Sequence record: OR544954
DNA from: Escherichia phage vB_EcoM_EP32a
Length of the DNA: 64,000 nucleotides
Strand: one strand, 5' to 3'
Part shown: positions 1 through 64,000 of the stretch, piece after piece
Position numbering within the stretch: the first letter of the stretch is position 1
Layout of the letters: each line of letters starts with the position of its first letter
Made by a program: the position numbers and the translations under genes
The notes under the pieces: generated by a model
Databases searched by the model: none
What the model was told of the DNA's origin: nothing
The model's input: the letters and a program-made list of their open reading frames with translations, nothing else

Positions 1-264
1 AGAAACAGTATCCCCGCATGAAATTGGGTCAGCCATTTGAACGGCCTTTTTACCGGTGACGTATACTTTAGATGTACGAGGTTCAGTAACACCTCCATGA
101 GTCTCGTATGGTTTTTTAATTTCTGTATGAGGTGTTATTTGGTCTCCTGCCACAAGAACAGGAATACCGCCGGTGAACACTTTAGATTGGGAAGCATTTA
201 TTACAGTAGGAGGCCATGCTTCATGACCTGTTGTAACGCACTTGTCGTAACTTAAGCCAGACAT
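1..264 (-). CDS. 5.4: PAAR-repeat baseplate spike tip protein gp5.4, N-terminal part (gene runs past window start)
   Basis: Minus-strand ATG at 264-262; translation [33 protein letters not shown]... is recognisable as T4 gp5.4; sits directly downstream of the gene 5 operon. Confidence 0.8.
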
Positions 265-266
265 TT

Positions 267-782
267 TCACGGCCTCACATAAACGTAGTTTCGTAATTGA
301 TGAGCCCATTTGCTCCAATTTCCTACTATAGTTTTTGTATAAACCTTAGTAAGAGTTTTTTGTACTGGAGCCGGTGGAGGTTCTGTACCAGAGTCACTTC
401 TAGAACCGCCTGATGAACTTTCTTCTTGGTAGTTATAAATCATTTCAACCGTATAACTAAACACTTTACGAAGATTCTGAGGAGCTCTCCACAAATATAA
501 CTGGGTTGATTCATCTTTTGGTAAATCATCCCATGAAGATGCGGTTTCAAAATTATCATTTAATCGGTATTTCAATGCGTCTGAAGAAAAGCTAAACACA
601 CTTTCATATGTTCCATATAAACGATTACCATCTACCGTAATGCCTTGTGTCGGTTCATAATCTGTTATATTTATTGACACTAAAGTTTCGGTTGTTTCTA
701 ACTGTGGAGTAAAAAGGACGTCAATAGACGCCCCTTCCATGTCTTCTCCTAAGTCGGTATTTAAAGGAAGTATTTGTGCCAT
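267..782 (-). CDS. hypothetical protein downstream of gp5 (171 aa, T4 5.1 position)
   Basis: Six-frame ORF; start 4 nt after gp5 stop, stop 3 nt before gp5.4 start. Confidence 0.6.
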
Positions 783-785
783 ATA

Positions 786-2519
786 TTACCCAATATCAAT
801 ACGAGATCCGTCAACAGTGTATTGTCCTGAAGCTACTGAGCTCATTGTAGACATTGTTTCTGCCCAATCCCCTGCAACAGTCATATCAACATTACCGTTA
901 ACAGTCCATTTAACGTTTCCGTTGACGGTGTAATCATGATTCCCTTCGACCTGAGTTTTAGCATCACCTTTAACAAGAATATCTGCATTTCCGTCAACAA
1001 CTATTTTGATATTCCCCTTAACGTAAAGAGTTCCATCACCTTCAACAGTTTTAGTTTGATTACCACGAATAAAGATTGTGTCATTGCCGTCTATTTGATG
1101 GAGGCGGTCTGCCATGTTATAATATATTTCATTAGCGCCAACGTTAACAAGCTTATCGCCAGAAATCAAGAAGTTCCCATCACCATTAGTGATGTCATAA
1201 AGGTCTTCTACAGTTTTACGAGTACGACGCCCGGACGGAGAAACTTCCTCATATGACCCTGTTGGATGAACTAAGCGATAACGTTCATTACCTGGAGTAT
1301 CGTCAAATTCTTGGATATGACCACTTTCTGTTTCCATAGCATGAACGTATGGATACTCACCACGATAACTTGATTCTGGTTCTTTAAAAAGGATGCGTGA
1401 ATCTAATGGAACAGGAGGACCAGCCGGGTCTTCTGAATCGGTATTTCTAGTAACTAAATCGGCACCAACTCCTGGTGAAGGAGGTGTTTTAACAGGAACA
1501 CCGTATGATTCCATATTACCTGTTAAAATAATTGTTGTTACACGTGAAGCGCGTCCTTTAGTCTGTTGGAACCATAATGAATCGCGCCCAGATTTGTATG
1601 CAGTTTTCCAATCACCTTCGGCCATTGCTTTAAGCATAGTATTGAATTTTGCTACACCACCAACGCCCATTTGGAAGCACATGTTTTCTAATGCCATTTG
1701 GCGAGATCTGTTCATTTTAGCATAAACAGGACCCACTTTAGAATTAGAACGAATGTCTTTCTGCATCTTAGCAAGGTCTTTCTCAAATAACGCTGTTGCT
1801 TCTTCTAATGTAATAGTCCCGGGATTTCCTGTTACTTCACGCCCTACTTGATCAGATAACAATTTATTAATTCGAGACATATCTCGGGTCTTTTCCATTA
1901 CGATAAGGTGTCCAATACCTACTGTAGGATACCCGAGATGGTCCCAATACACTTTATCACGAAGACCTTCGTCACGACGTAACATTTCTGTTATTGTAAA
2001 ATTAGGGTCATCATCTTCTGGAATATTTGCTAAATCTGTATCATCTGGGTTTATACCATAATCCAAGTTGTTATCTTGAATTACGTTAGAGTTCGAATAA
2101 TAACCAGCTTCACCACCTTGGTTTAATACGTTCGTATCATTACCTAAACGTCGTGGATATTGACCTGTAGGGTCGGAAAAACCTTCGAGTCTATTAGGCT
2201 TTTCGCGTACAATTCCACCGTATGTACCGAGTACAATACCGTTTGTTTTCCATTTGTCTAAGAAATGACCATATACTCTAGTTCCTTCAACAGGACCTGT
2301 AACAGAACCACCAATACCTGACATTGACGCAGACGTAATAGGTTGAATAACAGTCATCCACGGAAGTTTTTCTGTAGGAATACCTTGTACGTCACCTTGT
2401 GCTCTCTGTGCCGGATGAAGACCAACGACTCGAACTCGAACTCGCCCTTGTTTTAATGGGTCCATTCTGTCCTCGACAACACCAACGAACCAATTAAGGC
2501 TACTGCTAATCATTTCCAT
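786..2519 (-). CDS. 5: baseplate hub subunit and tail lysozyme gp5
   Basis: 577-aa ORF (T4 gp5 is 575 aa); internal lysozyme domain (GYPTVGIGHL, GREVTG...EEA); C-terminal beta-helix repeats (VxGN/VDGN). Confidence 0.95.
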   Translation of the reverse strand: MEMISSSLNWFVGVVEDRMDPLKQGRVRVRVVGLHPAQRAQGDVQGIPTEKLPWMTVIQPITSASMSGIGGSVTGPVEGTRVYGHFLDKWKTNGIVLGTYGGIVREKPNRLEGFSDPTGQYPRRLGNDTNVLNQGGEAGYYSNSNVIQDNNLDYGINPDDTDLANIPEDDDPNFTITEMLRRDEGLRDKVYWDHLGYPTVGIGHLIVMEKTRDMSRINKLLSDQVGREVTGNPGTITLEEATALFEKDLAKMQKDIRSNSKVGPVYAKMNRSRQMALENMCFQMGVGGVAKFNTMLKAMAEGDWKTAYKSGRDSLWFQQTKGRASRVTTIILTGNMESYGVPVKTPPSPGVGADLVTRNTDSEDPAGPPVPLDSRILFKEPESSYRGEYPYVHAMETESGHIQEFDDTPGNERYRLVHPTGSYEEVSPSGRRTRKTVEDLYDITNGDGNFLISGDKLVNVGANEIYYNMADRLHQIDGNDTIFIRGNQTKTVEGDGTLYVKGNIKIVVDGNADILVKGDAKTQVEGNHDYTVNGNVKWTVNGNVDMTVAGDWAETMSTMSSVASGQYTVDGSRIDIG

Positions 2520-3094
2520 TATGCAATCTCCATCTCACGAATCAAATCTGTGATAAACGAGTTTATATCTTCTTTTGCAACAATTTTTATTTTACGAAGT
2601 TTTTCATTATCTAATACTGCCGCTTCATAAGTATCTACTGCAGCTAAAGGTCCTTTATATTGCGGATACTTACGAGCTTCATCACCTTTATCGTACCACA
2701 CTAAAGGCTCGTCCGGATATGAAACCAAATTGTAAAATTTCTCACGGTTCTCGTTAATATGATAAAGAATTTGGTCTCCGCCGGCATTTGCATATTTCTG
2801 AATAGAAGCTTGATACGCTGCTTCCTGAGATGTAATCCAACCATAATACGGGTCGTAGTTATCGTTGCACATCAAAAGAACCCAGTATAATTGTGGGTTT
2901 CCATAAATTATGTTTGCTAGTTCTTCAGGACGTGGAGAGCCTTTAATGTAATAAGAACGTAATCTATAATTGGCCGCCACACGCTTAAAGTACTCTTTAT
3001 AGTTACGAAATATGTCTGTCATAGGAATAGTAGGTGCATTCTTATTAACTGTTTTAGCACTATATCCTATTGGGTCGAAGAATGTAAATAACAA
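2519..3094 (-). CDS. 53: baseplate wedge protein gp53
   Basis: 191-aa ORF MLFTFFDPIGYSAKTVNKNAPTIPMTDIFRNY... matching T4 gp53; stop overlaps gp5 start. Confidence 0.9.
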   Translation of the reverse strand: MLFTFFDPIGYSAKTVNKNAPTIPMTDIFRNYKEYFKRVAANYRLRSYYIKGSPRPEELANIIYGNPQLYWVLLMCNDNYDPYYGWITSQEAAYQASIQKYANAGGDQILYHINENREKFYNLVSYPDEPLVWYDKGDEARKYPQYKGPLAAVDTYEAAVLDNEKLRKIKIVAKEDINSFITDLIREMEIA

Positions 3095-3121
3095 GATAGT
3101 CTCCTTCCAATATGAAATTGG

Positions 3122-3129
3122 TATAAATA
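3122..3129 (+). promoter_or_regulatory. late promoter (TATAAATA) for gene 4
   Basis: Exact T4 late-promoter octamer about 27 nt upstream of the gene 4 ATG. Confidence 0.6.
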
Positions 3130-3136
3130 ATAATAC

Positions 3137-3144
3137 TATTTATA
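3137..3144 (-). promoter_or_regulatory. late promoter (TATAAATA on minus strand) for gene 53
   Basis: Plus-strand tatttata is TATAAATA on the minus strand, about 43 nt upstream of the gp53 ATG; divergent from the gene 4 promoter. Confidence 0.55.
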
Positions 3145-3155
3145 AGGAGGACAAC

Positions 3156-3605
3156 ATGGCCTACTCTGGTAAATGGGTCCCAAAAAATTTAAAAAAATAC
3201 CGTGGAGACCATACCAAAATAACGTATCGTTCAAACTGGGAAAAATTCTTTTTCGAATGGTTGGATAAAAATCCAGAAATTATTGCATGGGGTAGTGAAA
3301 CAGCAGTAATTCCATATTTTTGTAATGCTGAAGGTAAGAAACGTCGATACTATATGGACATATGGATGAAAGATGCATCAGGCCAAGAGTTTTTTGTAGA
3401 AATAAAACCAAAGAAAGAAACTCAACCACCTATTAAGCCCGTAAATCTTACGACCGCAGCAAAGAAACGTTATATGAATGAAATCTACACGTGGTCTGTG
3501 AACTGTGACAAATGGAAAGCTGCTTCAGCTGTTGCTGAAAAGAGAAATATAAAATTTCGAGTTCTAACCGAAGATGGACTTAGGAAACTCGGATACAAGG
3601 GGTAA
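3156..3605 (+). CDS. 4: head completion protein gp4
   Basis: [43 protein letters not shown]... matches T4 gp4; start moved to the internal ATG preceded by AAGGAGG. Confidence 0.9.
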
Positions 3606-3607
3606 TT

Positions 3608-4429
3608 ATGAGCATATTCCAAATTATATCTGAAGGCGTACAAGCCCCTAAGATTGCTCAGTCTATGAATGAAAGAAAATGGATTGAGATAGGATTAGAA
3701 TACAAGAAAGCTAAAGAGAAAGGAATCACTGCAAAAGCATTTGCAGAATCAAAAGGAATAAAATACTCGTCGTTTACATCTGCAATGTCTAGATATGCAT
3801 CATCTATTAAGACTGCACAGAAAATTGAAACGCTTGAATCTAAACCTAAAAATAAACTCAATAAGCAAGAACGTCAACTTCTGATGATAAACTCGTTTCG
3901 CAGTTCAATACGAGAAAAGATTAGAAATGAAGGCGCAGCAGTAAACAACAAATCATCTAAGTGGTTTGTTGAAACAATTAAGAAAAGTGTAAAAGGTCAT
4001 AAAGTAGTCAAACCTACGCCAGGCAAAATTTATACTTACGTTTATGATGCTAAACATAAAGATACTCTGCCATACTGGGACCGATATCCTTTGATTATTT
4101 ATTTAGGATTAGGTAAACATAATTTGATGTATGGGTTAAACTTGCACTATATCCCACCTAAAGCGCGTCAACAGTTTCTTGAAGAATTGCTGAAGCAATA
4201 TGCTAGCACAACTACTATTACTAATAACACAAAGTTGAAAATAGACTGGAGTAAGGTGAAAGGATTTCAAGGTGCTGACAAAATGATTAAAGCATACTTG
4301 CCAGGCCACATTAGAGGAACAATAACAGAAATAGCTCCTAAAGACTGGGCTAACATAATCATGTTACCTACTCAGCAGTTTATGTCAAAAGGAAAACGTT
4401 TCTCTGCGAATACTGTTTGGAAATCTTAA
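3608..4429 (+). CDS. 2: DNA end protector protein gp2
   Basis: 273-aa ORF (T4 gp2 is 274 aa), conserved position between genes 4 and 3. Confidence 0.9.
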
Positions 4430-4531
4430 TTCTATTCTCTTCCGTTCGTCTGATATTCTATTGAACCGGATTAATGGAAGAGACCTAAAACCATTATACT
4501 GCATTTTTATTAAAGCGTTTTTGAGGTGCTT

Positions 4532-5116
4532 ATGACTCGTCCAGCGAGACAGATTTTTAACCAAACAAATATAACAAACTTTGTTGTGGATATCCCAGAT
4601 AGTACACGAACTTCAGGTTTTGTGCTCAATGCCCAAACGGCTCCATTGCCAGGTGTGAGAATTCCTGTTGTTGAAACTGTGACAGGCACAATGGGGCTAG
4701 GACGTGCAATGCGTGCAGGCACCACATTTGAATATGACCCTTTTATTGTACGATTTATAGTTGATGAAGACATGACGTCCTGGATGAACATGTATAAATG
4801 GATGCTCAGCACTAATAACTATATAACCGGCCATAATACAGCCCACTCTGATGGTCCTGAGTTTGTTACTTTGCACATTTTAAACAACAATAAGACCGAA
4901 GTAGTTTTGACGGCAAATTTCTATAAACCATGGATTTCTGATTTGAGTGAAATTGAATTTAGTTACACTGAAGACTCCGACCCTGCCGTTACGTGCGTAG
5001 CAACTATTCATTACGCTTATATGACGATAGAAAAAGATGGTGAAGTCATTGTATCTCAACAACCACGTCAAGCGGTCGAATCTAAATCCATTTCTAGACA
5101 CCCTTCCTTGCGTTAA
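4532..5116 (+). CDS. 3: tail completion / sheath stabiliser gp3
   Basis: ORF beginning MTRPARQIFNQTNITNFVVDIPDS...; ATG at 4532 preceded by GAGG. Confidence 0.85.
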   Translation: MTRPARQIFNQTNITNFVVDIPDSTRTSGFVLNAQTAPLPGVRIPVVETVTGTMGLGRAMRAGTTFEYDPFIVRFIVDEDMTSWMNMYKWMLSTNNYITGHNTAHSDGPEFVTLHILNNNKTEVVLTANFYKPWISDLSEIEFSYTEDSDPAVTCVATIHYAYMTIEKDGEVIVSQQPRQAVESKSISRHPSLR

Positions 5117-5143
5117 TCGCTTCTAGCTCCGTATGTTATAATC
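5117..5143 (+). promoter_or_regulatory. candidate middle promoter upstream of gene 1
   Basis: tcGCTTctA (MotA-box-like) followed 12 nt later by TATAAT, within an extended TGTTATAAT. Confidence 0.35.
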
Positions 5144-5169
5144 ACTCATAAATTATATGAGGAAAACCT

Positions 5170-5904
5170 ATGGAGCTAATCTTTTTAAGCGGCATCAAAC
5201 GTAGTGGTAAAGACACCACTGCTGATTACATCAATTCAAACTTTAAATCCGTAAAATATCAATTGGCATATCCAATTAAAGACGCTCTAGCAATAGCCTG
5301 GGGACGTAGGCATGCTGAAAATCCTGATGTATTCACAGAGTTGAAATACGAATACTTTGAAGGCATTGGATACGACCGTGAAACACCATTAAATCTCAAT
5401 AAGTTGGATGTTATTGAATTATTGGAAGAAGCGCTAATTTATTTGCAAAGCCAATATTTACCAATTAATAATGTTAAAGTATTATCATCGTTAGAAGGTG
5501 GATATTCGTATCTAGATATTAAACCATATGAAGCCCTGCGTGAAGCTATAAATAATATCAACGACACATGGTCAATCCGCCGTCTTATGCAAGCCCTCGG
5601 TACGGATGTTGTCGTTAATTTATTTGACCGTATGTATTGGGTTAAACTTTTTGCATTAAACTATATGGATTATATTGGAAGTGATTTCGATTACTATGTC
5701 GTAACCGATACACGTCAAGTCCATGAAATGGAAACCGCTAGAGCGATGGGTGCTACAGTTATTCATGTGGTTCGCTCTGGTACGGAATCCACCGATAAAC
5801 ATATTACAGAAGCTGGGTTGCCTATTGAAGAAGGCGATTTAGTTATTACAAACGACGGCTCTTTAGAAGAGCTTTATTCTAAAATTGAAACAATCTTAAG
5901 GTAA
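5170..5904 (+). CDS. 1: deoxynucleoside monophosphate kinase gp1
   Basis: P-loop FLSGIKRSGKDT; 244 aa (T4 gp1 is 241 aa); conserved synteny. Confidence 0.9.
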   Translation: MELIFLSGIKRSGKDTTADYINSNFKSVKYQLAYPIKDALAIAWGRRHAENPDVFTELKYEYFEGIGYDRETPLNLNKLDVIELLEEALIYLQSQYLPINNVKVLSSLEGGYSYLDIKPYEALREAINNINDTWSIRRLMQALGTDVVVNLFDRMYWVKLFALNYMDYIGSDFDYYVVTDTRQVHEMETARAMGATVIHVVRSGTESTDKHITEAGLPIEEGDLVITNDGSLEELYSKIETILR

Positions 5905-5908
5905 TAAA

Positions 5909-6594
<686 letters not shown>

Positions 6595-6607
6595 TTTTTA
6601 CAAAACA

Positions 6608-6637
6608 GTTTACATAAGGATGATGGTGTGTTACTAT
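6608..6637 (+). promoter_or_regulatory. early sigma70-type promoter (GTTTAC -35, TACTAT -10) within a palindrome
   Basis: GTTTAC at 6608-6613, -10 at 6632-6637, inverted repeat aggatgat...atcatcct around the -10. Confidence 0.5.
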
Positions 6638-6671
6638 CATCCTATCAAATAAACAGCCTCAAGGAAATAAA

Positions 6672-6959
6672 ATGAAAACCTATAAAGAATTTATATCACC
6701 TGTTGCTAACGTTTCTACTCTGACCGAAGCATCCCTTACTTCTGAAGTTATTAAAACAAATAAAGGACGTGAGGGTAAACCAATGATTAGTCTGGTTGAT
6801 GGTGAAGAAGTAAAAGGTACTGTTTACTTAGGGGATGGATGGTCTGCTAAGAAAGATGGCGCTACTATTGTTATCTCTCCGGCTGAAGAGACTGCACTGT
6901 TTAAAGCTAAGCATATTTCTGTAGCTCAGCTTAAAATTATTGCAAAAACTCTTCTGTAA
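6672..6959 (+). CDS. ipI: internal protein (ipI-like) with capsid targeting sequence
   Basis: N-terminal MKTYKEFI is the T4 CTS consensus; 95 aa, same as the T4 IPI precursor; T4 ipI position after 57B. Confidence 0.7.
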   Translation: MKTYKEFISPVANVSTLTEASLTSEVIKTNKGREGKPMISLVDGEEVKGTVYLGDGWSAKKDGATIVISPAEETALFKAKHISVAQLKIIAKTLL

Positions 6960-6963
6960 GTAG

Positions 6964-6992
6964 TTTACATGCTGATAGGACTATGTTATAGT
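6964..6992 (+). promoter_or_regulatory. early promoter cassette (GTTTAC ... TGTTATAGT) with palindrome around the -10
   Basis: GTTTAC 6964-6969, 17-nt spacer, TATAGT 6987-6992, flanked by ataggacta / tagtcctat. Confidence 0.55.
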
Positions 6993-7029
6993 AGTCCTAT
7001 CAAATCAAATGAGTAAATGGAGAAATAAA

Positions 7030-7215
7030 ATGAAACGCGCTGAACTGATTCGTAATGTTGCTGTAGTAATTGCTTCAATGGCTTTTAGTTTTTCGATGTT
7101 TGTAGGATTCATTTGTGGACTACTGACAACAACTGAAAACTCTATCTCATTGGTAGTAGCATTTCTAATCGGCTTAATCGCTATCGTTATGGATAAAATT
7201 GCAAAAGGTGAGTAA
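7030..7215 (+). CDS. small membrane protein
   Basis: ATG after GGAG SD; hydrophobic segments VAVVIASMAFSFSMFVGFICGLL and VVAFLIGLIAIV. Confidence 0.5.
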   Translation: MKRAELIRNVAVVIASMAFSFSMFVGFICGLLTTTENSISLVVAFLIGLIAIVMDKIAKGE

Positions 7216-7216
7216 A

Positions 7217-7579
7217 ATGAAATATCACGTATATGCTGATTTTGAAGCAAATCCTTCTAAAGACCCGGATTGTCGTTTGATACGTAATCCGTTTGATTCA
7301 GCAGCTCAAGCATGGACTTGGATTAAATCTAAATCGCCTGGTTATATGTTCTTTGAAGTAGTCGATGACAATGGTACACTGCATCCAGAACCTACAGAAA
7401 CTATTAATTTCCTTCTGTTTGCTGGTTATGACTGTTATCCTCTTGGTGGTATTGACGACCTTGTTGCTACAGGAAAAACTGTTGAGGCTCTTCGCGAAAT
7501 TTATAAAAACGCAGAAGAAAATTTTGACTGGTATCATATTGTCAGTGCACATACTTTTGAAGTGGTGGAACACTCATGA
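7217..7579 (+). CDS. hypothetical protein
   Basis: 120-aa ORF, ATG preceded by GGTGAG. Confidence 0.5.
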   Translation: MKYHVYADFEANPSKDPDCRLIRNPFDSAAQAWTWIKSKSPGYMFFEVVDDNGTLHPEPTETINFLLFAGYDCYPLGGIDDLVATGKTVEALREIYKNAEENFDWYHIVSAHTFEVVEHS

Positions 7580-7646
7580 TTCTTTACGCTAAAGTAAAAT
7601 CTGTCGAGAACGGATATGAAAGCGACTAGTCGATGACTATGGTATT

Positions 7647-7847
7647 TTGACTAATTTTGAAGTTGAAAAGGTTTATATCGACCGTTCATCTTCGCAAGTT
7701 AAATTACTCTGTGAAGATGATAAATTTAACACAGTGAACTTTGATTTCTTTATTGAAACAGAAAAAGGCCCTCTTGAATATGATATTTTCAAGAATCCTT
7801 TGAAATTACGTTGCATTGAATATAATTACATTAATATGGTACGGTGA
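7647..7847 (+). CDS. hypothetical protein (TTG start only)
   Basis: 66-codon ORF with no ATG; weak. Confidence 0.25.
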   Translation: MTNFEVEKVYIDRSSSQVKLLCEDDKFNTVNFDFFIETEKGPLEYDIFKNPLKLRCIEYNYINMVR

Positions 7848-7851
7848 TTAA

Positions 7852-8367
7852 ATGAATATTCGTTTAGGCAGTACAATTCCTAAGGGCTACGTAATTGATG
7901 TCACTACCTAGGAAAATGATGGTGACAACTATAAAACCAAAACATTGTTTGAAGTGGAAGAGCATGAGCTCCAACAGTTTAAATATCTCTTGAAGAAATT
8001 TAAGAGTCGTCATTCTAGCACTAAAGCCGAACGTTATTGTGGTAATACACCATTCAGTGATTGCTCGCTTTTAATCTATGAATACTTGGTTGAAGGGCTG
8101 TTCTCAGACCAGCTTTATCCAGAATTTATTAAAAAGGTCTTTGATATTGAAGTCGACCTCGGTAATAAATCTGAAGAAGACGAAGCGCGTGTATTTGACC
8201 TGTTCCATGAGAATGGATATTTAGTATCAGAAGGTCTCATTGATATTCTTGGCCATGCTTCTGAATACTATGATTACGATTTCTTGCGTGTAGTTGAACG
8301 TGTCGAATTTGCTTATATTGAAGAAGAAATCGTTTTGCCAACCGTTAAAATGGTTGATTTGCTTTAA
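7852..8367 (+). CDS. hypothetical protein, reading frame interrupted by in-frame TAG at 7909-7911
   Basis: ATG 7852 with GGTGA SD opens MNIRLGSTIPKGYVIDVTT, then TAG, then the same frame continues ENDGDNYKTKTLFEVEEHELQQ... to 8367. Confidence 0.4.
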
Positions 8368-8446
8368 GAATTATGTGTTATTATTAATTCATACCCTCTA
8401 TTACCAAAGGTGCTCTAAAGTGCCTTTCATAATAGAAAGTTATTTA

Positions 8447-8520
8447 GGCCCTGTAGCTCAATGGTTAGCAGCAGTCCCCTCATAAGGGAAAGGTTACCAG
8501 TTCGAATCTGGTCTGGGTCA
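8447..8520 (+). tRNA. tRNA with CAU anticodon (Met, or Ile-AUA if lysidine-modified)
   Basis: Manual cloverleaf fold: acceptor GGCCCTG/CTGGGTC, T-arm ACCAG-TTCGAAT-CTGGT, anticodon loop CTCATAA; D-stem imperfect. Confidence 0.7.
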
Positions 8521-8526
8521 TATATT

Positions 8527-8603
<77 letters not shown>

Positions 8604-8621
8604 ACTTTAAGTGAGGAAAAT

Positions 8622-9017
8622 ATGAAAGGCAATGTTTATCTGGTAGTTCATGATTTAACGTTTTATTTTAACGAACGTGAAACAGTTATTTCCGACCGGT
8701 TGATTAATTCGTTATATCAACACGCTGATTACGTTTATTTCCAAAATGAATTTGGCCATTGGAAGTTCATTAAAAACCGTTCTGGGTTAACTAGTTTTGA
8801 ATACTTTGACCGTAAAGACCTTTTAAACGAAATCCCATTGCAACATCGGTTCCAGAAACGCGAATCATTATATTATTGCCGTCATATATCAAATGCTGAA
8901 TGTGTTGATGAAGTAATTAATCTATGGCGTAGACGTAGAGAAAACAAATTGATGATATGTCAAAATAAGAAGCCGGGTCGCTACCGGCAAGTCGTCGGAC
9001 TGATGTTCCCTGAGTAA
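8622..9017 (+). CDS. hypothetical protein
   Basis: ATG after GTGAGGAAAA; the listed 8574 start would overlap the tRNA. Confidence 0.55.
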   Translation: MKGNVYLVVHDLTFYFNERETVISDRLINSLYQHADYVYFQNEFGHWKFIKNRSGLTSFEYFDRKDLLNEIPLQHRFQKRESLYYCRHISNAECVDEVINLWRRRRENKLMICQNKKPGRYRQVVGLMFPE

Positions 9018-9029
9018 GGACTGGTCTTA

Positions 9030-9280
9030 ATAAATCTTTACGATTTGTTAATATCCCCTTACATCACAGCAGAAACGGCGCACCGAATTATCGATTCGAG
9101 GAAATATCTTTGCCGTAAGCCGAGTAGCGTTTTTGACGGAACGTTCGGATATGGTCGAGATATGGCCTTTTAAAAATATTGAGTAGCGTCAACTGCTTAA
9201 TAACCGGGTTCGAATCCCGGCGTTTCGTACAAACACTTTGCCTTAGTAGGTGGAACCCCGACAAGGTTGCCGCAAGGCTT
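9030..9280 (+). ncRNA. candidate small stable RNA(s) (tRNA-like; analogous to T4 RNA C/D region)
   Basis: About 250 nt with no ORF next to the tRNAs; T-arm-like CCGGG-TTCGAAT-CCCGG at 9204-9220; repeated GAGTAGCGT at 9122 and 9181; ends at a terminator. Confidence 0.3.
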
Positions 9281-9308
9281 AGCCCCTTCCGAAAGGTCGG
9301 GGCTTTTT
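9281..9308 (+). terminator. rho-independent terminator
   Basis: GCCCCttccgaaaggtcGGGGC hairpin followed by TTTTT. Confidence 0.6.
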
Positions 9309-9320
9309 GAGGAAAATGTT

Positions 9321-9623
9321 ATGAGTCTTTACACTGAACTGAATAAAAAATCTGAAGAATCTGCTGAAACTATTTTTAAAAACGTGCAAAAGCGTATTTT
9401 AGAAAAGATGTATAACGCTGCAGCTAAAGGTGAAAAATCTTGCCGGTTTCCGATTAGGTGTTCTTCCGATTTATGCGCAAATACTATTGAATGGTTGGAA
9501 AGTGAAGGTCTTACGGTAGAGAAAAACCCGGCGACTTCTATTGGCAGTGAATCATATATTAGTATTTCTTGGGATAAATCAACAAAATTAAAAATAATGA
9601 TGTACAAGCACCAAGGATGGTGA
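9321..9623 (+). CDS. hypothetical protein
   Basis: ATG after GAGGAAAA; 100 aa. Confidence 0.5.
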   Translation: MSLYTELNKKSEESAETIFKNVQKRILEKMYNAAAKGEKSCRFPIRCSSDLCANTIEWLESEGLTVEKNPATSIGSESYISISWDKSTKLKIMMYKHQGW

Positions 9624-9659
9624 TACTATAGACTTATCAACTACAAAGGAGTAAACAAA

Positions 9660-9824
9660 ATGACTACTTTAATTATTTGGTTCGATGAAAATGAAGAAAC
9701 ATACTGTGTGAATATTGGTGAAAGTCCAATGCCTGAATTTGAATCCTCAGATAAAAACTCTGTTGTATCTTGGGCTGAAGGTTATAAAGCCGCTAAAGGT
9801 GACGTTGAAATAATTTACATCTAA
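9660..9824 (+). CDS. small hypothetical protein (54 aa)
   Basis: ATG after AAGGAG, downstream of a promoter-like TACTATAGAC element; below the ORF-track size cutoff. Confidence 0.4.
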   Translation: MTTLIIWFDENEETYCVNIGESPMPEFESSDKNSVVSWAEGYKAAKGDVEIIYI

Positions 9825-9870
9825 GTAAGTTTATGTTATAGTAATCACATCAAATAAAGAGGAAAACAAA

Positions 9871-10098
9871 ATGGCTAAAGTTAGTATTGATGTCGTTGAT
9901 TATGAATACACCGAAGAAGTTATTCGCAACCGACACCCTGAAGTTCGTATCGATTCAGTCCAAGATTCCAAGTTCTGGACAACTGAGCTTAATCTGAGTG
10001 GTCCTTATGAAGCTGTTAAGAAGTTCATGGTTGAAGAATACTGCGAAGGCATGCACCCTGAAGATGCAGAATTTTATGTCAACTTGATTAAAAAATAA
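9871..10098 (+). CDS. hypothetical protein
   Basis: 75-aa ORF after promoter cassette 9811-9845 and AGAGGAAAA SD. Confidence 0.5.
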   Translation: MAKVSIDVVDYEYTEEVIRNRHPEVRIDSVQDSKFWTTELNLSGPYEAVKKFMVEEYCEGMHPEDAEFYVNLIKK

Positions 10099-10168
10099 TT
10101 TACAAACTCTCGAGAGCAGAGTATAATGCTCTCGTTGGATAATAAACCACCAATTGAAAGGTAATAAT

Positions 10169-10762
10169 ATGAACACACTGAAGAAACTTGTTGAATTCAT
10201 CCGCACTAAACTGGGTACTGCTATGGCTAAAAATCTGACTGTCGAAGAACAGTATAACGCAGCTGCAGATAAGTTGATTACCCAAATCAAAGAACTAAAA
10301 ACGGCTTCTGTTAAATCTATTAATGAAGAAAAACGTATTCGCGAACTTGTTAATGAAAAGAATAAGCAAGCCGCTTCTAAGGAACGTGAAATTCGTAAGC
10401 TCCTGGCTGAAGGACAAGATGTTACTATGCATGCTAAGCTTGGTCTTCTGTATCGTCGAACTGCCGAACAACTTAATACAAAAGCTGACGGGTATGCCGC
10501 TATGCGAATTGAAATTGCTCGTAAGGTGGTTGAACTTGATGATGCTCGTCAGAATCTGGCAATCAAACTCGAATACATTCGTGAAACTCGAGCAGCCAAT
10601 GCCCTTGGTATCTCTACGGCTGATGATGTAATTGAAATCGCTGCACTGACTAAGGTTGATATCGAAGACACTCTGACTCGTGTTGAAACGTTCAATGGCA
10701 CTCCAGCCGGTGTCGAAACCACTTCTGCTGATGTACAAGAATATATTAACTCTTTGAAATAA
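10169..10762 (+). CDS. coiled-coil protein (possible PspA/IM30-like architecture)
   Basis: 197 aa, heptad-rich helical sequence; resemblance to PspA is by pattern only. Confidence 0.5.
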
Positions 10763-10770
10763 AATAATAC

Positions 10771-10794
10771 GGAGGACTCCGGTCCTCCTTTTGG
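10771..10794 (+). terminator. rho-independent terminator
   Basis: GGAGGACTccGGTCCTCC hairpin followed by TTTT. Confidence 0.6.
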
Positions 10795-10811
10795 ATAATA
10801 AAGGAGTTAAC

Positions 10812-11414
10812 ATGCGAAACCAAAATAATGATATTGACTCAATGTTCGAAGAGTTCCGAAATAAGGTAAATCCACCTACGTCTTTAGTTGATTCATTACG
10901 ATATGTTGCAACTGGACGTAAATGGTACTGGTCGTCTTCTTATGAGACTACTGAGAAAACGGCCAGCCATAGCAGAAAATCTTTATTAGCCCCAGGTATT
11001 ATGATTCATGATATCGGAGCTATTGCTAAACTAGTTGCAGACCATGATATTAGATTCACTGATTTCGTTGCTCCTACGTGGTCTGTTTGTTGTTTAAACA
11101 CTGAATGGGAATATATCAGCGAACGCTCTAAAGATTATTATGGTTTTAGAGACAAGCTTTTAAGGTCTAACATGTTTTATATTGATACAGAAGTTCTGGT
11201 CAATAATAAAAAATACTACTTCACTTTAATCATCGATTCTGAAACTATGTATGAAGGCAAGCCTTTGCTTAAGAGAGTTGATGCTTTAAGTGCTATTGAT
11301 GCGCTTTATGAAACTATGGTTGTTAGTCCTAATTTCACTAACAATTTAATCCTTGAGCAATTTATTATGGAATGTAGAGAATATGTCAAAGCCAACCCTA
11401 TACATGCCAAGTAA
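10812..11414 (+). CDS. hypothetical protein, C-terminal EQFIMECRE motif
   Basis: 200-aa ORF; ATG after AAGGAG. Confidence 0.55.
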   Translation: MRNQNNDIDSMFEEFRNKVNPPTSLVDSLRYVATGRKWYWSSSYETTEKTASHSRKSLLAPGIMIHDIGAIAKLVADHDIRFTDFVAPTWSVCCLNTEWEYISERSKDYYGFRDKLLRSNMFYIDTEVLVNNKKYYFTLIIDSETMYEGKPLLKRVDALSAIDALYETMVVSPNFTNNLILEQFIMECREYVKANPIHAK

Positions 11415-11778
11415 GCCCTGGGCGTATGAATACAAGCGTAAATTAATCCCAAATGAAGTACTATTTGGCCCTATTTTAGCTTTAGCATTTTTAATCTTTA
11501 TGATTATAGGAGCTGTTTTAGATTCTAGTGAAGTTATATCGTCTGATGCAGCATTTTCATTAATGTTCGTCGCACCACTTATTGTACCGTTTTTATTAAT
11601 GCCTATTAATTGGGTAGGATATTGGCACCAAGGCCGTCATCACAGAGCCCGATTAAGAGAATGGAAAGTTCAGTGCGCAAAAGCCCAAGCTCAGTATGAT
11701 GAAGCTGTTAAAAAGTATGAATATGAAGAAGCTATGGAATTCGTTAAGGAAATAAGATGCAAAAGCCTCAACTCTTAA
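11383..11778 (+). CDS. small membrane protein
   Basis: Hydrophobic segments ILALAFLIFMIIGAVL and MFVAPLIVPFLLMPI; start overlaps upstream ECRE motif. Confidence 0.5.
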   Translation: MSKPTLYMPSKPWAYEYKRKLIPNEVLFGPILALAFLIFMIIGAVLDSSEVISSDAAFSLMFVAPLIVPFLLMPINWVGYWHQGRHHRARLREWKVQCAKAQAQYDEAVKKYEYEEAMEFVKEIRCKSLNS

Positions 11779-12116
11779 CCGTATGGCCTTCTCTTGGTGA
11801 GAACATTCTAATTTTTATTATGAGTATTGGCATGGGATTTGCCTTTGGATTAGTTGGATTTCTTATTGACGGCGTTGTGTTAGGATTTATAGGGAACACT
11901 GGTGGATTCACAGACCAATGGCAGGACTTACGGTACACCCAAGCCTTTGCATCCATCGCATCATTTTGTACTGTAGTCTATTTTTACTACGATTTTATAA
12001 ACCACAACAAGAAAAATAAAAAGGTTTACGCTTCTCAAATGATTAGTTATAATGAACTCCTAGCTAGACGTGAAAATGAAACAATCGAAAACTTTATTAA
12101 GGAATGTAGAAAATGA
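11757..12116 (+). CDS. small membrane protein, C-terminal ENFIKECRK motif
   Basis: TM segments; conserved C-terminal motif. Confidence 0.5.
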   Translation: MQKPQLLTVWPSLGENILIFIMSIGMGFAFGLVGFLIDGVVLGFIGNTGGFTDQWQDLRYTQAFASIASFCTVVYFYYDFINHNKKNKKVYASQMISYNELLARRENETIENFIKECRK

Positions 12117-12418
12117 GTAAGATTATTGAAATTAAAGTACCAGAGTTTAATGATGCCAAATCCGCTTCAGATGCAATTTATAAACTTCTGAATCAAGCTG
12201 AACGTATCGAAGAAGAAGCAACAAAGATCGCAGACCAATATGCCGTATCATTTTCTGTAGGTGATTATGGTAGCGGTCGTACTTATTATCCTAAGGGTGA
12301 AATCGTATCCCAGTGGATGAAAGATGAAATTGAAAATAATGGCGGCGATGTTAAGCGTGAAGGTAATGGATACGTTATTACTGAAGGTGCTTGGGTTTCG
12401 TCTTCTGCGTTGTGCTAA
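12113..12418 (+). CDS. small protein, C-terminal GAWVSSSALC (paralog 1 of 3)
   Basis: ATGA-coupled ORF; shares C-terminal GWVxSSxxC with the next two ORFs. Confidence 0.5.
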   Translation: MSKIIEIKVPEFNDAKSASDAIYKLLNQAERIEEEATKIADQYAVSFSVGDYGSGRTYYPKGEIVSQWMKDEIENNGGDVKREGNGYVITEGAWVSSSALC

Positions 12419-12427
12419 GGAATCATT

Positions 12428-12700
12428 ATGTCTAAAGAACAAACCGAACTGGCTGAAGCTGTAGCAAAAATCTATGCAGCTATTGAGGCTGCCAAAGAAA
12501 TTGCTGATAAACAAAACACAACATTCAACTTGTACCCAGCTTATGGTATGGGTGGAACCTATCATTCACCCGGACATCTTAAAGCCGATCTTGAACGTTG
12601 TACAAAAAACGGCTATGCTGAATGGGCTGACGTTTACCAATACGACTACAACCTGAGCCTCGAAACTGGTGGTTGGGTCGCATCTTCTCACACTTGCTAA
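12428..12700 (+). CDS. small protein, C-terminal GGWVASSHTC (paralog 2 of 3)
   Basis: ORF after AAGGAA SD. Confidence 0.5.
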   Translation: MSKEQTELAEAVAKIYAAIEAAKEIADKQNTTFNLYPAYGMGGTYHSPGHLKADLERCTKNGYAEWADVYQYDYNLSLETGGWVASSHTC

Positions 12701-12709
12701 GGAAACAAT

Positions 12710-12907
12710 ATGTCTCGTGAATTAGATTGTGCTGTACGTACGGCAGTAGCTGCTCTGGAAAACCTGTTCCAAATTGCAACAGAAGAACGCGAAGAAGTTA
12801 CATTATGGATTGAAGATAACGCAGGTCTGAATCTCCAGGACGCGATCTCATTATCCCACAATAGTATCACTGTTCAAGGCTGGGTATCATCTAGTTATTC
12901 TTGCTAA
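12710..12907 (+). CDS. small protein, C-terminal QGWVSSSYSC (paralog 3 of 3)
   Basis: ORF after AAGGAAA SD. Confidence 0.5.
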   Translation: MSRELDCAVRTAVAALENLFQIATEEREEVTLWIEDNAGLNLQDAISLSHNSITVQGWVSSSYSC

Positions 12908-12913
12908 AACAGT

Positions 12914-12948
12914 TTACAACAAGATAGGGCTATGTTATAGTAGTCCTA
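12914..12948 (+). promoter_or_regulatory. early promoter cassette (GTTTAC ... TGTTATAGT) with palindrome
   Basis: agtttacaacaagatagggctatgttatagtagtcctatcaaaacaaatggag. Confidence 0.5.
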
Positions 12949-12969
12949 TCAAAACAAATGGAGTCCACA

Positions 12970-13209
12970 ATGATTTATTACGAAAGTATCGGAACCAAAG
13001 TGGTTGGCAAAACCATTACTCGTGAAAAGTTTGCAAAGATATTCGATATGCGTTATAAAAAATCTGAACACAAAGGCATCCGATTCGAAGATGCGCACTG
13101 TACAATTTGCCCTTATAATGAAGACATAAACGGTACAATCGTTCCATTGGTAGAAGCTTCACATGATGACCTCTGGGATGAATATAATATCGCATGTCGT
13201 GAAATTTAA
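12970..13209 (+). CDS. hypothetical protein
   Basis: ATG after the conserved leader caaatGGAG. Confidence 0.45.
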   Translation: MIYYESIGTKVVGKTITREKFAKIFDMRYKKSEHKGIRFEDAHCTICPYNEDINGTIVPLVEASHDDLWDEYNIACREI

Positions 13210-13237
13210 GTTAATGAATTAATCCGAGGAAAATATT

Positions 13238-14194
13238 ATGATGTTAGTTATTGGTTCTCGTGCACTTCACTATCACGGTCTTATTGATTCTAGCGCTATC
13301 AAAAATAGTGATTGGGACTTTATTGCGGACCAAGGTTCTTGGAATGCATTCAAAAATCAAATGATGGGTGTATATGTCCACCAAGATAACCCTGATGTCC
13401 AAGTTTTCAAATGCTTCCATAATGGTCGCGAAACTCATTTTGAAGCATATATTGTTCCGGCAATCACTAATGTCCGTGAATTAGTCGGTGAACTCACTCC
13501 TGAAGATTTCACATCTTCTTATGACCTTTTAAAATACGCCAAGAAAAATTTGACTAAAGACCGTTTGAACGGGTTTTACTGGGCAACTCCTGAGATATGT
13601 CTTGCAATTAAGATGTCTCATCGTTTCAAGAAAAATAATCCATTCTTTTTAAAGACTATGAACCATATTCAGTATCTTCGTGGTAAAGGTGTTACACTGA
13701 ACGATGAACTTACTGAAATTATGCTGAAACGCCAAAAAGAAACTTTGAACTATGCTCACCCTGTTCTTGACACTTCTAAAAGTGCGTTCTTTAAAGATGA
13801 CATCTATACATATGACCATGATACTATTCACGAAGCCATTGCACTAACAGACCGTCCGGCTTATATGTTTTACATGAAAGATGGTTCTGAAGTCATGACC
13901 TCACGCGAGAAGTTCGAATCATTACCGGAAATGGTCAAATTGGCCGGTGTATATGAAGAATCATGTGTACTAGCATTAGAACGTTCTCAGATTCCTAACG
14001 ACTTTAAAATCCATCCACGTGATAGTTTTATGATGGCCCTTGAAAAGGTCTGTACATCAATCACATCAGGATGGTTCCGTGAGTTCGCTTGGGAAAATTA
14101 TAGCAAAGTAGTAAGTATGTACCAAAGCTTAGGACACGACGATTACGTCAAGCGTTTCAAACAAAACTTTCATATGGTAAAACCTTTCAAATAA
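13238..14194 (+). CDS. hypothetical protein, possible nucleotidyltransferase fold
   Basis: 318-aa ORF; N-terminal IGSRAL...SDWDFIAD loosely fits the G-S...D-x-D NTase motif with atypical spacing. Confidence 0.5.
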   Translation: MMLVIGSRALHYHGLIDSSAIKNSDWDFIADQGSWNAFKNQMMGVYVHQDNPDVQVFKCFHNGRETHFEAYIVPAITNVRELVGELTPEDFTSSYDLLKYAKKNLTKDRLNGFYWATPEICLAIKMSHRFKKNNPFFLKTMNHIQYLRGKGVTLNDELTEIMLKRQKETLNYAHPVLDTSKSAFFKDDIYTYDHDTIHEAIALTDRPAYMFYMKDGSEVMTSREKFESLPEMVKLAGVYEESCVLALERSQIPNDFKIHPRDSFMMALEKVCTSITSGWFREFAWENYSKVVSMYQSLGHDDYVKRFKQNFHMVKPFK

Positions 14195-14274
14195 TTTCAC
14201 AAAACAGTTTACAAGGTCTGTAGTTGTTGATACTATAGACCTATCAAAACAAATGAGTGAATGGAGATATAAAA

Positions 14275-14475
14275 ATGACTACTTTGAATAAACGTTTCGG
14301 TAAAGCTAAACCTGGTTGTGCAGCAGAACGTCGTTATGTTTTCGCTCAGTTAGAAGATGTAGAGTATCAGATTAATCAAGTTCACATTACTGGTATCGAG
14401 CCTATGTGTGGCCTTGAAGCTCTTCGTGAAGTTCGTGATGGGTATCGTCGTGACATCGAAGAAATGTCAAAATAA
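14275..14475 (+). CDS. hypothetical protein
   Basis: ATG after a promoter cassette and aatGGAG leader. Confidence 0.45.
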   Translation: MTTLNKRFGKAKPGCAAERRYVFAQLEDVEYQINQVHITGIEPMCGLEALREVRDGYRRDIEEMSK

Positions 14476-14533
14476 GTGTACAAACTGATAGGACTATGTT
14501 ATAGTAGTCCTATTAAAACATGAGGAGAATATT

Positions 14534-14839
14534 ATGAAATTAGGCGAAACCAACCGAATTGGTCTTTTAACAATATTTGTATCACTTTTTTACGCAGCTC
14601 TTTCTGTTGCAGTATTACAAAAGGCTTACAGTATGGATGGTGTTCCTGGTTGTATATTTTTATCACCATTTTTGCTATTCGTTGGAGCTTTGTTATTATA
14701 TGCCACGTCTGGTTTCGACAATAATGTCTGGGTCAATTATAAACGTAAATTGTCTGAAGAAGAACACGCAGAAGCTCGTAAAAAAGCTATTGAATCTACC
14801 AATCTAGAAAATTTCATTAAAGAATGTCGAGGAAAATAA
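14534..14839 (+). CDS. small membrane protein, C-terminal ENFIKECRGK motif
   Basis: TM segments LLTIFVSLFYAALSVAVL and FLSPFLLFVGALLLY. Confidence 0.5.
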   Translation: MKLGETNRIGLLTIFVSLFYAALSVAVLQKAYSMDGVPGCIFLSPFLLFVGALLLYATSGFDNNVWVNYKRKLSEEEHAEARKKAIESTNLENFIKECRGK

Positions 14840-14967
14840 TATGAATAGTTCTAAAGTGTTTAATAGTCAAGCTCGTGCAGTAGGTGGTTTTGCTCACGCG
14901 ATTAAAAATGACCAGATTAAAAACGAGCCTATGTTCTTCAACTGTAGTATTTGATTCACGAGTCCAT

Positions 14968-15441
14968 ATGCTGATGCCTGGTTGGTATCCTGCTATTCCA
15001 GGTTATCACCATGACGATGTACCACGCCCGGATATTCCAGTTGGTCAACACTTTATTACTGCAGGACAACCTGACTATGACAATCCTCGCTATTTGTCTG
15101 AACACATTCTTGGTCTTGTTAACGCTGATGTGTGTCCTACTCATTTTGCAACAGGAACTGCAGAGTTCAGTCAGATTCCTGATGGCGAACTTATCTATCG
15201 CCAGTGGCACAAAGAAGTCCTCGAAAAAATCGAAAAAGGTGAACTAGAGAAATGGGAAGCTCCGGACCGTACTCTTCTTCAGTTTGATTGGCAAACATGG
15301 CACACTGGTTCTCGTGCAATTAGTAATGGATGGCGTTGGTTCGGACGTGTATCTCGTAATACAGACCGAGTTAAAAAGATTACCAATGAAATTCGTGTCA
15401 ATGCTCAAGTTTATCTGGAATTCCCTATGGAAGGCTGGTAA
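14968..15441 (+). CDS. hypothetical protein (possibly the shifted continuation of the 14851-14964 mini-ORF)
   Basis: 157-codon ORF from an ATG without an SD; a strongly SD-led 37-codon ORF (14851-14964) ends in another frame just upstream. Confidence 0.35.
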   Translation: MLMPGWYPAIPGYHHDDVPRPDIPVGQHFITAGQPDYDNPRYLSEHILGLVNADVCPTHFATGTAEFSQIPDGELIYRQWHKEVLEKIEKGELEKWEAPDRTLLQFDWQTWHTGSRAISNGWRWFGRVSRNTDRVKKITNEIRVNAQVYLEFPMEGW

Positions 15442-15932
15442 TGATTAACAAAACATATTGGTCTAATATTGACGACGGCAATGAAGGTATTTCATACTAT
15501 TCAGTAGATTGGACAGGATGTCCATCCTACTTAGTGAAACGTATTTGCCAAGAATTTAAAATCGACCAGCCAGCAGGTATTATCGTGAACAGATACATTA
15601 ATGGATATCAACCTATCGATGAAGTAATACGAACAACTCAAGCTGAGCTTGAAAAGTTTTTCAATAAGTGCCAATGGATAACAGGATGGATTATATTTGT
15701 ACCGTCTATATGGTTTTTCAGTACTAAGGTGAGTTCTTTCGGTTTTGTTGATATTATTGCTATCTTATTAGCATCTACTATCGTAAGTATTATTGGCGGT
15801 ATAATTGGTGGAGGTACTGTAGGCATCATTATTAATCTTATTAAAAGTAGTTTACAAGAACATAAAGACAAGATAAAAGCCAAGAATAATGAAGTTGAAC
15901 GTTTTATTACCGAATGCAGGAATTTGAGATGA
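15441..15932 (+). CDS. membrane protein, C-terminal ERFITECRNLR motif
   Basis: ATGA overlap; TM region WITGWIIFVPSIWFF...IIGGIIGGGTVGIIINLI. Confidence 0.5.
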   Translation: MINKTYWSNIDDGNEGISYYSVDWTGCPSYLVKRICQEFKIDQPAGIIVNRYINGYQPIDEVIRTTQAELEKFFNKCQWITGWIIFVPSIWFFSTKVSSFGFVDIIAILLASTIVSIIGGIIGGGTVGIIINLIKSSLQEHKDKIKAKNNEVERFITECRNLR

Positions 15933-16165
15933 GTATAGCAATTTACATTAAATCAGAATCATGTGATAGTTATCTGTACACATACGATAAAGATGTGTCA
16001 GAAGAAAAAATCAAAGACGACCTTAATACGGATCTTGATATGTTCTGTCCTATTGCAGATTACAAACTTGCGGTCTCTAATAGTGAAAGTCCATCTAAAG
16101 AAACGCGCATTGAAGAATTTATGTCCGAATTAATGGCCAAATCATGGGACCGAGATGATGAGTAA
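15929..16165 (+). CDS. hypothetical protein
   Basis: ATGA-coupled 78-aa ORF. Confidence 0.45.
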   Translation: MSIAIYIKSESCDSYLYTYDKDVSEEKIKDDLNTDLDMFCPIADYKLAVSNSESPSKETRIEEFMSELMAKSWDRDDE

Positions 16166-16613
16166 GAAAAATAAAGTGAAAGAACTATCAGCCGGTATTA
16201 TTTTCCTTACCGAAGATAAAGAATTATTCATGGGGCGTGTAACTGGTTCTCGTCCTAAAGGTTCTTTAGCTCATCGCTGGGATATTCCTAAAGGACGTGT
16301 CGAGCCCGGTGAATCTCCTATTGAAGCCGCTATTCGCGAATGCGAAGAAGAAACTGGGTTTACACAATATGACCCTGCCTTCCTGAAAGACCTAGGTGAA
16401 CATCATTACTCAGACAATAAGAATATTCATCTGTTCCTATATACCATCCCTGTAGAGCACGAGCAATTCAGAAACAGTGCTTGTAATTCCTATCATACAT
16501 TCCCAGACGGACGACAGATTCCTGAATTTGATGCGTTCGCTTTAATTAAACCTTCTCAATGGGAATATGTAATGGGCAAATCATTATATAAGGTGCTCAC
16601 TACCCTCCTATAA
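16155..16613 (+). CDS. nudE: Nudix hydrolase (NudE / e.1-like)
   Basis: Nudix box GRVEPGESPIEAAIRECEEETGF; immediately upstream of lysozyme as in T4. Confidence 0.8.
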   Translation: MMSKKNKVKELSAGIIFLTEDKELFMGRVTGSRPKGSLAHRWDIPKGRVEPGESPIEAAIRECEEETGFTQYDPAFLKDLGEHHYSDNKNIHLFLYTIPVEHEQFRNSACNSYHTFPDGRQIPEFDAFALIKPSQWEYVMGKSLYKVLTTLL

Positions 16614-16647
16614 GTAATAAATACCTCCTATAAACGTGGGAGGTATT
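16603..16647 (+). promoter_or_regulatory. SD-sequestering hairpin with embedded late-promoter-like TATAAAcg upstream of gene e
   Basis: tACCTCCtataaacgtgGGAGGTa: the SD GGAGG pairs with upstream CCTCC; direct repeat cctcctataa at 16603 and 16624. Confidence 0.45.
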
Positions 16648-17136
16648 ATGAATATATTTGAAATGCTTCGTAATGACGAAGGTCTTAGACTGACTTTATA
16701 CAAAGACACTGAAGGCTTTTGGACGATTGGCATAGGCCATTTAGTAACAAAGAACCCATCTTTAGCCGTAGCTAAAGCTGAACTTGACAGAATGATCGGA
16801 CGTAAATGCAACGGTACAATTACCCTTGATGAGGCTGAAAAGCTATTTAATGAAGACGTTGATAAAGCTGTTCGCGGAATCTTGGGTAATGCTAAACTTA
16901 AACCGGTATATGATTCTTTAGATGCAGTTCGTCGATGTGCATTGGTCAATATGGTCTTCCAAATGGGTGTAACAGGCGTCGCCGGTTTTACTAATTCTCT
17001 TCGTATGCTTCAACAGAAACGTTGGGACGAGGCGGCAGTAAATCTAGCCCAATCTAAATGGTACCGTCAGACACCTAATCGCGCGAAACGCGTAATCTCA
17101 ACATTTAAAACAGGAACTTGGAAAGCGTATATATGA
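16648..17136 (+). CDS. e: endolysin (T4 lysozyme e homolog)
   Basis: [32 protein letters not shown]... strongly similar to T4 lysozyme. Confidence 0.95.
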
Positions 17137-17414
17137 AAACATATAGTGAATTTTTATCAGAATCTATTCTTAACGAAGCTACTGACACATTTGCAACTAA
17201 GCTAGGTGCAGCTTTGGTTGAAGCTGAAAGTCTATTAGCACGTATTTCTGAACTTGCTAGTAAGATAGATACTCGCAAATTTGAACGTACCAGCGATATC
17301 GCTAAGCTTGAAGCCTTGTTGCGTATGTGTGATAAACCGGAAGAAATCGCTAAGAACGGCTCGCTGATGAAACAACGTCTTGAAAAATATATTTCAGGCG
17401 CTTCAGAAAAATAG
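17133..17414 (+). CDS. internal protein (ipII-like) with capsid targeting sequence
   Basis: Starts [10 protein letters not shown] (CTS consensus); 93 aa; between e and denV. Confidence 0.65.
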
Positions 17415-17416
17415 TG

Positions 17417-17455
17417 TTTACTTCCTCCAAGGGTTTTGATACTATACATTCATCA
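17417..17455 (+). promoter_or_regulatory. early promoter cassette with palindrome
   Basis: GTTTACttcctccaagggttttgaTACTATacattcatcaactacttggagg; inverted repeat cctccaag/cttggagg. Confidence 0.45.
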
Positions 17456-17472
17456 ACTACTTGGAGGAAATT

Positions 17473-17886
17473 ATGACTCGTATCAATTTAACACTTGTTT
17501 CTGAACTGACCGACCAACATCTTATGGCTGAGTATCGTGAATTACCACGCGTATTTGGTGCAGTCCGTAAACATGTTCAAAACGGTAAACGTGTAAAGGA
17601 TTTTAAAATCTCTCCAACATTTATCTTAGGCACAGGTCACGTAACATTCTTTTACGACAAACTCGAATTTTTACGTTTACGTCAAATCGAGCTAATCGCT
17701 GAATGCTTGAAACGTGGTTTCAAAATCAAGGACACGACTGTTCAGGATATTTCCGACATCCCTGCCGAATTTCGTAATAATTACGTCCCGTCCGAAGCGT
17801 CCATTGCGATAAGTCAAGCACGCTTAGATGAAAAAATTGCTCAACGTCCGACTTGGTACAAATACTATGGTAAATCAATTTACTAA
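17473..17886 (+). CDS. denV: endonuclease V (pyrimidine-dimer DNA glycosylase) DenV
   Basis: [35 protein letters not shown]... matches T4 DenV. Confidence 0.95.
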
Positions 17887-17893
17887 GGAAAAA

Positions 17894-18154
17894 ATGAAAA
17901 TGTATCAAGAATTTATCATTGAAGCAGATGCCAAAGACCCTAAATTTAAAGTTAAAGCTTTCATTGGTGATGCGGAAGACTTTGGCTCATTAAAACGTAA
18001 TGGGTATTCTTTCTTAGGTGGTGATGGTAAAGAAATCAACACCTATGCAAAACGTAGTGAAATTGCTTATGTTGTAGTAAGTCCTAAAGTAGATGTTGAC
18101 GATATTGGATACGATTTTAACAACTTCGGAATTATTTCTGGCGGTAAAGCTTAA
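17894..18154 (+). CDS. internal protein-like with capsid targeting sequence
   Basis: Starts MKMYQEFIIEA (CTS-like); 86 aa. Confidence 0.55.
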   Translation: MKMYQEFIIEADAKDPKFKVKAFIGDAEDFGSLKRNGYSFLGGDGKEINTYAKRSEIAYVVVSPKVDVDDIGYDFNNFGIISGGKA

Positions 18155-18157
18155 ATT

Positions 18158-18195
18158 GTTTACGCTTAAGTATTAATATGGTATAATTACTCTAT
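18158..18195 (+). promoter_or_regulatory. early promoter (GTTTAC -35, extended TGGTATAAT -10)
   Basis: ttGTTTACgcttaagtattaataTGGTATAATtactctatcaaaa. Confidence 0.55.
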
Positions 18196-18217
18196 CAAAA
18201 CAAACAAGGAAACAAAA

Positions 18218-18295
18218 ATGAAAACATATAAAGAATTTATCGCCGATCCAACCTGTAATAAGGTCGAGCCCAAGTGCGGTAATGGGTTTACATAG
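18218..18295 (+). CDS. 25-aa peptide carrying only a capsid targeting sequence (MKTYKEFIADPTCNKVEPKCGNGFT)
   Basis: ATG after AAGGAAACAAAA, downstream of a strong early promoter; first 8 aa identical to the ipI-like CTS. Confidence 0.4.
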   Translation: MKTYKEFIADPTCNKVEPKCGNGFT

Positions 18296-18351
18296 CGAGT
18301 CGAAGGACCTAACATGTGCCACGGAATGGCCCAAACCTTAAGAGAAATAAT

Positions 18352-18891
18352 ATGAGAACATTTTTAACTGGACCTTATCTATCCCTGATGAATGCTTTTA
18401 CACACCATTCTGATGCTAGAGTAGAAGAAATTTGTAAGAACGGTTATGTCCCGCCATTTGAAGAAGTACTCAAGCAGTACTGTACACTTCGTTTAGACGG
18501 CGGCCGACAATCCGGTAAATAAATTGCTGTGACTAACTTTGCTGCTAATTGGCTGTATGATGGTGGAACAGTTATTGTTCTTTCTAATACTTCAGCTTAT
18601 GCTAAAATTTCTGCTGGCAACATTAAAAAAGAATTTTCTCGTTATTCTAGCGATGATATTCGATTCCGTTTATTTACTGATTCTGTTCGTAGTTTTATTG
18701 GCAATGAAGGTTCTAAATTCCGTGGATTAACGCTTTCTCGTATTCTGTATATAATTGACGAGCCTATTAAAGCTCCTGATATGGATAAGATTTACAATGT
18801 ACATATTAAAACAGTCCAACACTGTTGCAAAAGCAAATATTGCATCGGCGGTAATGCTCGTCCTCAATTTTTTGTGATTGGAATGCAATGA
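18352..18891 (+). CDS. putative P-loop NTPase interrupted by in-frame TAA (18520-18522) directly after the Walker A lysine
   Basis: ...LRLDGGRQSGK-TAA-IAVTNFAANWLYDGG...ILYIIDEP in one continuous frame; GxxxxGK is followed by a stop where S/T is expected; Walker-B-like IIDE downstream. Confidence 0.4.
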
Positions 18892-19196
18892 TGACCACTA
18901 TTGAAGTTTTTGAGTATTGTTATAACAGTCCAGTATGCAATAAAAGGGCCCTTGTAGAAAATTACGAGATTTACCATTTTAAACCTAAACGATATCGTTT
19001 GACTAAAGGTCCGTTCGCAGGGCAGCAGGTTCTTTGTACTGCTCCTAATGCACGACTGATGACTAGTATTCCACATTTCAAAATGGAATTTATTGATGGG
19101 CCATTTAAGGGATTAATCACTCAAAGTTTAATGGCGTTTAATTCCGACCCATTTTTGATTAAAGAAAAATCTTGGATAAATTTATTTTCTAATTGA
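18888..19196 (+). CDS. hypothetical protein
   Basis: 102-aa ORF, ATGA overlap with upstream ORF. Confidence 0.45.
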   Translation: MMTTIEVFEYCYNSPVCNKRALVENYEIYHFKPKRYRLTKGPFAGQQVLCTAPNARLMTSIPHFKMEFIDGPFKGLITQSLMAFNSDPFLIKEKSWINLFSN

Positions 19197-19202
19197 GGTT
19201 AT

Positions 19203-19565
19203 ATGAAAGCATATCAAATTCTTGAAGGTGCACATAAAGGCACTATTTATTTTGAAGACGGTACTCAAGCCAGGATTATTGTCTCTAAGACTTTTAAAGA
19301 AGACGCTATTGTAGACCCGGAAATTTTCTACGGTTTGAATGCCCGTGAAATTGAAATTGAACATCAACCTAAAGTTAAAATTGAAGGTGGACAACATCTG
19401 AACGTTAACGTTCTGCGTCGTGAAACTCTAGAAGATGCAGTTAAGCATCCAGAAAAATATCCGCAGCTGACCATCCGTGTATCTGGTTATGCAGTTCGCT
19501 TTAACTCTCTGACTCCGGAACAGCAGCGTGACGTTATCGCTCGCACCTTTACTGAGAGTCTATAA
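19203..19565 (+). CDS. autonomous glycyl radical cofactor (GrcA/YfiD-like)
   Basis: C-terminal ...[59 protein letters not shown] carries the RVSGY glycyl-radical motif and matches, as I recall it, E. coli GrcA. Confidence 0.8.
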
Positions 19566-19789
19566 TGGCTAAATTGATTATAGAAGGGTCTGAAGATGTT
19601 TTAAAATGTTTTGCCGCCTGGTTTAGTTGCTCAGGCGAGCAATCATTCACTGAAGCATTTAGAATGGGTGATATTACTGGAAACTATCCGACAACTGATA
19701 TCACTGTACGTGGATATGGTATTAATGAGCCTATCCAATTGGTCGAATATGACCTTGCCACCGATGAGGAAATTCCTTATGTCGATTGA
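19565..19789 (+). CDS. hypothetical protein
   Basis: 74-aa ORF, ATGG-coupled to the GrcA-like gene. Confidence 0.4.
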   Translation: MAKLIIEGSEDVLKCFAAWFSCSGEQSFTEAFRMGDITGNYPTTDITVRGYGINEPIQLVEYDLATDEEIPYVD

Positions 19790-19912
19790 AGACATCAAAG
19801 GCTACAAGCCGCATACCGATGATAAAATCAGTAAAGTGAACGCTATTAAAGATGCAGAAGTTCGTGTCGTGCAGTATTTCGACCTGAGGAAAAATACTAA
19901 TGGCTAGAGTAG

Positions 19913-19962
19913 TTTACTTCTCCTCTAGTTGTGTTACTATAGACCTGTCAACTAGAGGAGAA
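19913..19962 (+). promoter_or_regulatory. early promoter cassette with 12-bp inverted repeat
   Basis: GTTTACttctcctctagttgtgTTACTATagacctgtcaactagaggag; near-identical copy at 60757-60806. Confidence 0.5.
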
Positions 19963-19968
19963 ATCAAA

Positions 19969-20427
19969 ATGACTATCAATTCAGACGTTTTTATCCGTCG
20001 TAATAAACTCCGTCGAATCTTTGAAACGGAGTTCCGCAAAATAAATGCCGGTATAAAAGATGCTGCAAAGTCTCTTGGACTACCAGGCTTTCATATCAAG
20101 TATTCTCAACATCTCTTAGATCGTGCCATCCAGAGAGAAATAGATGAGAATTACGTTTTTGAATTATTTCATAAAGTAAAAAATCACGTTAAAGAAGTTG
20201 CAGAATTTTTATCAATGCCGGCACGTCCAGATGTTGATGAAGATTTTGTCGAAGGTGTCGAGTATCGTCCAGGCCGTTTAGAAATAACTGACGGAAATCT
20301 TTGGTTAGGACTTACAGTTTGTCGCGAAAATCCGACATTCAAAATGAAGACTCTTCAATGTAGAATGGCTATTATTAACAGTAAACGACTACCAGGAAAA
20401 GCTTCTAAAGCAGTGATTAAAATCTAG
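19969..20427 (+). CDS. regB: endoribonuclease RegB
   Basis: MTINSDVFIRRNKLRR...KYSQHLLDRAIQREIDE...GRLEITDGNLWLG...LQCRMAIINSKRLPGKASKAVIK; 152 aa (T4 RegB 153 aa). Confidence 0.8.
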   Translation: MTINSDVFIRRNKLRRIFETEFRKINAGIKDAAKSLGLPGFHIKYSQHLLDRAIQREIDENYVFELFHKVKNHVKEVAEFLSMPARPDVDEDFVEGVEYRPGRLEITDGNLWLGLTVCRENPTFKMKTLQCRMAIINSKRLPGKASKAVIKI

Positions 20428-20435
20428 AGGTAAAC

Positions 20436-20978
20436 ATGAGAAAAGCACTACTCGCTGGTCTATTTGCTCTTTCATTATCAGCACATAGCTCCGAGCATAC
20501 TTTTAGTAATGTCCAACTCGATAACTTGAATTATGCTTATCAGTTTGGGGAACAGTTTTCTAAGGACGGAAAATTTAAAACGCATGAAAATATGCATAAG
20601 AAAGGACTTGGATACATAATGGCCGCAATACTATGGCAAGAATCATCTGCCGGTATTAATCTTAAAGATAAGAAAGGTCACCATGCGTATGGAATGTTCC
20701 AAAATTATCTACCAACAATGAGGGCAAGAATTAACCAGCTTGGTTATAATATGACTGATGCCCAAATTAAGAAAATGCTATCTAAGCGGTCTAATTCAGC
20801 CAGATGGGCTTATATCGAATTTTCTTATTGGTTAAATATACATAACGGGGATATAAGAAAAGCTATATCCTCATATAATGCGGGATGGAAGACAAGTGCT
20901 GGAAGTAAATATGCTTCTGAAGTCCTAGAAAAGGCTAATTACCTTAAATCAAATAAACTACTGGAAATAAAAGAATGA
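20436..20978 (+). CDS. secreted lytic transglycosylase-like protein (vs.1-like)
   Basis: Signal peptide MRKALLAGLFALSLSAHS; SLT-domain motifs ILWQESSAG, AYGMFQ, YNAG. Confidence 0.7.
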   Translation: MRKALLAGLFALSLSAHSSEHTFSNVQLDNLNYAYQFGEQFSKDGKFKTHENMHKKGLGYIMAAILWQESSAGINLKDKKGHHAYGMFQNYLPTMRARINQLGYNMTDAQIKKMLSKRSNSARWAYIEFSYWLNIHNGDIRKAISSYNAGWKTSAGSKYASEVLEKANYLKSNKLLEIKE

Positions 20979-21322
20979 CCAAAATGTTGGCTTTAATAGT
21001 TAGCTTGGTTTCATTTAACGCTCTTGCTAATACTACATATACTGATGTAACGGAGTATACAAACAGAACGGCGTCTGATTATTGTGGTAAAAGTCAAGAG
21101 TGTAAAGTAGATTTTTCACAAAAATTGTTATACGCGTATAAAGACGGAGAAAAAGATGGGGCGTCTAGTAGGTTCAAGGCGTCTACCTTAATTAAAAGAT
21201 ACTATAAAAAATGGCAAATATTAGAATGCTCGGTGGCGGAACCTAAAGATAAGGCAGCATGCAATTCTATGGTGGACCGTCTAGTTGACTCTTATAATAG
21301 AGGACTTGCAGCAAGTGATTAA
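20975..21322 (+). CDS. small secreted protein
   Basis: Signal peptide MTKMLALIVSLVSFNALA; four Cys in mature part. Confidence 0.5.
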   Translation: MTKMLALIVSLVSFNALANTTYTDVTEYTNRTASDYCGKSQECKVDFSQKLLYAYKDGEKDGASSRFKASTLIKRYYKKWQILECSVAEPKDKAACNSMVDRLVDSYNRGLAASD

Positions 21323-21782
21323 AAACTACATCAAGGGCGATATTGTCGCCCTGTTTTCTAAAGGTAATAATATTGCTCATGGGTGTAATTGTTTTCATAC
21401 AATGGGCGCCGGTGTAGCAGGCCAATTAGCAAAGGCTTATCCAAAAATTTTAGAAGCCGATAAACTTCAAACCGAATTCGGAGACGAGTCTAAACTCGGG
21501 TCTTATTCGGTTTATGAAAAATATTTTAAGACCCATAAAGCTTATTGCTTTAATCTTTATACGCAGTTTGAGCCTGGACCTAATTTTGAGTACTCTGCTT
21601 TAATGAATTGTATAATAGAATTAAATGAATTCGGAAAGAATAAGATAACAAAGCCTGTAATTTATATGCCAAGAATTGGTGCAGGTATCGGTGGTGGAAA
21701 CTGGGATGTCATCGAAGAGATTTTAGATACGTATTCCACTAAACTAGAAATTGTGATTGTTGATTGGGAACCATTATTATGA
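21315..21782 (+). CDS. macro domain protein (ADP-ribose binding / processing)
   Basis: GDIVALFSKGNNIAHGCNC...GAGVAGQL and PRIGAGIGGGNWDVI fit macrodomain signatures; start inferred at GTG 21315 after GAGGA (the ORF has no ATG before the domain). Confidence 0.6.
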   Translation: MIKNYIKGDIVALFSKGNNIAHGCNCFHTMGAGVAGQLAKAYPKILEADKLQTEFGDESKLGSYSVYEKYFKTHKAYCFNLYTQFEPGPNFEYSALMNCIIELNEFGKNKITKPVIYMPRIGAGIGGGNWDVIEEILDTYSTKLEIVIVDWEPLL

Positions 21783-21991
21783 ATATACATTATCCACATC
21801 CATATGACCCAAAGAATAAGGCAGTAATTATTCGTCAATGGGAACGCATTTGCCGTACCAAATGTCCAATTAATAGTCTACATGATGTAGATAAAGACTA
21901 CATTGGAACATTCGTTGAATATACCTTTATTGATAAGAAAGGTCGTAAACAGCATGTAGAAGAATACTGCTTAAAGGTGACATGGTTATGA
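21779..21991 (+). CDS. hypothetical protein
   Basis: 70-aa ORF. Confidence 0.4.
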   Translation: MNIHYPHPYDPKNKAVIIRQWERICRTKCPINSLHDVDKDYIGTFVEYTFIDKKGRKQHVEEYCLKVTWL

Positions 21992-22194
21992 GTCAAACAA
22001 AAATTCTTACAGGTGCTAAATGCGAAAAATGCGAATGGCCTGTAGTTTTTGCTTTATGCAATGACGAAATGGCTTGTGATTTTGATTATTGGTGTTACTG
22101 TTCGAACAAAGGTTGTAGCAATCATAAAGGTGAAGGGTTTTACTCAGGATTTTACCCTTACCCGGATTTCGTTAAAGAAGGTGAACCTAAATGA
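21988..22194 (+). CDS. Cys-rich small protein (putative zinc-binding)
   Basis: CEKCEW...CNDEMACD...WCYCSNKGC. Confidence 0.45.
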   Translation: MSQTKILTGAKCEKCEWPVVFALCNDEMACDFDYWCYCSNKGCSNHKGEGFYSGFYPYPDFVKEGEPK

Positions 22195-22373
22195 AATTGA
22201 CTAAAGAAGAGAAAACTAAACTGTTCGAACTTATCCATGACCTATTGGACGAGCAAGCAGCCACCAATGCGTACGATGAATATGCTCCTTTAACAGATGA
22301 AGAATATCAAGCATTGATGGAATCATTTGACAGGAAAGAACAAGAACTCATTGACTACGTGAATTCACTATAA
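22191..22373 (+). CDS. hypothetical protein
   Basis: 60-aa acidic ORF, ATGA-coupled. Confidence 0.4.
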   Translation: MKLTKEEKTKLFELIHDLLDEQAATNAYDEYAPLTDEEYQALMESFDRKEQELIDYVNSL

Positions 22374-22382
22374 GGGACTCTT

Positions 22383-22964
22383 ATGGCTAGTTTAATTTTT
22401 ACATATGCCGCTATGAATGCTGGTAAGTCTGCTTCATTACTTACTGCCGCACATAACTATAAAGAACGTGGCATGGGTGTATTAGTTCTTAAACCGGCTA
22501 TTGATACTCGCGATTCAAAAGGTGAAATAGTCTCTCGTATTGGTATTCGTCAGGATGCCAATATAATTACAAAAGACATGGATATCTTTGAATTCTATAA
22601 ATGGGCTGCAGCACAAAAGGATATTCACTGTGTATTTGTTGACGAAGCTCAGTTCTTAACTACTGAAAAGGTGTATCAACTTAGTCGTATTGTTGACGTA
22701 TACAATGTGCCGGTAATGGCATATGGACTACGAACAGATTTTAAAGGTAATCTATTTGAAGGTTCTCAAGCATTAATGGCTATTGCCGATAAGCTTGTTG
22801 AACTTAAAGGTGTCTGTCATTGTGGTAAAAAGGCCACAATGGTAGCTAGAGTCACGGAAGACGGACTTCCAATTACAGATGGCAGCCAAATTGAAATTGG
22901 TGATACCGATAGATATGTGTCATTATGCCGGAAGCATTGGAATGATTTGACAGGGTTGTTATAA
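22383..22964 (+). CDS. tk: thymidine kinase
   Basis: P-loop MNAGKSASLL; zinc ribbon CHCGKKAT...CRKHW; 193 aa as in T4 Tk. Confidence 0.9.
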   Translation: MASLIFTYAAMNAGKSASLLTAAHNYKERGMGVLVLKPAIDTRDSKGEIVSRIGIRQDANIITKDMDIFEFYKWAAAQKDIHCVFVDEAQFLTTEKVYQLSRIVDVYNVPVMAYGLRTDFKGNLFEGSQALMAIADKLVELKGVCHCGKKATMVARVTEDGLPITDGSQIEIGDTDRYVSLCRKHWNDLTGLL

Positions 22965-22967
22965 ATA
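22960..22967 (+). promoter_or_regulatory. late promoter TATAAATA
   Basis: Exact octamer about 25 nt upstream of the ATG at 22992. Confidence 0.5.
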
Positions 22968-22991
22968 CTAATATCTAACCAAGAGGTATAT

Positions 22992-23204
22992 ATGCAGCAA
23001 TTAAACGAAAGACAACTTCGTAATCTTACTGTAACCCAATTGGATGAAATCCGAAGAGAATTAGGACATTCTATTTCTCATTTAAACGAGGATATCCGTC
23101 AAACTGGTTCTAAAGCTGATTATACACGCAAGCGCAAGCTGGAAAAATACCTCGCAGATGTTAAGGCCGTCCAAAGGCGAAAAATAAATACTGGCCAAAA
23201 TTAA
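22992..23204 (+). CDS. hypothetical protein
   Basis: 70-aa ORF after AAGAGG SD. Confidence 0.45.
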
Positions 23205-23216
23205 CAGGAGGCCTAT

Positions 23217-23519
23217 ATGGCCTTAAGAGCGATAGCTGTCATGGCGATGCTGGGGTTTTTTGCAGCAACAACTCCTATCGTTGGTACTGCATATATCGAC
23301 CCATATTTTGATAACTTTATGGAATCAGGGATTAAAAACGTATATACTTTGTTTGAAATTCAAAATGTTGAGAATTCTGAAAAATTCTATAAGTATATGG
23401 CAAAGCATTACAAAAATAGTCCCTGTGATGATGCATTTGAATGTCATGAACAAGGCATAAAAACCGCCAGACAATTTGCTGAGTTCATGAAAATAAAATT
23501 AGAGCCTACATCTATCTAA
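23217..23519 (+). CDS. rI: lysis inhibition regulator RI
   Basis: N-terminal signal-anchor MALRAIAVMAMLGFFAA; DPYFDNFMESGIKNVYTLFE...CDDAFEC recognisable as T4 RI; 100 aa (T4 97 aa); position next to tk. Confidence 0.75.
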   Translation: MALRAIAVMAMLGFFAATTPIVGTAYIDPYFDNFMESGIKNVYTLFEIQNVENSEKFYKYMAKHYKNSPCDDAFECHEQGIKTARQFAEFMKIKLEPTSI

Positions 23520-23525
23520 TTTACT

Positions 23526-23553
23526 AGCCCCTTCCTTATGGTTGGGGCTTTTT
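23526..23553 (+). terminator. rho-independent terminator
   Basis: AGCCCCttccttatggttGGGGCT followed by TTTTT. Confidence 0.65.
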
Positions 23554-23620
23554 GGCATTTAGCAGTTTACTTTTCCTCAGGTTGTGTTATAGTAGTCCTT
23601 ACTTACTAGAGGAGAACATT

Positions 23621-23800
23621 ATGACACGTAAAGAAAAAATTTCTAAGTTAATGTTTTTGATTGAAGAGTACGCTAATGCGGTATCTGATTGGGAAAATGC
23701 TCATGGTTGCGAAGATGGAGACATCGACATTAACAGAGCTATGAAAAAGATGGCTGACGCCCACACCGAATTGCAAATGTATGTTAACGAGATTATGTGA
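23621..23800 (+). CDS. small hypothetical protein
   Basis: ATG after promoter cassette and GAGGAG. Confidence 0.4.
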   Translation: MTRKEKISKLMFLIEEYANAVSDWENAHGCEDGDIDINRAMKKMADAHTELQMYVNEIM

Positions 23801-23807
23801 GGATATT

Positions 23808-24014
23808 ATGCTTTACGATTATACTGGAAAATCTGAAGACGGTGTACTTGAGCTTTTATCTGAAAGCGCTGAAGATGACGATACGGTGGTGATGTTTTGT
23901 AAAAATGGTCCTGGGGATAAGGGATGGATTTATCTTCGCCAAGAAAATGACCTAATTGTTTTGGACCCTAAACAAGTTGAAGAACTTTATCAACATTTAA
24001 AACACAATCGGTAG
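23808..24014 (+). CDS. hypothetical protein
   Basis: 68-aa ORF after GTGAGGA. Confidence 0.4.
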   Translation: MLYDYTGKSEDGVLELLSESAEDDDTVVMFCKNGPGDKGWIYLRQENDLIVLDPKQVEELYQHLKHNR

Positions 24015-24178
24015 TTTACGTCTTGGTAGGACTATGATATAGTAATCCTACCAAAACAAATGGAGAACAAAATGAAACTTTTGCTTATCGCTTATGTTGT
24101 AGTACAATATAATTATCCGATGTTTACTTATAACATGGTAAACGGCATAGTGAATCTTATTGAAACGAGTATGGTAAA

Positions 24179-24358
24179 ATGACCCGTGAACAAGCTAATA
24201 AATTGATGGACCTTATCCATGACTTACGTGAAGCCGATTCAGATTTGAATGATGTAGCTTATCATGCGGTAAATGATAACGGAGACTTTTATGAAAATCA
24301 GGTTGATGCTTGCCAGAATGCTTTGGTGAATTTTGTTGAAACTTTAATTGGTGAATAA
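24179..24358 (+). CDS. small hypothetical protein (59 aa)
   Basis: ATGA-coupled to a 36-codon ORF at 24072-24182; below the track cutoff. Confidence 0.3.
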   Translation: MTREQANKLMDLIHDLREADSDLNDVAYHAVNDNGDFYENQVDACQNALVNFVETLIGE

Positions 24359-24359
24359 T

Positions 24360-24890
24360 ATGAAAACTGTAATTGAAACAACCGAGTTGTTTGGCGATTT
24401 ATGTATCGAAAAACGTGGTTATGCTTACGTTCTGACACAAGAAGATGATGCTGTTACTATTCTTCCTATGGAACTGGACAAGATTTTGAAACTCAATCCG
24501 CCCGGCCATGCATCTGTAATTAACATTGATGAAGACCTTCAAGTTCGTTTTTATCACGGTCTTTATAGTGGGGTTAATATCGAAACAGAAGATGAATGCC
24601 TTTCTATCAATAATTGGAAAACATTCGTCACTAAGGTGAAAGAATTCATAGAATCTGAAACTGCCAAAAAGGCCAAACTTCAATGGGCTAAATGCCGTAA
24701 TGCTTTTATTACAAATCAGGACCGCCCTGACTATACAACAGTCCTAGGCGTTAATCCTTCTTATGAAGACGGTGATGTCGTAGTTATTCGCCAAATTGAT
24801 GACCTTCGTCAACATATCGTTACATTAGACAAAGATGAAGCAGTTGCTCTTAAAGCTTATCTTGATTCTATTATCCCGACTTTGAAATAA
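24360..24890 (+). CDS. hypothetical protein
   Basis: 176-aa ORF, TAATATG coupling. Confidence 0.5.
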   Translation: MKTVIETTELFGDLCIEKRGYAYVLTQEDDAVTILPMELDKILKLNPPGHASVINIDEDLQVRFYHGLYSGVNIETEDECLSINNWKTFVTKVKEFIESETAKKAKLQWAKCRNAFITNQDRPDYTTVLGVNPSYEDGDVVVIRQIDDLRQHIVTLDKDEAVALKAYLDSIIPTLK

Positions 24891-24900
24891 GGAAATTATT

Positions 24901-25374
24901 ATGATTATCAATGAAAACTCTTGGCACTTTAAAATTTATGCCGCGTTCAATAGTACGTGGAATCGTCCGAAAACATTATGTGCTTATTTTTGGAAAACGC
25001 TAATCCCGGTATTGGCTGCTTCAATTATTGGATTTGCGATTTTAGCAGCAGTCACAATCATTGGCCAGGAAATTTTAACTAAATTCTTTGTTTTTAGCAG
25101 TCTATGGACATTAGTTCCAGCCTCAATTGGTGTAGGCATTTTGATTGTAGCAGTCATGGCTTTTATTGCTACCGGGGCGGTAATTGGTCCGTCTTGGTTG
25201 TTAGACAAATATAACGACAGAAAATATTATAAAGAAATTGAGTTCATTGCACAAAACCAAGAACGAATTAAAAATGGACTTGAGCCTATTGAACGTAAGA
25301 AATCATTAATAGGTGAATACCTTAAAGCTCGTAAAGAAAAAGTCTGTCCTACTCTTGAATATAAGGCTAAATGA
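24901..25374 (+). CDS. membrane protein
   Basis: TM segments LIPVLAASIIGFAILAAVTIIG and LVPASIGVGILIVAVMAFIATGAVIG. Confidence 0.5.
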   Translation: MIINENSWHFKIYAAFNSTWNRPKTLCAYFWKTLIPVLAASIIGFAILAAVTIIGQEILTKFFVFSSLWTLVPASIGVGILIVAVMAFIATGAVIGPSWLLDKYNDRKYYKEIEFIAQNQERIKNGLEPIERKKSLIGEYLKARKEKVCPTLEYKAK

Positions 25375-26360
25375 TGAAAACAATTATGAAAGGCTACTTT
25401 GGTAGCCACCTTTATGGAACGTCTACTCCTGAATCTGACGTCGATTTTAAAGAAATTTATGTCCCTCATGCTCGTGATATCTTGACCGGTAACGTTAAAG
25501 AACACATGAGCAAGAACACGAATAACACATCTTCTAAGAACACAAAAGACGACGTGGACCACGAGTTGTATAGTCTCAAATATTTCTTTAAACTAGCTGC
25601 GGATGGTGAAACCGTCGCATTAGATATGCTTCACACTCCACAAAGTCTAGTAGTTAAATCTGATTTGCCTGATGTATGGAAGTATATTCAAGATAACAGG
25701 TCTCGTTTCTATACCACTAACATGAAATCTTATTTAGGGTATGTCCGTAAGCAAGCTTCTAAATATGGTGTCAAGGGTTCTCGACTGGCTGTTCTTCGTC
25801 AAGCCCTTAAACGTTCTAATGAATGGGGACGATACTTTGATAATGGTGCCGTAATTCGTTTATCACATATGAAGAACGTTCTGCCTGTAGGTGAATTTGC
25901 TTTGTGGGTTGAAACCGAAAACGAGAAAACAGGTAAGCAAACATTCTATAATCTGTTAGACCGTAAATTCCAAGACACATTAACCAATAAAGAGTTCAAT
26001 GCCATCCTGGTTAAACTAGAAGAGAACTATGGTGAACGTGCTCGTAAGGCAGAAGCTAACGAAGGTATTGACTGGAAAGCATTGAGTCATGCATGTCGTG
26101 GTGGACTTCAATTATTGGAAATTTACAAAACCGGCGACCTGGTTTACCCACTTCAGGATGCTCCGTTTATTCTCGATGTTAAGCTTGGTAAACATACGTT
26201 TAAAACCGTACAAGAATTCCTAGAAGATATCGTTGACCAAGTTGAACATGCGTCAGAACAAGCTGCCAAGAACGGTATGCAACAAAAAGTAGATATGAGT
26301 TTCTGGGATGATTTCCTTGAGCAAGTCTATCTCGAAAATCATAATTCTTACTATAAATAA
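25371..26360 (+). CDS. nucleotidyltransferase-fold protein (Pol-beta superfamily)
   Basis: N-terminal GSHLYGTSTPESDVDF fits the hG[GS]-x(9-13)-[DE]h[DE] minimal NTase motif; 329 aa. Confidence 0.55.
   Translation: MMKTIMKGYFGSHLYGTSTPESDVDFKEIYVPHARDILTGNVKEHMSKNTNNTSSKNTKDDVDHELYSLKYFFKLAADGETVALDMLHTPQSLVVKSDLPDVWKYIQDNRSRFYTTNMKSYLGYVRKQASKYGVKGSRLAVLRQALKRSNEWGRYFDNGAVIRLSHMKNVLPVGEFALWVETENEKTGKQTFYNLLDRKFQDTLTNKEFNAILVKLEENYGERARKAEANEGIDWKALSHACRGGLQLLEIYKTGDLVYPLQDAPFILDVKLGKHTFKTVQEFLEDIVDQVEHASEQAAKNGMQQKVDMSFWDDFLEQVYLENHNSYYK
26352..26359 (+). promoter_or_regulatory. late promoter TATAAATA
   Basis: Exact octamer 33 nt upstream of the ATG at 26392. Confidence 0.5.
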
Positions 26361-26391
26361 GTAGATAAATAACCCTTAACTTGAGGTAAAT

Positions 26392-26673
26392 ATGAAAAAA
26401 TTAGCAATTGGTTTATTCGCAGTAATGATGGCATTCTCTGTTGGTGCTACCACGGGTGCAGCCAGCGGTAGTGCAGGAGCTGGTGGTAACCAGTCTTCTG
26501 GGCCTTCCAACGGTTCGGTAAATGCATCACATTCTCAGGGTATTGAGAATATCAAATCGAGCTATATTAATAGCACGGCCGGACAAGCAACTGAAGCATG
26601 GTCAAAGGGTCGAGTAGTTACTCGCTCCGTATTCTGTGATATGCCTAATTATGTTGCTAAGTGCGATAAGTAA
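26392..26673 (+). CDS. small secreted Gly/Ser-rich protein
   Basis: Signal peptide MKKLAIGLFAVMMAFSVGA; low-complexity G/S/A/N region. Confidence 0.5.
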   Translation: MKKLAIGLFAVMMAFSVGATTGAASGSAGAGGNQSSGPSNGSVNASHSQGIENIKSSYINSTAGQATEAWSKGRVVTRSVFCDMPNYVAKCDK

Positions 26674-26676
26674 ATG

Positions 26677-26697
26677 TGGGGACCTTCGGGTCCCTTT
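26677..26697 (+). terminator. terminator-like UUCG hairpin
   Basis: GGGGACCttcgGGTCCC followed by TTT. Confidence 0.45.
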
Positions 26698-26791
26698 AGG
26701 GGGTTAAAATATTTTTAAAAAGTAGTGTACATGCTTTTAGGATATGTTATTATAGACCTATCGAAACGAAATGAGTAAATTGGAGAATAAA

Positions 26792-27772
26792 ATGTTCAAC
26801 GTTCAAATCAAAAAAGGTATCTATCGTAATAACGAAATCTCTGGTTCTTATGTTGCCACAAAGACCTGGTTCCCGGCAAAGCTTAATCCTGAATGTTCCC
26901 ACTTAGGTGATGGTAAAATTTTCGTTATGATTGATGGTTCTGAACGTGGAGTATGGGTCTTCAAATCAGACATCGTAATGGAAGGAGTTGAGACGTCGCC
27001 AGTTGCAGTTGTTGAAAGCACTGAAGATATGAAAACTCGTATCAACAAACGCTTTAAAGTAATGAACATGATGACGAATGGCATTATCGATGGCAAAATT
27101 CGTTCACTCATTATTTCAGGTGCAGCTGGTATTGGTAAGACGTATTCTCTGGATAAAGCACTTAATAATGCTAATGATAATGGTTTCATCAAATACAAAA
27201 GCATTAATGGTAAAATCTCCGGTATTGGCCTTTACGAACAACTTTGGCTCAACCGTGATGCAGATAGCGTTCTCTTAATCGACGACGTTGATGTATTCTC
27301 GGATATGGATATCTTAAACCTTCTTAAAGCAGCATTAGATACCGGAGATAAACGCAAAGTTTGTTGGAGCACTGCGTCATCTTATCTCGAGGATAAGGGT
27401 ATTGATAAAGAATTTGAGTTTGAAGGTACTATCGTTTTCATTACAAACGTTGATATCGATAAAGAGTTAGAACGGGGTTCGAAACTTGCTCCACACCTTC
27501 AAGCTTTAGTATCTCGTTCAGTGTATCTCGACCTTGGAGTACACTCTAATGAAGAGATTATGGTTCGAGTTGAAGATGTAATATTATCTACTGACATGAT
27601 GCAGAAACGTGGTCTGACGGATGCAGAAACGTATAAAGCATTGTCCTGGATGAAGGCTAACGTATCTCGTCTTCGCAATGTATCATTACGTACGGCTCTT
27701 TATGTAGCAGATTTTATTTCAACCGATAAAGATGGTTGGGAGGAAATCTCGGAAGTTACTTTACTGAAATAA
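26792..27772 (+). CDS. P-loop ATPase (AAA-like)
   Basis: Walker A GAAGIGKTY, Walker B LLIDDVD; start at the ATG after the aatTGGAG leader. Confidence 0.6.
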   Translation: MFNVQIKKGIYRNNEISGSYVATKTWFPAKLNPECSHLGDGKIFVMIDGSERGVWVFKSDIVMEGVETSPVAVVESTEDMKTRINKRFKVMNMMTNGIIDGKIRSLIISGAAGIGKTYSLDKALNNANDNGFIKYKSINGKISGIGLYEQLWLNRDADSVLLIDDVDVFSDMDILNLLKAALDTGDKRKVCWSTASSYLEDKGIDKEFEFEGTIVFITNVDIDKELERGSKLAPHLQALVSRSVYLDLGVHSNEEIMVRVEDVILSTDMMQKRGLTDAETYKALSWMKANVSRLRNVSLRTALYVADFISTDKDGWEEISEVTLLK

Positions 27773-27909
27773 GCTTATAGGAAGTTCTTAGGTAACAAAA
27801 GCCATAAAGATGAATAATCATATGGCTTACCTCAAAGAAGGACACCAGGAACCTACTGAGGGCATAGAAATATTTAAAATAACGATGTACAAATCAAAGA
27901 GGATATGTT

Positions 27910-28197
27910 ATGGATTTTATGCAAAAAATTAAAGCCGCAGTCGAACTGTATGCTCATCGTATGGTTAGTTCTACGATGCAATATAGTGAGGAGGTTCGCC
28001 ATGACTCTTCCTTGAAAGGAAAAACTAAAGCCTTAATTACCTTAGATCGTTTGCAAAAGAATGCCATAGAGATGCTCCAGTACGACAAGGGTGTATATAA
28101 GAAAGAACAGGAAGAGAAACTTAAATCTGAAAAATTACAAAAAATCCCGAAGTCTGTTTGGTTCAGTGGAAAAAATACCGAAAAAAGTTTCTTTTAG
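27910..28197 (+). CDS. hypothetical protein
   Basis: 95-aa ORF. Confidence 0.4.
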   Translation: MDFMQKIKAAVELYAHRMVSSTMQYSEEVRHDSSLKGKTKALITLDRLQKNAIEMLQYDKGVYKKEQEEKLKSEKLQKIPKSVWFSGKNTEKSFF

Positions 28198-28255
28198 TTG
28201 TTTACAAGGTCTATGGTTATGTTATTATAGACCTATCAACTACTGGAGGTAAAAC

Positions 28256-28783
28256 ATGAACGCTAAAGATATTTTCAACCTGGTAAATTATAACGACGGT
28301 AAATTTAAATCTGAAGCACAAAGCAAGTTCTTTAATGACGTTGCTTATGGTAACGAGATTACCGTGGACGGAGGTCAGATTTTCAAATCTCGCTGGAATT
28401 GGATTGTTATCATCGATTCAGTTGGAATTGTGGAAGTCTACAAAAACACTAACAAAAAACGTACATTATTCTGGTCTCGTGAAACTAACGAGCAGTACAA
28501 AAAGGATAAAGCATCTCGTTTATCCAAAGTAACCCAGGAAGATATCGACTTCATCAAGAAAGATATCGAGATGTACGAAAATTTAATTGCTGAAGACCAG
28601 GCAGTACTCGATAAGTTTGATGAAATTAAAGCTTCTCGTGAAATCCCTGACTTCATGAAAGAAACAGTAAACGAACGATACGCTCTCACTTCAGAACGTA
28701 TTGCAAACTATACAAAACAGAAAGCAGAACGTATTAGTACTCTTCGGAAATTTGAAGAACGTTTAAAGACGGTTCACGCATAA
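28256..28783 (+). CDS. hypothetical protein
   Basis: 175-aa ORF after promoter cassette 28199-28250. Confidence 0.5.
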   Translation: MNAKDIFNLVNYNDGKFKSEAQSKFFNDVAYGNEITVDGGQIFKSRWNWIVIIDSVGIVEVYKNTNKKRTLFWSRETNEQYKKDKASRLSKVTQEDIDFIKKDIEMYENLIAEDQAVLDKFDEIKASREIPDFMKETVNERYALTSERIANYTKQKAERISTLRKFEERLKTVHA

Positions 28784-28845
28784 ACGCTTTACCCAAGGAC
28801 GGGTTATAATGGTTTTGAGTTCCAATTCAATCTGAGGAAATAGTT

Positions 28846-29841
28846 ATGAGCATTACATCTGATGCGGTAAAACATGAAATTAACGGTTTATGTGCTTCAC
28901 AGATTAAAGTGTGGTTTAAAGACCATAATGATCGCAGAGCACTTAATTATGAACGAATTGCTATCCAAGTTCATCAATTACTGGTTAGTAAATTTGATTT
29001 TCATATGCCGTCTGAAATCTATACTAATCTACCTCGAGCGCTTATTAAAGCGTGTAAAGGCTACGGAAAATCAATGGCTGATGGAATCTTCAGCGCGCTG
29101 AATAAACTTAACGTTCTGTCGATGATTAACTCTAACAACATCCTGCGTAATCTAGGACGTACTGATTTGTTCGGTCGTGAACAGTGTAAAATGCCTTTGA
29201 AATGGATTGTTGCTCATCTTAACGAGAACCAAACACGTTTTATGGCCGTAACAGCACGTTTACAAATGGGCCTAGATCGTCAGATGAACTTTAAAACTCA
29301 TCCACGTTATTCAGGTTCAACTGACTTTTATAAATGCGAGCTTCAAAAGGTTGCAGGCAAAACTGTCTTAGTAGTTCGTGTAACGTTTGAAGGACGACGT
29401 CAAGGATATTTTGACCTAATTGGCTCTGGTCTCAAACATTGTGGATTTATCGACGAAGTTGATATCAAGCGAGACGGCACTGGATACCGTATTGGATATG
29501 TTTGCACTCTTAAAGAAGAGATTTCGGGACCAGCACCAGGACTAAAAGACGTTAGATATAAAGACGAGCTAGTTGAAGAAATAAAAGAAGTTGAATATGA
29601 TATCAACCAAGAAGATGCTCTTAAAGACCTTATTGACGAACTAAACCAAGACGTTATTCCGGTTCAGAAATTTGAATCAAAACATGCTGAGCAAATCAAA
29701 TACTTTGAAGCTTTGATTAACGAACTTAATGTAACTATTCAGCAGACTGACGATGAAATCTCACGATTAGCAGGCTTAAATGGTAAAAATAAAACAGAAC
29801 GAGCTAATCTTATTCAAGTAGTAAAACTTCTTAAGGAATGA
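28846..29841 (+). CDS. hypothetical protein with C-terminal coiled coil (family member 1 of 3)
   Basis: 331 aa; globular N-terminal part plus helical C-terminus. Confidence 0.5.
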   Translation: MSITSDAVKHEINGLCASQIKVWFKDHNDRRALNYERIAIQVHQLLVSKFDFHMPSEIYTNLPRALIKACKGYGKSMADGIFSALNKLNVLSMINSNNILRNLGRTDLFGREQCKMPLKWIVAHLNENQTRFMAVTARLQMGLDRQMNFKTHPRYSGSTDFYKCELQKVAGKTVLVVRVTFEGRRQGYFDLIGSGLKHCGFIDEVDIKRDGTGYRIGYVCTLKEEISGPAPGLKDVRYKDELVEEIKEVEYDINQEDALKDLIDELNQDVIPVQKFESKHAEQIKYFEALINELNVTIQQTDDEISRLAGLNGKNKTERANLIQVVKLLKE

Positions 29842-29896
29842 TGTACAACCAAGGATGGTTGGAGTATAATAAATTTTTCAACATGAGGAATATAAA

Positions 29897-30727
29897 ATGG
29901 CTTTTATTACACGTAGAGAACTTATCAAAGAATTTACCTCTAACGCATATACTCCAGGACCTAATCCTATCCGTATGCCTGTAAAGACTCCTGAAGAGAT
30001 TGAGGAAATCTGTTCATATTATGGGATTACTTCTCGTAAGTTTACTCAATTTGAATGTGTTACTAACACACCCGTTAAAGAGTTCATTAAAAATGGCGAG
30101 TTCAGCCGTTTATTAGCCAAACAGAAACTTCGTAATTTTTGTATCGGCGGTGAAGGACAATATTTCGCTAAGCAGTTCCGAAATAACCTTAACAATCTGA
30201 TGGCCATTGCTTCTCGTATTCGTCCTCAAGCAATTAACATGAAACATTTGAAATATACTTACGATAAGTTAGAAATCATGGTTATCAGTGAGAACGAGTT
30301 CACTCTTACATATAATCCTAAGAATGATAACGTTGCTCGTGTATTCCACCAAGCACTGGAAGTTTTAGGCGATAATATCCACCAGATTAAAGCGATTTAT
30401 TCTCGTGAGCTTAATATTATTGACCCTATCAAGAATAAGGGCAATATCGCTATCCAGGCTCGTGTATCTATTGGTAAAAAGGTTCCTGCGCCATGGTGGC
30501 ACAAAGACTCTGAATACTATCAAAATCTTAAAAAGGAAAATGCATTGTTTGAAGCTCTTCTTCCGGCCGAAGATTACCATTACAATCAAATCAAGGCCAC
30601 TATGGACCAACTGTCTGTTGAACTTGACAAAGCACAAGCTAAGCTTCGTGATGCTCAACAAGTAGTTACCAATCTCCAGTTGCAGTACTCTAAACTTTTT
30701 AACGCAATGAATGCATTAAAATCATAA
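29897..30727 (+). CDS. hypothetical protein with C-terminal coiled coil (family member 2 of 3)
   Basis: 276 aa; preceded by caaccaaggatggttgGAGTATAAT cassette. Confidence 0.5.
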   Translation: MAFITRRELIKEFTSNAYTPGPNPIRMPVKTPEEIEEICSYYGITSRKFTQFECVTNTPVKEFIKNGEFSRLLAKQKLRNFCIGGEGQYFAKQFRNNLNNLMAIASRIRPQAINMKHLKYTYDKLEIMVISENEFTLTYNPKNDNVARVFHQALEVLGDNIHQIKAIYSRELNIIDPIKNKGNIAIQARVSIGKKVPAPWWHKDSEYYQNLKKENALFEALLPAEDYHYNQIKATMDQLSVELDKAQAKLRDAQQVVTNLQLQYSKLFNAMNALKS

Positions 30728-30789
30728 ATCAGTTTACAACCAAGGATGGTTGGAGTATAATGAATCTATCTTAACGAGAGGAAAATATT

Positions 30790-31740
30790 ATGACACGTTC
30801 ACATTACATTGATTATTTTGCAGGTCTTATCGCTAATGTTCATGCCCAACGTGCTTCTGGTTCATTAGGATTTGATGTTCCACACCGAGATGTAGTAAGT
30901 GGTATTCTTCGCGATTTTGGTACATATACCGGCCAAGAAAATCATATCTGTAAAGATACTCAAAATGCGTATTCTCATTCATTAGGGACACTGCTTCAAT
31001 GGTTCAAACGTTCTCGTTTATTATCTTCTACTGTAGCTCGCGATAACATTAAAAACTTTATGAAACCGAGCTTTATTAAATCTGTGACATCTAAAACCGA
31101 TTTGGTTGAATTCACTATTGTTAATGATGTTAAAAAGACTCATTTAGCTGATTGGTTATCTACCATTCCTGAAACTAAATTTGCTGATAAATTTGCTTGT
31201 GAATTCAATAACCAAGTGAATATGCTTTTTAAACATTCTCGTAAATTATTCACTGGCGGTGATGGTCGTACAAATAAAGTTCATGTTAAAGATTGGGTTA
31301 CTGCAGTATTCAAACCAACCGGTAATGGTAACGCATCATTATCAATTGATATCCAGGTTCCTTATTACTACTCATGTAATCTCGGTACCATGAAAGCCGA
31401 AGAAATTAAGAAGCACAATAAAACCGTTCGTTCGCTGTCTTATAAACTTCGCATGATGTTAAGAGTCATGGACGTGGTAGAAATGTATGATGAAACCGAA
31501 GATAATGGTTCAATGTTATACAGTTCTCGCATTCAAATTAAGTTGAAGAACCCTAACGAGTATAAGCCTAAGCCTATTAAAGAGCCTAAAGCAGAAAAAG
31601 TTGATAACTTAAGAGAAGAACGTGAGTACCTCAAATCTCGTCTGAAAGAAGTCGAAGCCCAGATTGCAGAACAAACTAAATCGTTAAAAGCTCTGAATGC
31701 GAAAGCGGACGGTTTACGAAATGCCATTGAGGTTTTATAA
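30790..31740 (+). CDS. hypothetical protein with C-terminal coiled coil (family member 3 of 3)
   Basis: 316 aa; preceded by a near-identical caaccaaggatggttgGAGTATAAT cassette. Confidence 0.5.
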   Translation: MTRSHYIDYFAGLIANVHAQRASGSLGFDVPHRDVVSGILRDFGTYTGQENHICKDTQNAYSHSLGTLLQWFKRSRLLSSTVARDNIKNFMKPSFIKSVTSKTDLVEFTIVNDVKKTHLADWLSTIPETKFADKFACEFNNQVNMLFKHSRKLFTGGDGRTNKVHVKDWVTAVFKPTGNGNASLSIDIQVPYYYSCNLGTMKAEEIKKHNKTVRSLSYKLRMMLRVMDVVEMYDETEDNGSMLYSSRIQIKLKNPNEYKPKPIKEPKAEKVDNLREEREYLKSRLKEVEAQIAEQTKSLKALNAKADGLRNAIEVL

Positions 31741-32045
31741 TGAAACTACGTCTTTTAGAGGATATTGACATGAGCACTAATCATGGCTTGGTTAAGTTTA
31801 TTGACGATAGTTCAAAGATTGAATTTGTTCAGCGAGATAAAATCCACGGTGAAGAAGAGTTCGTTCCTCCGGCATGGAACGAAATAATGAAAATGGTTGA
31901 ACGACGTGAAAATGCTGCCAAATCGGCAGCAAAACATCCATGCCCGGAATGTGGAACTATCCAAGTCCAACTGGTTAACTGGACCAGTGATAACTTGAAA
32001 TTGAAATGCCGTAAATGCTTCCACAAATTTGAGAGAACATTATAA
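31740..32045 (+). CDS. zinc-ribbon protein
   Basis: CPECG...CRKC pair; ATGA-coupled. Confidence 0.5.
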   Translation: MKLRLLEDIDMSTNHGLVKFIDDSSKIEFVQRDKIHGEEEFVPPAWNEIMKMVERRENAAKSAAKHPCPECGTIQVQLVNWTSDNLKLKCRKCFHKFERTL

Positions 32046-32458
32046 TGAGATATAGCCTTCGTTGTTTTATCGCAGCTTTAGTTTTTGCTATTATTCCATT
32101 CATTTGGAACAGCCAGAATACTTACATGGAAACTAAAGTAATTCCCGTGGAGGTAGTGGAATTAATCTCAGGCCAATCTACAGGAAAATATTCTAAATTA
32201 GAATTTATTGCAGTCTATAAAGATGAGCAAGGACGAGTTTTTGACAGGCGTATATCACCGTCGTTTTATACGCTTCTGAATAAAGGTGATACGATAGCTA
32301 TAGAAATTCGTGAGATGGATATCAAACAAACTACTAAAGATAACTTGATTTGGTTCTTTGGTACAGTGTTGTTGGTTTCTATCTGTATCACAGGTTTTAT
32401 TACATGTATTGTATTTGGCATTGCATATTTAATCGATGAAAGGAAAAATAATGTTTAA
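32045..32458 (+). CDS. membrane protein
   Basis: N-terminal and C-terminal TM segments. Confidence 0.45.
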   Translation: MRYSLRCFIAALVFAIIPFIWNSQNTYMETKVIPVEVVELISGQSTGKYSKLEFIAVYKDEQGRVFDRRISPSFYTLLNKGDTIAIEIREMDIKQTTKDNLIWFFGTVLLVSICITGFITCIVFGIAYLIDERKNNV

Positions 32459-32714
32459 AGTGTACGGGTATGACTCTACTATTCATAAATGCATTTATTG
32501 CGATAATGCGAAACGATTGCTGACTGTTAAGAAACAGCCGTTCGAATTCATTAATGTTATGCCAGAAAAAGGTGTTTTTGATGATGAGAAAATTGCTGAG
32601 CTTCTGACTAAGCTCGGGCGTGAAACAAAAGTCGGATTGACAATGCCACAGGTATTTGCTCCTGATGGAACTTTGATCGGCGGATTTGACCAACTGCGAG
32701 AATATTTTAAATGA
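32451..32714 (+). CDS. nrdC: glutaredoxin NrdC
   Basis: MFKVYGYDSTIHKCIYCDNAKRLL... matches T4 NrdC; CxYC active site; 87 aa. Confidence 0.9.
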   Translation: MFKVYGYDSTIHKCIYCDNAKRLLTVKKQPFEFINVMPEKGVFDDEKIAELLTKLGRETKVGLTMPQVFAPDGTLIGGFDQLREYFK

Positions 32715-32738
32715 GACCTGCGAGAATATTTTAAATGA
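32694..32738 (+). repeat. tandem direct repeat 2 x 21 bp (CTGCGAGAATATTTTAAATGA) separated by GAC
   Basis: Copy 1 is the last codons and stop of nrdC; copy 2 supplies the ATG of the next ORF. Confidence 0.85.
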
Positions 32739-33091
32739 CATATTCATTAAATCTTAAAGATTTCCAAGATGTATACGAAGTTTGTGCCAATGAACTTGGT
32801 CCTGATGCTCCAACTATTATTGAAGTTTTAAATGTGCTCCCTTCATCATTAGCTTACGAAGCCAAATCATGGGGTTGGAACGACACTGTCGTTCGTGATG
32901 ACCTTTACGTCCTGATGAACGATATGATGGTTAAAAAGGCAGAACCGGTTGCACCAATTGTTACCATTACCGTTGAAGAATATAATCGCCTGCAAGCCAT
33001 TGAAGAGCTTCTGTGGAACATTGAATGTGACCTGCCATCCGGACTAGAATCCTGGATTGATTATGAAGAGCTCAATAAACTCCGGGGTTAA
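32735..33091 (+). CDS. hypothetical protein
   Basis: 118-aa ORF whose ATG lies in the duplicated nrdC 3' end. Confidence 0.5.
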   Translation: MTYSLNLKDFQDVYEVCANELGPDAPTIIEVLNVLPSSLAYEAKSWGWNDTVVRDDLYVLMNDMMVKKAEPVAPIVTITVEEYNRLQAIEELLWNIECDLPSGLESWIDYEELNKLRG

Positions 33092-33219
33092 ACCATGGTA
33101 TTCGGCTCGATGGGAGACAGTCGAGCCAGACGTCGAAACAGTTTACAATGACGAAGAAACGTGTTATGATGAACCTTCAATAAATGAATTAATTGATATG
33201 GAAATGGGAAGAGATTATT

Positions 33220-33390
33220 ATGCAAGTTAAATTATTGTACCGTTTATTAAAAAATGGCAAGCATGATTGGTATTTGCTTATTAAAACCGATCCGAATTTT
33301 TTCTCTGGACAACCATTTACAGTTCGTCCTACTAAACGTCAGCTTCGCAAAGCTAAACGTTCCCATCGTAACTTTTATAGAGAATATTGA
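33220..33390 (+). CDS. small basic protein with C-terminal VRPTKRQLRKAKR
   Basis: ATG after GGGAAGAG; shares the VRPTKRQ[IL]R motif with ORF 61315-61527. Confidence 0.4.
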   Translation: MQVKLLYRLLKNGKHDWYLLIKTDPNFFSGQPFTVRPTKRQLRKAKRSHRNFYREY

Positions 33391-33391
33391 T

Positions 33392-33817
33392 ATGAATATT
33401 TCTGAAACTCGCGGTAAATGGTTCAAGATTGTTAAAGAAGACGAAGAACTCCAAGATAAGTTTCCTGAATTAAAGAAAGATACGATCATCAAGGTAATTG
33501 GTACTACTACCGAAGATGGTTATGGCGACCATGGCATTATCGAAGTGATGTTGAACACAGGTGAGAAACTTTGCATCTATGACCGTGATACTTCTCTTTG
33601 GTGCTTCTGGGAATCCCATTCAATAGATGAACTCGAAGAAATTGATTCGGCTGATATTGCGGATGTGCTAGGTAGTAAACTTGGTGAATTCGAAGGTGAA
33701 CGAATTTCTTATGCATTAGCTAAATTAGCTGGACAAGAAAATAACGACGGCTATGAAGGTAACCTGATGCAAGCAGCCGCAGAATACATTGAATATTTAG
33801 AAAGACGTTTAAGTTAA
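33392..33817 (+). CDS. hypothetical protein (T4 pin position)
   Basis: 141-aa acidic ORF between nrdC and gene 49. Confidence 0.45.
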   Translation: MNISETRGKWFKIVKEDEELQDKFPELKKDTIIKVIGTTTEDGYGDHGIIEVMLNTGEKLCIYDRDTSLWCFWESHSIDELEEIDSADIADVLGSKLGEFEGERISYALAKLAGQENNDGYEGNLMQAAAEYIEYLERRLS

Positions 33818-33852
33818 TAAATACCCTTATCTATTTATGGTAAGGGTTTATT

Positions 33853-34326
33853 ATGTTATTATCTGGCAAATTATACAAAGAAGAAAAACAAAAATTTTAT
33901 GATGCACAGAATGGTAAGTGTCCTATTTGCCACCGTGAATTAGACCCTGATGTTCAAGGTAACCATCTTGACCACGACCACGAATTAAACGGGCCAAAAG
34001 CAGGTAGAGTTCGTGGGTTACTCTGTAATCTGTGCAACGCAGCAGAAGGCCAAATGAAGCATAAGTTCAACCGTTCCGGTCTTAAAGGACGTGATGTCGA
34101 CTACCTCGAATGGCTTGAAGCTCTTCTTGCTTATTTGAAACAAGATTATTCTGATAATAATATCCATCCTAATTTTGTTCCAGACAAAACTAAAGAGTTC
34201 TCAAGACTAGGTAAAGAGGAAATGATGACTGAGATGCTTCAAAGAGGATTTGAATATAATGAATCTGATACCAAAACACAATTAATAGCTTCATTCAAAA
34301 AGCAGCTTAGAAAGAGTTTAAAATGA
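33853..34326 (+). CDS. 49: recombination endonuclease VII (Holliday junction resolvase) gp49
   Basis: MLLSGKLYKEEKQKFYDAQNGKCPICHRELDPD...HLDHDHELNGPKAG; 157 aa as in T4. Confidence 0.95.
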   Translation: MLLSGKLYKEEKQKFYDAQNGKCPICHRELDPDVQGNHLDHDHELNGPKAGRVRGLLCNLCNAAEGQMKHKFNRSGLKGRDVDYLEWLEALLAYLKQDYSDNNIHPNFVPDKTKEFSRLGKEEMMTEMLQRGFEYNESDTKTQLIASFKKQLRKSLK

Positions 34327-36140
34327 AAATTGAAAAAGAAATTGAAGGATTAATTCATAAAACTAATAAAGATCTTTTGAACGAGAATGCTAATAAAGAT
34401 TCTCGTGTTTTTCCAACTCAACGGGACCTTATGGCTGGTATTGTGTCTAAGCACATTGCCAAAAATATGGTCCCGTCTTTTATTATGAAAGCACATGAAA
34501 GCGGAATTATCCATTTCCATGATATTGATTATTCCCCTGCTCTTCCATTTACTAATTGCTGTTTAGTAGATTTAAAAGGAATGCTTGAAAACGGGTTTAA
34601 GCTAGGTAATGCTCAAATTGAAACGCCTAAATCGATTGGTGTTGCTACTGCAATTATGGCACAAATTACCGCACAGGTTGCTTCACATCAGTACGGCGGA
34701 ACGACTTTTGCTAATGTAGATAAAGTACTTTCTCCTTATGTTAAACGCACCTATGCAAAACATATTGAGGATGCAGAAAAATGGCAAATTGCTGATGCGT
34801 TGAATTATGCCCAATCTAAAACAGAAAAAGACGTATACGATGCATTTCAAGCTTATGAGTATGAAGTAAATACTCTTTTTAGCTCAAACGGTCAAACGCC
34901 TTTTGTAACAATTACATTTGGTACTGGAACTGACTGGACTGAACGAATTATTCAGAAAGCAATTCTGAAAAATCGTATTAAAGGTCTTGGTCGTGATGGA
35001 ATAACTCCTATTTTCCCTAAACTTGTTATGTTCGTTGAAGAAGGTGTTAATCTTTATAAAGACGATCCGAACTATGATATTAAGCAGCTTGCGTTAGAAT
35101 GTGCAAGCAAAAGAATGTATCCTGATATTATTTCGGTTAAGAACAATAAAGCTATCACTGGTTCATCTATTCCTGTTTCTCCAATGGGTTGTCGTAGTTT
35201 CTTGAGTGTATGGAAAGATTCGACTGGAAATGAAATTCTTGATGGACGTAATAATCTTGGTGTTGTAACACTGAATCTTCCTCGTATTGCGTTAGATTCT
35301 TATATTGGAACACAATTCAATGAACAGAAATTTGTTGAGCTATTTAATGAACGAATGGATCTGTGTTTTGAAGCCTTGATGTGTAGAATTAGTTCTTTAA
35401 AGGGTGTTAAAGCAACTGTTGCTCCTATTCTTTACCAAGAAGGTGCATTCGGGGTTCGTCTTAAACCTGATGACGATATAATTGAGTTATTTAAAACCGG
35501 TAGAAGTTCAGTGTCCTTAGGATACATTGGTATTCACGAATTGAATATTCTTGTCGGTCGTGATATTGGACAAGAAATTTTAACTAAAATGAATGCTCAT
35601 CTTAAGCAGTGGACTGAAAGAACCGGTTTTGCTTTTAGCTTGTATTCTACTCCTGCTGAAAACCTGTGCTATCGCTTCTGTAAACTTGATACCGAGAAAT
35701 ATGGAAGTGTAAAAGATGTTACTGATAAAGGCTGGTACACTAATAGTTTCCATGTTTCAGTAGAAGAAAATATCACTCCGTTTGAAAAGATTTCTCGCGA
35801 AGCCCCATATCATTTCATTGCGACTGGCGGACATATTTCTTATGTTGAACTTCCAGATATGAAAAACAATTTAAAGGGTCTTGAGGCTGTATGGGATTAT
35901 GCTGCACAACATTTAGATTATTTTGGTGTTAATATGCCAGTAGATAAATGTTTTACATGTGGAAGTACTCATGAAATGACTCCTACTGAAACCGGATTTG
36001 TTTGTTCTATTTGTGGAGAAACTGACCCTAAAAAGATGAACACCATAAGAAGAACATGCGGTTATCTTGGAAATCCTAACGAACGCGGATTTAATCTCGG
36101 CAAAAATAAAGAAATCATGCATAGGGTTAAACACCAATGA
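34323..36140 (+). CDS. nrdD: anaerobic ribonucleoside-triphosphate reductase NrdD
   Basis: 605 aa as in T4 NrdD; C-terminal glycyl-radical region and Cys cluster CFTCGSTHEM...CSICGE; no intron. Confidence 0.9.
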   Translation: MKIEKEIEGLIHKTNKDLLNENANKDSRVFPTQRDLMAGIVSKHIAKNMVPSFIMKAHESGIIHFHDIDYSPALPFTNCCLVDLKGMLENGFKLGNAQIETPKSIGVATAIMAQITAQVASHQYGGTTFANVDKVLSPYVKRTYAKHIEDAEKWQIADALNYAQSKTEKDVYDAFQAYEYEVNTLFSSNGQTPFVTITFGTGTDWTERIIQKAILKNRIKGLGRDGITPIFPKLVMFVEEGVNLYKDDPNYDIKQLALECASKRMYPDIISVKNNKAITGSSIPVSPMGCRSFLSVWKDSTGNEILDGRNNLGVVTLNLPRIALDSYIGTQFNEQKFVELFNERMDLCFEALMCRISSLKGVKATVAPILYQEGAFGVRLKPDDDIIELFKTGRSSVSLGYIGIHELNILVGRDIGQEILTKMNAHLKQWTERTGFAFSLYSTPAENLCYRFCKLDTEKYGSVKDVTDKGWYTNSFHVSVEENITPFEKISREAPYHFIATGGHISYVELPDMKNNLKGLEAVWDYAAQHLDYFGVNMPVDKCFTCGSTHEMTPTETGFVCSICGETDPKKMNTIRRTCGYLGNPNERGFNLGKNKEIMHRVKHQ

Positions 36141-36607
36141 ATTATGATAGATTTTATCCTTGCGATTTTGTGAATGGCCCTGGTTGCAGGGTCGTTCTTT
36201 TCGTTACAGGTTGTTTGCATAAATGCGAAGGGTGTTATAATAAATCAACATGGAACGCTAGAAATGGTATTCCATTCACGGGTGAAACACTAGAGCAATT
36301 AATTGAATGTTTGAATAATGATTATATAGAAGGATTAACTATAACTGGAGGAGACCCTCTCTATCCCGATAACAGAGATGTTGTTCATTGCATTGCTCAA
36401 ACAGTAAAAAATCTTTATCCCAATAAAAGCATTTGGTTGTGGACAGGATATAAGTTTGAAGATATTAAACAACTAGAAATGCTTAAATATGTTGATGTTA
36501 TTATTGATGGGAAGTATGAGAAAAATCTTCCGACCAAAAAACTGTGGCGAGGATCAGATAATCAGCGACTTTGGTCAAATACCGATGGGGTGTGGAAACA
36601 TGATTAA
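36137..36607 (+). CDS. nrdG: anaerobic RNR activating enzyme NrdG (radical SAM)
   Basis: GCRVVLFVTGCLHKCEGCYN (CxxxCxxC); ATGA overlap with nrdD. Confidence 0.9.
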   Translation: MNYDRFYPCDFVNGPGCRVVLFVTGCLHKCEGCYNKSTWNARNGIPFTGETLEQLIECLNNDYIEGLTITGGDPLYPDNRDVVHCIAQTVKNLYPNKSIWLWTGYKFEDIKQLEMLKYVDVIIDGKYEKNLPTKKLWRGSDNQRLWSNTDGVWKHD

Positions 36608-36717
36608 ATTGAATTACATTATGGATACTATAAATGATATGATTTTTCGTTTTGGTCCAGAATTTTATTCGCAGTATAGTTTGGTGTTTATCAATGCTTA
36701 GTTAATTAAGGGTAAAT

Positions 36718-36933
36718 ATGTATAAATTTCGTAAAGGTTTAGCTGATTTTCTTACAACTGTAACGTTCTTTTTGTTTATGGCAGTTGGAGCTATTTTTCT
36801 TATTCCTTTTACTGTTGTATTTTTCTTGATTAGTTTAATTTCTCCGGAAAAGGGTTTATCCTCCAGCGAATTCAATGAACGTTTGGACAAAATTACTAAT
36901 AAACTGAATTCTGTTCTTGATAAAAAGGCTTAA
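36718..36933 (+). CDS. small membrane protein
   Basis: TM segment FLFMAVGAIFLIPFTVVFFLISLI. Confidence 0.45.
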   Translation: MYKFRKGLADFLTTVTFFLFMAVGAIFLIPFTVVFFLISLISPEKGLSSSEFNERLDKITNKLNSVLDKKA

Positions 36934-36935
36934 TT

Positions 36936-37253
36936 ATGATTAGTTTTGAGCGGTATGTGGTAGAGAGTTGGAAAGGTTTTGATATGTTCGGTAATGACTA
37001 TTATTTTTACGAATGTAATCTGAACCCAAGCTTCTGGGCTGGACGTGAACGAGATCTCGAAGAAATTAATGCTCGTGCCGAATTGTTAGGTGAACTGCCT
37101 ACAGTTTATTTTACCTTTGATGAATCCGGCTTCGTTATCCAGGTTTATTTTCCTGAAGAAAACTCTGGCGAGGATTCTGTTAATCCTCCTTATTGGGCTT
37201 ACCAAGGAATTATTTCTCGTGGAACAAAACTCGAACTTAAAGAACAAGATTGA
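36936..37253 (+). CDS. hypothetical protein
   Basis: 105-aa ORF. Confidence 0.45.
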   Translation: MISFERYVVESWKGFDMFGNDYYFYECNLNPSFWAGRERDLEEINARAELLGELPTVYFTFDESGFVIQVYFPEENSGEDSVNPPYWAYQGIISRGTKLELKEQD

Positions 37254-37542
37254 AATTTATGGCATCCCTGAAGAAGTAGGACGTTGTCCGGGATGTTATA
37301 CTGTTACAAAACTTTTAAAGGAGCTCAATGCTCCTTATACATTTTATAAAGTCCTCACTAATAATGGTAAGATTGAATATGACCGTCCTTTAATCGTATC
37401 TCTTGCTAAACGTGCAGGATTCACTTCACTTAATATTCGTTATCCTGTCATATTTTTAAATGATAAGAAACAAAAGAATATTGCAGAGTTTAAAAAGACC
37501 TTGATTTCATTAGGATATGACTCTGATATCATAGAAGATTGA
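37219..37542 (+). CDS. nrdH: glutaredoxin-like NrdH (start uncertain; no in-frame ATG)
   Basis: KIEIYGIPEEVGRCPGCYTVTKLL... with CPGC active site; candidate start GTG 37219 after AAGGA, or ATT 37249; overlaps upstream ORF. Confidence 0.6.
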   Translation: MEQNSNLKNKIEIYGIPEEVGRCPGCYTVTKLLKELNAPYTFYKVLTNNGKIEYDRPLIVSLAKRAGFTSLNIRYPVIFLNDKKQKNIAEFKKTLISLGYDSDIIED

Positions 37543-37641
37543 CCAGGTGCCGCCTGGTCTTCTTTATCTCATTTCTAATATAATCCATTGGAATCTTCAC
37601 TTCACTATCTCCTTGTGCCACTCTCAAATCAAAAAATATTT

Positions 37642-37700
37642 TCATAAAACAGTTTACATCCTCAATAGATGTGTTAAGATTAAACCATCTACTATAGAGG
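37642..37700 (+). promoter_or_regulatory. early promoter cassette
   Basis: caGTTTACatcctcaatagatgtgTTAAGATtaaaccatctactatagagg. Confidence 0.4.
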
Positions 37701-37708
37701 AAAATAAA

Positions 37709-37891
37709 ATGACAATTGAAGATAAAGAAATTAAGGTCGACCAGTACTATTCTGTCAACGGTAGTGCAGTACAGATAACCAGAGTTTCAAGCCTGGATGT
37801 TTGGTACCGTTCGATCAAATATCCGGAAATTGGTGAAATGCTTTGTGACCGTGGTATCTTCTGTTCAATTGCGAAGGAAATTAAGCCATGA
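37709..37891 (+). CDS. small hypothetical protein
   Basis: ATG after AGAGGAAAATAAA. Confidence 0.4.
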   Translation: MTIEDKEIKVDQYYSVNGSAVQITRVSSLDVWYRSIKYPEIGEMLCDRGIFCSIAKEIKP

Positions 37892-38136
37892 TTAGTTTAG
37901 ATTCAAAGAAAGTTGTTCTATCTCTTAATGTAAATAACGAACGTCCGATATTCATTACCATTTCCGATTTGAATGTTGAAATTGCTAATGGCGTCCGTAC
38001 TTATCAAACGTCTAAAACACAATGGGACTATATCCCAATGTTGACTCTTACTCAGCGTTTAGAATCAATCGGTCTTAAAGACCTTTCAGTAAGTGAAGTG
38101 AATTTTATCAAACGTATTGTATCAATCAACCTCTGA
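37888..38136 (+). CDS. hypothetical protein
   Basis: 82-aa ATGA-coupled ORF. Confidence 0.4.
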   Translation: MISLDSKKVVLSLNVNNERPIFITISDLNVEIANGVRTYQTSKTQWDYIPMLTLTQRLESIGLKDLSVSEVNFIKRIVSINL

Positions 38137-38143
38137 GGTACTT

Positions 38144-38437
38144 ATGGGTAAAACGTATCGTCGTAAAGATTTGAAAGTTCGCGATTACGACTATTTTGGT
38201 AAGCGTAAAGCTCCTGATGGTGTTAGCCACAAAGACATGGTTGAAAACATTTTCCGCTCAGATAAATGGAAACGTATGAAAGGCGTTGATTCTGAAGTCA
38301 AGAATGAAATGAATCGACAACTCCGCAAAGAAGTTCGTAAGTTGAAAAAAGATGTTTACAGTAAAGAAGAGTATGATTATAATACTTCTCATACTGAAGC
38401 CAAACGTAAAGCTAACGAATGTTATCGTTACAGTTGA
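38144..38437 (+). CDS. small basic protein
   Basis: Lys/Arg-rich 97-aa ORF after GAGGTA. Confidence 0.4.
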   Translation: MGKTYRRKDLKVRDYDYFGKRKAPDGVSHKDMVENIFRSDKWKRMKGVDSEVKNEMNRQLRKEVRKLKKDVYSKEEYDYNTSHTEAKRKANECYRYS

Positions 38438-38444
38438 GGAAATT

Positions 38445-38579
38445 ATGAATATCAAACGAATGCTTTTTAAGCAGGGATTATATACTTTAAATGTTAATCC
38501 AAAGGGTGATACAACTAAATGGTCTGTAAATGACTGGATTAAGTTCATCGATGAAAATGGGGCGTGGAACACAAAATGA
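38445..38579 (+). CDS. small hypothetical protein (44 aa)
   Basis: ATG after GAGGAAA. Confidence 0.3.
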   Translation: MNIKRMLFKQGLYTLNVNPKGDTTKWSVNDWIKFIDENGAWNTK

Positions 38580-38779
38580 ATCCTGAAAATATTGTGTCAT
38601 GGCAAAAGCTTCGTGAAGAACGTGCCGAATTCTTTGCCAATATGAAACTCAACGGTGTTGAGGATGAAGACTTTTTACGTTGGTTCTGGATTTACAAATA
38701 CAAAGAATGCCAGCACGCTGTACTACTGACTTGTGCAGTTATGTACGAAGGCTGGAAAGGCGCTAAAAAGTTCGGTTAA
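38576..38779 (+). CDS. hypothetical protein
   Basis: ATGA-coupled 67-aa ORF. Confidence 0.4.
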   Translation: MNPENIVSWQKLREERAEFFANMKLNGVEDEDFLRWFWIYKYKECQHAVLLTCAVMYEGWKGAKKFG

Positions 38780-38852
38780 TAATATACAACGATAGGAAGA
38801 CATGTTATTATCTTCCTATCGTCTTAAAATGAGGAAAATATCATGGCCCAAG

Positions 38853-38912
38853 AATTAGATTTTATTACAAACTCTTGAGAGCAGAGTATAATGCTCTCTC
38901 ATTGGATAATAA
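38853..38912 (+). promoter_or_regulatory. early promoter cassette with inverted repeat around GAGTATAAT (near-duplicate of 10088-10150)
   Basis: attacaaactcttgagagcaGAGTATAATgctctctcattggataataaa versus 10091 atttacaaactctcgagagcaGAGTATAATgctctcgttggataataaa. Confidence 0.5.
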
Positions 38913-38931
38913 AATAACCGAGGAAAATAAT

Positions 38932-39264
38932 ATGTCTACTAAAATCAAAAACGTAGTTAATTCTTTCGCTTTCGATAAAGTTGTTGCTCTTCTGGAATCC
39001 GGCAATATTGTTACTCCTCAAGTCCTTGACGCGTGGGAATTCCGTCTTTATGAAATCATGCAAAAACACGACCAGAAAATTGGACGTAATTCTATTCGTG
39101 AAATTCTAGTACAATATATTCTTTCTGAATTTGACGTTGCTGCATTTGGTGTTGAATCTAAAGCTTATCAGAAACATGAAATCTCTGAAAAGACTATCCG
39201 TCGTATGAAAAATCAACGTAAGAAAAAATTCGTTGACCTGAAAATTGTTAAGGCGGTAAAATGA
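38932..39264 (+). CDS. hypothetical protein
   Basis: 110-aa ORF after GAGGAAAATAAT. Confidence 0.45.
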   Translation: MSTKIKNVVNSFAFDKVVALLESGNIVTPQVLDAWEFRLYEIMQKHDQKIGRNSIREILVQYILSEFDVAAFGVESKAYQKHEISEKTIRRMKNQRKKKFVDLKIVKAVK

Positions 39265-39488
39265 GCGTATTAACAGAATCTTTGATTAATGACCTGCGTC
39301 TAGCTGGTTACGAAGTTGGTACAAATAGCCTAGGTCTTTCTCAGATTGAAGGGCTTGGATTTATCCTAGAATATGAATTCAAACAATGGTGGCTATATGC
39401 TACGGCTGACGATGCGTTGAATATCGATTTCGTTGACCAATTTGATTCGTTGGATGATGCTCTTGAAGCAGCAAAGGAACTAGAATGA
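39261..39488 (+). CDS. hypothetical protein
   Basis: ATGA-coupled 75-aa ORF. Confidence 0.4.
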   Translation: MSVLTESLINDLRLAGYEVGTNSLGLSQIEGLGFILEYEFKQWWLYATADDALNIDFVDQFDSLDDALEAAKELE

Positions 39489-39754
39489 AATTAACTCGAA
39501 TCAGTATAACTGAAGAAAAGCTGGGCGAATTTTATGTTGACGAATACATGAAAGTCACGTATTTTCCATTCGTTAAAGGTGTTGGTTTTTGGGAAACTCA
39601 TGTATCTCAATTAAACGAAGGCGACTATAACGAAACTCATGAGAACTTTTTAGATTTTCTTTATAATGCCGGTCTTACTGAGCTTTATATCGATATCCAT
39701 GAGTTCAAACGTTTAATGGAAAAAGTGTTTCAGGCTTATTGTTTGCTCCGATAG
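39485..39754 (+). CDS. hypothetical protein
   Basis: ATGA-coupled 89-aa ORF. Confidence 0.4.
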   Translation: MKLTRISITEEKLGEFYVDEYMKVTYFPFVKGVGFWETHVSQLNEGDYNETHENFLDFLYNAGLTELYIDIHEFKRLMEKVFQAYCLLR

Positions 39755-39763
39755 TATCTCGTG

Positions 39764-39802
39764 CTTTAAGATAGGTCTCTAAATATTATGATATAATAGA
39801 CC
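39764..39802 (+). promoter_or_regulatory. promoter upstream of gene 55 (MotA-box-like TGCTTTAAG plus -10) with palindrome
   Basis: tgctttaagaTAGGTCTctaaatattatgatataatAGACCTA. Confidence 0.4.
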
Positions 39803-39826
39803 TATGAATTGAGCTAAGAGGTACTT

Positions 39827-40384
39827 ATGACTGGACAAAAACCTAAAAATAACTATGTGAATAATAAAGAGCTTCTCGCCGCTATAATCGAGTGGAAAAA
39901 GGAGCTCTTAAATAATAAAGACCCAAACAAAATTATTCGTCAGAATGATACCATCGGTTTAGCAATTATGCTTATCGCCGAAGGCCTGTCCAAACGTTTC
40001 AACTTTTCAGGATATACCCAGTCTTGGAAGCAGGAGATGATTGCAGATGGGATTGAAGCCTCTATTAAGGGACTTCATAATTTCGACGAAACTAAGTACA
40101 ATAACCCACATGCATACATAACTCGAGCTTGTTTTAATGCTTTTGTCCAACGTATCAAAAAAGAACGTAAGGAAGTTGCAAAGAAATATAGTTACTTCGT
40201 TCATAATGTCTACGACAGTCATGACGATGATATGGTAGCGTTGGTAGATGAAACGTTTATTCAAGACATCTACGATAAAATGACGCATTATGAAGAATCC
40301 GCTTATAAAGCTCCTGGGGCTGAAAAGAAGGAAGTTGTTAGCGATTCGCCTAGTTTGGATTTTTTATATGAGGATGACAATTGA
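39827..40384 (+). CDS. 55: late-transcription sigma factor gp55
   Basis: 185 aa as in T4 gp55; [26 protein letters not shown]... Confidence 0.85.
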
Positions 40385-40583
40385 CATCTCTAACTACTTA
40401 GAAGAACCTTTTGACGAAGCAATCCCTTATTTGGTAAAACTGTTGGGTCGTGAATTTAAAATTAATTTTGACATCGACCCTTTGAACCCACATGACGTGT
40501 CATTTTCGATAAATGGGACTCCGGTTGAGTATGAGTTCTGTATTGAAGAGGATGGACGTTTTTATTTTAATTTAATGAGATAA
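40374..40583 (+). CDS. hypothetical protein
   Basis: 70-aa ORF overlapping the gp55 stop. Confidence 0.35.
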
Positions 40584-40584
40584 T

Positions 40585-40908
40585 ATGACTACCGAGATTA
40601 TTGAAAATAAAGAAGCAGAAGATGCAGTAGCTAAAATGCTACAAGAAATCCAAAAGAAAAATGAAGCTGAAGCACGTAAAAAATCCGAAAAGATTCTTAA
40701 AAAGAATCGTTTTGAACTAAACCGTCTTTATGCTCACGCTCAAGAAGCAGCAATTCAAAACAACTTCGAAGCTTACGAATATGCTATTAAGAAATCTCGG
40801 GATATTCTACGCCAACCATATAATGACAAGTTAATTAAAATCCAGTGGGTTACTACTCGTCAGGCTATTGAGGACATCATTAATGGCGCTAGTTCAAACA
40901 AAGTTTAA
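40585..40908 (+). CDS. hypothetical protein
   Basis: 107-aa ORF. Confidence 0.45.
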   Translation: MTTEIIENKEAEDAVAKMLQEIQKKNEAEARKKSEKILKKNRFELNRLYAHAQEAAIQNNFEAYEYAIKKSRDILRQPYNDKLIKIQWVTTRQAIEDIINGASSNKV

Positions 40909-41089
40909 ACGTCTGAAGCTGAACGCAGGGTTCACCCTTAAATTGGGAGGTCCTCTTTGTGTTAAAATCTCTGAAAAGGAATATCACGACTGTTCTATTA
41001 CAGAAATTTGTCCGCCTATTGTAAAGGCAGACCCAAAACAACTCGTGTGGGTTGATTCATTTCAAGTTAAGAAATGGTGGAAACGATGA
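40883..41089 (+). CDS. hypothetical protein
   Basis: 68-aa ORF. Confidence 0.35.
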   Translation: MALVQTKFKRLKLNAGFTLKLGGPLCVKISEKEYHDCSITEICPPIVKADPKQLVWVDSFQVKKWWKR

Positions 41090-41128
41090 GAGAAATCGAT
41101 TTAGGTATTTTCTGAGAGGTGCTTATGC

Positions 41129-41302
41129 ATGACGAACATCCCGACTTCTGAAAATTTCGATAAAATCCATAAAGGCAAAGCAGAAAGAATGAGACGTTTT
41201 AAAGAGTCTTATGATAAAGCTAAAGCCGAAGGAACTATTACATACAAGCCCATTCGATTTAAAAGTTCAAATGAGCCTCTGTACGGTGTACTATGTGGAT
41301 AG
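41129..41302 (+). CDS. small hypothetical protein (57 aa)
   Basis: ATG after GAGAGG; below the track cutoff. Confidence 0.35.
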   Translation: MTNIPTSENFDKIHKGKAERMRRFKESYDKAKAEGTITYKPIRFKSSNEPLYGVLCG

Positions 41303-41329
41303 GAACTCTTCGGAGTTCCTTTTTTTTTT
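41302..41329 (+). terminator. rho-independent terminator (UUCG hairpin plus T9)
   Basis: GGAACTCttcgGAGTTCC followed by TTTTTTTTT. Confidence 0.8.
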
Positions 41330-41353
41330 GCTTTATAGCCGGATGATAGAATG
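41328..41353 (+). promoter_or_regulatory. middle promoter for gene 47 (MotA box TTTGCTTTA plus TAGAAT -10)
   Basis: MotA-box consensus at 41328-41336, -10 about 12 nt downstream, 22 nt before the gene 47 ATG. Confidence 0.5.
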
Positions 41354-41375
41354 AATTAACTAATGAGGAAATAAT

Positions 41376-42395
41376 ATGAAAATTTTGCACTTAGGCGACT
41401 TCCATATCGGAGTCAAACAAGATGACCCATGGGTTCAAGATATTCAACGTGATGGTATTCGTCAAGCAATTGAATACTCTAAGAAACACGGGATTAAAAC
41501 TTGGATTCAGTACGGTGATTGGTTTGACGTCCGTAAAGCAATAACACATCGTACGATGGAATTCAATCGTGAAATCGTTGATATGATTTCTAAAGCAGGC
41601 ATTCACGTTCATGTCACGATAGGAAACCATGACATGGCGTTTAAGAATACAATAACACCTAACACTGTTTCTGAATTGTTAACTCAATTTGAAAACTTTA
41701 CTATTTACGAACATCCAACTACTGTAGATTTTGACGGATGTCTGATTGATATCGTTCCATGGATGTGTGAAGAAAATACGGGTGAAATCTTAGAGCACAT
41801 CAAGACTTCTTCTGCGGCGTATTGTGTTGGGCACTGGGAATTAAATGGCTTCTATTTCTATAAAGGAATGAAGTCTCATGGGCTTGAACCTGATTTCTTA
41901 AAGACCTATAAACAAGTCTGGTCTGGCCACTTCCACACAATCTCTGAAGCTGCTAACGTCAAATATATTGGGACACCATGGACCCTTACTGCAGGCGATG
42001 AGAACGACCCGCGCGGATTCTGGGTATTTGACACTGATGTTGAACGTATGGAATTTATTCCTAATGAAACAACATGGCATCGACGAATCACTTATCCGTT
42101 TAAAGGCAAAATCAATTATTCTGATTATACTAATCTAGCCGTACGTGTTATAGTATCAGAAATTGATTCAGAGTTGACTAAGTTTGAATCTGAACTTGAA
42201 AAAGTAGTTCACTCTCTTCGTATGGTTTCTAAAGTTGATAACAGTGTTGAATCTGATGATGACCAGGAAATCGAGATTAAATCACTTCAAGATATCATTA
42301 AAGAATATATTGACGCGATTCCAGATATCTCAGACGAAGACAGAGAAGCGCTGGTTAAATATTCTAACGAACTTTATATTGAGGCAACACAATGA
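41376..42395 (+). CDS. 47: recombination endonuclease subunit gp47 (Mre11/SbcD-like)
   Basis: Phosphoesterase motifs LHLGDFH, GDWFD, GNHD, GHWE; 339 aa as in T4. Confidence 0.95.
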   Translation: MKILHLGDFHIGVKQDDPWVQDIQRDGIRQAIEYSKKHGIKTWIQYGDWFDVRKAITHRTMEFNREIVDMISKAGIHVHVTIGNHDMAFKNTITPNTVSELLTQFENFTIYEHPTTVDFDGCLIDIVPWMCEENTGEILEHIKTSSAAYCVGHWELNGFYFYKGMKSHGLEPDFLKTYKQVWSGHFHTISEAANVKYIGTPWTLTAGDENDPRGFWVFDTDVERMEFIPNETTWHRRITYPFKGKINYSDYTNLAVRVIVSEIDSELTKFESELEKVVHSLRMVSKVDNSVESDDDQEIEIKSLQDIIKEYIDAIPDISDEDREALVKYSNELYIEATQ

Positions 42396-42649
42396 CTTTA
42401 GATGAATTTAACAATGCCGGGCTCAGCCTTGAAGTTGAAATGGACGTTAAAGATGATGATGGATTCGAGAACACTATCAAGTATTGGATTGAGCCATTAC
42501 GCGTTGAAGGCAATGAAGTTAAAGCAGTTCATGTCTGCACCGACTGGGCTATTGAATTTAGCTTTAATATAATGGACAACGATACTCCTGGCTCTATTCT
42601 TAAAATGGCCGAAGCGTGTATCGAGGATGCGTATAATGACGAAGACTGA
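42392..42649 (+). CDS. hypothetical protein (46.x position)
   Basis: ATGA-coupled 85-aa acidic ORF. Confidence 0.45.
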   Translation: MTLDEFNNAGLSLEVEMDVKDDDGFENTIKYWIEPLRVEGNEVKAVHVCTDWAIEFSFNIMDNDTPGSILKMAEACIEDAYNDED

Positions 42650-42875
42650 TTATGAAATCCATCGTCATGAATTTAGTATTGGTGACGGTTATATTGGTAT
42701 CGTTGAATGGACCGAGAATTACGAGGAATCAACTCCTCGTTTCTTTGGAACAATGTATGTTACCTGTGAGTACGCACCAGGTGTTGTTATGTATGCAGAA
42801 CTAGATGAATATTTTGCTGATAGAGATGACATGTTAAAATATGTAGAGGACTTCATTCGAAGAGAATACATATGA
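42636..42875 (+). CDS. hypothetical protein (46.x position)
   Basis: 79-aa ORF. Confidence 0.45.
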   Translation: MTKTDYEIHRHEFSIGDGYIGIVEWTENYEESTPRFFGTMYVTCEYAPGVVMYAELDEYFADRDDMLKYVEDFIRREYI

Positions 42876-44392
42876 AATCATTTAAATTAAATCGTGTTCG
42901 TTATCAAAACATCATGTCGGTAGGTGGGAATCCTATTGATATCCAATTAGATAAAGTCCAAAAGACATTAATCACTGGTAAAAATGGCGGTGGTAAATCT
43001 ACGATGTTAGAAGCCATTACTTTCGGACTTTTCGGTAAACCATTTCGTGATGTTAAGAAAGGACAAATCATTAACAGCACGAATAAGAAAGAGCTCTTAG
43101 TTGAGCTTTGGATGGAATTCGATGGTAAAAAATACTTCATTAAACGTGGCCAAAAGCCCAATATTTTCGAAATCTCCGTTGACGGTGTTCGTCTTGATGA
43201 ATCTGCCAGCAGTCGCGACTTCCAAGAAGAATTTGAACGTAGCATCGGAATGTCATACGCGTCTTTTAAACAAATCGTTGTGCTTGGGACGGCAGGGTAT
43301 ACCCCTTTCATGGCTCTTAGCACCCCTGCTCGTAGAAAACTTGTCGAAGACCTTTTAGAAGTCGGCACACTCGCTGAAATGGATAAAATCAATAAGTCTC
43401 AAGTTCGAGAACTTAATTCCCAGGGACAAGTTCTCGATGCCAAGAAAGATGGTATTATCCAACAAATTAAGATTTATAACGAGAATATCGAACGTCAAAA
43501 GAAATTATCTGGTGATAATGTAGCGCGTCTACAGAATATGTATGACGACCTAGCCAAAGAAGCTCGTTCATTAAAAGCAGAAATCGAAGAAGCTAATGAG
43601 CGACTACTTAATATCGTTCTTGACGAAGACCCTACTGAGGCATTCAACAAGATAGGACAAGAAGCATTCTTGATTAAATCTAAAATTGACTCATATAACA
43701 AAGTTATTAAGATGTATCATGATGGCGGTACATGTCCTACTTGTGCATCACAGTTGCACCAGGGTGATCCTATTGTCTCTAAGATTACCGATAAGCTTCA
43801 CGAATGTAATCACTCATTCGAGCAACTTACATGTCACAGAGATAATCTGAGTGTCCTAGTGGACGAATATAGAGCTAATGTTAAGACTAAACAGGACCTT
43901 GCATCTGATATTCGCACCAAGAAACAAGCAATGATTGCCACTATTGATAAAGCTAAGAAAGTTAAAGCTGCAATAGAGCAAGCCTCAGCAGAATTTATCG
44001 ACCATGCCGATGAGATAGCTTTGCTTCAAAAAGAACTTGATAAAATCATTAAAACAAAATCAGATATCGTTCTTGAAAAATACCATCGTGGTATTATCAC
44101 AGATATGTTAAAAGATTCTGGTATTAAAGGTGCTATCATTAAAAAATATGTGCCTCTGTTCAACAAGCAGATTAACCATTATCTTAAAATCATGGAAGCT
44201 GATTACGTGTTTTCTATTGATGAAGAATTCAATGAATCTATAAAATCACGTGGTCGTGAAGATTTTAGTTATGCTTCATTTAGTCAAGGTGAAAAAGCGC
44301 GTATCGATATCGCATTGTTGTTTACATGGCGAGATATTGCTGAAAAGGTCTCTGGCGTTAGAATCAACAAACGTGTTCATTATTTGTCATAG
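42872..44392 (+). CDS. 46: recombination endonuclease subunit gp46 (Rad50/SbcC-like), frame broken near 44366-44372; the H-loop segment continues in another frame to 44471
   Basis: Walker A GKNGGGKST, coiled coil, signature FSQGEKARIDIAL; after ...VSGVRIN the frame stops (KRVHYLS*), while the shifted frame reads TNVFIICHRDHDPQAYGQHLQMSKVGRFTVMTVS; no Walker B/D-loop between signature and H-loop. Confidence 0.85.
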   Translation: MKSFKLNRVRYQNIMSVGGNPIDIQLDKVQKTLITGKNGGGKSTMLEAITFGLFGKPFRDVKKGQIINSTNKKELLVELWMEFDGKKYFIKRGQKPNIFEISVDGVRLDESASSRDFQEEFERSIGMSYASFKQIVVLGTAGYTPFMALSTPARRKLVEDLLEVGTLAEMDKINKSQVRELNSQGQVLDAKKDGIIQQIKIYNENIERQKKLSGDNVARLQNMYDDLAKEARSLKAEIEEANERLLNIVLDEDPTEAFNKIGQEAFLIKSKIDSYNKVIKMYHDGGTCPTCASQLHQGDPIVSKITDKLHECNHSFEQLTCHRDNLSVLVDEYRANVKTKQDLASDIRTKKQAMIATIDKAKKVKAAIEQASAEFIDHADEIALLQKELDKIIKTKSDIVLEKYHRGIITDMLKDSGIKGAIIKKYVPLFNKQINHYLKIMEADYVFSIDEEFNESIKSRGREDFSYASFSQGEKARIDIALLFTWRDIAEKVSGVRINKRVHYLS

Positions 44393-44475
44393 AGACCATG
44401 ACCCACAAGCTTATGGACAACATCTTCAAATGAGCAAAGTTGGACGATTTACTGTAATGACTGTTTCATAAACGC

Positions 44476-44510
44476 TTTAACACGATGTGGTTATAATGAC
44501 CACATCAAAT
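44476..44510 (+). promoter_or_regulatory. promoter-like palindrome with TATAAT
   Basis: cgATGTGGTtataatgACCACATcaaattaaatggag. Confidence 0.35.
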
Positions 44511-44525
44511 TAAATGGAGAACAAC

Positions 44526-44714
44526 ATGGAGTATTCAACTGGCCAACATCTTCTCGTTGTCCCTGAAATTAAAAAATATGTTTTGACCAATACGTTTTCA
44601 GGTGAAGAACATATTGTTACTGAACAAATGCTCAAATCTGCTTTTAAAGATGAGTATAATAAAATAATGTCTAATCGCAATTCCGCATGGACAGTTACCG
44701 ACTTCTACGAATAA
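44526..44714 (+). CDS. 45.2: gp45.2-like small protein
   Basis: 62-aa ORF between 46 and rpbA, as in T4. Confidence 0.55.
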   Translation: MEYSTGQHLLVVPEIKKYVLTNTFSGEEHIVTEQMLKSAFKDEYNKIMSNRNSAWTVTDFYE

Positions 44715-44726
44715 GAGAGAAATAAT

Positions 44727-45143
44727 ATGTTTACTACTGCTAAAGGTTTCACTGCTGCTGATCTGAAAGTTACTTCTATCCGTACTGACGCTAACCCACA
44801 TAACCATAATCGTGTTCGTAAAGCATGGGTCCTGCATTGTGATGACGCAAGTGCTAAAAAACTCCAATCTTTGCCACAAGAAACTCGTTTTATGATTTAT
44901 GGTTTTATTGATAATGATGTATCTGATATGTGGATTCATCTGATGCATAAGCACTATAAAGATTCTATTGAAGCTGGTGGAAAAATCGTTCTTGATAAAG
45001 ACGGTTCTGAGCGTCTGGAAGATTTCTATTGTGTTGACGCTGACGAACAACTAATTGCAGCTGGCGAAATTGTTGCTTCTAAAATTCCAGAATATATTGA
45101 ATCACTGCCTGAAGCTATTAAAAAGCAGATGGTTGCTGCATAA
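44727..45143 (+). CDS. rpbA: RNA polymerase-binding protein RpbA-like
   Basis: 138-aa ORF directly upstream of gene 45 (synteny). Confidence 0.55.
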   Translation: MFTTAKGFTAADLKVTSIRTDANPHNHNRVRKAWVLHCDDASAKKLQSLPQETRFMIYGFIDNDVSDMWIHLMHKHYKDSIEAGGKIVLDKDGSERLEDFYCVDADEQLIAAGEIVASKIPEYIESLPEAIKKQMVAA

Positions 45144-45185
45144 TAAATTTGTTATAAACTTTGAATTGTCTTGAAAGGAAATAAA

Positions 45186-45872
45186 ATGAAACTGTCTAAA
45201 GATACTATCGCTATTCTGAAAAACTTTGCCTCTATTAACTCCGGCATTCTGCTGAGTCAAGGTAAATTTATTATGACTCGTGCAGTTAATGGCACCACTT
45301 ATGCGGAAGCAAATATCTCTGATGAAATTGATTTTGACGTAGCACTTTATGATTTGAATAGCTTCTTAAGCATTTTGAGTCTAGTGTCTGATGATGCTGA
45401 AATTTCAATGCACACTGATGGCAATATTAAAATTGCAGATACACGTTCCACAGTTTATTGGCCTGCCGCTGACAAGAGCACCATTGTTTTTCCTAATAAG
45501 CCAATTCAATTCCCGGTGGCTTCTGTGATTACTGAAATTAAAGCTGAAGACCTTCAACAATTGCTTCGAGTTTCACGTGGTCTTCAGATTGATACAATTG
45601 CTATTACAAATAAAGATGGTAAAATTGTTATCAATGGCTATAATAAAGTTGAAGATTCTGGTCTAACTCGTCCTAAGTATTCTTTGACTCTTACCGATTA
45701 TGATGGTTCTAACAACTTTAACTTCGTAATCAATATGGCTAATATGAAAATCCAGCCAGGTAACTATAAAGTAATGTTGTGGGGAGCTGGTGATAAAGTT
45801 GCAGCCAAGTTTGAAAGCTCTCAAGTAAGTTATGTTATTGCGATGGAAGCCGATTCTACTCACGACTTCTAA
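45186..45872 (+). CDS. 45: sliding clamp gp45
   Basis: MKLSKDTIAILKNFASINSGILLSQGKFIMTRAVNGTTYAEANISD... matches T4/RB69 gp45; 228 aa. Confidence 0.95.
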   Translation: MKLSKDTIAILKNFASINSGILLSQGKFIMTRAVNGTTYAEANISDEIDFDVALYDLNSFLSILSLVSDDAEISMHTDGNIKIADTRSTVYWPAADKSTIVFPNKPIQFPVASVITEIKAEDLQQLLRVSRGLQIDTIAITNKDGKIVINGYNKVEDSGLTRPKYSLTLTDYDGSNNFNFVINMANMKIQPGNYKVMLWGAGDKVAAKFESSQVSYVIAMEADSTHDF

Positions 45873-45947
45873 GTCAAAGCTTTACGTTTATTGTGATACG
45901 ATTATGGAGGAGAAATCCTCCAGTTTAATGATAATGAGGAAAATTAC

Positions 45948-46910
45948 ATGATTACTATCAATTCCAAAGAACACATTCTAGAACAGAAATATCGTCCTTC
46001 TTCCATTGATGAATGTATTCTGCCTGCGTATGACCATGAAACATTCAAGTCTTTAGTATCTAAAGGAAAACTTCCTCATATTATTTTACACTCTCCATCT
46101 CCTGGTACCGGTAAAACCACCGTGGCAAAAGCATTATGTAACGATATCAACGCTGAAATGATGTTTGTCAACGGTTCTGATTGTAAAATTGATTTTGTAC
46201 GCGGTCCGTTAACTGCATTTGCTCGTTCAGTCTCAATGGAAGGCAAACCTAAAGTTATTGTTATTGATGAATTTGACCGTAGTGGCCTCGCCGAATCACA
46301 ACGTCACCTTCGTACATTCATGGAAGAATTCTCTAGTAACTGTTCTATTATTATTACTGCCAACAACATCGATGGAATTATTGAACCATTACGTAGTCGT
46401 TGTCGAGTTATTGAATTCGGTCGTCCGACTGAAGAAGATAAAATCTCAATGATGAAGAAAATGATTCATCGCATGGTTGAAATCTGTAAGAACGAAAATA
46501 TCGAAATCGCTGATATGAAAGTTGTTGCAGCTCTGGTTAAAAAGAACTTTCCGGACTTTCGTCGTACAATTGGTCAATTAGACCAGTACTCGTCTAAAGG
46601 TGTTCTTGATGCAGGTATTTTGTCTATTGTAACCAATGATCGTGGCACGGTAGATGATGTCATAGAAGCAATGAAAAATAAAGATATCAAACAGCTTCGT
46701 GCGTTAGCTCCAAAATATGCCGCTGATTATTCATGGTTCATCGATAAATTAGTTTCTGAGTGTTATGACAAAGTTGCACCAGGTAAAAGTATTATTTCGC
46801 TTTATGAAATTGCAGGCGAAAATAATAAGTTTCATGGATTAGCAAGTAATATTGAATTACATGTTATGTATATGCTTCTTCAACTGACCTGCGAACTGAC
46901 TTGGAAATAA
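45948..46910 (+). CDS. 44: clamp loader large subunit gp44 (AAA+)
   Basis: Walker [11 protein letters not shown], Walker [12 protein letters not shown] motif; 320 aa. Confidence 0.95.
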
Positions 46911-46911
46911 T

Positions 46912-47475
46912 ATGAACTTATTTGATGATGACGTCCAACTTAACGAGCACCAAATTGCATGGAAGTCTAACGACGCTGATGCGATTCAAAAATGTGCTGA
47001 CATGTTTAAAGAAAAACCTGAGAATGAATTCTTTAAAATCATTAATGCTATTAATGAAAAGAAATCTATGTCAATTGCTCAGGTCGACTACTCAAAATTT
47101 ATGGTTGAGAACTCATTATCCCAGTTTCCAGAATGTATGCCCGCAGTTTACATGATGAACTTGGTCGGTTCTGAATTAAGTGATGAAGCACACTTCAACT
47201 ATATGATGGCCGCCGTTCCGCGTGGCCGACGATTCTCTAAATGGGCTAAACTAGTTGAAGACACTTCAGAGTTACTAGTTATCAAACTGTTGATGAAACG
47301 TTACACAATCAACATGAATGATGCTACCGAGTATAAGCGGCTCCTTGAAAAAAATAACAAGTTGCCAATAGTCCTTAAAGAACTGAAGGCCATGGTCACT
47401 GATGAGTTTCTCAAAGAAGTTACAAAAAATGTGAAAGAACAAAAACAATTTAAAAAATTAGCATTGGAATGGTAA
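46912..47475 (+). CDS. 62: clamp loader small subunit gp62
   Basis: 187 aa as in T4; immediately after gene 44. Confidence 0.85.
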
Positions 47476-47477
47476 AA

Positions 47478-47846
47478 ATGATTGAAATTAAATTGAAGAA
47501 CCCCGAAGATTTTCTTAAAGTCAAAGAGACTCTGACCCGTATGGGCATCGCTAATAACAAGGATAAAGTTCTTTATCAGTCCTGTCATATCCTCCAAAAG
47601 CAAGGTAAATATTACATCGTCCACTTTAAAGAAATGTTGCGTATGGACGGGCGTCAAGTTGATATTGATGGTGAAGACTACCAACGACGTGATTCGATTG
47701 CCCAGTTGCTTGAAGACTGGGGATTGATTGTTATTGAAGACTCTGCTCGTGAAGATCTGTTTGGCCTAACTAATAACTTCCGTGTTATCTCTTTTAAACA
47801 GAAAGATGACTGGACTTTGAAAGCAAAATATACAATTGGTAATTAA
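47478..47846 (+). CDS. regA: translational repressor RegA
   Basis: MIEIKLKNPEDFLKVKETLTRMGIANNKDKVLYQSCHILQKQGKYYIVHFKEMLRMDGRQV matches T4 RegA; 122 aa. Confidence 0.9.
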   Translation: MIEIKLKNPEDFLKVKETLTRMGIANNKDKVLYQSCHILQKQGKYYIVHFKEMLRMDGRQVDIDGEDYQRRDSIAQLLEDWGLIVIEDSAREDLFGLTNNFRVISFKQKDDWTLKAKYTIGN

Positions 47847-47852
47847 AGCAAT

Positions 47853-47866
47853 GGGACTTCGGTCCC
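47853..47866 (+). terminator. UUCG hairpin (terminator or RNA stability element)
   Basis: GGGACttcgGTCCC; weak T-run (attt). Confidence 0.35.
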
Positions 47867-47899
47867 ATTTGGAGTATAATAAGTTCATCAACAAACAAA

Positions 47900-47927
47900 A
47901 GACAATAACTCGTCTAAAGGAAATTAA
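47900..47927 (+). promoter_or_regulatory. gene 43 translational operator (hairpin with 8-nt loop AAUAACUC next to the SD)
   Basis: AGAC-aataactc-GTCT followed by aAAGGAaattaaATG; matches the T4 gp43 autoregulatory operator as I recall it. Confidence 0.5.
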
Positions 47928-50639
47928 ATGAAAGAATTTTACTTAACGGTTGAACAGATTGGTGATTCAATTTTTGAACGTTACATCGATTCTAATGGCC
48001 GTGAACGTACTCGTGAAGTAGAATATAAACCATCGCTGTTTGCTCATTGTCCAGAAAGTCAGGCTACGAAATATTTCGATATCTACGGTAAGCCGTGTAC
48101 TCGTAAGTTGTTCGCTAATATGCGTGATGCCTCCCAATGGATTAAACGCATGGAAGATATCGGACTTGAAGCACTTGGCATGGACGATTTCAAATTGGCG
48201 TATTTGTCTGACACTTATAACTATGAAATCAAATACGACCATACAAAAATTCGTGTGGCTAACTTCGACATCGAAGTAACATCTCCGGACGGGTTCCCTG
48301 AGCCGTCACAAGCAAAACATCCTATTGATGCTATCACCCATTATGACTCAATTGACGACAGGTTCTACGTATTTGATCTATTGAATTCTCCATATGGTAA
48401 TGTGGAAGAATGGTCTATCGAAATTGCAGCTAAGCTTCAAGAACAAGGTGGTGATGAAGTTCCATCCGAAATTATCGACAAAATCGTTTATATGCCGTTT
48501 GATAATGAAAAAGAATTATTGATGGAATATCTCAACTTCTGGCAACAGAAAACTCCTGTCATTTTGACTGGATGGAACGTTGAGTCATTTGATATTCCAT
48601 ATGTGTATAACCGAATCAAGAATATTTTTGGCGAATCTACTGCGAAACGTTTATCACCACATCGTAAAACTCGCGTTAAAGTTATCGAAAACATGTATGG
48701 TTCTCGTGAAATCATTACATTGTTCGGTATCTCTGTTCTTGATTACATTGACCTTTACAAAAAATTCTCTTTTACTAATCAACCGTCGTATTCTCTGGAT
48801 TACATTTCAGAATTTGAATTGAACGTTGGTAAACTGAAATATGACGGCCCTATTTCTAAGCTTCGTGAAAGCAATCACCAACGATATATTTCTTATAACA
48901 TTATCGACGTGTATCGTGTATTGCAAATTGATGCTAAGCGTCAGTTCATCAACTTGAGTTTGGACATGGGTTATTATGCTAAGATACAGATTCAATCTGT
49001 GTTTAGCCCAATTAAAACATGGGATGCTATTATTTTTAATAGCCTTAAAGAGCAGAACAAGGTGATTCCACAAGGTCGTTCTCACCCGGTTCAACCTTAT
49101 CCTGGCGCTTTTGTTAAGGAACCTATTCCAAATCGATACAAATATGTAATGAGTTTCGACCTTACATCTCTGTATCCAAGTATTATTCGCCAAGTGAATA
49201 TTAGCCCAGAAACAATAGCAGGAACGTTTAAAGTAGCTCCATTGCATGATTATATTAACGCTGTTGCTGAACGTCCTTCTGATGTGTACAGTTGCTCTCC
49301 TAACGGCATGATGTATTATAAAGACCGTGATGGTGTAGTTCCAACTGAAATCACTAAAGTCTTTAATCAACGTAAAGAACATAAAGGTTATATGCTTGCG
49401 GCTCAACGTAATGGTGAAATAATTAAAGAGGCGTTGCATAATCCTAATCTTTCTGTTGACGAACCATTAGATGTTGATTATCGTTTCGACTTTAGCGATG
49501 AGATTAAAGAAAAGATTAAAAAGTTGTCTGCTAAATCTCTTAATGAAATGTTGTTTAGAGCTCAACGTACTGAAGTTGCAGGTATGACTGCCCAAATTAA
49601 CCGTAAATTGCTTATCAACTCACTTTATGGTGCACTTGGCAACGTTTGGTTCCGTTATTACGATTTGCGTAATGCTACTGCAATCACAACATTTGGTCAA
49701 ATGGCTTTACAGTGGATTGAACGTAAAGTTAATGAATATCTGAATGAAGTTTGTGGCACAGAAGGTGAAGCTTTCGTTCTTTATGGTGATACAGACTCTA
49801 TTTACGTATCTGCTGATAAAATTATCGATAAGGTTGGTGAATCTAAATTCCGTGATACCAACCATTGGGTAGACTTCTTAGATAAGTTTGCACGTGAACG
49901 TATGGAACCAGCTATTGATAGAGGTTTCCGTGAAATGTGTGAATACATGAACAATAAACAACACTTAATGTTCATGGACCGAGAAGCTATCGCTGGTCCT
50001 CCGCTTGGTTCTAAAGGTATTGGTGGATTCTGGACTGGCAAGAAACGTTATGCATTAAACGTGTGGGATATGGAAGGCACTCGTTACGCTGAGCCTAAAC
50101 TCAAAATCATGGGTCTCGAGACTCAGAAATCTTCGACTCCTAAAGCAGTACAGAAAGCTCTTAAAGAATGTATTCGTCGTATGCTTCAAGAAGGTGAAGA
50201 ATCATTACAAGAATATTTTAAAGAGTTTGAAAAAGAATTCCGTCAATTGAATTATATTAGCATCGCGTCGGTATCTTCTGCGAATAACATTGCTAAATAT
50301 GACGTAGGTGGATTCCCTGGTCCCAAATGCCCGTTCCATATTCGTGGAATTCTGACGTATAACCGGGCTATCAAAGGTAATATTGATGCTCCACAAGTTG
50401 TAGAAGGTGAAAAAGTATATGTTCTGCCTTTACGTGATGGAAACCCATTCGGTGATAAATGTATCGCATGGCCTTCTGGTACTGAAATCACAGATTTAAT
50501 TAAAGACGACGTACTTCATTGGATGGACTACACTGTTCTCCTTGAGAAGACATTTATTAAACCACTTGAAGGATTCACATCAGCAGCGAAACTCGATTAC
50601 GAGAAGAAAGCATCTCTGTTCGATATGTTCGATTTTTGA
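47928..50639 (+). CDS. 43: DNA polymerase gp43 (family B)
   Basis: 903 aa; exonuclease motifs FDIEV, YNIIDV; polymerase motifs DLTSLYPSII, KLLINSLYGALG, YGDTDS; long stretches match the RB69 gp43 sequence as I recall it. Confidence 0.97.
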   Translation: MKEFYLTVEQIGDSIFERYIDSNGRERTREVEYKPSLFAHCPESQATKYFDIYGKPCTRKLFANMRDASQWIKRMEDIGLEALGMDDFKLAYLSDTYNYEIKYDHTKIRVANFDIEVTSPDGFPEPSQAKHPIDAITHYDSIDDRFYVFDLLNSPYGNVEEWSIEIAAKLQEQGGDEVPSEIIDKIVYMPFDNEKELLMEYLNFWQQKTPVILTGWNVESFDIPYVYNRIKNIFGESTAKRLSPHRKTRVKVIENMYGSREIITLFGISVLDYIDLYKKFSFTNQPSYSLDYISEFELNVGKLKYDGPISKLRESNHQRYISYNIIDVYRVLQIDAKRQFINLSLDMGYYAKIQIQSVFSPIKTWDAIIFNSLKEQNKVIPQGRSHPVQPYPGAFVKEPIPNRYKYVMSFDLTSLYPSIIRQVNISPETIAGTFKVAPLHDYINAVAERPSDVYSCSPNGMMYYKDRDGVVPTEITKVFNQRKEHKGYMLAAQRNGEIIKEALHNPNLSVDEPLDVDYRFDFSDEIKEKIKKLSAKSLNEMLFRAQRTEVAGMTAQINRKLLINSLYGALGNVWFRYYDLRNATAITTFGQMALQWIERKVNEYLNEVCGTEGEAFVLYGDTDSIYVSADKIIDKVGESKFRDTNHWVDFLDKFARERMEPAIDRGFREMCEYMNNKQHLMFMDREAIAGPPLGSKGIGGFWTGKKRYALNVWDMEGTRYAEPKLKIMGLETQKSSTPKAVQKALKECIRRMLQEGEESLQEYFKEFEKEFRQLNYISIASVSSANNIAKYDVGGFPGPKCPFHIRGILTYNRAIKGNIDAPQVVEGEKVYVLPLRDGNPFGDKCIAWPSGTEITDLIKDDVLHWMDYTVLLEKTFIKPLEGFTSAAKLDYEKKASLFDMFDF

Positions 50640-50679
50640 TATAATGTCATGGACGGTAAACTAATTAAATGAGAGAAAT

Positions 50680-51315
50680 ATGAAAACTACTCCTATTACT
50701 ATCGCTATTGACGCAATCATAAAACAAGCTTCTTCTTTGGCCGCTATGGCCAAAGTAATTAGTCAAAACCCTGCTCGTTATAATGCTATTCTAGAAACTC
50801 TTCGACGCCCTGGACTTAGTAATTATGAAAGCCGGGTAATTATTACAGGTGTTGGTAAGAATGCTAATATCGCAACTAAAGCTTCCGAGACTTTTGCTTC
50901 ACTAGGTATTCCTAGCATGTATTTGAACACCGGGCATTATTCTCATGGTGATGCAGGATTTATTGCGCCTAATGATGTGTTGATTCATATTAGTCGTTCT
51001 GGTAAAACTGAAGAAATGATAGGTGTTGCTAAACATCTTCGTATGATTCGTCCTCAGGTTAAACAGATTCTGTTACATTGTAACCCAGACATTCCACAAG
51101 AATACGAAGCTCTTTTTGATTATACGTTCTGTACCGGTATCGCGGTAGAAGTTGACGAGAACTCTTTGGCTCCGACTATGTCCACTACATTGTTGTTAGC
51201 GCTTATCGATACGTTTGCTATCAACCTTTCGTCTGAACGCGGATTTACCTCTAATGACTTCCTTAAGTTCCACCCTGGTGGTGCACTAGGTGCCATGTTA
51301 CGAGGCGAACAATGA
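50680..51315 (+). CDS. SIS-domain sugar phosphate isomerase, KdsD/GutQ-type arabinose-5-phosphate isomerase-like
   Basis: VIITGVGKNANIATKASETFASLGIP, HGDAGF, ISRSGKTEE, LAPTMSTT, RGFTSNDFLKFHPGGALG align with the KdsD SIS domain by eye; 211 aa, single SIS domain. Confidence 0.8.
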   Translation: MKTTPITIAIDAIIKQASSLAAMAKVISQNPARYNAILETLRRPGLSNYESRVIITGVGKNANIATKASETFASLGIPSMYLNTGHYSHGDAGFIAPNDVLIHISRSGKTEEMIGVAKHLRMIRPQVKQILLHCNPDIPQEYEALFDYTFCTGIAVEVDENSLAPTMSTTLLLALIDTFAINLSSERGFTSNDFLKFHPGGALGAMLRGEQ

Positions 51316-51443
51316 AAGCAATAACAATAGGACTTTTACTATTGATGCTTGTCATGACTATCTACTGGAGCTTAATGGCTCCAGTAATGATTCCAACACT
51401 TGTAATTGGATGGATTATGATTGGACTACAAGCAAAGTATGAA

Positions 51444-51468
51444 TGCTTTATCTAGAATAGTGTACAAT
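51444..51468 (+). promoter_or_regulatory. middle promoter (MotA box aaTGCTTTA, -10 TACAAT)
   Basis: MotA box 51444-51450, TACAAT at 51463-51468, 29 nt before the ATG at 51497. Confidence 0.45.
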
Positions 51469-51496
51469 ACTCCTACTTACCAATGAGGACTTCAAC

Positions 51497-53182
51497 ATGA
51501 AAAAAGCTGTTATTCTTGGTGCTGGACTGGCAACTCGTTTGTATCCAATAACGCATCATATTCCTAAGGTGCTTGTTAACTATAAACAAGACACTATTCT
51601 GAGCAATTTGTATACAATTTATTCTGACCTTGGCGCAGATGAAATTATTGTAGTAGTTCATTCAAAATTTGCTGAAACCGTTCGAGCTTATTGTGAGCAA
51701 GAAGGGTTCAATGTGACTATTCGTACAGTTGATGAAGCGTATGGTTCTGCTTATGCTCTTGCTAAATTATACAAAGATTTAGATGGCCATAACGTAATTG
51801 TTAACTGGTGTGATATTATTCCTGATTTTGGTTCATGGTCTTGGAATGTTAACGCAATCTATGTTAAGGGTGATGAATGTCGATATAATTTCGACGGTGA
51901 AAATATCACTAACGTAGGTTCAACGGGTGGTAATGTTGTAGGAATTTACCAGTTCAAAGACTGGGAATTCTATATGGGTTCTACTGATGAGGAAATTCAT
52001 GAATACTGCAAAGGACGTGATTTCGTAGAATTCCTTTACGGGAGTGCATTCAATAAATCAGAGCTTATGAATCTAATTGATTTAGGTGATATGCCTAAAC
52101 TTGAAAAAGCTCATGAAGTTCGTGAACTTAATCGTAGTTTTAATGCAGTTGAAATTGGTGAAGAAACTGTAACTAAATTCGCATTAACCGAACAGGGTCG
52201 AGCTCTTCAGAAAGATGAGATTTCATGGTATCTTAAAGTGAAATCAGATTCAGTTCCTCAGTTAGTTTCTGTTAATGAAAATAACTTTGAAATGGAACGC
52301 ATTAAAGGTAAGCCGGCATTTGAATATATTAAATCCAAATCAAGTCTTGCTCGTCCACAAATTGTTGATGCAATTTTAGATGCACTGAAATTCAGCACAG
52401 ACACTTATTTTGTAAGTCCTGAAACTGTTCGTCGTGATTTCACTAAAGAATTCTATACGAAAGTTATTGATCGTTGTGAAAGCATTCAGCCATTGATTGA
52501 TTCATTTGGTAAAATCACACATGTGAACTACACTAAGATTGGACGTCTGAAGCCAATGCTGAAACAAGCTTTAGAACACCTTATTCGTTATCATAACCGT
52601 TCTCAGGGACAGTACTCTGTTATTCACGGTGACCCGAACTTCAGTAATACTATGATTACTGATAATGGCGAAGTCAAGTTTATCGACCCTCGTGGATATT
52701 TTGGTGAAACCAAGATTTACGGGCCAAAATTGTATGACGAAGCTAAAGTGCTTTATGCTGTTTCAGGTTATGATGAATTCAATGCTAATCCAACCTGGGG
52801 ACAGTTTACTATTGATGAAACAACTTGTAATGTGACTATTAACATCAATCCATTAGTTTACAAATATGGAAAGATGAGTTCGTTTAACGAGTATCATCAT
52901 TTGGCAGTGGCAATTATCTGGATTGCATTAGGTGGTTATTTCAAGAATAATCCACTTAAAGCGGTAGCCGCATATTATAAAGGTATGGAACTTCTGACTA
53001 AGCAATTACGTAACATGGGCCGTGTACTTCAGGACGGCTCTATTAGTTATGACGTAGCAGAACCTGTAACGGCTACTCTGATTACAAAAAATCCTGGTAA
53101 ATGGGTACTAACTGATAAAGAAACTGGTGTTTCCTATCGTCCAATCGGTGGCGATATCACTCATCAATGGGAACGAATCTAA
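51497..53182 (+). CDS. bifunctional sugar-1-phosphate nucleotidyltransferase (N-terminal) / APH-ChoK-fold kinase (C-terminal)
   Basis: N-terminus AVILGAGLATRLYPITHHIPKVLV (G-x-G-x-x-R, LicC/MurU-like); C-terminus VIHGDPNFSNTMITDNGEVKFIDPRG (HGDxxxxN catalytic loop plus D of the APH/choline-kinase fold); 561 aa. Confidence 0.75.
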   Translation: MKKAVILGAGLATRLYPITHHIPKVLVNYKQDTILSNLYTIYSDLGADEIIVVVHSKFAETVRAYCEQEGFNVTIRTVDEAYGSAYALAKLYKDLDGHNVIVNWCDIIPDFGSWSWNVNAIYVKGDECRYNFDGENITNVGSTGGNVVGIYQFKDWEFYMGSTDEEIHEYCKGRDFVEFLYGSAFNKSELMNLIDLGDMPKLEKAHEVRELNRSFNAVEIGEETVTKFALTEQGRALQKDEISWYLKVKSDSVPQLVSVNENNFEMERIKGKPAFEYIKSKSSLARPQIVDAILDALKFSTDTYFVSPETVRRDFTKEFYTKVIDRCESIQPLIDSFGKITHVNYTKIGRLKPMLKQALEHLIRYHNRSQGQYSVIHGDPNFSNTMITDNGEVKFIDPRGYFGETKIYGPKLYDEAKVLYAVSGYDEFNANPTWGQFTIDETTCNVTININPLVYKYGKMSSFNEYHHLAVAIIWIALGGYFKNNPLKAVAAYYKGMELLTKQLRNMGRVLQDGSISYDVAEPVTATLITKNPGKWVLTDKETGVSYRPIGGDITHQWERI

Positions 53183-53568
53183 TGCACCGTGTAGAAAACA
53201 TGCTTAATCTTTGTTTTGATGTCGACGATTGTATAACAGAGTGGAATAACAATCGTGATTACGTGAACTTCAAGCCAGACGTCGAAATGGTGACTGCCAT
53301 TAATGCCCTGTATGATGCAGGGCATACCATAACGCTTTACACTGCTCGTGGTATGAAGTCAGTAGGTCCTGGACGTATAGCAATTGATATTCTCCCAAGT
53401 CTGATTCAGAACTTGGCAAACATTGGCTTGAAGTACCATAATTTGCTAACACATAAACCAGTATATGATTGGATTATCGACGACAAAGCTATGCGTCCTG
53501 ACGAATTCAAAGCTCTTATGAATAAAGGCGAATTCGAAACATTTAAATCGTATAAACCGAATCTATAA
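53182..53568 (+). CDS. HAD-superfamily phosphatase-like protein
   Basis: Motif I-like FDVDDCIT, motif II ITLYTARG, motif III/IV HKPVYDWIIDDKA; start taken at the ATG overlapping the upstream stop. Confidence 0.55.
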   Translation: MHRVENMLNLCFDVDDCITEWNNNRDYVNFKPDVEMVTAINALYDAGHTITLYTARGMKSVGPGRIAIDILPSLIQNLANIGLKYHNLLTHKPVYDWIIDDKAMRPDEFKALMNKGEFETFKSYKPNL

Positions 53569-53628
53569 TAATTTAAGTAAGACCTGCAAAAAAAAACCAT
53601 CGCGTCAATTAACGTGAGATGCAAAAAA

Positions 53629-54789
53629 ATGAATACTTTTAAAATCGGAACGAATTTTGATTTAGCTCTTCTTGATAAAATCGTAGAGCTCAATAAAACT
53701 TATCCTAATAGCTTGATAAACGAAGTATACGGCTCTACAAGAGAAATGGCTTTTGTAGCAGCCAGACCTGATTTTAGGCTTCCTGACGTTGACAAAAAGA
53801 TGTTAGAAGATTACGTTAAACGTTGTAACGAATTAGGTATTTGCTTTAACTATACACTCAACACGATAAATCCTGGTTCAAAAAGAGAACTAGTTGAGTG
53901 GAAGAAGAAAGCTATTCAGGATTATGTTCAGTATCTTTGGTCAATAGGCGTATGGCGTATTACTATCGCTAACCCTGTTGTTATGGAAATTGTTCGTGAA
54001 GTCAATAAAGACATTGAGATTGAAGTTTCAACAATTCTACATGTCGATGCTGTAACTCAAATAAAATACTTACATGACCAATACAATATCAAAAAGGTCT
54101 GCTGTGGAATTCATAAGAACCGTTCAGTTTCTTTCCTGAAGCGTGCAGCAGAGTTTTGCAATAAGAACAATATAATATTTGAAGTTCTTGTAAATGAGTT
54201 CTGTTCTAATGCTGGTAAAGGGTATACAACACATTGTAGCTATCGTGACTCTTGCTATATTTTCCATAGTACTGATGTTACAGCTGATGATGCTAAATCC
54301 TTAAACGGGTATCCTATGCAGCACTGTATTAAAGCTCGTGATACAGACCCATTTAACTGGTTGAGAACTCGTTTTGTTCGTCCTCAAGATTTGAAACTTT
54401 ATAATGATATTGGTATCACTCAATTCAAAGTTTCAGGACGTACAGGTAGCACAGACTACATTTTGAAAGTTCTTGAAGCATACGCTTCTGAAAAGTTTGA
54501 AGGTAATTTGTTAGAACTGTGGAAGCCTTTAGAGACTATTTTCACTCTTGAAAACGAAACTGAGTTTTCACATACAGTAAATATTGAAACCTCTTTGTTA
54601 GATGGCTTTTTAGAAAAAAGGTGGTTCAGACATCCAGATTTCGATTGTGCTAATGAAATCTGCGGGACGACGTGTACATATTGTGAAAGATATTATAAAC
54701 GTCAATTATCTAAAAACGGGTTAGCAGAAAACTCTATATCTATTATTGATATAACTAACTCTGATGACGCTTTGAGGTACCCGGAATGA
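53629..54789 (+). CDS. hypothetical Cys-cluster protein (possibly peptidase-U32-like)
   Basis: 386 aa; NEFCSNAGKGYTTHCSYRDSC resembles the U32 signature E-x-F-x2-G-[SA]-h-C-x4-G-x-C; C-terminal C-x4-C-x3-C-x2-C; assignment tentative. Confidence 0.45.
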   Translation: MNTFKIGTNFDLALLDKIVELNKTYPNSLINEVYGSTREMAFVAARPDFRLPDVDKKMLEDYVKRCNELGICFNYTLNTINPGSKRELVEWKKKAIQDYVQYLWSIGVWRITIANPVVMEIVREVNKDIEIEVSTILHVDAVTQIKYLHDQYNIKKVCCGIHKNRSVSFLKRAAEFCNKNNIIFEVLVNEFCSNAGKGYTTHCSYRDSCYIFHSTDVTADDAKSLNGYPMQHCIKARDTDPFNWLRTRFVRPQDLKLYNDIGITQFKVSGRTGSTDYILKVLEAYASEKFEGNLLELWKPLETIFTLENETEFSHTVNIETSLLDGFLEKRWFRHPDFDCANEICGTTCTYCERYYKRQLSKNGLAENSISIIDITNSDDALRYPE

Positions 54790-55025
54790 TTTCTAGAAAA
54801 ACTTTTAATCACCGACTTAATGAAGAGATTTTGACTACGAAACTGAACACTAACGAACAAATTCTTAAAAAGGCCCTGATGGGCCTGTTTGAAATTAAAG
54901 CGGCTAAAGTGATTAAAGAACCTGTTCAATTGGAATACTACGCTGATGCATTTCTTCATAGTGTTCTTGGAAGTATCGATGCTGAAGCTTTACGTTATAT
55001 CAACATTGTCAAGAAATTCAAATAA
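54786..55025 (+). CDS. hypothetical protein
   Basis: 79-aa ORF ATGA-coupled to the preceding gene; not membrane-like, so unlikely to be Imm. Confidence 0.4.
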   Translation: MISRKTFNHRLNEEILTTKLNTNEQILKKALMGLFEIKAAKVIKEPVQLEYYADAFLHSVLGSIDAEALRYINIVKKFK

Positions 55026-55066
55026 GCTTTACGAATTGAGTATATAATAATTGTATTGAGGTAAAC

Positions 55067-55783
55067 ATGGGAAAACATAACACAATGAAATATATCAAAG
55101 CCGCAGATTTTCAAACCGCATTTAAAGCAGTCAATCGTGAAATTTTAGAAAACCCGGAATTCGTAACTGATTCTCGTATTGGACGTTGTAATGAAATTGG
55201 GTCTATGACAGTAGTTGTTGACACTCCATCATCATTCAAAATGACAGACCCACGTATTAACCGCATCTCTTATGAATATGCCGAAGACTTCTGGAAGTTT
55301 ATGATTTCTGGTGGTACCAACGCAGAAGAAGCGTTTAAGGCATATCCTAATGTCGCTAAATTTATTTCTAAACCAAAATCAGATGTTTTGCCGGCGAACT
55401 TCAACACTTTCTATGGTCCTCGCATTGCGGCCCAGCTACCGGCTCTTCTAAAAGAACTTAAAGAGAAGCCTAACTCTCGAAGAGTTGTGTTCCAAATTCT
55501 AGAAAGTTCTGATCAGGCTTTGCTTGATTCGGACGAAACGCTTGAATATCCATGTACTGACTCAGTGACTTATTATATTCGTGATGGTAAGCTTTATACC
55601 CACTGTCATATGCGTTCCCAGAACTGTGCTGTTGTTATGCAGTTGGATTTTTATCTCCAAGGAAAATTACTTCATTATATCGCTAACGAATGTGGTGTAG
55701 AAGTTGGTGATTATACTCATACCATGGTAAGTGCCCATGTGTTTGAACGTGATTTTGATTATGTTAAAGGATTCCTTGACTAA
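55067..55783 (+). CDS. 42: dCMP hydroxymethylase gp42 (thymidylate-synthase fold)
   Basis: NSRRVVFQI, YPCTDSVTYYIRDGKLYTHCHMRSQN, VSAHVFERDF correspond to T4 gp42 motifs (DSRRG, CTNTVQYLIRD, SLHVYSRHF); 238 aa. Confidence 0.8.
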   Translation: MGKHNTMKYIKAADFQTAFKAVNREILENPEFVTDSRIGRCNEIGSMTVVVDTPSSFKMTDPRINRISYEYAEDFWKFMISGGTNAEEAFKAYPNVAKFISKPKSDVLPANFNTFYGPRIAAQLPALLKELKEKPNSRRVVFQILESSDQALLDSDETLEYPCTDSVTYYIRDGKLYTHCHMRSQNCAVVMQLDFYLQGKLLHYIANECGVEVGDYTHTMVSAHVFERDFDYVKGFLD

Positions 55784-56682
55784 TGGCTATTTTCCGCGTA
55801 CCTATCTTGAGTATGCGGTCTTATGAAACTGGACAGTATGCTATCCTTAAGGATGGCAACTTCCAACTTCATTTGCACCGTGCTAATCCAGGTGATGTGA
55901 TTACATATCCACGTAATGCATCTGATATTAAAGAATGCGAACGTCTTTTTCCGGAATTTAAGTTTGTTCCATTATGGTATAAAGATAACGCGTATAACAC
56001 TCGTAAATATTTCTGGTCTGAAAATGAATTTGTGGTTGATTCATTAATTGCTTATTATGATTGTGATTTTCTAATCACAGATATCACCGGATATGATGGC
56101 GCTTTTGACGTAGAATTCAATTTCAATATCACTGCAGACCCTAATAAACCACGTTTTTATATTGATGAATTCTTAAAAACCGACATGTTGTCTGTTAATC
56201 GTTCACTTCAAACTACTGTGTTGAATGAACGTCAAAAAGAAGTGCTGGTTAACGCAGGTGCAGATGGTAATAAGATTATCGTAACACAGAAAGTTATACG
56301 TCCTTCCGTCATGCAGCGTCTTGTAGGTGATTTGGCTCCTATTCATCTAGATGGTATTTTTCATCCATTTCGAATTAGTGACCCATGCTATCGTTTTGAA
56401 CAAGTGGTTGAATGCGCAATTCAATTAGGTCAACCGCTTTATATAACTGATCCAAATAATAGTTTCGACAGAAATAAGTATCCTGAAGAAGCGCTGATTC
56501 GAATTTTTAATCCAACTAAAACTGAGTACTATCAAATTCTTAAAGGACGTCCGAAGATTCAATATTTCGAAAATCCTGAAGAAGTATTCCATCCAGGTCT
56601 TGGTGAGTTCATCTACTTTAATGCTTTAATTTCTTCACCGTATAATATACCTAAATACGAAGATGTCGTAATCGAGGAATAA
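55783..56682 (+). CDS. hypothetical protein in the beta-glucosyltransferase slot (candidate hmC-DNA glycosyltransferase)
   Basis: 299-aa ORF ATGG-coupled to gene 42, between 42 and uvsX where T4 has beta-gt; no similarity to T4 beta-gt by eye; function from position only. Confidence 0.45.
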   Translation: MAIFRVPILSMRSYETGQYAILKDGNFQLHLHRANPGDVITYPRNASDIKECERLFPEFKFVPLWYKDNAYNTRKYFWSENEFVVDSLIAYYDCDFLITDITGYDGAFDVEFNFNITADPNKPRFYIDEFLKTDMLSVNRSLQTTVLNERQKEVLVNAGADGNKIIVTQKVIRPSVMQRLVGDLAPIHLDGIFHPFRISDPCYRFEQVVECAIQLGQPLYITDPNNSFDRNKYPEEALIRIFNPTKTEYYQILKGRPKIQYFENPEEVFHPGLGEFIYFNALISSPYNIPKYEDVVIEE

Positions 56683-56683
56683 A

Positions 56684-57232
56684 ATGGCTAAAATTATTTT
56701 AGTAGACGGGCCTGATAATGCTGGTAAAACAACTTTCATTAATGACATAATGGAAATTAGTGAAAGATATGTAAAGATTGATTTCCCTAAACGAACAGTT
56801 GATGGGCGTTTCGATGTTAAGTCTCGAAATGAAGTTGGCTGTTTCGAAACGATGTTGAATTATTTAGACCCTACTAAGATTTATCTATTAGACCGTGGAT
56901 ATATTAGTAACTGGGTTTATGGACGTATTCGACAAGATGCGGACTCGGTTCTTGACGTTTATGAACAGGATTATGTTCGTCTTTGCCAAAACCATGATGT
57001 GTTCACAATTATTTTAACCCGTAACGAAATGACTGAAAGTTTTGAAGACGACCTTATTACTTTGTCTTCATTCGGTTTTAATACAGTCATTTCACATTTT
57101 GAAGAGTTTGCAATTCATAACAAAATCCAAACGTATCAATTACTTAATCATGATGGTTCTAACAAAGTTATAGGATTTAATGCAAGTGAACGTAATAATT
57201 TGATTACAGAAATCATTAAATGGGCTCGTTAA
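56684..57232 (+). CDS. P-loop kinase, thymidylate-kinase/dNK-like fold
   Basis: IILVDGPDNAGKTTFIND, LLDRGYISNWVYG (DR motif); 182 aa; separate from gene 1. Confidence 0.55.
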   Translation: MAKIILVDGPDNAGKTTFINDIMEISERYVKIDFPKRTVDGRFDVKSRNEVGCFETMLNYLDPTKIYLLDRGYISNWVYGRIRQDADSVLDVYEQDYVRLCQNHDVFTIILTRNEMTESFEDDLITLSSFGFNTVISHFEEFAIHNKIQTYQLLNHDGSNKVIGFNASERNNLITEIIKWAR

Positions 57233-57251
57233 GAGCCATTTAAAGTTTTAA

Positions 57252-57281
57252 ATGCTGTATAACTCTTAGTATATAATCATC
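57252..57281 (+). promoter_or_regulatory. middle promoter upstream of uvsX (MotA-box-like AAATGCTGTA plus TATATAAT)
   Basis: MotA-like box 57252-57261, -10 about 12 nt downstream. Confidence 0.4.
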
Positions 57282-57330
57282 TTATCTTTTAAACATGAGT
57301 AAAATATAATGATGCCTATGGAAAAATACA

Positions 57331-58503
57331 ATGTCTGATTTAAAATCTCGTCTGATTAAAGCTTCTACTTCTAAAATGACTGCAGACTTGACTAAGTCTA
57401 AGCTGTTTAATAATCGTGATGAAGTCCCTACTCGTATTCCGATGTTGAATATTGCATTAGGTGGTGCTCTGAATGCAGGATTGCAATCAGGCTTGACTAT
57501 TTTTGCTGCTCCTTCTAAACACTTTAAAACGTTGTTTGGACTAACTATGGTTGCAGCATATATGAAGAAATATAAAGATGCAATTTGTTTGTTCTATGAT
57601 TCAGAATTTGGTGCTTCAGAATCTTATTTTCGTTCAATGGGTGTTGATTTAGACCGTGTAGTTCATACACCAATTCAGTCAGTAGAACAACTTAAAGTTG
57701 ATATGACTAATCAGCTTGACGCGATTGAACGCGGTGATAAAGTTATTATCTTTATCGATTCAATCGGTAATACTGCATCTAAGAAAGAAACTGAAGATGC
57801 ATTGAACGAGAAAGTTGTAGGTGATATGTCTCGTGCTAAGGCACTTAAATCTCTTTTCCGTATTGTGACCCCGTATCTGACTATTAAAGATATTCCGTGT
57901 GTTGCAATTAACCATACCGCAATGGAAATTGGCGGATTGTATCCTAAAGAGATTATGGGCGGTGGTACAGGTATTCTTTATTCTGCTAACACTGTATTCT
58001 TTATCTCTAAACGTCAGGTTAAAGAAGGTACAGAATTGACCGGTTATGACTTCACGTTGAAAGCAGAAAAATCTCGTACAGTTAAAGAGAAATCTACTTT
58101 CCCGATCACGGTTAATTTCGATGGTGGTATCGACCCATTCAGTGGCTTGCTAGAAATGGCAACTGAAATCGGTTTTGTGGTTAAGCCTAAAGCCGGGTGG
58201 TATGCTCGTGAATTCCTTGACGAAGAAACAGGTGAAATGATTCGTGAAGAGAAATCGTGGCGTGCTAAAGCTACTGATTGTGTAGAATTCTGGGGACCGT
58301 TGTTTAAACACAAGCCTTTCCGTGACGCAATTGAAACTAAATATAAACTAGGTGCTATCTCTTCTATTAAAGAAGTTGATGACGCTGTTAACGACCTTAT
58401 TAATTGCAAAGCAACAACTAAAGTTCCGGTTAAAACTTCTGATGCTCCGTCTGCAGCAGATATAGAAAACGACCTTGACGAAATGGAAGATTTCGATGAA
58501 TAA
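57331..58503 (+). CDS. uvsX: recombinase UvsX (RecA-like)
   Basis: MSDLKSRLIKASTSKMTADLTKSKLFN...; Walker A AAPSKHFKT; 390 aa (T4 391 aa). Confidence 0.95.
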   Translation: MSDLKSRLIKASTSKMTADLTKSKLFNNRDEVPTRIPMLNIALGGALNAGLQSGLTIFAAPSKHFKTLFGLTMVAAYMKKYKDAICLFYDSEFGASESYFRSMGVDLDRVVHTPIQSVEQLKVDMTNQLDAIERGDKVIIFIDSIGNTASKKETEDALNEKVVGDMSRAKALKSLFRIVTPYLTIKDIPCVAINHTAMEIGGLYPKEIMGGGTGILYSANTVFFISKRQVKEGTELTGYDFTLKAEKSRTVKEKSTFPITVNFDGGIDPFSGLLEMATEIGFVVKPKAGWYAREFLDEETGEMIREEKSWRAKATDCVEFWGPLFKHKPFRDAIETKYKLGAISSIKEVDDAVNDLINCKATTKVPVKTSDAPSAADIENDLDEMEDFDE

Positions 58504-58837
58504 TCTCGATGATTTAAATCTAGAAATCGTTGATGAATCCCCTTCTTTGGAAGGGGAGGACATTCGCAAAGAACGAGTGTTTAATGAATCTCTTAAAATT
58601 GTCCGTTCAGCAATGGAAAATGTCATTCAAGAGATTCTGATTACACTTGAAGACGGTTCCCATCATATAGTCTATATTACAAAACTAGACTGGGTTGATG
58701 GTAAAATCGTAATGGACTTTGCAGTTCTTGACCAGGACAGAAAAGCAGAACTTGCGCCACATGTTGAAAAATGTGTTACAATGCAAGTACAACAAGCTTT
58801 TAATGAACGGACCAAGAAAAAATTTAAATTCTTTTAA
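58496..58837 (+). CDS. 40: gp40-like protein
   Basis: 113-aa ORF between uvsX and 41 (synteny); start overlaps uvsX stop. Confidence 0.55.
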   Translation: MNNLDDLNLEIVDESPSLEGEDIRKERVFNESLKIVRSAMENVIQEILITLEDGSHHIVYITKLDWVDGKIVMDFAVLDQDRKAELAPHVEKCVTMQVQQAFNERTKKKFKFF

Positions 58838-58846
58838 GGAGTTATC

Positions 58847-60289
58847 GTGGTAGAAATTATTTTGTCTCATCTAGTATACGACCAGGCTTATTTTTCTAAG
58901 GTCTGGCCTTATATGGATTCTGAGTATTTTGAGCGTGGACCGGCAAAAAACGTCTTTAAAATTATAAAGAGCCACGTTAACGAATATAATGCAATGCCGT
59001 CTATCAATGCATTAAAGGTGGCTTTAGATAACAGTTCTTTAACTGAAGCTGAATATAAAGGAACTTCAGACCTAATTGAAAAATTGGCTGATACTCCTGA
59101 AGACCATGAATGGCTGGTTAAAGAAACTGAGAAATATGTCCAGCAAAAAGCGATGTATAATGCTACGTCCAAAATCATTGAGATTCAGTCTAATGCTGAA
59201 CTACCTCCAGAACAACGTAACAAGAAAATGCCTGACGTAGGAGCTATTCCTGATATTATGCGTCAAGCACTTTCAATTTCGTTTGATAGTTATGTTGGAC
59301 ATGACTGGATGGAAGACTACGAAGCACGCTGGCTTTCTTATCTAAATAAAGCACGTAAGGTCCCGTTCAAATTAAACATTCTGAATAAAATCACTAAAGG
59401 TGGTGCTGAAACAGGTACACTGAATGTTTTAATGGCCGGTGTTAACGTTGGTAAATCTTTAGGCCTTTGTTCACTTGCTGCAGATTATCTTCAAACAGGT
59501 CATAATGTTCTTTATATTTCCATGGAAATGGCTGAAGAAGTTTGTGCTAAGCGTATAGATGCAAACATGCTTGACGTATCACTCGATGATATCGATGATG
59601 GTAACGTATCTTATGCCGAATATAAAGCCAAGATGGAAAAATGGCGTTCAAAATCCACATTAGGACGTTTAGTAGTTAAACAGTATCCTACTGGTGGAGC
59701 TAACGCTAATACATTTCGTGCATTGCTTAATGAGTTAAAACTTAAGAAGAACTTTGTGCCATCTGTAATCATGGTTGATTACTTAGGTATTTGTGGGTCT
59801 TGTCGTATCAGAGTTTACACTGAAAATAGCTACACATTAGTTAAAGCTATCGCAGAAGAACTTCGTGCATTAGCAGTAGAATCTGAAACAGTTCTATGGA
59901 CTGCAGCTCAAGTAGGACGTGCAGCATGGGATGCTTCGGATATGAACATGAGTGATATTGCAGAATCAGCAGGTTTACCAGCAACGGCAGATTTCATGTT
60001 GGCTGTAATTGAAACCGAAGAACTTGCACAAGCTGAACAACAACTTATCAAACAAATCAAATCACGATATGGTGATAAGAATAAGTGGAATAAATTCCTG
60101 ATGGGTGTACGTAAAGGCAACCAGAAATGGATTGAGATTGAGCAAGAAGGCATGAACACACCTAACACAGTAAATGAAAACGCAGGTGCTCAGATGCGTC
60201 AGGCAGAGGTGAATCGTACGGAACGCGTAGGTAAAGCCAAAGCAACACGGGCTGACCTAGATAGCTTAGCCAATGAGTTAAAATTTTAA
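58847..60289 (+). CDS. 41: replicative helicase gp41 (DnaB-like)
   Basis: MVEIILSHLVYDQAYFSKVWPYMDSEYFE...; Walker A MAGVNVGKSL; GTG start after AAGGAG; 480 aa. Confidence 0.95.
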   Translation: MVEIILSHLVYDQAYFSKVWPYMDSEYFERGPAKNVFKIIKSHVNEYNAMPSINALKVALDNSSLTEAEYKGTSDLIEKLADTPEDHEWLVKETEKYVQQKAMYNATSKIIEIQSNAELPPEQRNKKMPDVGAIPDIMRQALSISFDSYVGHDWMEDYEARWLSYLNKARKVPFKLNILNKITKGGAETGTLNVLMAGVNVGKSLGLCSLAADYLQTGHNVLYISMEMAEEVCAKRIDANMLDVSLDDIDDGNVSYAEYKAKMEKWRSKSTLGRLVVKQYPTGGANANTFRALLNELKLKKNFVPSVIMVDYLGICGSCRIRVYTENSYTLVKAIAEELRALAVESETVLWTAAQVGRAAWDASDMNMSDIAESAGLPATADFMLAVIETEELAQAEQQLIKQIKSRYGDKNKWNKFLMGVRKGNQKWIEIEQEGMNTPNTVNENAGAQMRQAEVNRTERVGKAKATRADLDSLANELKF

Positions 60290-60294
60290 TAAAA

Positions 60295-60313
60295 AGGAGA
60301 CTTCGGTCTCCTT
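60295..60313 (+). terminator. UUCG hairpin terminator after gene 41
   Basis: GGAGACttcgGTCTCC followed by TTTCGGGG. Confidence 0.5.
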
Positions 60314-60377
60314 TCGGGGTTTACATCTTCCTCTAGGCATGATATGATGTACTTACACCAACCAAGAGGAAAACATT

Positions 60378-60752
60378 ATGAATATGTCTCAAGCAATTTT
60401 TACTGCAATCACCGAAAACACAACTGTTGAAGTAGTTTCTCCACTGGCAACCTACGTTATTCTTGCTCCTAAAACTATTGTATCTCGTATGGAAAACATG
60501 GGCAAACGTATCGTACAAATTGTTGGAGCCGGAAATCAAAAACTTGATTATCTGCGAACCATCAAAGCTTATGAACATTTCCAACTCGAAAAAGGTTCTC
60601 CTATCCAGGTAGAACTTGTAAATGGTGATATCGTTCGAGCAATGTTCCATCATTTCTATGCATTGAATGACCCATCTAAAGCGGTTCGTTTAATTGCATA
60701 CGACGCAAACCAAAACGAAATCAACGCAGATATATCTAAATTACGTTTTTAA
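60378..60752 (+). CDS. hypothetical protein
   Basis: 124-aa ORF after AGAGGAAAACATT. Confidence 0.5.
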   Translation: MNMSQAIFTAITENTTVEVVSPLATYVILAPKTIVSRMENMGKRIVQIVGAGNQKLDYLRTIKAYEHFQLEKGSPIQVELVNGDIVRAMFHHFYALNDPSKAVRLIAYDANQNEINADISKLRF

Positions 60753-60756
60753 GTTT

Positions 60757-60806
60757 ACTTCTCCAGTAGTTGTGTTATTATAGACCTATCAACTACTGGA
60801 GAACAA
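60757..60806 (+). promoter_or_regulatory. early promoter cassette (near-duplicate of 19913-19962)
   Basis: GTTTACttctccagtagttgtgTTATTATagacctatcaactactggag. Confidence 0.5.
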
Positions 60807-60807
60807 A

Positions 60808-61125
60808 ATGAAAACCATCGATTGTAAAGCAGAATTTAAGATTTTTTATCACGGTTCAAGTAGTTCAGCTAACATCGAAAACATGCTTTGTCCTCCTGAG
60901 GAAACAGGAGTTCTGTCTGAAACTGGGCGTAAGAAAAACTTGGATCGTGTATTCTTTACCGAAGATATCGGTTTAGCAAAGATTTATGCAGGACGAGCAG
61001 CACGCTCTTATGGAGGTGAACCACGTCTCTATCGAGTAATTTCTCCGGTAGATGTAGTTCAAATGAATGATACTAAAGGCGCTACAGTTTATCACGCTGA
61101 ATGGGCATTTTGCGAGGAAATATGA
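60808..61125 (+). CDS. hypothetical protein, possible Arr-like ADP-ribosyltransferase fold
   Basis: FYHGSSS, RVFFTEDIGLAKIYAGRA, EPRLYRVISP resemble Arr motifs (FYHGT, IYFS...AVWGA, YIYIVEP) by eye; 105 aa. Confidence 0.5.
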   Translation: MKTIDCKAEFKIFYHGSSSSANIENMLCPPEETGVLSETGRKKNLDRVFFTEDIGLAKIYAGRAARSYGGEPRLYRVISPVDVVQMNDTKGATVYHAEWAFCEEI

Positions 61126-61313
61126 GCAAATTAACTAAAGTTACTTTTATTGGTTGGTTTAAAAGCGGTGAGATGTTCACTAAAGATATCATGTTATCAG
61201 GCGACCGTGAAGAAATCGAGTGGGTTGCGGTACAACTTGCTGAAGTGAACAAAGCATTAGTTAAAGCATTTGTTAATGACGAGAAAGTTTTTGAAGCTGA
61301 TTTCAGAGGATAA
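61122..61313 (+). CDS. small hypothetical protein
   Basis: 63-aa ATGA-coupled ORF. Confidence 0.4.
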   Translation: MSKLTKVTFIGWFKSGEMFTKDIMLSGDREEIEWVAVQLAEVNKALVKAFVNDEKVFEADFRG

Positions 61314-61314
61314 T

Positions 61315-61527
61315 ATGTATTCAACTGTGTTTAAACCATCAACATACGAATTTGCATCAACTACACAATGGAAAGCTCTTATTCTGGAAGGATGGGAACT
61401 AATGATGGACTGTGAAGCATCTGAAAAGTTTCCACACGGCAAAGTGGACTTCGTTAAATTTGCTGTACGTCCGACTAAACGACAGATTCGTCAAGAAAAA
61501 CGCAAATTTCGAAAAAGTTTAAAATAG
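61315..61527 (+). CDS. small basic protein with C-terminal VRPTKRQIRQEKRKFRK
   Basis: Shares the xVRPTKRQ[IL]R motif with ORF 33220-33390. Confidence 0.4.
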   Translation: MYSTVFKPSTYEFASTTQWKALILEGWELMMDCEASEKFPHGKVDFVKFAVRPTKRQIRQEKRKFRKSLK

Positions 61528-61587
61528 CTGTTTACAAGCACCACATACTGTGTTACTATCTTTCTATCAACTACAGAGGAAATTGAA

Positions 61588-61956
61588 ATGAAAAAATTAA
61601 TCGCTTTAGCAATGGTATTTGGATTAACCGGATGTGGTGCCCATGGCTTTATTCCTAATAACGTTGGCCAACTGATTTACAATCCGAATGTTAAACAGTA
61701 CAACCAACCTAAAGTTGAAGTGGAAGACCCGGTTACTGTAGGTAATCGAATGATTCAAGCCGATGCTCATGCTCAACGTTATCGTGATTCCGATACTGTA
61801 GCTATGTCAAAAGAACAGCGCGTTAAAGAACATTGCTTACAGGCTACTGAAATCGCATTCATTCGCTATGTTGAAACAACTGGTAAAGAGCCTACCCAGA
61901 AACAAATCGCGAATAACTATGTCCAGTGTATTGAACGTTTAAACAAATTTAATTAA
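61588..61956 (+). CDS. lipoprotein
   Basis: Signal peptide with lipobox MKKLIALAMVFGLTGC. Confidence 0.6.
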   Translation: MKKLIALAMVFGLTGCGAHGFIPNNVGQLIYNPNVKQYNQPKVEVEDPVTVGNRMIQADAHAQRYRDSDTVAMSKEQRVKEHCLQATEIAFIRYVETTGKEPTQKQIANNYVQCIERLNKFN

Positions 61957-62017
61957 TTGGTTTACACCAAAGTTAAAATAAGATACTATAAACATAACAA
62001 ATCAAGAGGAAATTAAC

Positions 62018-62266
62018 ATGGAATTATTCGTAGCTAGTTCAGTAGCAGTTTTAATCGCAGGTATTGGTTCAATCATCATTTACATGTTGCCTTGGGTAAT
62101 CGCACTTATTCGTGGCACAAAAAGCACAACAGCAATCTTCTTTGTATCTTTACTCTTTAACTGGACGATGGTTGGTTGGATTGGAACTTTAATTTGGTCT
62201 ATCGTTGCCGAAAAGAAATCGGCTCAGCAGCCTCAACAAGTAATTATTATTCGCGAAAAAGAATAA
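62018..62266 (+). CDS. small two-TM membrane protein
   Basis: Two hydrophobic segments; 82 aa. Confidence 0.5.
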   Translation: MELFVASSVAVLIAGIGSIIIYMLPWVIALIRGTKSTTAIFFVSLLFNWTMVGWIGTLIWSIVAEKKSAQQPQQVIIIREKE

Positions 62267-62329
62267 ACTTGTTTACATTATAGATGGACTATAGTATAGT
62301 AGTCCTATCAAATCAACTAAGGAGTTAAA

Positions 62330-62623
62330 ATGAAAAAGTTATCATTAGCAGCAATCTTACTTGCAGTATCATGTGCACCGGCTCCAGTTACGGCAGGTTA
62401 TGATAAAGACCTCTGTGAGTGGTCAATGACTGCAAATCAAGAAGATGTTGAACAACAAATCTTCTCTGATATCATGAACATCACTAAACGAGACCGTCCT
62501 AATATGGTTAATAAAGTTGTTCAACAACTTAAATCTGGCGGTATCATGCAGTACAATTATGTTTTGTATTGTGACCCTAATTTCGATAACAAAGATATCG
62601 TAACCGAAATCACAGGTGAATAA
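62330..62623 (+). CDS. sp: spackle periplasmic protein (superinfection exclusion / lysozyme inhibitor)
   Basis: Signal peptide MKKLSLAAILLAVSCAPA; GYDKDLCEWSMTANQ...SGGIMQYNYVLYCDPNFDNKDIVTEITGE matches T4 Sp as I recall it; 97 aa. Confidence 0.8.
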   Translation: MKKLSLAAILLAVSCAPAPVTAGYDKDLCEWSMTANQEDVEQQIFSDIMNITKRDRPNMVNKVVQQLKSGGIMQYNYVLYCDPNFDNKDIVTEITGE

Positions 62624-62624
62624 T

Positions 62625-63275
62625 ATGATTTATTACATGCACAAAAACGCGCCGTTTAAATATGGTAAATTTCCTAATGCACAATGTTATAATATAACGC
62701 CGAACGAAAATAATAATGGATACCATATTGGTATAATTTTTGTAATTGTTAAAGATAACGAAATCGTTGCCTGGGCAGATTTTAAAGGTACAACATATGA
62801 TGTTAATCCCGTGCCTTTCACATATTACAATATAATGGATTTGGCATATGATTATAATTGGTTTAATCATGACGCGTTGGCTCATATTGAAGGTGTAGGA
62901 TTTGACATCTCATATTCTAGTTATTCATTATGTCCTATGAGCCGAGCTCACGGTAAAGATGCATCATATCTTTCATTTCGGAAACGTGTAAACTTCAAAC
63001 GTAGTACAGAGTATGTTGGTGGGCTCTTTGTTAAAGATAATAAAATAACCCGTATTAGTTATCCTTTAAGTGTAGGTCAAAAAGATGTTGATGTTGATTT
63101 AGACTTAACTGAAAGTAACATTAATCGTATTGCTTCTGTATATTTTGATATCGATGAAAAAATTGTAGTGTGTGGATACGAATTACCACCTGAAGAAAAG
63201 GCTGAAACAATTGAAGTCGAATTAGAAATTTCTGTTGATGACCAAATATTTAATGCATTTATGAATCGAGGTTAA
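62625..63275 (+). CDS. hypothetical protein
   Basis: 216-aa ORF. Confidence 0.45.
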   Translation: MIYYMHKNAPFKYGKFPNAQCYNITPNENNNGYHIGIIFVIVKDNEIVAWADFKGTTYDVNPVPFTYYNIMDLAYDYNWFNHDALAHIEGVGFDISYSSYSLCPMSRAHGKDASYLSFRKRVNFKRSTEYVGGLFVKDNKITRISYPLSVGQKDVDVDLDLTESNINRIASVYFDIDEKIVVCGYELPPEEKAETIEVELEISVDDQIFNAFMNRG

Positions 63276-63276
63276 A

Positions 63277-63474
63277 ATGACTACTGCAATTTGCACTGGT
63301 TCTAAAATTAGTGTTTTTACAAGTTTTGAAGATTATGAAGTTGTTTCAAAACACCAATGCCATATTAGCGTAAAAGCTAATGACGGTGTAATTTGGAATA
63401 TTCCACAGTATGAAGGCACTACATATGAAGTCACAGATATAAATGGTGACAAAGCAATCTTTGTAATTGATTAA
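63277..63474 (+). CDS. hypothetical protein
   Basis: 65-aa ORF. Confidence 0.4.
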   Translation: MTTAICTGSKISVFTSFEDYEVVSKHQCHISVKANDGVIWNIPQYEGTTYEVTDINGDKAIFVID

Positions 63475-63493
63475 ATATACTCAGGAGGTACCT

Positions 63494-63961
63494 ATGGGTA
63501 TTATTAACACTGCAATAGATTCTGTTTACGCATATAAGTTTATTCGACTAATGCAAAAACCTTTTACCGAATGGAAAGCATACGAAGCCAAAATCATCGA
63601 TGAACGTGGAAGTGTTCTTAAACGTCCTTCTACTCCTGAAGAGAAAGCGGCTTATACACCTTTTCATGCTTCAGTTCGTTCAATGAAGCGAATGATGAGC
63701 ACTGTTCCAGGTCTTAATGGAATGGCCTCAATGATGTCTGCCTGGAGTGCTGTAGCTTCACGCTATAACATTACGGAAGAACAACAGAAAGAAATATTTA
63801 AAGAACTCCCTTTATTTGAGGATATGGTTGCTGGTGATTCAGGTGGCAACCCTCAAGCTATTGCATCAGGAACAACTACAGGTGCAGTCGTAAATAAAGG
63901 TCCAGAACAAATTCCTTCCAAGAAAAGAAAGCGAATTAAAGTAAATATTAATAAGTTGTGA
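63494..63961 (+). CDS. hypothetical protein
   Basis: 155-aa ORF after GGAGGTACCT; basic C-terminus. Confidence 0.45.
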   Translation: MGIINTAIDSVYAYKFIRLMQKPFTEWKAYEAKIIDERGSVLKRPSTPEEKAAYTPFHASVRSMKRMMSTVPGLNGMASMMSAWSAVASRYNITEEQQKEIFKELPLFEDMVAGDSGGNPQAIASGTTTGAVVNKGPEQIPSKKRKRIKVNINKL

Positions 63962-64000
63962 TATGATGGCCTTAAATTAATAAGGCCTCTGGAGAATACT

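Follow-up and report, generated by a model that had tools for sequence, protein, structure and literature searches.

Three consecutive small genes of Escherichia phage vB_EcoM_EP32a (record OR544954) encode proteins that end in the same cysteine-terminated tail, and they belong to a family whose genes are almost obligately linked to the gene of a predicted nucleotidyltransferase of 318 aa. The arrangement of a small gene followed by the nucleotidyltransferase gene, together with a free, nucleophile-rich tail that is nearly invariant, leads us to propose that the small proteins and the enzyme act jointly and that the partnership is made through engagement of the tail, a reading to which we give a probability of about one half. 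The role of the tail, which an initial reading of the letters alone (the sequence-only reading) had called unknown, is to that extent less open. The stretch analyzed, which we call the window, is 64 kb long.

Three tandem genes and the family they belong to

The window comes from a Mosigvirus (RB69-like, T4-type) coliphage and shows 98.9% identity over 3.5 kb to phage vB_EcoM_SA79RD. The triplet lies between e.3 and e.2, within the 'e.x' block of non-essential genes, and the three coupled ORFs of 101, 90 and 65 aa described by the sequence-only reading were found exactly where it had placed them (Table 1). The ATG of copy 1 overlaps the stop codon of the upstream e.3 (ATGA), and copies 2 and 3 each start 9 nt past the preceding stop with an AAGGA ahead. 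All three are already catalogued, as hypothetical proteins.

A T4 MotA-type middle-promoter-like motif is located 60 nt upstream of copy 1, within the 3′ end of e.3. Motifs of this type occur 13 times in the window against 1.03 expected, and this particular one, which the SA79RD annotation lists as a middle promoter, scores 10/12 as a sigma-70-like site. Directly behind the triplet lies a hairpin (−16 kcal/mol, z = −4.5) that was matched by none of 200 shuffles and is annotated as a terminator in SA79RD. Our scan for intrinsic terminators did not pick it up and, as the hairpin carries no U-tract, a canonical intrinsic terminator after the triplet is unsupported; it may instead attenuate read-through into the downstream genes or stabilize the mRNA. 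Read from sequence, motif and hairpin would fit genes that are expressed early or at middle times and yield an excess of the small proteins. The 83-aa ORF that follows is conserved in T4-like phages only.

Table 1. Features of the triplet locus (window coordinates)
Feature	Position	Strand	Description
T4 MotA-type middle-promoter-like motif	12030..12053	+	GCTT-N14-TATAAT; consensus match only
Copy 1	12113-12418	+	101 aa; RB69ORF139c orthologue; PHROG 899, E = 1.3e-22; helix 15-43, small beta-sheet, DYGSGRTYYP motif, C-terminal tail GAWVSSSALC-COOH
Copy 2	12428-12700	+	90 aa; RB69ORF137c orthologue; PHROG 899, E = 5e-19; most widespread type, 'AYGMGGTY'; tail GGWVASSHTC-COOH
Copy 3	12710-12907	+	65 aa; RB69ORF136c orthologue; PHROG 4882, E = 7.7e-37; shortened paralogue without the YGxG segment; tail QGWVSSSYSC-COOH
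11-bp hairpin	12923..12950	+	directly 3′ of the triplet; no U-tract
83-aa ORF	12958..13209	+	RB69ORF135c orthologue; PHROG 3723; between the triplet and the enzyme gene
Partner enzyme	13238..14194	+	318 aa; RB69ORF134c orthologue; PHROG 2141

The shared C-termini (EGAWVSSSALC in copy 1, TGGWVASSHTC in copy 2 and VQGWVSSSYSC in copy 3) were borne out. In a six-frame translation of the window the pattern W..SS..C-stop occurs three times, every time at the triplet, against a chance mean of 0.02 in 200 shuffles. The sequence-only reading had conceded that it would fall if the motif were encoded by a repeated DNA element unrelated to protein function, and the 30-nt stretches that encode it are indeed reported as a direct-repeat family. 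These stretches, however, are just 67-75% identical between copies, their codons differ synonymously (TCG/GCA/TCA, TCT/AGT), and comparison with the orthologues of phage JS98 gave dN/dS values of 0.14, 0.25 and 0.32 for copies 1, 2 and 3, respectively. The three genes are under purifying selection, and the motif is conserved as protein and not as a DNA repeat.

To see how the copies are related, we removed the tails and searched with a family profile built without the window sequences and without sequences of the copy 3 type. Copy 1 matched with E = 2e-33, and with 2e-32 after loss of its last 10 residues; for copy 2 the values were 8e-23 and 8e-20. Judged by these matches, the homology of copies 1 and 2 extends from end to end, including the N-terminal parts that the sequence-only reading had described as diverging. 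Copy 3 matched with E = 1e-5 in the presence of the tail and with 0.02, which is not significant, in its absence. When a profile of copy 3 orthologues was aligned to the main family with hhalign (probability 87%, E = 4e-6, 63 columns), helix, strand and tail fell in register and the central segment was deleted. By this alignment copy 3 is a shortened paralogue that has kept the helix and the strand and has no YGxG segment. The same trio in the same order is found in Dhakavirus JS98 and in Klebsiella Marfavirus, both of which carry one or two additional family members, and identity is 54-66% between orthologues, as against about 30% between paralogues. The duplication proposed by the sequence-only reading therefore stands, but not as a recent or local event, since the triplication predates these genera.

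An exhaustive profile search placed the three proteins in a family of 805 clusters (50% identity), of which 173 have E <= 1e-10. Nearly all members have 67-175 aa and match the profile up to their last residue. From the N-terminus the family shows a helix ending in IAD, a strand and a (D/A)YGxG(R/G)TYYP motif, followed by an acidic, W/Y-rich linker and by G-x-W-(V/L/M)-(S/A/P)-S-S-x-x-C-COOH. The conserved C-terminal element that had been suspected from three copies is real: among 196 members the terminal residue is Cys in 185 (the sole Cys of the protein in 114), W stands at −7 in 185, and Ser stands at −4 in 188 and at −3 in 184. The YGMGGTYYP motif is nearly invariant (178/196), and the median pI of 4.5 marks the family as acidic. 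In 184 of the 196 the end of the domain is the C-terminus of the protein, and at the N-terminus extensions can reach 95 aa. Going by these sequences the C-terminus must stay free, as extensions are tolerated at the N-terminus and not at the C-terminus. The spacing from SS to C differs among subfamilies (SSxxC or SSC).

As members of this family, all three copies carry the strictly C-terminal W-x-(S/A/P)-S-S-x-x-C; the IAD helix, the strand and (D/A)YGxG(R/G)TYYP are present in copies 1 and 2, and in copy 3 with the exception of YGxG; and a DUF7275 gene is adjacent, starting 331 nt past copy 3. Copies 1-3 are ancient paralogues in a phage-specific family of small acidic alpha/beta proteins. Structure prediction, one of the checks proposed along with the sequence-only reading, gave a confident fold for copy 1 (AlphaFold2, pLDDT 92), in which the W-V-S of the tail forms a beta-strand inside the fold. 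This predicted fold has no counterpart in the PDB, a sequence-profile search of the PDB with the small family returned coiled-coil noise only, and searches of Pfam, NCBIfam and PADLOC with the small proteins gave nothing exceeding noise.

Linkage to a predicted nucleotidyltransferase

The gene of the partner enzyme lies beyond the coordinates covered by the sequence-only reading. Its product consists of an N-terminal minimal Pol-beta-type nucleotidyltransferase domain (DUF7277) and a helical domain (DUF7275), and these were the only domains found when the 318-aa protein and 29 homologues were scanned against Pfam; neither DUF1814/AbiEii (PF08843) nor PF10127 was matched. The catalytic signature, G6 S7 and D25 x D27, is invariant in 30 diverse homologues and in four distant ones without a partner. 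E69 is likewise invariant among the 30, the alignment being unreliable at this residue when the partner-less homologues are compared. The structure model of the enzyme (pLDDT 90) has as its nearest solved folds MenT1 toxin (score 7.8), TglT/MenT3 (7.0), ANT(2″) (6.8), MenT4 (6.3) and LnuA (6.2), followed by other nucleotidyltransferases and poly(A)/CCA enzymes; for the predicted model, these scores establish the fold class and not family membership.

Conservation of the enzyme is highest in its C-terminal half, DUF7275, which has many invariant polar residues. K125, S127, H128, K139, H194, D195, H198, E240, E241, E248 and R249 are retained in homologues without a partner as well, and R129, R165, Y172, H174, P175, Y190, S277 and R281 are invariant in partner-linked enzymes only. 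The alignments are suggestive of this second set being contacts with the small protein, in a comparison that is confounded by the greater divergence of the partner-less enzymes. DUF7275 matched the RNase L KEN domain marginally (E = 0.022), and over the 30 homologues there was no consistent weak Pfam signal for an HD-domain or HEPN identity.

The linkage holds from whichever gene it is approached. Starting from the enzyme, 31 of 35 viral loci hold one to three members of the Cys-tailed family, encoded on the same strand 100-2300 nt upstream of the enzyme gene, with no other family members within ±10 kb of these 31 loci; of the four loci that seem to lack them, three contain divergent family members whose tails are related. 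Starting from the small protein, a search for the YGMGGTYY DNA pattern gave 24 loci, 17 of them with enough downstream sequence, and the enzyme is encoded directly downstream in 16 of the 17. In single-copy loci the gap between the small gene and the enzyme gene is 16-80 nt, which suggests co-translation in these phages. When the neighboring ORFs of 58 loci were clustered, the small protein and the enzyme were the sole combination common to all lineages. We looked for a third universal component and found none: an 83-aa family is present in just 22 of the 58 loci, and the 83-aa ORF of the window lies outside the universal pair.

The pair is also linked in Phapecoctavirus, Pseudomonas Otagovirus and Acinetobacter Lazarusvirus, in Stenotrophomonas Menderavirus with the gene order inverted, and in jumbo phages of 230-390 kb; Xanthomonas jumbo phage XbC2, for example, has a 59%-identical enzyme encoded ~1 kb downstream of two family members. 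The small genes occur in tandems of one to five per single enzyme gene and almost never without the enzyme, while distant enzyme homologues without small genes do exist. Only the most divergent, shorter enzymes (Streptomyces, Gordonia, roseophage DSS3_VP1, Vibrio XZ1) have no detectable partner. No fusion of small protein and enzyme was found in 316 proteins. The enzyme forms 2,535 clusters at 90% identity and is present in 733 of 50,697 phage records, from phages that infect Enterobacteria, Acinetobacter, Aeromonas, Pseudomonas, Xanthomonas and other hosts; across 185,579 bacterial and archaeal genomes there was a single match, on a 167-kb contig in a metagenomic bin. Taken together, the gene neighborhoods point to a widespread two-part system of phages.

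Other genes were seen beside the pair. Some enzyme homologues have Pnk (XbC2), Rnl2 (DSS3_VP1) or tRNA genes as neighbors, a weak hint at RNA 3′ ends as the target of the enzyme. The Phapecoctavirus small-gene cluster adjoins a vs.4 (Acb2-like) gene.

A proposed role for the tail and its rivals

From the linkage and the constrained terminus we infer physical binding between the two proteins, a docking of the tail, a regulatory role and a target, which together might work as follows. The folded body would be a scaffold, and the strictly C-terminal W-x-(S/A/P)-S-S-x-x-Cys-COOH the functional element. The tail would insert in the catalytic or acceptor cleft of the enzyme, its free carboxylate could be held by the Arg residues conserved solely in partner-linked enzymes, and its Ser hydroxyls and Cys thiol would then be placed at the metal or nucleotide site. 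In the form that we prefer, the enzyme would be gated or redirected by the docked tail, in the manner of a pseudo-substrate or of a regulator. The module would most likely serve host takeover or counter-defence, given the middle-promoter-like motif and the non-essential 'e.x' location, perhaps via tRNA or RNA 3′ ends.

A regulator is favored by the analogy of fold, the acidic charge and the order of the genes, whereas the presence of several paralogues and a tail conserved to such an extreme degree favor substrates or adaptors. Antitoxins are usually single-copy and fast-evolving; here the tail is nearly invariant across very distant phages and there are one to five paralogues per enzyme, which a substrate or an adaptor fits at least as well. 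Two further points speak against giving the tail this role: going by the profile matches, copy 3 joins the family mainly via its tail, and docking alone leaves a strictly conserved Cys unexplained.

The most serious rival, which we hold to be possible and clearly less probable than tail engagement, makes the small proteins substrates: the NTase/DUF7275 enzyme would covalently modify the tail, and the modified proteins would be the effectors. A Ser hydroxyl could, for instance, be nucleotidylated, after which elimination and an attack by the C-terminal Cys may follow, and the tandem paralogues would be several substrates of one enzyme, as in RiPP arrays or AMPylated HepT. Several observations are as this rival would have them, namely the one to five tandem small genes to a single enzyme gene, the near invariance and strictly terminal position of the nucleophilic residues (S, S, C), the rarity of small genes without the enzyme alongside distant enzymes without small genes, the small-acceptor O-nucleotidyltransferases ANT(2″) and LnuA among the fold neighbors, and the many invariant polar residues that the DUF7275 half has besides the nucleotidyltransferase triad. 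Nevertheless, the proteins are confidently predicted folded domains with the W-V-S of the tail in a beta-strand, unlike a flexible core peptide; the neighborhood contains no LanB/LanM/LanD, radical-SAM, protease or exporter genes; and the alternation of SSxxC and SSC spacing is awkward for a fixed ring chemistry. Carried to its end, this rival becomes a phage protein-modification system in which the NTase/DUF7275 enzyme would rewrite the S-S-x-x-Cys tail of folded carriers, the paralogues being multiple substrates. The modification might, for example, be a nucleotidylation of Ser, either by itself or together with elimination and formation of a thioether to the terminal Cys; alternatively, a nucleotide-linked or metal-binding terminal group might be built. 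We regard such a system as rather unlikely.

Slightly less probable still is that the small proteins are adaptors whose tail docks on the enzyme while the divergent bodies recruit host targets such as tRNAs or defence proteins. One tail on diverged bodies within a single genome, the stable retention of paralogue sets between genera, and the partner-linked-specific Arg residues that could clamp the free carboxylate would all agree with adaptors. Against them, the bodies, with YGMGGTYYP nearly invariant in most, show less diversity than is usual for target-recognition modules, many phages have a single copy, and the invariant Cys is again left unaccounted for by docking.

To an equally small degree we credit the possibility that the small proteins are independent of the enzyme, acting in host takeover or anti-defence with a terminal Cys that binds metal or forms a disulfide, and that adjacency reflects co-inheritance in a mobile accessory cassette. 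The locus does lie in the plastic, non-essential e.x region, in the window the triplet and the enzyme gene are kept apart by a hairpin and the 83-aa ORF, and the Phapecoctavirus cluster is found in the company of vs.4. Yet adjacency, strand and mostly order are kept across lineages that otherwise share no neighbors, the co-occurrence is reciprocal (16/17 and about 33/35), and the close spacing in single-copy phages suggests co-translation. Finally, an artefact, with the shared C-termini arising from chance ORFs or an in-frame repeated DNA element, can be dismissed: it is refuted by the shuffles (0.02 expected against 3 observed) and by the dN/dS values of 0.14-0.32, as well as by the 805 family clusters in public data, and the synonymous codon differences and the confident predicted fold speak against it too.

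Large lytic phages carry hundreds of genes without an assigned function, and here an anonymous triplet turns out to be the marker of a widespread, phage-restricted two-gene module. Its sequence rules (a free Cys terminus, the W and S-S of the tail, YGMGGTYYP) are sharply defined and hence directly testable. The literature that we searched does not mention these ORFs, DUF7275, DUF7277 or their pairing. Within the libraries and the literature searched, the definition of the Cys-tailed family, the strict rule of a free terminus, and the reciprocal linkage to a nucleotidyltransferase of predicted MenT-like fold across unrelated phage lineages are new. Should the enzyme act on tRNA or on the small proteins, viruses would be shown to have one more means of taking over the host or countering its defences, and a nucleotidyltransferase could be controlled or used in a new mode, by a C-terminal cysteine tail; this would also provide a function for Pfam DUF7275 and DUF7277 and for PHROGs 899, 4882 and 2141. 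A true modification system would represent a new class of post-translationally modified phage effectors.

Comparison with known systems

The window proteins are clear members of existing entries, PHROG 899/4882 for the small proteins and PHROG 2141 with DUF7277/DUF7275 for the enzyme, which are marked 'unknown function' and record neither the tail motif nor the pairing. Ubiquitin-like or ThiS-MoaD sulfur carriers were considered and rejected, as the small proteins do not combine a beta-grasp fold with a C-terminal Gly-Gly. With RiPP precursor arrays (lanthipeptide, NHLP, Nif11-type) they share tandem small genes beside one enzyme gene and a Ser/Cys-rich C-terminal segment with a free terminus. 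In contrast to RiPPs, the bodies are folded conserved domains and not leaders, the core is conserved and not variable, and Pfam and PHROG scans of the neighbors found no RiPP maturase (LanB/C/M/KC/L, LanD, radical SAM), leader protease or exporter.

Among nucleotidyltransferases, ANT(2″), LnuA and KNTase have no sequence similarity to the enzyme and no obligate small protein partner, and nothing in a lytic phage points to an antibiotic substrate. In HepT-MntA, a type VII toxin-antitoxin system, a minimal nucleotidyltransferase AMPylates a conserved hydroxyl residue of its partner. It resembles the phage pair in that a minimal nucleotidyltransferase is genetically paired with a small protein, and it is a precedent for the small proteins being substrates; unlike HepT, however, they do not have HEPN with Rx4-6H. 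RlaP (PF10127) is an RNA-ligase-associated Pol-beta nucleotidyltransferase of phages and bacteria tied to RNA repair (PMC7824862, PMC12776372). The enzyme is likewise a phage-borne Pol-beta nucleotidyltransferase, with some homologues near Pnk, Rnl2 or tRNA genes, but we rejected an identity with RlaP because PF10127 is absent, and no Cys-tailed partner accompanies RlaP.

The acceptor ends of tRNAs are extended by MenT toxins, which poison translation in this way. Among solved structures, MenT1, MenT3 and MenT4 rank first or close to it as fold matches to the predicted model of the 318-aa enzyme, which also has the Pol-beta catalytic signature hG[GS]...DxD of MenAT/AbiE (DUF1814). The nearest analogy to the phage pair is MenA1-MenT1, where, as here, a small gene lies upstream of a gene for a Pol-beta-fold nucleotidyltransferase. 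MenA1, a 68-aa helical protein, blocks the active site of MenT1 (PMC10435456) and induces its auto-phosphorylation at the Ser/Thr of the G-S/T motif (PMC11375011). In contrast to MenA1, the phage small proteins are unrelated alpha/beta proteins with an invariant Cys-terminal tail in one to five copies. Compared with MenAT/AbiE, the enzyme has no DUF1814 match and adds a very conserved helical domain, and whereas MenAT is found on bacterial chromosomes, the phage module is confined to lytic phages.

A possible accessory gene family, and paralogues in related phages

A family of 83-aa acidic proteins (MQEFEMSIAIYIKSESCDSY...) was found together with the module in 22 of the 58 loci, in T4-like and jumbo phages alike, and may represent an accessory third component. 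As for the Cys-tailed family itself, phage JS98 carries an unannotated 69-aa member with the tail ...GFWFSSSMSC, and the sub-family of JS98 orf126, which resembles 44RR2 ORF063c, has the motif twice with differing spacing, once internally (DWLNSSC) and once at the terminus (IWYPSSC). Neither the 69-aa member nor an orf126-type double-motif member is present in the window. According to the annotation of the RB69 reference genome, copy 1 (RB69ORF139c) is 71 aa long, with the end ...VSQWYEK and no Cys tail. Copy 2 of phage mar005P1 (protein record P0046, 75 aa) terminates in ...TNTTTT. Both look like the products of frameshifts, which would reflect either sequencing errors or the genuine inactivation of single paralogues.

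Genomic surroundings of the module

Directly upstream of the module, the genes of two predicted membrane proteins, homologs of e.4 and e.3, overlap. Because their C-terminal ends are alike (...MEFVKEIRCKSLNS in the e.4 homolog and ...ENFIKECRK in the e.3 homolog), the two proteins may be paralogues of each other. Xanthomonas phage XbC2 likewise has small membrane-protein genes ahead of the module (L004:1878-2305). The window contains 13 matches to the T4 middle-promoter pattern GCTT-N13-15-TATAAT where about one was expected, and most of them are on the + strand, as would be anticipated for a MotA-dependent early/middle region of a T4-like phage.

At individual loci of unrelated phages, homologs of the enzyme, the predicted nucleotidyltransferase of the module, were repeatedly seen near RNA-repair or tRNA genes. 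In Phapecoctavirus ukendt, a homolog of vs.4, the Acb2-type anti-CBASS sponge, is interspersed among the Cys-tailed genes (L067:2138-2413), so in this phage the module sits among counter-defence genes.

Positions of the features in the window and in the comparison loci (L numbers)
Feature	Location	Remark
83-aa acidic family member	window, about 16000-16251	
83-aa acidic family member, XbC2	L004:2654-2902	directly 5′ of small genes
Extra paralogues and sub-family loci	L003 (JS98) 2900-3109, 3120-3344; L005 2044-2268; L067 2371-2631	
Pnk gene, XbC2	L004:1-472	near enzyme homolog
Phosphoesterase and Rnl2, DSS3_VP1	L072:265-1810	near enzyme homolog
tRNA cluster, Gordonia phage	L071:4850-6384	near enzyme homolog
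tRNA genes, window-equivalent locus	L001:5655-5811	about 4.4 kb upstream
GCTT-N13-15-TATAAT sites	window 12030-12053 and 12 others	pattern match
e.4 homolog, predicted membrane protein	window 11353-11778	directly 5′ of module
e.3 homolog, predicted membrane protein	window 11757-12116	directly 5′ of module

Database names and a marginal match to the KEN domain

Some homologs of the enzyme are named 'prohead assembly scaffold protein' in GenBank (Klebsiella phage VAC36 and Escherichia phage vB_EcoM_005), and one record (JK42) gives e.4 the name 'sulfurtransferase'; both names look like misannotations. The enzyme (window 13238-14194) gives a marginal match (E = 0.022) to RNase L, in the KEN (HEPN-type) ribonuclease domain; it spans residues about 70-147 of the enzyme family profile and is centered on the conserved L-R-x-x-G. 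The DUF7275 half of the enzyme may be HEPN-like, HD-like or of some other kind. In the alignment with the KEN domain, the enzyme has no His at the HEPN position.

Follow-up and report, generated by a model that had tools for sequence, protein, structure and literature searches.

The window analysed here, i.e. the whole stretch of 64,000 nucleotides from Escherichia phage vB_EcoM_EP32a (sequence record OR544954), contained four plus-strand ORFs whose products start with the capsid-targeting sequence (CTS) of T4 internal proteins: ORF 6672 (6672-6959, 95 aa, MKTYKEFI), ORF 17133 (17133-17414, 93 aa, MKTYSEFL), ORF 17894 (17894-18154, 86 aa, MKMYQEFI) and ORF 18218 (18218-18295, 25 aa, MKTYKEFI). 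A six-frame scan with the pattern MK[TM]Y.EF[IL] returned precisely these four, against an analytic chance expectation of 1.6e-4, and no match occurred in 300 first-order Markov simulations, which bears out the first-pass annotation that had placed the T4 consensus at these positions. The form MKT(Y/F)xEF(I/L), including key residues 4 and 7, was recognised in all four ORFs, and the motif was also found in the DNA as a direct repeat of 21-28 nt with 76-90% identity. Genome comparison established the identity of the phage and its synteny with RB69; on these grounds it is an RB69-like phage (Mosigvirus) with the usual predicted T4-type set of head-internal proteins.

Internal proteins with a CTS have been on record for some 30 years, together with their diversity and their role against restriction. 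The CTS is the sole conserved part among otherwise diverse internal proteins (PMC3012670); its residues 4 and 7 serve targeting, residues 8 and 10 processing (PMC9026906). Close pairs of T4-like phages differ in internal-protein content (PMC4122927). By analogy with T4, the CTS would tether each protein to the prohead scaffolding core and the gp21 protease would then cut off the propeptide; hundreds of copies would remain in the head, enter the host with the DNA and counter host defences.

Internal-protein genes of the window

Three of the four ORFs were genuine internal-protein genes of T4 type, as the first-pass annotation had proposed, with family matches and 86-99% identity to T4 or RB69 proteins. 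These full-length ORFs all displayed a gp21-type (L/I)xE site, which was not found in ORF 18218, and a mature part belonging to a recognised internal-protein family (PF11634/phrog_4363, phrog_3499 and phrog_2667 for ORFs 6672, 17133 and 17894, respectively). Their mature parts were mutually unrelated. The span 17133-18295, described earlier as an internal-protein region, does hold such ORFs; it also encloses denV (17473-17886), which is no internal-protein gene. The late-promoter motif TATAAATA had no occurrence within the internal-protein locus and a window-wide total no higher than chance.

ORF 6672 (6672..6959, plus strand) consisted of a 19-residue propeptide (CTS MKTYKEFI..., LTE↓A at residues 17-19) and a 76-residue IPI*-like mature protein. 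In T4, IPI* is injected into the host, where it inhibits type IV restriction by GmrSD. ORF 6672 matched the Pfam profile PF11634 IPI_T4 over positions 1-76 of 76 (E 2.6e-49; 165.5 bits, gathering cut-off 25), was assigned to PHROG 4363, and its residues 20-95 aligned end to end with residues 1-76 of PDB entry 2JUB (E 7.4e-41). Identity with T4 IPI reached 86% over all 95 residues, and the gene order 1-57A-57B-ipI was that of T4. Both proteins share a 19-residue propeptide ending in (L/I)TE↓A, a 76-residue mature part and a place downstream of 57B, but differ in the propeptide (MKTYKEFISPVANVSTLTE in ORF 6672, MKTFKEFTSTTTPVSTITE in T4 IPI) and at roughly 7 positions of the mature part. From sequence comparison, ORF 6672 is a homolog of the anti-GmrSD protein IPI, which the first-pass annotation had cited as a packaged internal protein of T4. 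Because of the 86% identity to T4 IPI, it is predicted to inhibit GmrSD-type restriction of sugar-modified hmC DNA. The inhibitory specificity of IPI is narrow (PMC3012670), and an IPI homolog is present in RB69 (PMC13326640).

ORF 17133 (17133..17414, plus strand), whose start codon overlapped the stop codon of the lysozyme gene e (ATGA), matched phrog_3499 'internal head protein' (E 2e-46) and was 91% identical to RB69 ORF127c, labelled internal head protein in RefSeq. Its candidate gp21 sites were LSE↓S (residues 8-10) and LNE↓A (13-15), and its CTS was canonical, whereas that of ORF127c is divergent (MKTYMNFYQN). ORF 17894 (17894..18154, plus strand) matched phrog_2667 'internal head protein' (E 1.5e-21) and displayed 98.8% identity to RB69 ORF125c, its CTS and candidate gp21 site reading MKMYQEFIIE↓A. 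This family was narrow: its 12 protein clusters came either from T4-like phages of enterobacteria or from contigs. The order e - ip - denV - ip was common to the window and RB69, ORFs 17133 and 17894 being the orthologs of ORF127c and ORF125c. Remote homology of the mature part of ORF 17894 to IPI was rejected, nothing being shared past the CTS. PDB sequence searches with ORFs 17133 and 17894 gave nothing significant, an AlphaFold2 model of ORF 17894 (8-sequence alignment, mean pLDDT 45.7) was too poor to use, and the full-text literature searches brought up no proteomics on ORF125c or ORF127c of RB69 type.

ORF 18218 and the deletion junction

ORF 18218 (18218..18295, plus strand) encodes the peptide MKTYKEFIADPTCNKVEPKCGNGFT, which holds two Cys. 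The early promoter and Shine-Dalgarno sequence previously attributed to it were both found: an early-type sigma-70 promoter, TTTACG-17-TGgTATAAT (18159..18187, plus strand; 10/12 matches, with an upstream TG), and AAGGA a few bases 5' of the ATG. No Pfam or PHROG family was matched; IAD occupied the cleavage position and no (L/I)xE occurred anywhere in the peptide. The ipIII-like part comprised codons 1 to 9 plus two bases of the tenth; the remainder was a translated RNA element (see below). The promoter region was 100% identical to that of the 192-aa ipIII-like gene of vB_EQ1. Likewise, the first 29 nt of the ORF agreed with the L032/vB_EQ1 ipIII-like allele at 3/3 polymorphic positions, so that promoter, ribosome-binding site and gene start are common to the stub and to the ipIII-like genes (phrog_5341) of vB_EQ1 and IMG/VR L032.

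It had been suggested that ORF 18218 might prove to be a truncated copy of a full-length ip gene elsewhere, and such a gene was found (192 aa in vB_EQ1 and L032). Of the two possibilities raised for this ORF, a remnant or a packaged peptide, the first stood: 9 1/3 codons from the start of an ipIII-like gene had been joined by deletion to non-coding sequence upstream of vs.8. Nothing indicated that the peptide is a selected gene product. ORF 18218 is best read as what remains of the beginning of a fourth gene, of ipIII-like type, and not as an independent gene. Its promoter is, by the same comparison, inherited from the deleted gene and now leads transcription into the stub, the remains of the RNA and vs.8.

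The junction was located at 18246..18247, where GA(G/A) (Glu10) of the ipIII-like gene and a T of the RNA flank form GAT (Asp10). Homology to every relative stopped at 18240-18249 on the left and restarted at 18247-18262 on the right, and the breakpoints agreed to a few bases against vB_EQ1, OLB35, NHEP10, L026, L028 and L032. With RB69, window positions 16600-18249 corresponded to 1501-3150 of the locus and 18247-18900 to 3857-4509. A base-by-base reconstruction gave the window as L032 up to 1614 joined to L032 from 2592 onwards, with 977 bp missing and no microhomology. About 706 bp were missing relative to RB69/APCEc01 and 617 bp relative to vB_EQ1; both the size (617-977 bp) and the absence of microhomology depend on the relative taken as parent model. 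With a parent of RB69 type the two sides would overlap by 3 nt (TCC), but such a parent mismatches the left-flank polymorphisms.

The locus spanned 2368-3330 bp in the best 30 records against 2001 bp in the window, and none of the best 40 phage records was collinear across the junction. The exact junction sequence had no match in IMG/VR or the JGI metagenomes, and no same or similar CTS-to-RNA fusion was found in phage records or in these two collections. In relatives this slot was 0.6-1.0 kb longer and contained a single complete CTS gene or a pair of them. Bounded by the ORF125c-type gene on one side and vs.8 on the other, it is a variable site for cassettes, occupied by an ipIII-like gene, an ipII-like gene, or ORF124c and ORF123c. 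As judged by these alignments, the 0.6-1.0 kb that was lost began within codon 10 of an ipIII-like gene and reached halfway into the structured RNA that precedes vs.8; the event would be an illegitimate deletion in which microhomology played little or no part.

A short locus could also arise as an assembly or sequencing artefact, reads having collapsed between CTS repeats while the actual genome has a complete cassette. The 21-28-nt near-repeats could indeed mislead an assembler, and a second oddity, the nonsense codon of vs.8, lies just 270 bp off. Yet the right breakpoint fell in unique sequence of the RNA element, outside the CTS repeats, and both flanks were clean, with 97-100% identity to relatives. 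Repeat collapse would moreover give a CTS-to-CTS join followed by an intact downstream gene, as in NHEP10. An artefact is thus very unlikely, although in a single assembly either the junction or the vs.8 stop codon might be an error of sequencing or assembly.

The structured RNA and vs.8

The sequence beneath the tail of ORF 18218 was the 3' two-thirds of an RNA element (18247..18333, plus strand), comprising P2, two core hairpins, the pseudoknot 3' strand and a 3' hairpin. What was deleted is the 5' domain, made up of P1, hairpin Pa and the pseudoknot 5' strand: covariance model R1 matched window positions 18235-18333 with 88.5 bits, 54 model positions of the 5' domain being reduced to 8 nt. 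The full-length element measures about 145 nt and includes a near-invariant 40-nt core, AACCUGUAAUAAGGUCGAGC-N6-GCGGUAAUGGG, which occurred once in the window. It was found in T4 itself, in Mosigvirus, in Klebsiella and other T4-like phages and in rV5-like Vequintavirinae, as well as on two metagenome contigs, where it lay within a tRNA array or at one end of it; one of these contigs was distantly related to jumbo phages.

Structure and covariation were assessed on 18 distinct full-length type-A copies, in which 99.1% of the alignment cells were paired, against 23-45% when partners were slid by 1-3 columns. The covariation score was 0.154 versus 0.054 in shuffles and was reached by 0/500 of these. 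Double-sided changes occurred in five pairs, two of them in the pseudoknot helix. Other lineages retained P1 in the form of unrelated sequences, and inspection by eye gave candidate partners for the pseudoknot that were complementary there too. Single-nucleotide indels between close relatives broke all reading frames through the element. The element is a conserved structured RNA whose pairs are kept by compensatory change, and coding does not explain it. Folded alone, the window fragment gave z = 0.17, which is uninformative because this copy is truncated.

Against Rfam 15, the copies from the window, from RB69 and from T4-like and rV5-like phages produced noise only (E >= 0.17, far under gathering scores), ARAGORN detected no tRNA in the tail of ORF 18218, and nothing relevant was found in the literature on vs.8 or on structured RNAs of T4 and rV5. 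Host mimicry was rejected, the element being unmatched in 5,426 complete E. coli genomes; two bacterial-MAG matches to an 18-mer failed the covariance model. An RNA-protein module with vs.8 was likewise discarded, the neighbours of the element in rV5 being unrelated to vs.8. We regard it as an evenly balanced proposition that the element represents an undescribed class of small pseudoknotted RNA, trans-acting or processed to a stable form and with a function tied to enterobacterial hosts; natural truncation or swap mutants of it would then be provided by the window phage, by OLB35 and by vB_EQ1, which is chimeric.

The first-pass annotation had described ORF 18218 as a CTS plus a Cys-containing tail. 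The two Cys are present; the tail is not a protein feature, since its frame is read off a structured RNA with 1-nt indels in close relatives. This bears directly on the alternative of a functional, selected micro-protein, a CTS-tagged Cys peptide that would be packaged, injected and act on the host. In its favour, no damage is seen in the promoter, the Shine-Dalgarno sequence, the start codon or residues 1-9 of the CTS, a 10-residue CTS suffices to target foreign proteins, and Asp10 is reported to permit targeting yet block gp21 processing (PMC9026906). However, residues 11-25 derive from an RNA conserved by base pairing, in which single-nucleotide indels break the frames, no gp21 site was found, and neither junction nor ORF occurred in any other record of the phage database, IMG/VR or the JGI metagenomes. 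OLB35 and L022 possessed comparable CTS stubs (22 and 35 codons, respectively) whose tails were unrelated. Such a micro-protein is hardly credible. Under the preferred reading of a deletion stub, a 25-residue peptide may still be made from the promoter, ribosome-binding site and CTS that survive, and would be an accident of deletion and not a selected product. By analogy with the reported Asp10 variant, this peptide, its CTS being intact, would be admitted to proheads without cleavage, and passive packaging may occur.

Least probable of all is that the window represents an ancestral 'empty' cassette site (promoter, CTS and flank) at which relatives later gained different payloads: homology limits nearly coincide against relatives with four different payloads, as a site bounded by conserved sequence would have it, and modular shuffling is documented for T4-type hyperplastic regions (PMC2839356, PMC4122927), but the 54 missing model positions of the RNA 5' domain are present and covarying in full-length copies, which argues for loss, the first 29 nt of the stub bear ipIII-like allele-specific bases, and codon 10 is a hybrid. 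The state of the window is, on this comparison, derived and not ancestral, since its RNA copy is devoid of a 5' domain seen in full-length T4-like, rV5-like and tRNA-array copies.

Downstream of the RNA, vs.8 (18352..18891, plus strand), coding for a P-loop protein, displayed an in-frame TAA (18520-18522) in its Walker A motif, which read GGRQSGK-stop in the window versus GGRQSGK[S/T] in relatives; TCA, ACA or ACT occupied this position in 11/11 relatives matching the codon pattern. The T4 annotation places the RNA element inside the vs.8 coding sequence, as an N-terminal extension. The element as true N-terminus of vs.8 was rejected: a stop closes the extension in other Tequatrovirus-like copies and 1-nt indels shift the frame in Mosigvirus. 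Because the same deletion truncated the RNA and the adjoining vs.8 carries a nonsense codon, the accessory locus appears to be decaying in the lineage of the window phage. Taken as a whole, and for a single assembly, an explanation with three intact internal-protein genes, a 25-codon deletion stub and a decaying locus is in our view highly probable.

Accessory gene loss and comparison with known systems

The finding of internal proteins is in itself ordinary and already known, their RB69 orthologs being annotated. The stub offers a natural example of fast loss of accessory counter-defence genes, mirroring laboratory deletions of ipIII in T4, and a caution for annotation, as a small ORF that looks well expressed can be a deletion scar. 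The RNA is the more valuable lead: it is conserved, covarying, present in T4 and in unrelated enterobacterial myoviruses, and outside Rfam. If real and undescribed, it would add a further stable RNA to the phage that has been studied best, and natural mutants are already to hand in the window phage, OLB35 and vB_EQ1. It may be compared with rnaC and rnaD of T4, small stable RNAs of the tRNA cluster: the element is similar in size and is associated with tRNA arrays outside T4-like phages. Unlike rnaC and rnaD, it precedes vs.8 in T4-like phages, at a distance of some 6 kb from the tRNA cluster in the case of T4, and has no Rfam family. Homology to rnaC or rnaD was discarded, no similarity being evident on inspection.

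T4 sheds ipIII by deletions of 0.7-6 kb in the laboratory, where IPIII is a dispensable, readily deleted host-range factor (PMC9391042); the window stub is likewise devoid of the mature protein of about 182 residues, with Glu10 changed to Asp. In RB69 and APCEc01 the same slot, behind the same upstream promoter region, holds ORF124c and ORF123c (phrog_3966), which start with MKTY(K/Q)EFI, are annotated as hypothetical and not as internal proteins, and are missing from the window. Shuffling of T4-type hyperplastic regions likewise involves promoter-led cassettes of small ORFs that are gained, lost or swapped (PMC2839356, PMC4122927, PMC9391042), and short microhomologies are usual in T4 deletions (PMC9391042), which tells against the deletion reading in so far as the best-fitting parent gave none. 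In contrast to PeSL- or microhomology-based shuffling, the deletion of the window joins neither promoter cassettes nor CTS repeats and ends inside a structured RNA.

Internal-protein genes of the window

Four ORFs had been listed by the first-pass annotation as starting with the T4 capsid targeting sequence (CTS), and a six-frame scan with MK[TM]Y.EF[IL] returned exactly these, at 6672-6959, 17133-17414, 17894-18154 and 18218-18295, and no others. Chance would provide 1.6e-4 matches to this motif, and none occurred in 300 Markov simulations. At the DNA level, the motif forms a direct repeat of 21-28 nt. Internal proteins are a diverse set whose sole common part is the CTS (PMC3012670; PMC9026906); likewise, the mature parts of the full-length ORFs were unrelated to each other beyond it.

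ORFs 6672, 17133 and 17894 are real internal-protein (ip) genes; they were already known, and as an internal-protein story the finding is of low interest. The first (6672-6959, + strand) is an ipI homolog whose match to Pfam IPI_T4 spanned the entire profile (E 2.6e-49) and which displayed 86% identity with T4 IPI. Its residues 20-95 aligned from first to last residue with the IPI* chain of solved structure 2JUB, and its LTE|A site sits exactly at the start of mature IPI*. An IPI homolog encoded by RB69 was reported earlier (PMC13326640). ORF 17133 (17133-17414, + strand) is of the RB69 ORF127c type (91% identity; phrog_3499) and ORF 17894 (17894-18154, + strand) of the RB69 ORF125c type (98.8% identity; phrog_2667), two families labelled 'internal head protein' by both RefSeq and PHROGs. 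(L/I)xE sites were found at positions 8-10 in both and additionally at 13-15 in ORF 17133. The family of ORF 17894 is narrow (12 clusters), and structure prediction for this ORF gave no usable fold (pLDDT 45.7). The stretch from 17133 to 18295, initially described as a run of internal-protein genes, does contain such genes, together with denV (17473-17886), which is not one of them.

The start codon of ORF 17133 and the stop codon of lysozyme gene e overlap (ATGA, 17133-17136), suggesting that this ip gene is translationally coupled to e. RB69 ORF127c (locus L001, 2034-2315) displayed a divergent N-terminus, MKTYMNFYQNLSLNE|A, where its window ortholog (17133-17414) carries a canonical CTS, the two being nearly identical past this point; judging from this comparison of sequences, the CTS itself would be a hot spot for recombination or mutation. 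By analogy with T4, the CTS would dock an internal protein on the scaffolding core, protease gp21 would cut off the propeptide, the protein would be injected together with the DNA, and IPI* would block GmrSD. On ECOR17, IPIII acts as a host-range factor (PMC9391042).

The 25-codon ORF 18218

The signals first described ahead of ORF 18218 were recovered, namely a promoter (TTTACG-17-TATAAT with an upstream TG, 18159-18187) and an AAGGA ribosome-binding site. The first-pass annotation had proposed either a remnant or a packaged peptide. Comparison with relatives upheld the former: ORF 18218 joins what is left of an ipIII-like gene to an RNA element; it represents no novel type of packaged peptide and does not stand as a gene of its own, being a truncated copy of an ip gene that is full-length elsewhere. 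Window segments 16600-18249 and 18247-18900 were collinear with two RB69/APCEc01 blocks that lie ~706 bp apart in those phages, and the absent ~706 bp comprise the body of ORF124c and the whole of ORF123c, both of which start with a CTS. This variable slot, between ORF 17894 and vs.8, was occupied by an ipIII-like gene (192 aa) in vB_EQ1, an ipII-like gene (100 aa) in OLB35, an ORF123c-type gene only in NHEP10, and ipIII-like plus ORF123c-like genes in IMG/VR contig L032. Against every one of these relatives, homology to the window ended at 18240-18249 and restarted at 18247-18262. At the three allele-specific bases (ACA, ATC, GCC), the first 29 nt of the stub agree with the vB_EQ1 and L032 ipIII-like gene, not with ORF124c. 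From an L032-like parent, the junction was rebuilt base for base as ...ATCGCCGA | TCCAACCTG..., which implies a loss of 977 bp without microhomology. In the hybrid codon 10, GA from the ip-gene Glu10 and T from the downstream flank give Asp. The CTS-RNA junction was absent from the phage records, IMG/VR and JGI metagenomes searched.

In the mutagenesis of Mullaney and Black, as relayed in PMC9026906, CTS residues 4 and 7 served targeting and residues 8 and 10 processing, and Asp at position 10 stopped processing while still allowing targeting. With its Asp10, the stub peptide, if made, could thus enter proheads without being cleaved; there is no sign that it is under selection. Other CTS stubs, unrelated to that of the window, were observed in OLB35 (L004 1295-1363; 22 codons, frameshifted, ORF123c type, MKTYQEFITEVHYLRNRKLLSK) and in compared locus L022 (35 codons; minus strand, offset 1068 in the reverse-complemented locus). 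From these sequences, CTS stubs would appear to be a recurrent by-product of turnover at ip loci.

A collapse of the assembly between two CTS copies could be invoked for the short locus, and is unlikely because the right breakpoint sits in unique sequence. Nor is the slot an ancestral empty cassette site: its state in the window is one of loss, because the window RNA copy is devoid of a 5' domain that full-length copies keep in all lineages. In vs.8 (18352-18891), an in-frame TAA (18520-18522, 270 bp downstream of the junction) falls in the Walker A motif (GGRQSGK*) and divides the gene, one ORF ending at 18522 and the next starting at 18529; the codon is TCA, ACA or ACT (Ser or Thr) in 11 of the 11 relatives compared. 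Together, ip cassette loss, RNA truncation and the vs.8 nonsense codon suggest an accessory locus decaying in this lineage, in agreement with earlier work showing that such regions are plastic (PMC2839356, PMC4122927) and that T4 readily loses ipIII in evolution experiments (PMC9391042).

A pseudoknotted RNA upstream of vs.8

The one item worth pursuing is a conserved pseudoknotted RNA met while explaining the tail of the 25-aa ORF. Stub residues 11-25 are read from 18247 on, where the 3' portion of a GC-rich non-coding element lies; this element is found ahead of vs.8 in several genera of T4-like phages. The first 40 nt of the portion recur in unrelated rV5-like phages at ~97% identity. The element is ~145 nt long and pseudoknotted, with a near-invariant 40-nt core. 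Full copies were located in compared locus L002 (3799-3943), T4 (L038 3819-3941, minus strand) and rV5 (L006 2466-2564); the window copy (18247-18333) is without the 5' domain.

Among 18 distinct full-length RB69-type copies, an eight-helix structure was 99.1% paired, versus 23-45% in slid controls, and its covariation score (0.154, versus 0.054 in shuffles) was reached by 0 of 500 shuffles. Covariation supported five helices, pseudoknot included. Double-sided changes were recorded for four: P1 (G-C, C-G, A-U), hairpin Pa, P2 (U-A, U-G, A-U, C-G) and the long-range pseudoknot helix (C-G/A-U/G-C at one pair, G-C/C-G at another). P1 was retained in other lineages with unrelated sequences. Candidate pseudoknot partners, complementary by eye within each lineage yet short and not individually significant, were CUG/CAG in T4, CCAG/CUGG in rV5, GAGG/CCUC in a second rV5-like group and CGG/CCG in two metagenome variants. 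Against a covariance model derived from the 18 RB69-type copies, T4 scored 82 bits, rV5 41 bits and the window copy 88.5 bits; in the window copy, 8 nt stand in for 54 model positions (the 5' domain). We read the element as a stable structured RNA. Coding was ruled out because 1-nt indels separate close relatives. No Rfam 15 family matched any version, no E. coli chromosomal homolog was found, and inspection revealed no resemblance to T4 rnaC or rnaD.

Distribution of the RNA and comparison with RB69 and T4

The RNA lies between tRNA-Thr and tRNA-Gly in metagenome contig L052, directly after a tRNA array in metagenome contig L070 (distantly related to 350-kb jumbo phages) and ~0.5 kb upstream of the tRNA array in rV5-likes. 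The latter display a motif, CCC(U/A)UAGAGGGCUUGA(U/A)AGUGC, just upstream of the RNA (L006 2431-2470; rV5-like metagenome contig L029, 60-110 and 195-225), which recurs within its 3' part in one subgroup and could act as a promoter or processing signal particular to this lineage. Contig L029 also carries a group I intron (3115-3418; Rfam RF00028, 81 bits) ~3 kb downstream of the RNA.

The window and OLB35 displayed independent 5' truncations, and the vB_EQ1 copy (L003 2223-2350) is a chimera of a T4-type 5' hairpin and an RB69-type 3' domain, in which the strands of the pseudoknot (CUG and GCG) have lost their complementarity. Its switch point is the start of the invariant core, a position suggesting that the core serves as a recombination point between cassettes. 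From these three sequences, the RNA appears dispensable in some Mosigvirus genomes.

In T4, the RNA directly follows denV, and the annotation gives vs.8 (219 aa as annotated) 40 additional N-terminal residues read from it: the annotated gene begins inside the 5' hairpin and reads through the RNA (L038 3819-3941, minus strand; NC_000866, ~64818-64940). In relatives, vs.8 starts with MRTFLTG, and a stop codon stands ahead of that ATG in other T4-like copies; the T4 extension is probably an annotation artefact, to judge from these alignments.

The region displayed 97-98% identity with RB69-like coliphages (Mosigvirus: APCEc01, mar005P1, RB69), and no identical record was found in the phage collection. 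Gene order was that of RB69 and T4, both in the first block (1 - 57A - 57B - ipI - ... - tRNAs) and in the second (nudE - e - ip - denV - ip - [variable slot] - vs.8 - vs.7). Between ipI and e, the window (8447-8603), like RB69, carries two tRNA genes only (Met-CAT and Arg-TCT), whereas the corresponding T4 interval holds eight tRNAs together with rnaC and rnaD.

Follow-up and report, generated by a model that had tools for sequence, protein, structure and literature searches.

Why does the reading frame of a putative phage ATPase run into a stop codon directly after the lysine of its Walker A motif? The frame lies at positions 18352-18891 of a 64,000-nucleotide stretch of DNA from Escherichia phage vB_EcoM_EP32a (OR544954), the whole of which is termed the window. 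From sequence and translation there is a single 180-codon frame interrupted by TAA, reading MRTF...LDGGRQSGK-stop-IAVTNFAANW...ILYIIDEP...VIGMQ-stop, in which GGRQSGK fits the pattern GxxxxGK and the stop immediately follows the codon for its lysine (AAA, 18517-18519). A fit to Walker B (ILYIIDE, 18742-18762) lies 3' of the premature stop, and two in-frame codons, ATT GCT (18523-18528), separate the TAA from a GTG at 18529 with which an ORF of 120 amino acids begins.

The initial annotation of this DNA had taken the two ORFs (the first given as 18352-18522, a range that takes in the stop codon) to be one interrupted frame, with the TAA in phase right after the Walker A lysine. The position of the stop is confirmed by the sequence and its translation, and the continuity of the frame by intact 540-nt orthologs of equal length. 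That the frame has the length of these orthologs and 96-98.5% DNA identity to them argues that it has not arisen by chance. The annotation had further proposed that a single C to A change from TCA had replaced the Ser/Thr residue, and alignment with ortholog DNA leads to the same result. Base 18521 is A in EP32a and C in its relatives, where the codon encodes Ser57; it is TCA or TCG in 9/9 of the other ungapped 540-nt copies of the gene compared. The features of the locus, and further lesions in the window, are collected in Table 1.

Table 1. Features of the vs.8 locus and other lesions in the EP32a window, in order of position.
Feature	Position	Strand	Basis or remark
19-nt deletion, APCEc01_154 ortholog	7625		frameshift after codon 17
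Private TGG to TAG (Trp20), APCEc01_155 ortholog, 171 aa	7909-7911		second nonsense codon
620-bp deletion, gene 157 missing	9309
223-bp deletion, second half of gene 158	9582
84-86-nt deletion, APCEc01_172 ortholog (228 aa)	14944		frameshift
Sigma-70/T4-early-type promoter-like site, TTTACG-17 nt-TATAAT with TG	18159..18187	+	10/12 consensus
25-codon remnant ORF, MKTYKEFIA..., start of Ip-like gene joined to non-coding sequence	18219..18296	+
709-bp deletion, two internal-head-protein-like genes lost	18246/18247		RB69 ORF124c/ORF123c = APCEc01_180/181
vs.8 N-terminal 56 codons, to Walker A Lys	18352..18519	+	WPK28792.1; residues 1-56 match orthologs
Premature ochre stop TAA in place of Ser57	18520..18522	+	ortholog alignment
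Remaining vs.8 frame, residues 58-179 and natural TGA	18523..18891	+	120-aa ORF WPK28793.1 from GTG 18529
vs.7 ortholog; ATG overlaps vs.8 stop (ATGA, 18888-18891)	18888..19196	+
vs.4 ortholog internally deleted and frameshifted; next ORF APCEc01_187 lost	19779-19905		deletions 19865-19905
In-frame 105-nt deletion, gene 210 ortholog	30555
291-bp deletion, gene 215 missing	32715		flanked by imperfect direct repeat of ~22 nt
219-bp deletion, gene 231 missing	38865
Out-of-frame 89-nt deletion, gene 46-like SbcC/Rad50 ATPase	44369/44370		Walker B LILDEVFDG removed; ORF 42872-44392

By its sequence and position the interrupted gene is orthologous to vs.8 of T4 and RB69, which encodes a stand-alone protein of ~179 amino acids. 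By BLAST the window belongs to Mosigvirus, the genus of RB69-like phages, and the order of the locus is of T4 type: nudE, e, an internal-protein gene, denV, an internal-protein gene, vs.8 and vs.7, with GrcA-like vs.6, vs.5, vs.4, regB, vs.1 and vs lying 3' of vs.7. The gene thus has the genomic position of the family, 3' of denV and the internal-protein (Ip) genes and 5' of vs.7 and vs.6, and over residues 1-179 its conceptual translation shares 98.3% identity with APCEc01_182. An uninterrupted ORF of ~172-196 codons is lacking in EP32a, where TAA stands at codon 57, and this copy of vs.8 is a disrupted member of the family, a pseudogene allele. The start codon of vs.7 lies within the vs.8 stop codon, so translation of vs.7 may be coupled to that of vs.8, and a polar effect of the premature stop on vs.7 is possible. 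The promoter-like site that precedes the remnant Ip ORF and vs.8 is known from its match to the consensus alone, and such sites are no commoner in this region than in shuffled sequence.

The intact vs.8 ortholog matches PHROG 1488 with E = 2.3e-78, and phage 348Ecol098PP has the gene as one continuous CDS of 540 nt, with P-loop NTPase as its annotation. Using tblastn we find vs.8 in 1,009 phage records across the Tevenvirinae, down to ~36% identity. A word-indexed protein search combined with an exhaustive profile search of 1.84 billion proteins gave 57 representatives of the family, nearly all of them stand-alone proteins of 160-196 amino acids. The protein cluster formed around vs.8 at 90% identity also contains vs.7 proteins of 101-102 amino acids (P0036, P0039, P0042 and P0046). 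Apparent C-terminal vs.8 fragments of 102 amino acids in this cluster were rejected as such; they are vs.7 proteins, and their presence is an artefact of clustering.

Among the attempts to assign vs.8 to a wider family, comparison of folds alone was informative. Matches of the intact protein to TerL profiles are weak (phrog_2, 9e-6; Pfam Terminase_6N, 0.021, below threshold at 14.9 bits against a cut-off of 22), as are those to AAA domains. The NCBIfam search gave no match, and those of PADLOC and of PDB sequences gave no significant one. The AlphaFold model of vs.8, calculated from an input alignment of 20 sequences, is confident (pLDDT 82.7, pTM 0.84). It has a RecA-like alpha/beta fold, with the P-loop between the strand 45-48 and the helix 54-69, and with the Walker B sequence ILYIIDEP, an hhhhD[E] motif conserved in the family, on strand E131-137 of the core sheet. 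We conclude that vs.8 is a predicted single-domain ASCE P-loop NTPase of the helicase/terminase type. The initial annotation had spoken of a nonsense change in a P-loop protein, and ortholog alignment and fold prediction agree on this. Identification of vs.8 as a TerL was rejected, since it has no C-terminal nuclease domain and scores for Terminase_6N and Terminase_3 do not exceed threshold. A literature search returned no experimental data on the function or essentiality of vs.8.

The residue that is lost is a conserved one. The motif TLRLDGGRQ[ST]GK[ST] is almost invariant in the family, and position 57 is Ser or Thr in 20/20 full-length representatives and in 27/28 diverse members, down to ~20% identity; the exception to GK[S/T] is one distant member with GHS. 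In P-loop NTPases the Ser/Thr that follows the Walker A lysine coordinates the Mg2+ ion of Mg-NTP. The product of the EP32a gene lacks the complete GxxxxGK[S/T] motif, the S/T codon being TAA.

The stop allele is private to EP32a. A 91-nt query around the stop matched 391 phage records, none of them identical, and the best had two mismatches including that at the stop; the collection compared contains OR544955 and OR544956 from the same series, without EP32a's own OR544954. An exact 23-mer containing TAA had no occurrence in IMG/VR, metagenome contigs or GTDB genomes; the TCA version does occur, and a BLAST search of E. coli assemblies gave no match to the TAA allele. When EP32a vs.8 is compared with nine other ungapped 540-nt copies, position 18521 is the only substitution private to it, and the 122 codons 3' of the stop exhibit no decay. 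With this as its sole private substitution, the event is very recent, or else an error.

We find no sign that the interruption is an organized one. All of the 20 full-length and 28 diverse vs.8 members are uninterrupted, so there is no conserved split among them, and none of the 57 family representatives starts just after the P-loop (0/57). The GTG at 18529 is the codon for Val60 of the conserved AVTNF motif, and there is no GGAG-like ribosome-binding site in the sequence 5' of it. The only tRNAs in the 64-kb window are tRNA-Met(cat) and tRNA-Arg(tct), at 8447-8603, and two tRNAs are reported for the whole genome (PMC11657129). Rescue by a suppressor tRNA was therefore rejected. The relative p000y has ten tRNAs at this locus, including a tRNA-Ser(tga) that EP32a lacks. 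A search of positions 15000-22000 against Rfam found nothing, and the longer intergenic block of RB69 gave matches at chance level only; the predicted RNA fold of 18240-18360 is no better than that of shuffled sequence (z = 0.24). On these null results an RNA element or recoding signal near the stop was rejected. A +4 hop over the stop between successive AAA triplets was rejected because it would land out of frame.

A stop at the same boundary is found in a second phage. In vB_Eco_F25 (OP870144.1), a Tequatrovirus, vs.8 has an in-frame TAA between the same Walker A lysine and serine, the DNA reading GGT AAA TAA TCA ACT, with TAA at 869-871 of the locus excerpt. This lesion is a 3-nt tandem duplication of AAT, from GGTAAATCA to GGTAAATAATCA, that keeps the Ser codon. 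As in EP32a the gene is left as ORFs of 56 and 120 amino acids (WBF80000.1 and WBF79888.1) with the same GTG start, but the mutation differs, a duplication instead of a substitution, and so does the genus. In HEMP5, the nearest relative of F25, vs.8 is intact, and the F25 insertion is in no other phage record or IMG/VR contig. The stops in F25 and EP32a are independent, private events, and sharing of the Lys56/Ser57 boundary is probably a coincidence at a mutation-prone site. Of the codons of the gene, 53 can become a stop by a single substitution, codon 57 among them (2 of 70 such paths); it is also among only 10-11 positions at which duplication of a triplet generates an in-frame stop. With ~9 known vs.8 lesions over 179 codons, a codon would be shared by chance about once in five. 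Given both the predisposition of the codon and the number of lesions, the sharing is not very unlikely. The independent lesions of vs.8 in other isolates include those of F25, EP32B and SV76, and frameshifted fragments.

The vs.8 stop is not the only lesion in this record. We surveyed the window by tblastn with 132 CDSs of APCEc01, the nearest genome at ~98% identity. All ten large differences are deletions in EP32a, and the sole insertion, at 26462, adds 15 nt and preserves the frame. None of the 15 nearest genomes has any of the four deletions that fall between 14000 and 24000. The deletion at 7625 is in none of the best 12 of 652 matches to a 391-nt query, all of which span 410 nt, and the Trp20 codon that is TAG in the gene 155 ortholog remains TGG in APCEc01, EP32B and G53. 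The junction of the 709-bp deletion carries the microhomology CCAACC, at a locus where the number of Ip-like genes varies among relatives. Its right-hand boundary, in EP32B as in EP32a, is a conserved non-coding block 5' of vs.8 (18247-18340), somewhat richer in G+C, that is ~170 nt long in RB69 (excerpt L001, 3240-3411) and of which EP32a retains the 3' 95 nt; the block has no Rfam match and a predicted fold no better than that of shuffled sequence. In its intact form vs.4 belongs to the Acb2/Tad1 family (Pfam PF24729, E = 4e-18), whose members are nucleotide sponges directed against CBASS and Thoeris. The deletion in gene 46 leaves a product of 506 amino acids (WPK28852.1), compared with 562 in relatives; in T4 this gene is essential. 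An exact-sequence look-up showed this product and the two vs.8 ORFs, of 56 and 120 amino acids, to be identical to deposited EP32a proteins (WPK28852.1, WPK28792.1 and WPK28793.1), and so identifies the window as EP32a DNA.

The sibling phage vB_EcoP_EP32B (OR544955.1) is the only record that matches the gene 46 junction of EP32a in a single piece. The deletion is common to the two within 1 nt, yet the flanking sequences differ at 17/800 positions. They are thus not the same molecule, and cross-contamination of the two assemblies by one contig was rejected. A deletion placed within 1 nt in two genomes that have diverged by ~2% is more likely to come from a problem of assembly than from inheritance, and the essential role of gene 46 in T4 also indicates that the lesion is probably an assembly artefact. 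EP32B has a deletion in gene 172 at the same site as that of EP32a, larger by 6 nt, and a larger deletion at the Ip locus with the identical right-hand boundary at 18247. Its vs.8 has a normal Ser57 codon, with a 4-nt deletion of its own (~18535, equivalent to 18817 in EP32a) that frameshifts the last ~25 codons. Between EP32B and EP32a there are many small indels of 1-35 nt and large gaps, including one of 4.3 kb over the tRNA region, and these are consistent with poor assembly. EP32a is described as having 163,906 bp and 98.08% identity to APCEc01; the two phages share an isolation host, their genomes were put together by SPAdes from Illumina data (2x150 reads, with a stated 100 Mb per sample), and for a third genome of the study it is noted that no TerL was found (PMC11657129). 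All three genomes of this study look short, with lengths of 163.9 and 156.7 kb where other Mosigvirus records have 167-171 kb. Its ten private deletions, a further nonsense codon and the gene 46 lesion show the EP32a record to be unreliable and of draft quality. Neither it nor that of EP32B should be used uncritically in comparisons of gene content or therapeutic safety.

How, then, is the stop in vs.8 to be explained? The idea of a deliberately split gene, offered in the initial annotation as one of two alternatives, is not upheld, since homologs are uninterrupted and the TAA allele is private. The annotation had named two-ORF orthologs with conserved independent starts as evidence against its own reading. 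F25 does have two ORFs, split at the same point, but its split is likewise private and arose by a different mutation; only these two phages are split. The GTG is common to both, but it is the Val60 codon and not part of any conserved split architecture. Translational bypassing and reinitiation are known features of T4-type phages, and together with the intact 122 codons 3' of the stop and a GTG 6 nt after it this might suggest readthrough, bypass or suppression, or separate halves that assemble into an ATPase. We consider this most improbable. The stop is conserved in no relative, and neither a phage-encoded cognate suppressor tRNA nor an Rfam element or significant RNA structure was found nearby. 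Both release factors recognize UAA, and the usual ochre suppressors of E. coli insert Gln, Lys or Tyr and so would not supply the required Ser or Thr. A fragment starting at Val60 would lack the P-loop and Ser57-Ala59, and in the vs.8 model the protein is broken just where the P-loop passes into its helix. Selection is also an improbable explanation, although less so. Loss of the ATPase, or production of two fragments, might be advantageous on some hosts, for example in escape from a defence system that responds to this terminase-like ATPase, or a hotspot might drive lesions to recur between Lys56 and Ser57. The independent TAA at this boundary in F25, in another genus and with HEMP5 intact, is in keeping with this, as are two fragments: P0013, from which an in-frame deletion has removed the P-loop, and P0032, which diverges after residue 61. 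Other accessory genes related to defence have also been lost from EP32a, namely the two internal-protein-like genes and the Acb2/Tad1-family vs.4. Against this, codon 57 is predisposed to such mutations and its sharing is no great surprise by chance, as calculated above; selection for loss of function would not favor one codon. Moreover P0013 and P0032 come from contigs of at most ~1 kb, of doubtful quality, and no link to a defence system emerged, the PADLOC matches being non-significant. That the stops in two genera and the P-loop-proximal lesions reflect selection to switch off a terminase-like mini-ATPase, or to express its halves separately, seems to us slightly more improbable still. If it were so, a possible driver would be escape from a host immune sensor of terminase-type ATPase folds, and vs.8 would be a decoy or trigger in the conflict of phage and host, not a neutral passenger. 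The F25 coincidence is a minor lead.

A greater challenge comes from the quality of the record itself. The phage may really have TCA, with the A at 18521 a consensus error from a part of the draft SPAdes assembly where coverage was low or strains were mixed; we regard this as doubtful, if a good deal more plausible than either selection or recoding. The record is questionable and the stop lies 275 nt from a deletion junction, so such an error could have occurred. The ten large differences are all deletions, including the out-of-frame lesion in a gene essential in T4. EP32B, from the same study and host, is deleted at nearly the same sites despite flanks that are ~2% divergent, and the genomes of the study look short, with no TerL reported for one of them (PMC11657129). 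There is also a statistical indication. The private substitutions within 1-46855 of the window comprise 222 synonymous, 61 non-synonymous and 1 nonsense change, and those that alter the protein are enriched near the junctions of deletions (13/25 within 300 nt, the other 12 being synonymous, against 49/259 elsewhere; Fisher p = 5e-4). Close to the gene 46 junction, at distances of 8 and 17 nt, there are two private non-synonymous changes. C to A, moreover, is a class of substitution known from oxidative damage in libraries. Yet the enrichment is confounded by gene category, since the genes near junctions are accessory or already broken, and the density of private substitutions is not raised there (5.1/kb against 6.7/kb). 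If the DNA was mostly that of the phage, the stated volume of reads implies very deep coverage, at which consensus substitution errors are rare. Finally, the natural truncation of vs.8 at the same spot in the unrelated F25 record makes a real event in EP32a plausible.

We conclude that the stop in vs.8 is an ordinary null allele or a base-call error and not a designed split gene. This is what is left when neither a suppressor tRNA nor a conserved split is found, and the second half has no ribosome-binding site of its own. We think it rather probable that EP32a carries a very recent loss-of-function ochre allele of vs.8, a presumably dispensable accessory gene. By such a null allele, one C to A transversion would have converted the Walker A Ser codon from TCA to TAA, and ribosomes would release a peptide of 56 residues ending at the P-loop lysine. 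Missing from this peptide would be the Ser/Thr that coordinates Mg2+, the helix of the P-loop, Walker B and all else of the RecA-like core. No ATPase could then be made, and any restart at GTG 18529 would generate a 120-residue fragment without the P-loop. On the strength of the sequence, EP32a would thus have lost the ATPase activity of vs.8. The phage would survive this loss if vs.8 is not essential, and the sporadic broken copies in other isolates suggest that it is presumably dispensable. The presence of inactivated vs.8 in several isolates points to conditional dispensability, as for many anti-defence and host-takeover genes. Whether a private nonsense allele or a base-call error, such a lesion in an accessory gene that would be non-essential is an everyday finding and of little importance in itself; a by-product of its study is that vs.8, present in about 1,000 T4-like genomes, can now be described as a predicted stand-alone P-loop domain of the helicase/terminase type.

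The gene in EP32a has the same locus position and the same 540-nt length as vs.8 of RB69 (NP_861812.1), APCEc01 (APCEc01_182) and T4. It differs in having TAA for Ser57, where the copies examined are uninterrupted, F25 excepted. In its predicted fold vs.8 is similar to the ATPase domains of helicases and of phage terminases such as the N-domain of T4 gp17, Sf6 gp2 and P74-26 TerL. It may be likened to the RecA1 domain of SF2 helicases, but vs.8 has no second RecA domain. Unlike TerL, it is one domain of ~179 amino acids with no nuclease domain and falls below the Pfam thresholds, and the vs.8 sequences form a small family of their own, with 57 representatives, apart from terminases and helicases. 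As to the lesion, the classical amber and ochre alleles of the T-even phages are likewise premature stops generated by a single base change, with a phenotype that depends on the suppressor carried by the host. The EP32a allele differs from these in that it lies in a natural isolate and in a gene that would be non-essential.

Follow-up and report, generated by a model that had tools for sequence, protein, structure and literature searches.

The open reading frame at 19203–19565 on the plus strand of Escherichia phage vB_EcoM_EP32a (record OR544954) is very probably the ortholog of T4 vs.6 (Y06I), a PFL spare part by homology, with a 3′ half that appears to have been overwritten by host grcA. 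Coordinates refer throughout to the whole 64,000-nucleotide stretch of DNA that was analyzed, called the window. A phage GrcA is in itself already known, the T4 protein having been characterized in 2001 and close relatives being annotated GrcA; as first stated in a sequence-only reading, which described a GrcA/YfiD-type glycyl-radical cofactor acquired fairly recently from the host, the finding is a rediscovery of T4 Y06I/Vs.6 and adds no new biology. What looks new is the joining of a 3′ half that is near-pure E. coli DNA to an old, phage-specific 5′ half: the phage is strictly lytic and destroys host DNA, yet it carries a near-pure host tract of ∼170 nt, the sole one in 64 kb. The added value of the present analysis lies in a corrected acquisition claim, in evidence for host-specific recurrent conversion, and in the rejection of direct NrdD repair. 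No description of a mosaic structure or host conversion of vs.6 was found in the searchable literature, the reach of which stops short of Wagner et al. (2001) and the T4 genome review.

T4 Vs.6 corresponds to the protein named Y06I in Wagner et al. (2001, BBRC 285:456). According to PMC8683613, with which PMC13450708 agrees, only YfiD and T4 Y06I have been validated as spare-part proteins; both receive their glycyl radical from PFL-AE and bring oxygen-cleaved PFL (cPFL) back to activity. The vs.6 gene was also among the few uncharacterized ORFs conserved in all of the T4-like genomes compared in 2006 (PMC1524935).

Gene identity and context

The ORF consists of 120 codons beginning with ATG and ending with TAA. 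The features on which the analysis depends are listed below.

19203..19565, plus strand: vs.6 / Y06I ortholog, putative GrcA-like autonomous glycyl radical cofactor, 120 aa plus stop
19195..19198, plus strand: Shine-Dalgarno sequence GAGG, 4 nt before the vs.6-ortholog ATG, read directly from the sequence
19203..19382, plus strand: phage-type 5′ half, codons 1–60, diverged homolog of the GrcA N-terminal region
19383..19553, plus strand: host-derived tract, codons 61–117, grcA sequence of E. coli type that codes for the glycyl radical domain
19485..19487, plus strand: predicted radical glycine Gly95, codon GGT, in RVSGY, aligning with YfiD Gly102 and PflB Gly734
19554..19565, plus strand: last three sense codons GAG AGT CTA and the TAA stop, phage-type

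The source phage is T-even and belongs to Mosigvirus, with AV109 (98.6%) and APCEc01 (97.8%) as the top nucleotide matches, and the corresponding gene APCEc01_184 carries the RefSeq annotation GrcA. Identity of the ORF to T4 vs.6 is 91.5% at the nucleotide level and 93% at the amino acid level. The neighbors vs.8, vs.7, vs.5, vs.4, regB, vs, and tk are common to the window and T4, and the position of vs.6 in the vs-regB-denV early region is kept in Tevenvirinae, with identical order in APCEc01, T4, KEN37, and fGh-Ecl01. Identity and gene order together mark the ORF as the ortholog of T4 vs.6 (Y06I) in Mosigvirus. The Shine-Dalgarno sequence and the TGA that ends the preceding vs.7 ortholog (18888–19196) overlap, as do the TAA stop and the start codon ATG of the vs.5 ortholog (19565–19789), a tight spacing that indicates probable co-transcription and translational coupling with the neighbors; a scan for promoter and terminator signals around the gene gives scores no higher than the shuffled expectation.

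Further upstream, the ortholog of T4 vs.8 / APCEc01_182 (18352–18891, plus strand, 180 codons) contains an in-frame TAA at 18520–18522 in place of the TCA of APCEc01 and T4, which encodes the Ser of a Walker-A-like GGRQSGKS motif, and the gene is thereby split into two ORFs. This TAA could be an ochre mutation, could mark a pseudogene, or could be a sequencing error.

Domain content and family membership

The encoded protein matches Pfam Gly_radical (PF01228) at 2e-18 (67.3 bits, cutoff 22.2), the YfiD structure 6OWR at 2e-42, the PflB structure 1H16 at 3e-26, and E. coli GrcA (L001:1347-1727) at a BLASTP E-value of 8e-53. Residues 61–120 correspond to GrcA 68–127 and are identical at 60/60 positions, RVSGY included, in agreement with the match that the sequence-only reading had given for the C-terminal 60 residues. 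The similarity is thus not merely distant and the radical glycine is kept, Gly95 being invariant in 14/14 phage and host sequences aligned; the window protein was aligned with 11 other phage homologs. The protein is small and stand-alone (∼14 kDa), the ORF being clean with its own Shine-Dalgarno sequence and ATG and the flanking small ORFs being unrelated, and the assignment as a GrcA/YfiD-type glycyl-radical cofactor carried by the phage is borne out by these matches.

Placement within the family is less strict. The NCBIfam GrcA equivalog model TIGR04365 aligns with residues 18–120 and scores 159.1 bits, slightly below the cutoff of 170 because the N-terminal half has diverged, compared with 233.9 bits for E. 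coli GrcA. Scores for the short GrcA2 and GrcA3 families (NF008341 and NF038360) are 95.7 and 106.6 bits, both below the respective cutoffs of 145 and 158. The 121-position profile phrog_1209 matches residues 1–120 at 9.1e-63, with the phage-type N-terminus included. On these scores the protein is best filed in a phage Vs.6 subgroup of GrcA-like proteins and not as a strict GrcA equivalog. Homologs of vs.6 are present in 1,478 of 50,697 phage records, in groups that include T5-like, Aeromonas, and jumbo Erwinia phages. The PHROGs label of phrog_1209 is still ‘unknown function’ although the T4 protein was characterized in 2001.

Comparison with known proteins shows where the phage protein departs from each. 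T4 Vs.6 has the same length (120 aa), gene neighborhood, and mosaic junction, and differs from the window protein at 8 residues, 7 of them in the N-terminal half; the T4 protein has R73H in the radical domain, where the window protein retains the E. coli residue, whereas at the nucleotide level the T4 3′ half has 3 differences from E. coli grcA and that of the window has 10, with phage-type last codons. E. coli GrcA/YfiD is likewise a stand-alone protein of ∼14 kDa with identical C-terminal 60 residues and radical Gly, but its N-terminal half is only a distant homolog of that of the phage (14/39 identical in the aligned part, or about one third), the phage protein is 7 residues shorter, and grcA adjoins ung whereas the phage gene lies in an early-gene cluster. 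The C-terminal glycyl radical domains of PflB (1H16) and TdcE have the same sequence that defines the fold and share ∼80% identity with the phage protein over the last 60 residues, but PflB is a 760-aa enzyme, whereas the phage protein is the detachable radical-bearing piece alone and has GrcA-specific rather than PflB-specific residues. GrcA2 and GrcA3 share the glycyl radical domain but are ∼80 aa long and do not have the N-terminal extension of the phage protein.

Mosaic structure of the gene

Nucleotide comparison divides the gene into two parts. Over the last 183 nt, identity to E. coli grcA is 94.5% and the 10 differences are all synonymous (dS 0.26, dN 0), and within these 183 nt the 171-nt tract 19383–19553 has 7 differences, again all synonymous; the first 180 nt, in contrast, are ∼49% identical, with dS about 2 (saturated) and dN 0.69. 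The maximum chi-square method places a breakpoint after window position 19380 (chi2 = 96, reached in 0/2000 permutations), and GC3 in the window gene rises from 0.23 (5′ half) to 0.35 (3′ half). Close identity to host grcA, for which the sequence-only reading had proposed a nucleotide-level comparison, is thus found over the last 183 nt but not over the first 180. Likewise, the fairly recent host acquisition that it had suggested holds for the 3′ ∼171–183 nt but fails for the 5′ half. The 3′ half is considered recent because its dS of 0.26 from E. coli grcA is lower than the values separating E. coli from Citrobacter and from Salmonella over the same segment; for these 180 nt, E. coli grcA has 13 differences from Citrobacter amalonaticus (dS 0.36), 21 from K. 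pneumoniae (dS 0.56), and 29 from Salmonella (dS 1.0). The corresponding 3′-half dS is 0.046 for T4 (3 differences), OES_C-2 has one difference, and in an NJ tree of the 3′ halves Tequatrovirus and Mosigvirus are nested inside Escherichia with 97.5% bootstrap. G/C to A/T changes account for 7 of the 10 differences of the window from E. coli grcA, as expected of host sequence decaying toward the 37% GC composition of the phage.

At the 3′ end of the gene, the codons GAG AGT CTA are identical in the distant phages RB16 and K14-2, whereas E. coli has GAA AGC CTG; the host-derived tract therefore seems to end ∼10 nt before the stop. When the entire 64-kb window was compared by megablast with 5,426 complete E. 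coli genomes, the match was found only at 19381–19573, together with weaker matches of the same tract to pflB.

The 5′ half has 89% nucleotide identity to T4 and 74% to both the Klebsiella Jiaodavirus KEN37 and Enterobacter Karamvirus, and its dN/dS relative to T4 is 0.055/0.444, or about 0.12; by these values it is old, belongs to the phage lineage, and is under purifying selection. Q5, K29, D34, and R48 are invariant between the phage 5′ half and the host GrcA N-terminus, so that the 5′ half remains recognizably homologous to host GrcA and the whole gene therefore probably descends from a grcA captured long ago. On the nucleotide comparisons, then, the ORF is a mosaic in which a recently host-converted 3′ half is placed on an old phage gene. 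Transfer in the opposite direction, from phage to host, was considered and rejected: host trees follow host relationships, and the host copies of grcA are host-like in composition.

Amino acid identity by itself would have been misleading with regard to timing. In the E. coli phage RB16 (L087:1360-1722), compared with E. coli grcA taken as L001:1347-1730, the C-terminal 60 residues are 60/60 as in GrcA despite 31 synonymous differences (dS about 2, dN 0), and amino acid identity alone is therefore no proof of recency. RB16 instead points to extreme purifying selection that keeps the protein exactly identical to that of the host, apparently without recent DNA exchange, and for vs.6 selection appears to demand such identity.

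Host-specific alleles among phages

With E. coli grcA as query, megablast over the full set of phage records gives 752 matching records, 639 of them at 95–99.5% identity; the match spans nt 200–384 of grcA in every one of the matches listed, and 0/752 records cover 80% of the gene. K. pneumoniae grcA matches 106 phage records at 95–98.2%, nearly throughout from Klebsiella phages among the matches listed, in which the match spans nt 199/202–369/374. In the 3′ half, 21 diagnostic sites distinguish the E. coli allele from that of K. pneumoniae. The E. coli base is present at 21/21 of these sites in the window, APCEc01, T4, and OES_C-2, whereas the Klebsiella base is present in Jiaodavirus at 17/21 (PSE-D1) and 16/21 (KEN37), and the 5′ halves of all six are orthologous. 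GC3 in Jiaodavirus is 0.22–0.25 in the 5′ half and 0.60–0.63 in the 3′ half, compared with 0.67 in K. pneumoniae. Between the window and Karamvirus the 5′ dS is 0.64 and the 3′ dS is 3.0, and the two halves therefore appear to have had different histories.

Host sequences for these comparisons came from a GTDB scan giving at least 80 grcA loci, with the exception of K. pneumoniae grcA, which was taken from a chromosome misfiled in PLSDB; K. aerogenes grcA was left out on account of an indel and a truncated CDS. The PLSDB plasmid entries concerned, CP125156.1 and LR134122.1, hold a K. pneumoniae chromosome of 5.37 Mb and fragments of the K. aerogenes chromosome.

Taken together, the host-matched alleles in Tequatrovirus/Mosigvirus as against Jiaodavirus, the common 5′ junction, and the differing 3′ ends make it probable that the radical-domain half has repeatedly been overwritten by the grcA of the current host through homologous recombination while the N-terminal half was inherited vertically. 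The simplest reading of the sequences is that host grcA replaced the 3′ half on two or more independent occasions, always within the sole part of the gene similar enough to recombine. Homologous recombination is efficient in T-even phages. The 5′ boundary common to these phages falls where the strongly constrained domain begins and, taken alone, cannot count as a recombination endpoint.

Finer subdivisions of this history were also considered. In a relative-rate test the window and T4 have 9 and 2 lineage-specific differences from E. coli, and at p=0.065 separate conversions in Tequatrovirus and Mosigvirus are not established. Within Mosigvirus (Av-05-like) the 5′ half shows 2 differences and the 3′ half shows 7, all toward the E. 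coli state; AT-biased decay of a GC-rich tract accounts for this pattern equally as well as re-conversion within the genus. A scan of IMG/VR (80 loci) yielded no third host-specific lineage beyond the E. coli and Klebsiella types, and the T5-like, Karamvirus, RB16-like, Krischvirus, Aeromonas, and jumbo-phage versions have 29–56 differences from every sampled host.

Several individual phages deserve mention. In the Tequatrovirus OES_C-2 (L097:429-785) a 6-nt deletion just upstream of the junction gives a protein of 118 aa, and the 3′ half differs from E. coli grcA by only 1 nt and keeps the E. coli form, AGC CTG included, up to the stop; the tract ends therefore vary among phages. The RB16-like Klebsiella phage K14-2 (L085:1501-1863) has the Klebsiella-type residues E77L (GAA to CTG, all three bases) and K81E, in a 3′ half that is otherwise not Klebsiella-like (38 differences), which could be the result of short-patch conversion or of host-matching selection. 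In Klebsiella phage KPV15 (NC_055715, L096:1322-1683) the vs.6 homolog is annotated in two pieces, 1322–1471 and 1528–1683, and the IMG/VR copy (L125) has only an 80-aa ORF; the 5′ half is seemingly disrupted and the Klebsiella-like 3′ tract is intact, with 98.2% identity to K. pneumoniae grcA. The IMG/VR contigs L117–L122 and L128 form a separate group of phage GrcA-like proteins of 130–137 aa with a longer N-terminus (GDLSGSIWLIE.NKARCLVAKEV), closer to host GrcA than the T-even type and with 3′ halves nearest to Pasteurellaceae grcA (30–39 differences); this group may represent an independent capture.

Origin of the two halves

Had an intact E. coli grcA been taken up lately, the entire ORF would be host-like, and the identical C-terminal 60 residues and the 94.5% identity of the 3′ 183 nt are as such a capture would leave them. 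The 5′ 180 nt, at ∼49% identity with dS about 2 and dN 0.69, are not, and this half is common to T-even phages of other hosts, at 74% nucleotide identity with Jiaodavirus and Karamvirus. Coverage of E. coli grcA stays below 80% in every one of the 752 matching phage records, GC3 rises from 0.23 to 0.35 within the ORF, and the within-gene breakpoint (chi2 = 96, 0/2000 permutations) refutes recent capture of the whole gene, the probability of which is considered close to nil. At the other extreme, a single ancient capture without later exchange would attribute the 3′ similarity to protein constraint combined with convergent host-optimal codons. The constraint is indeed extreme, as RB16 demonstrates, and grcA is expressed at a high level in the host, with biased codon usage. 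Nevertheless, constraint alone yields dS about 2, again as in RB16, whereas the window and T4 tracts are closer to E. coli than are the grcA genes of Citrobacter, Salmonella, and Klebsiella (97.5% bootstrap), which have similar codon bias. Convergent codon bias cannot be the explanation because these similarly biased hosts differ at 13–29 sites while each phage tract groups with the genus of its own host, Jiaodavirus having Klebsiella alleles at 16–17 of the 21 diagnostic sites; moreover, codon bias would not start at a single codon boundary within the gene. One ancient capture without later exchange is accordingly regarded as highly unlikely.

The favored sequence of events is that an old phage lineage took up the whole of grcA, the 5′ half of which would then have diverged into a selectively maintained, phage-specific N-terminal region, while the 3′ half would have been overwritten by homologous recombination, with E. 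coli grcA in Tequatrovirus/Mosigvirus and with Klebsiella grcA in Jiaodavirus. Overwriting of this kind would leave the radical domain an exact copy of that of the current host. The vs.6 tract would then be a clean natural marker of host-to-phage recombination in T-even phages, the Klebsiella sister phages carrying the Klebsiella version, and, if the reading is true, recurrent natural gene conversion from host to lytic phage keeps an auxiliary protein matched to PflA and PflB.

Function and alternative roles

The function of the window protein is inferred because of its 93% identity to the T4 ortholog and its identical radical domain. Rescue of oxygen-damaged PFL, suggested in the sequence-only reading, agrees with what PMC8683613, citing Wagner et al. 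(2001), reports for T4 Y06I, and by homology would extend to the window protein. In the proposed mechanism, oxygen would cleave host PflB at its own radical glycine, host PflA (the PFL-activating enzyme, a radical SAM protein) would abstract hydrogen from phage Gly95, and the activated 60-residue phage domain would dock where PflB had lost its C-terminal piece, so that the repaired PFL would again convert pyruvate and CoA to acetyl-CoA and formate. The benefit to the phage would presumably be sustained fermentative production of acetyl-CoA and ATP during infection under microaerobic conditions or fluctuating oxygen. The literature searched yielded no infection phenotype for a vs.6 mutant.

Two other roles were weighed. 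As a decoy or inhibitor, the phage protein would titrate the PFL-activase or block cleaved PFL and thereby redirect host fermentation. Its N-terminal half is strongly unlike that of the host, the counterpart region of YfiD lacks order and helps PFL-AE to install the radical (PMC13450708), and the score falls below the GrcA equivalog cutoff; these points speak for a decoy. A decoy, however, has no need for an exact, repeatedly refreshed catalytic radical domain complete with its glycine, and the T4 ortholog restores PFL activity according to PMC8683613 and PMC13450708, making this role very unlikely. The other role, also raised in the sequence-only reading, is that of a spare glycyl-radical domain for the phage NrdD, which would likewise be cleaved at its glycine by oxygen. 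The genes nrdD and nrdG are present in the same window as had been claimed (34323–36607; nrdD at 34323–36140 and nrdG at 36137–36607), NrdD belongs to the glycyl radical enzymes, PMC1524935 put forward nucleotide metabolism as a speculative role, and spare parts for other glycyl radical enzymes were deemed conceivable in PMC8683613. Against this, the protein has no detectable similarity to the NrdD of the window (BLASTP E=6.3 at best) and the glycine loops do not align; the loop of NrdD, RRTCGY, sits in a Zn-ribbon C-terminal domain and not in a PFL-type domain (PMC4493059). Furthermore, the phage domain is identical to the PFL-specific host GrcA and tracks the host genus, which is sensible only with host partners, and its partners are therefore likely to be host proteins (PflA/PflB). 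Rescue of NrdD did not survive these comparisons and is extremely improbable.

Relation to anaerobic nucleotide synthesis

Although direct repair of NrdD is rejected, an indirect link is plausible. Formate is the reductant or co-substrate of class III ribonucleotide reductases, T4 NrdD included (PMC4493059), and spare-part repair of host PFL might keep up the formate supply for the phage class III enzyme encoded by nrdD and nrdG, with PFL-made formate as the NrdD reductant. The T5-like and jumbo phage groups with grcA-like genes likewise have NrdD. The link connecting PFL repair, formate supply, and anaerobic dNTP synthesis by the phage in the gut would be testable. Next to these genes, a 157-aa ORF at 33853–34326 on the plus strand contains a CxxC…HLDHDH motif and has a 4-nt overlap with the start of nrdD; its homolog is annotated in relatives as recombination endonuclease VII (gp49).
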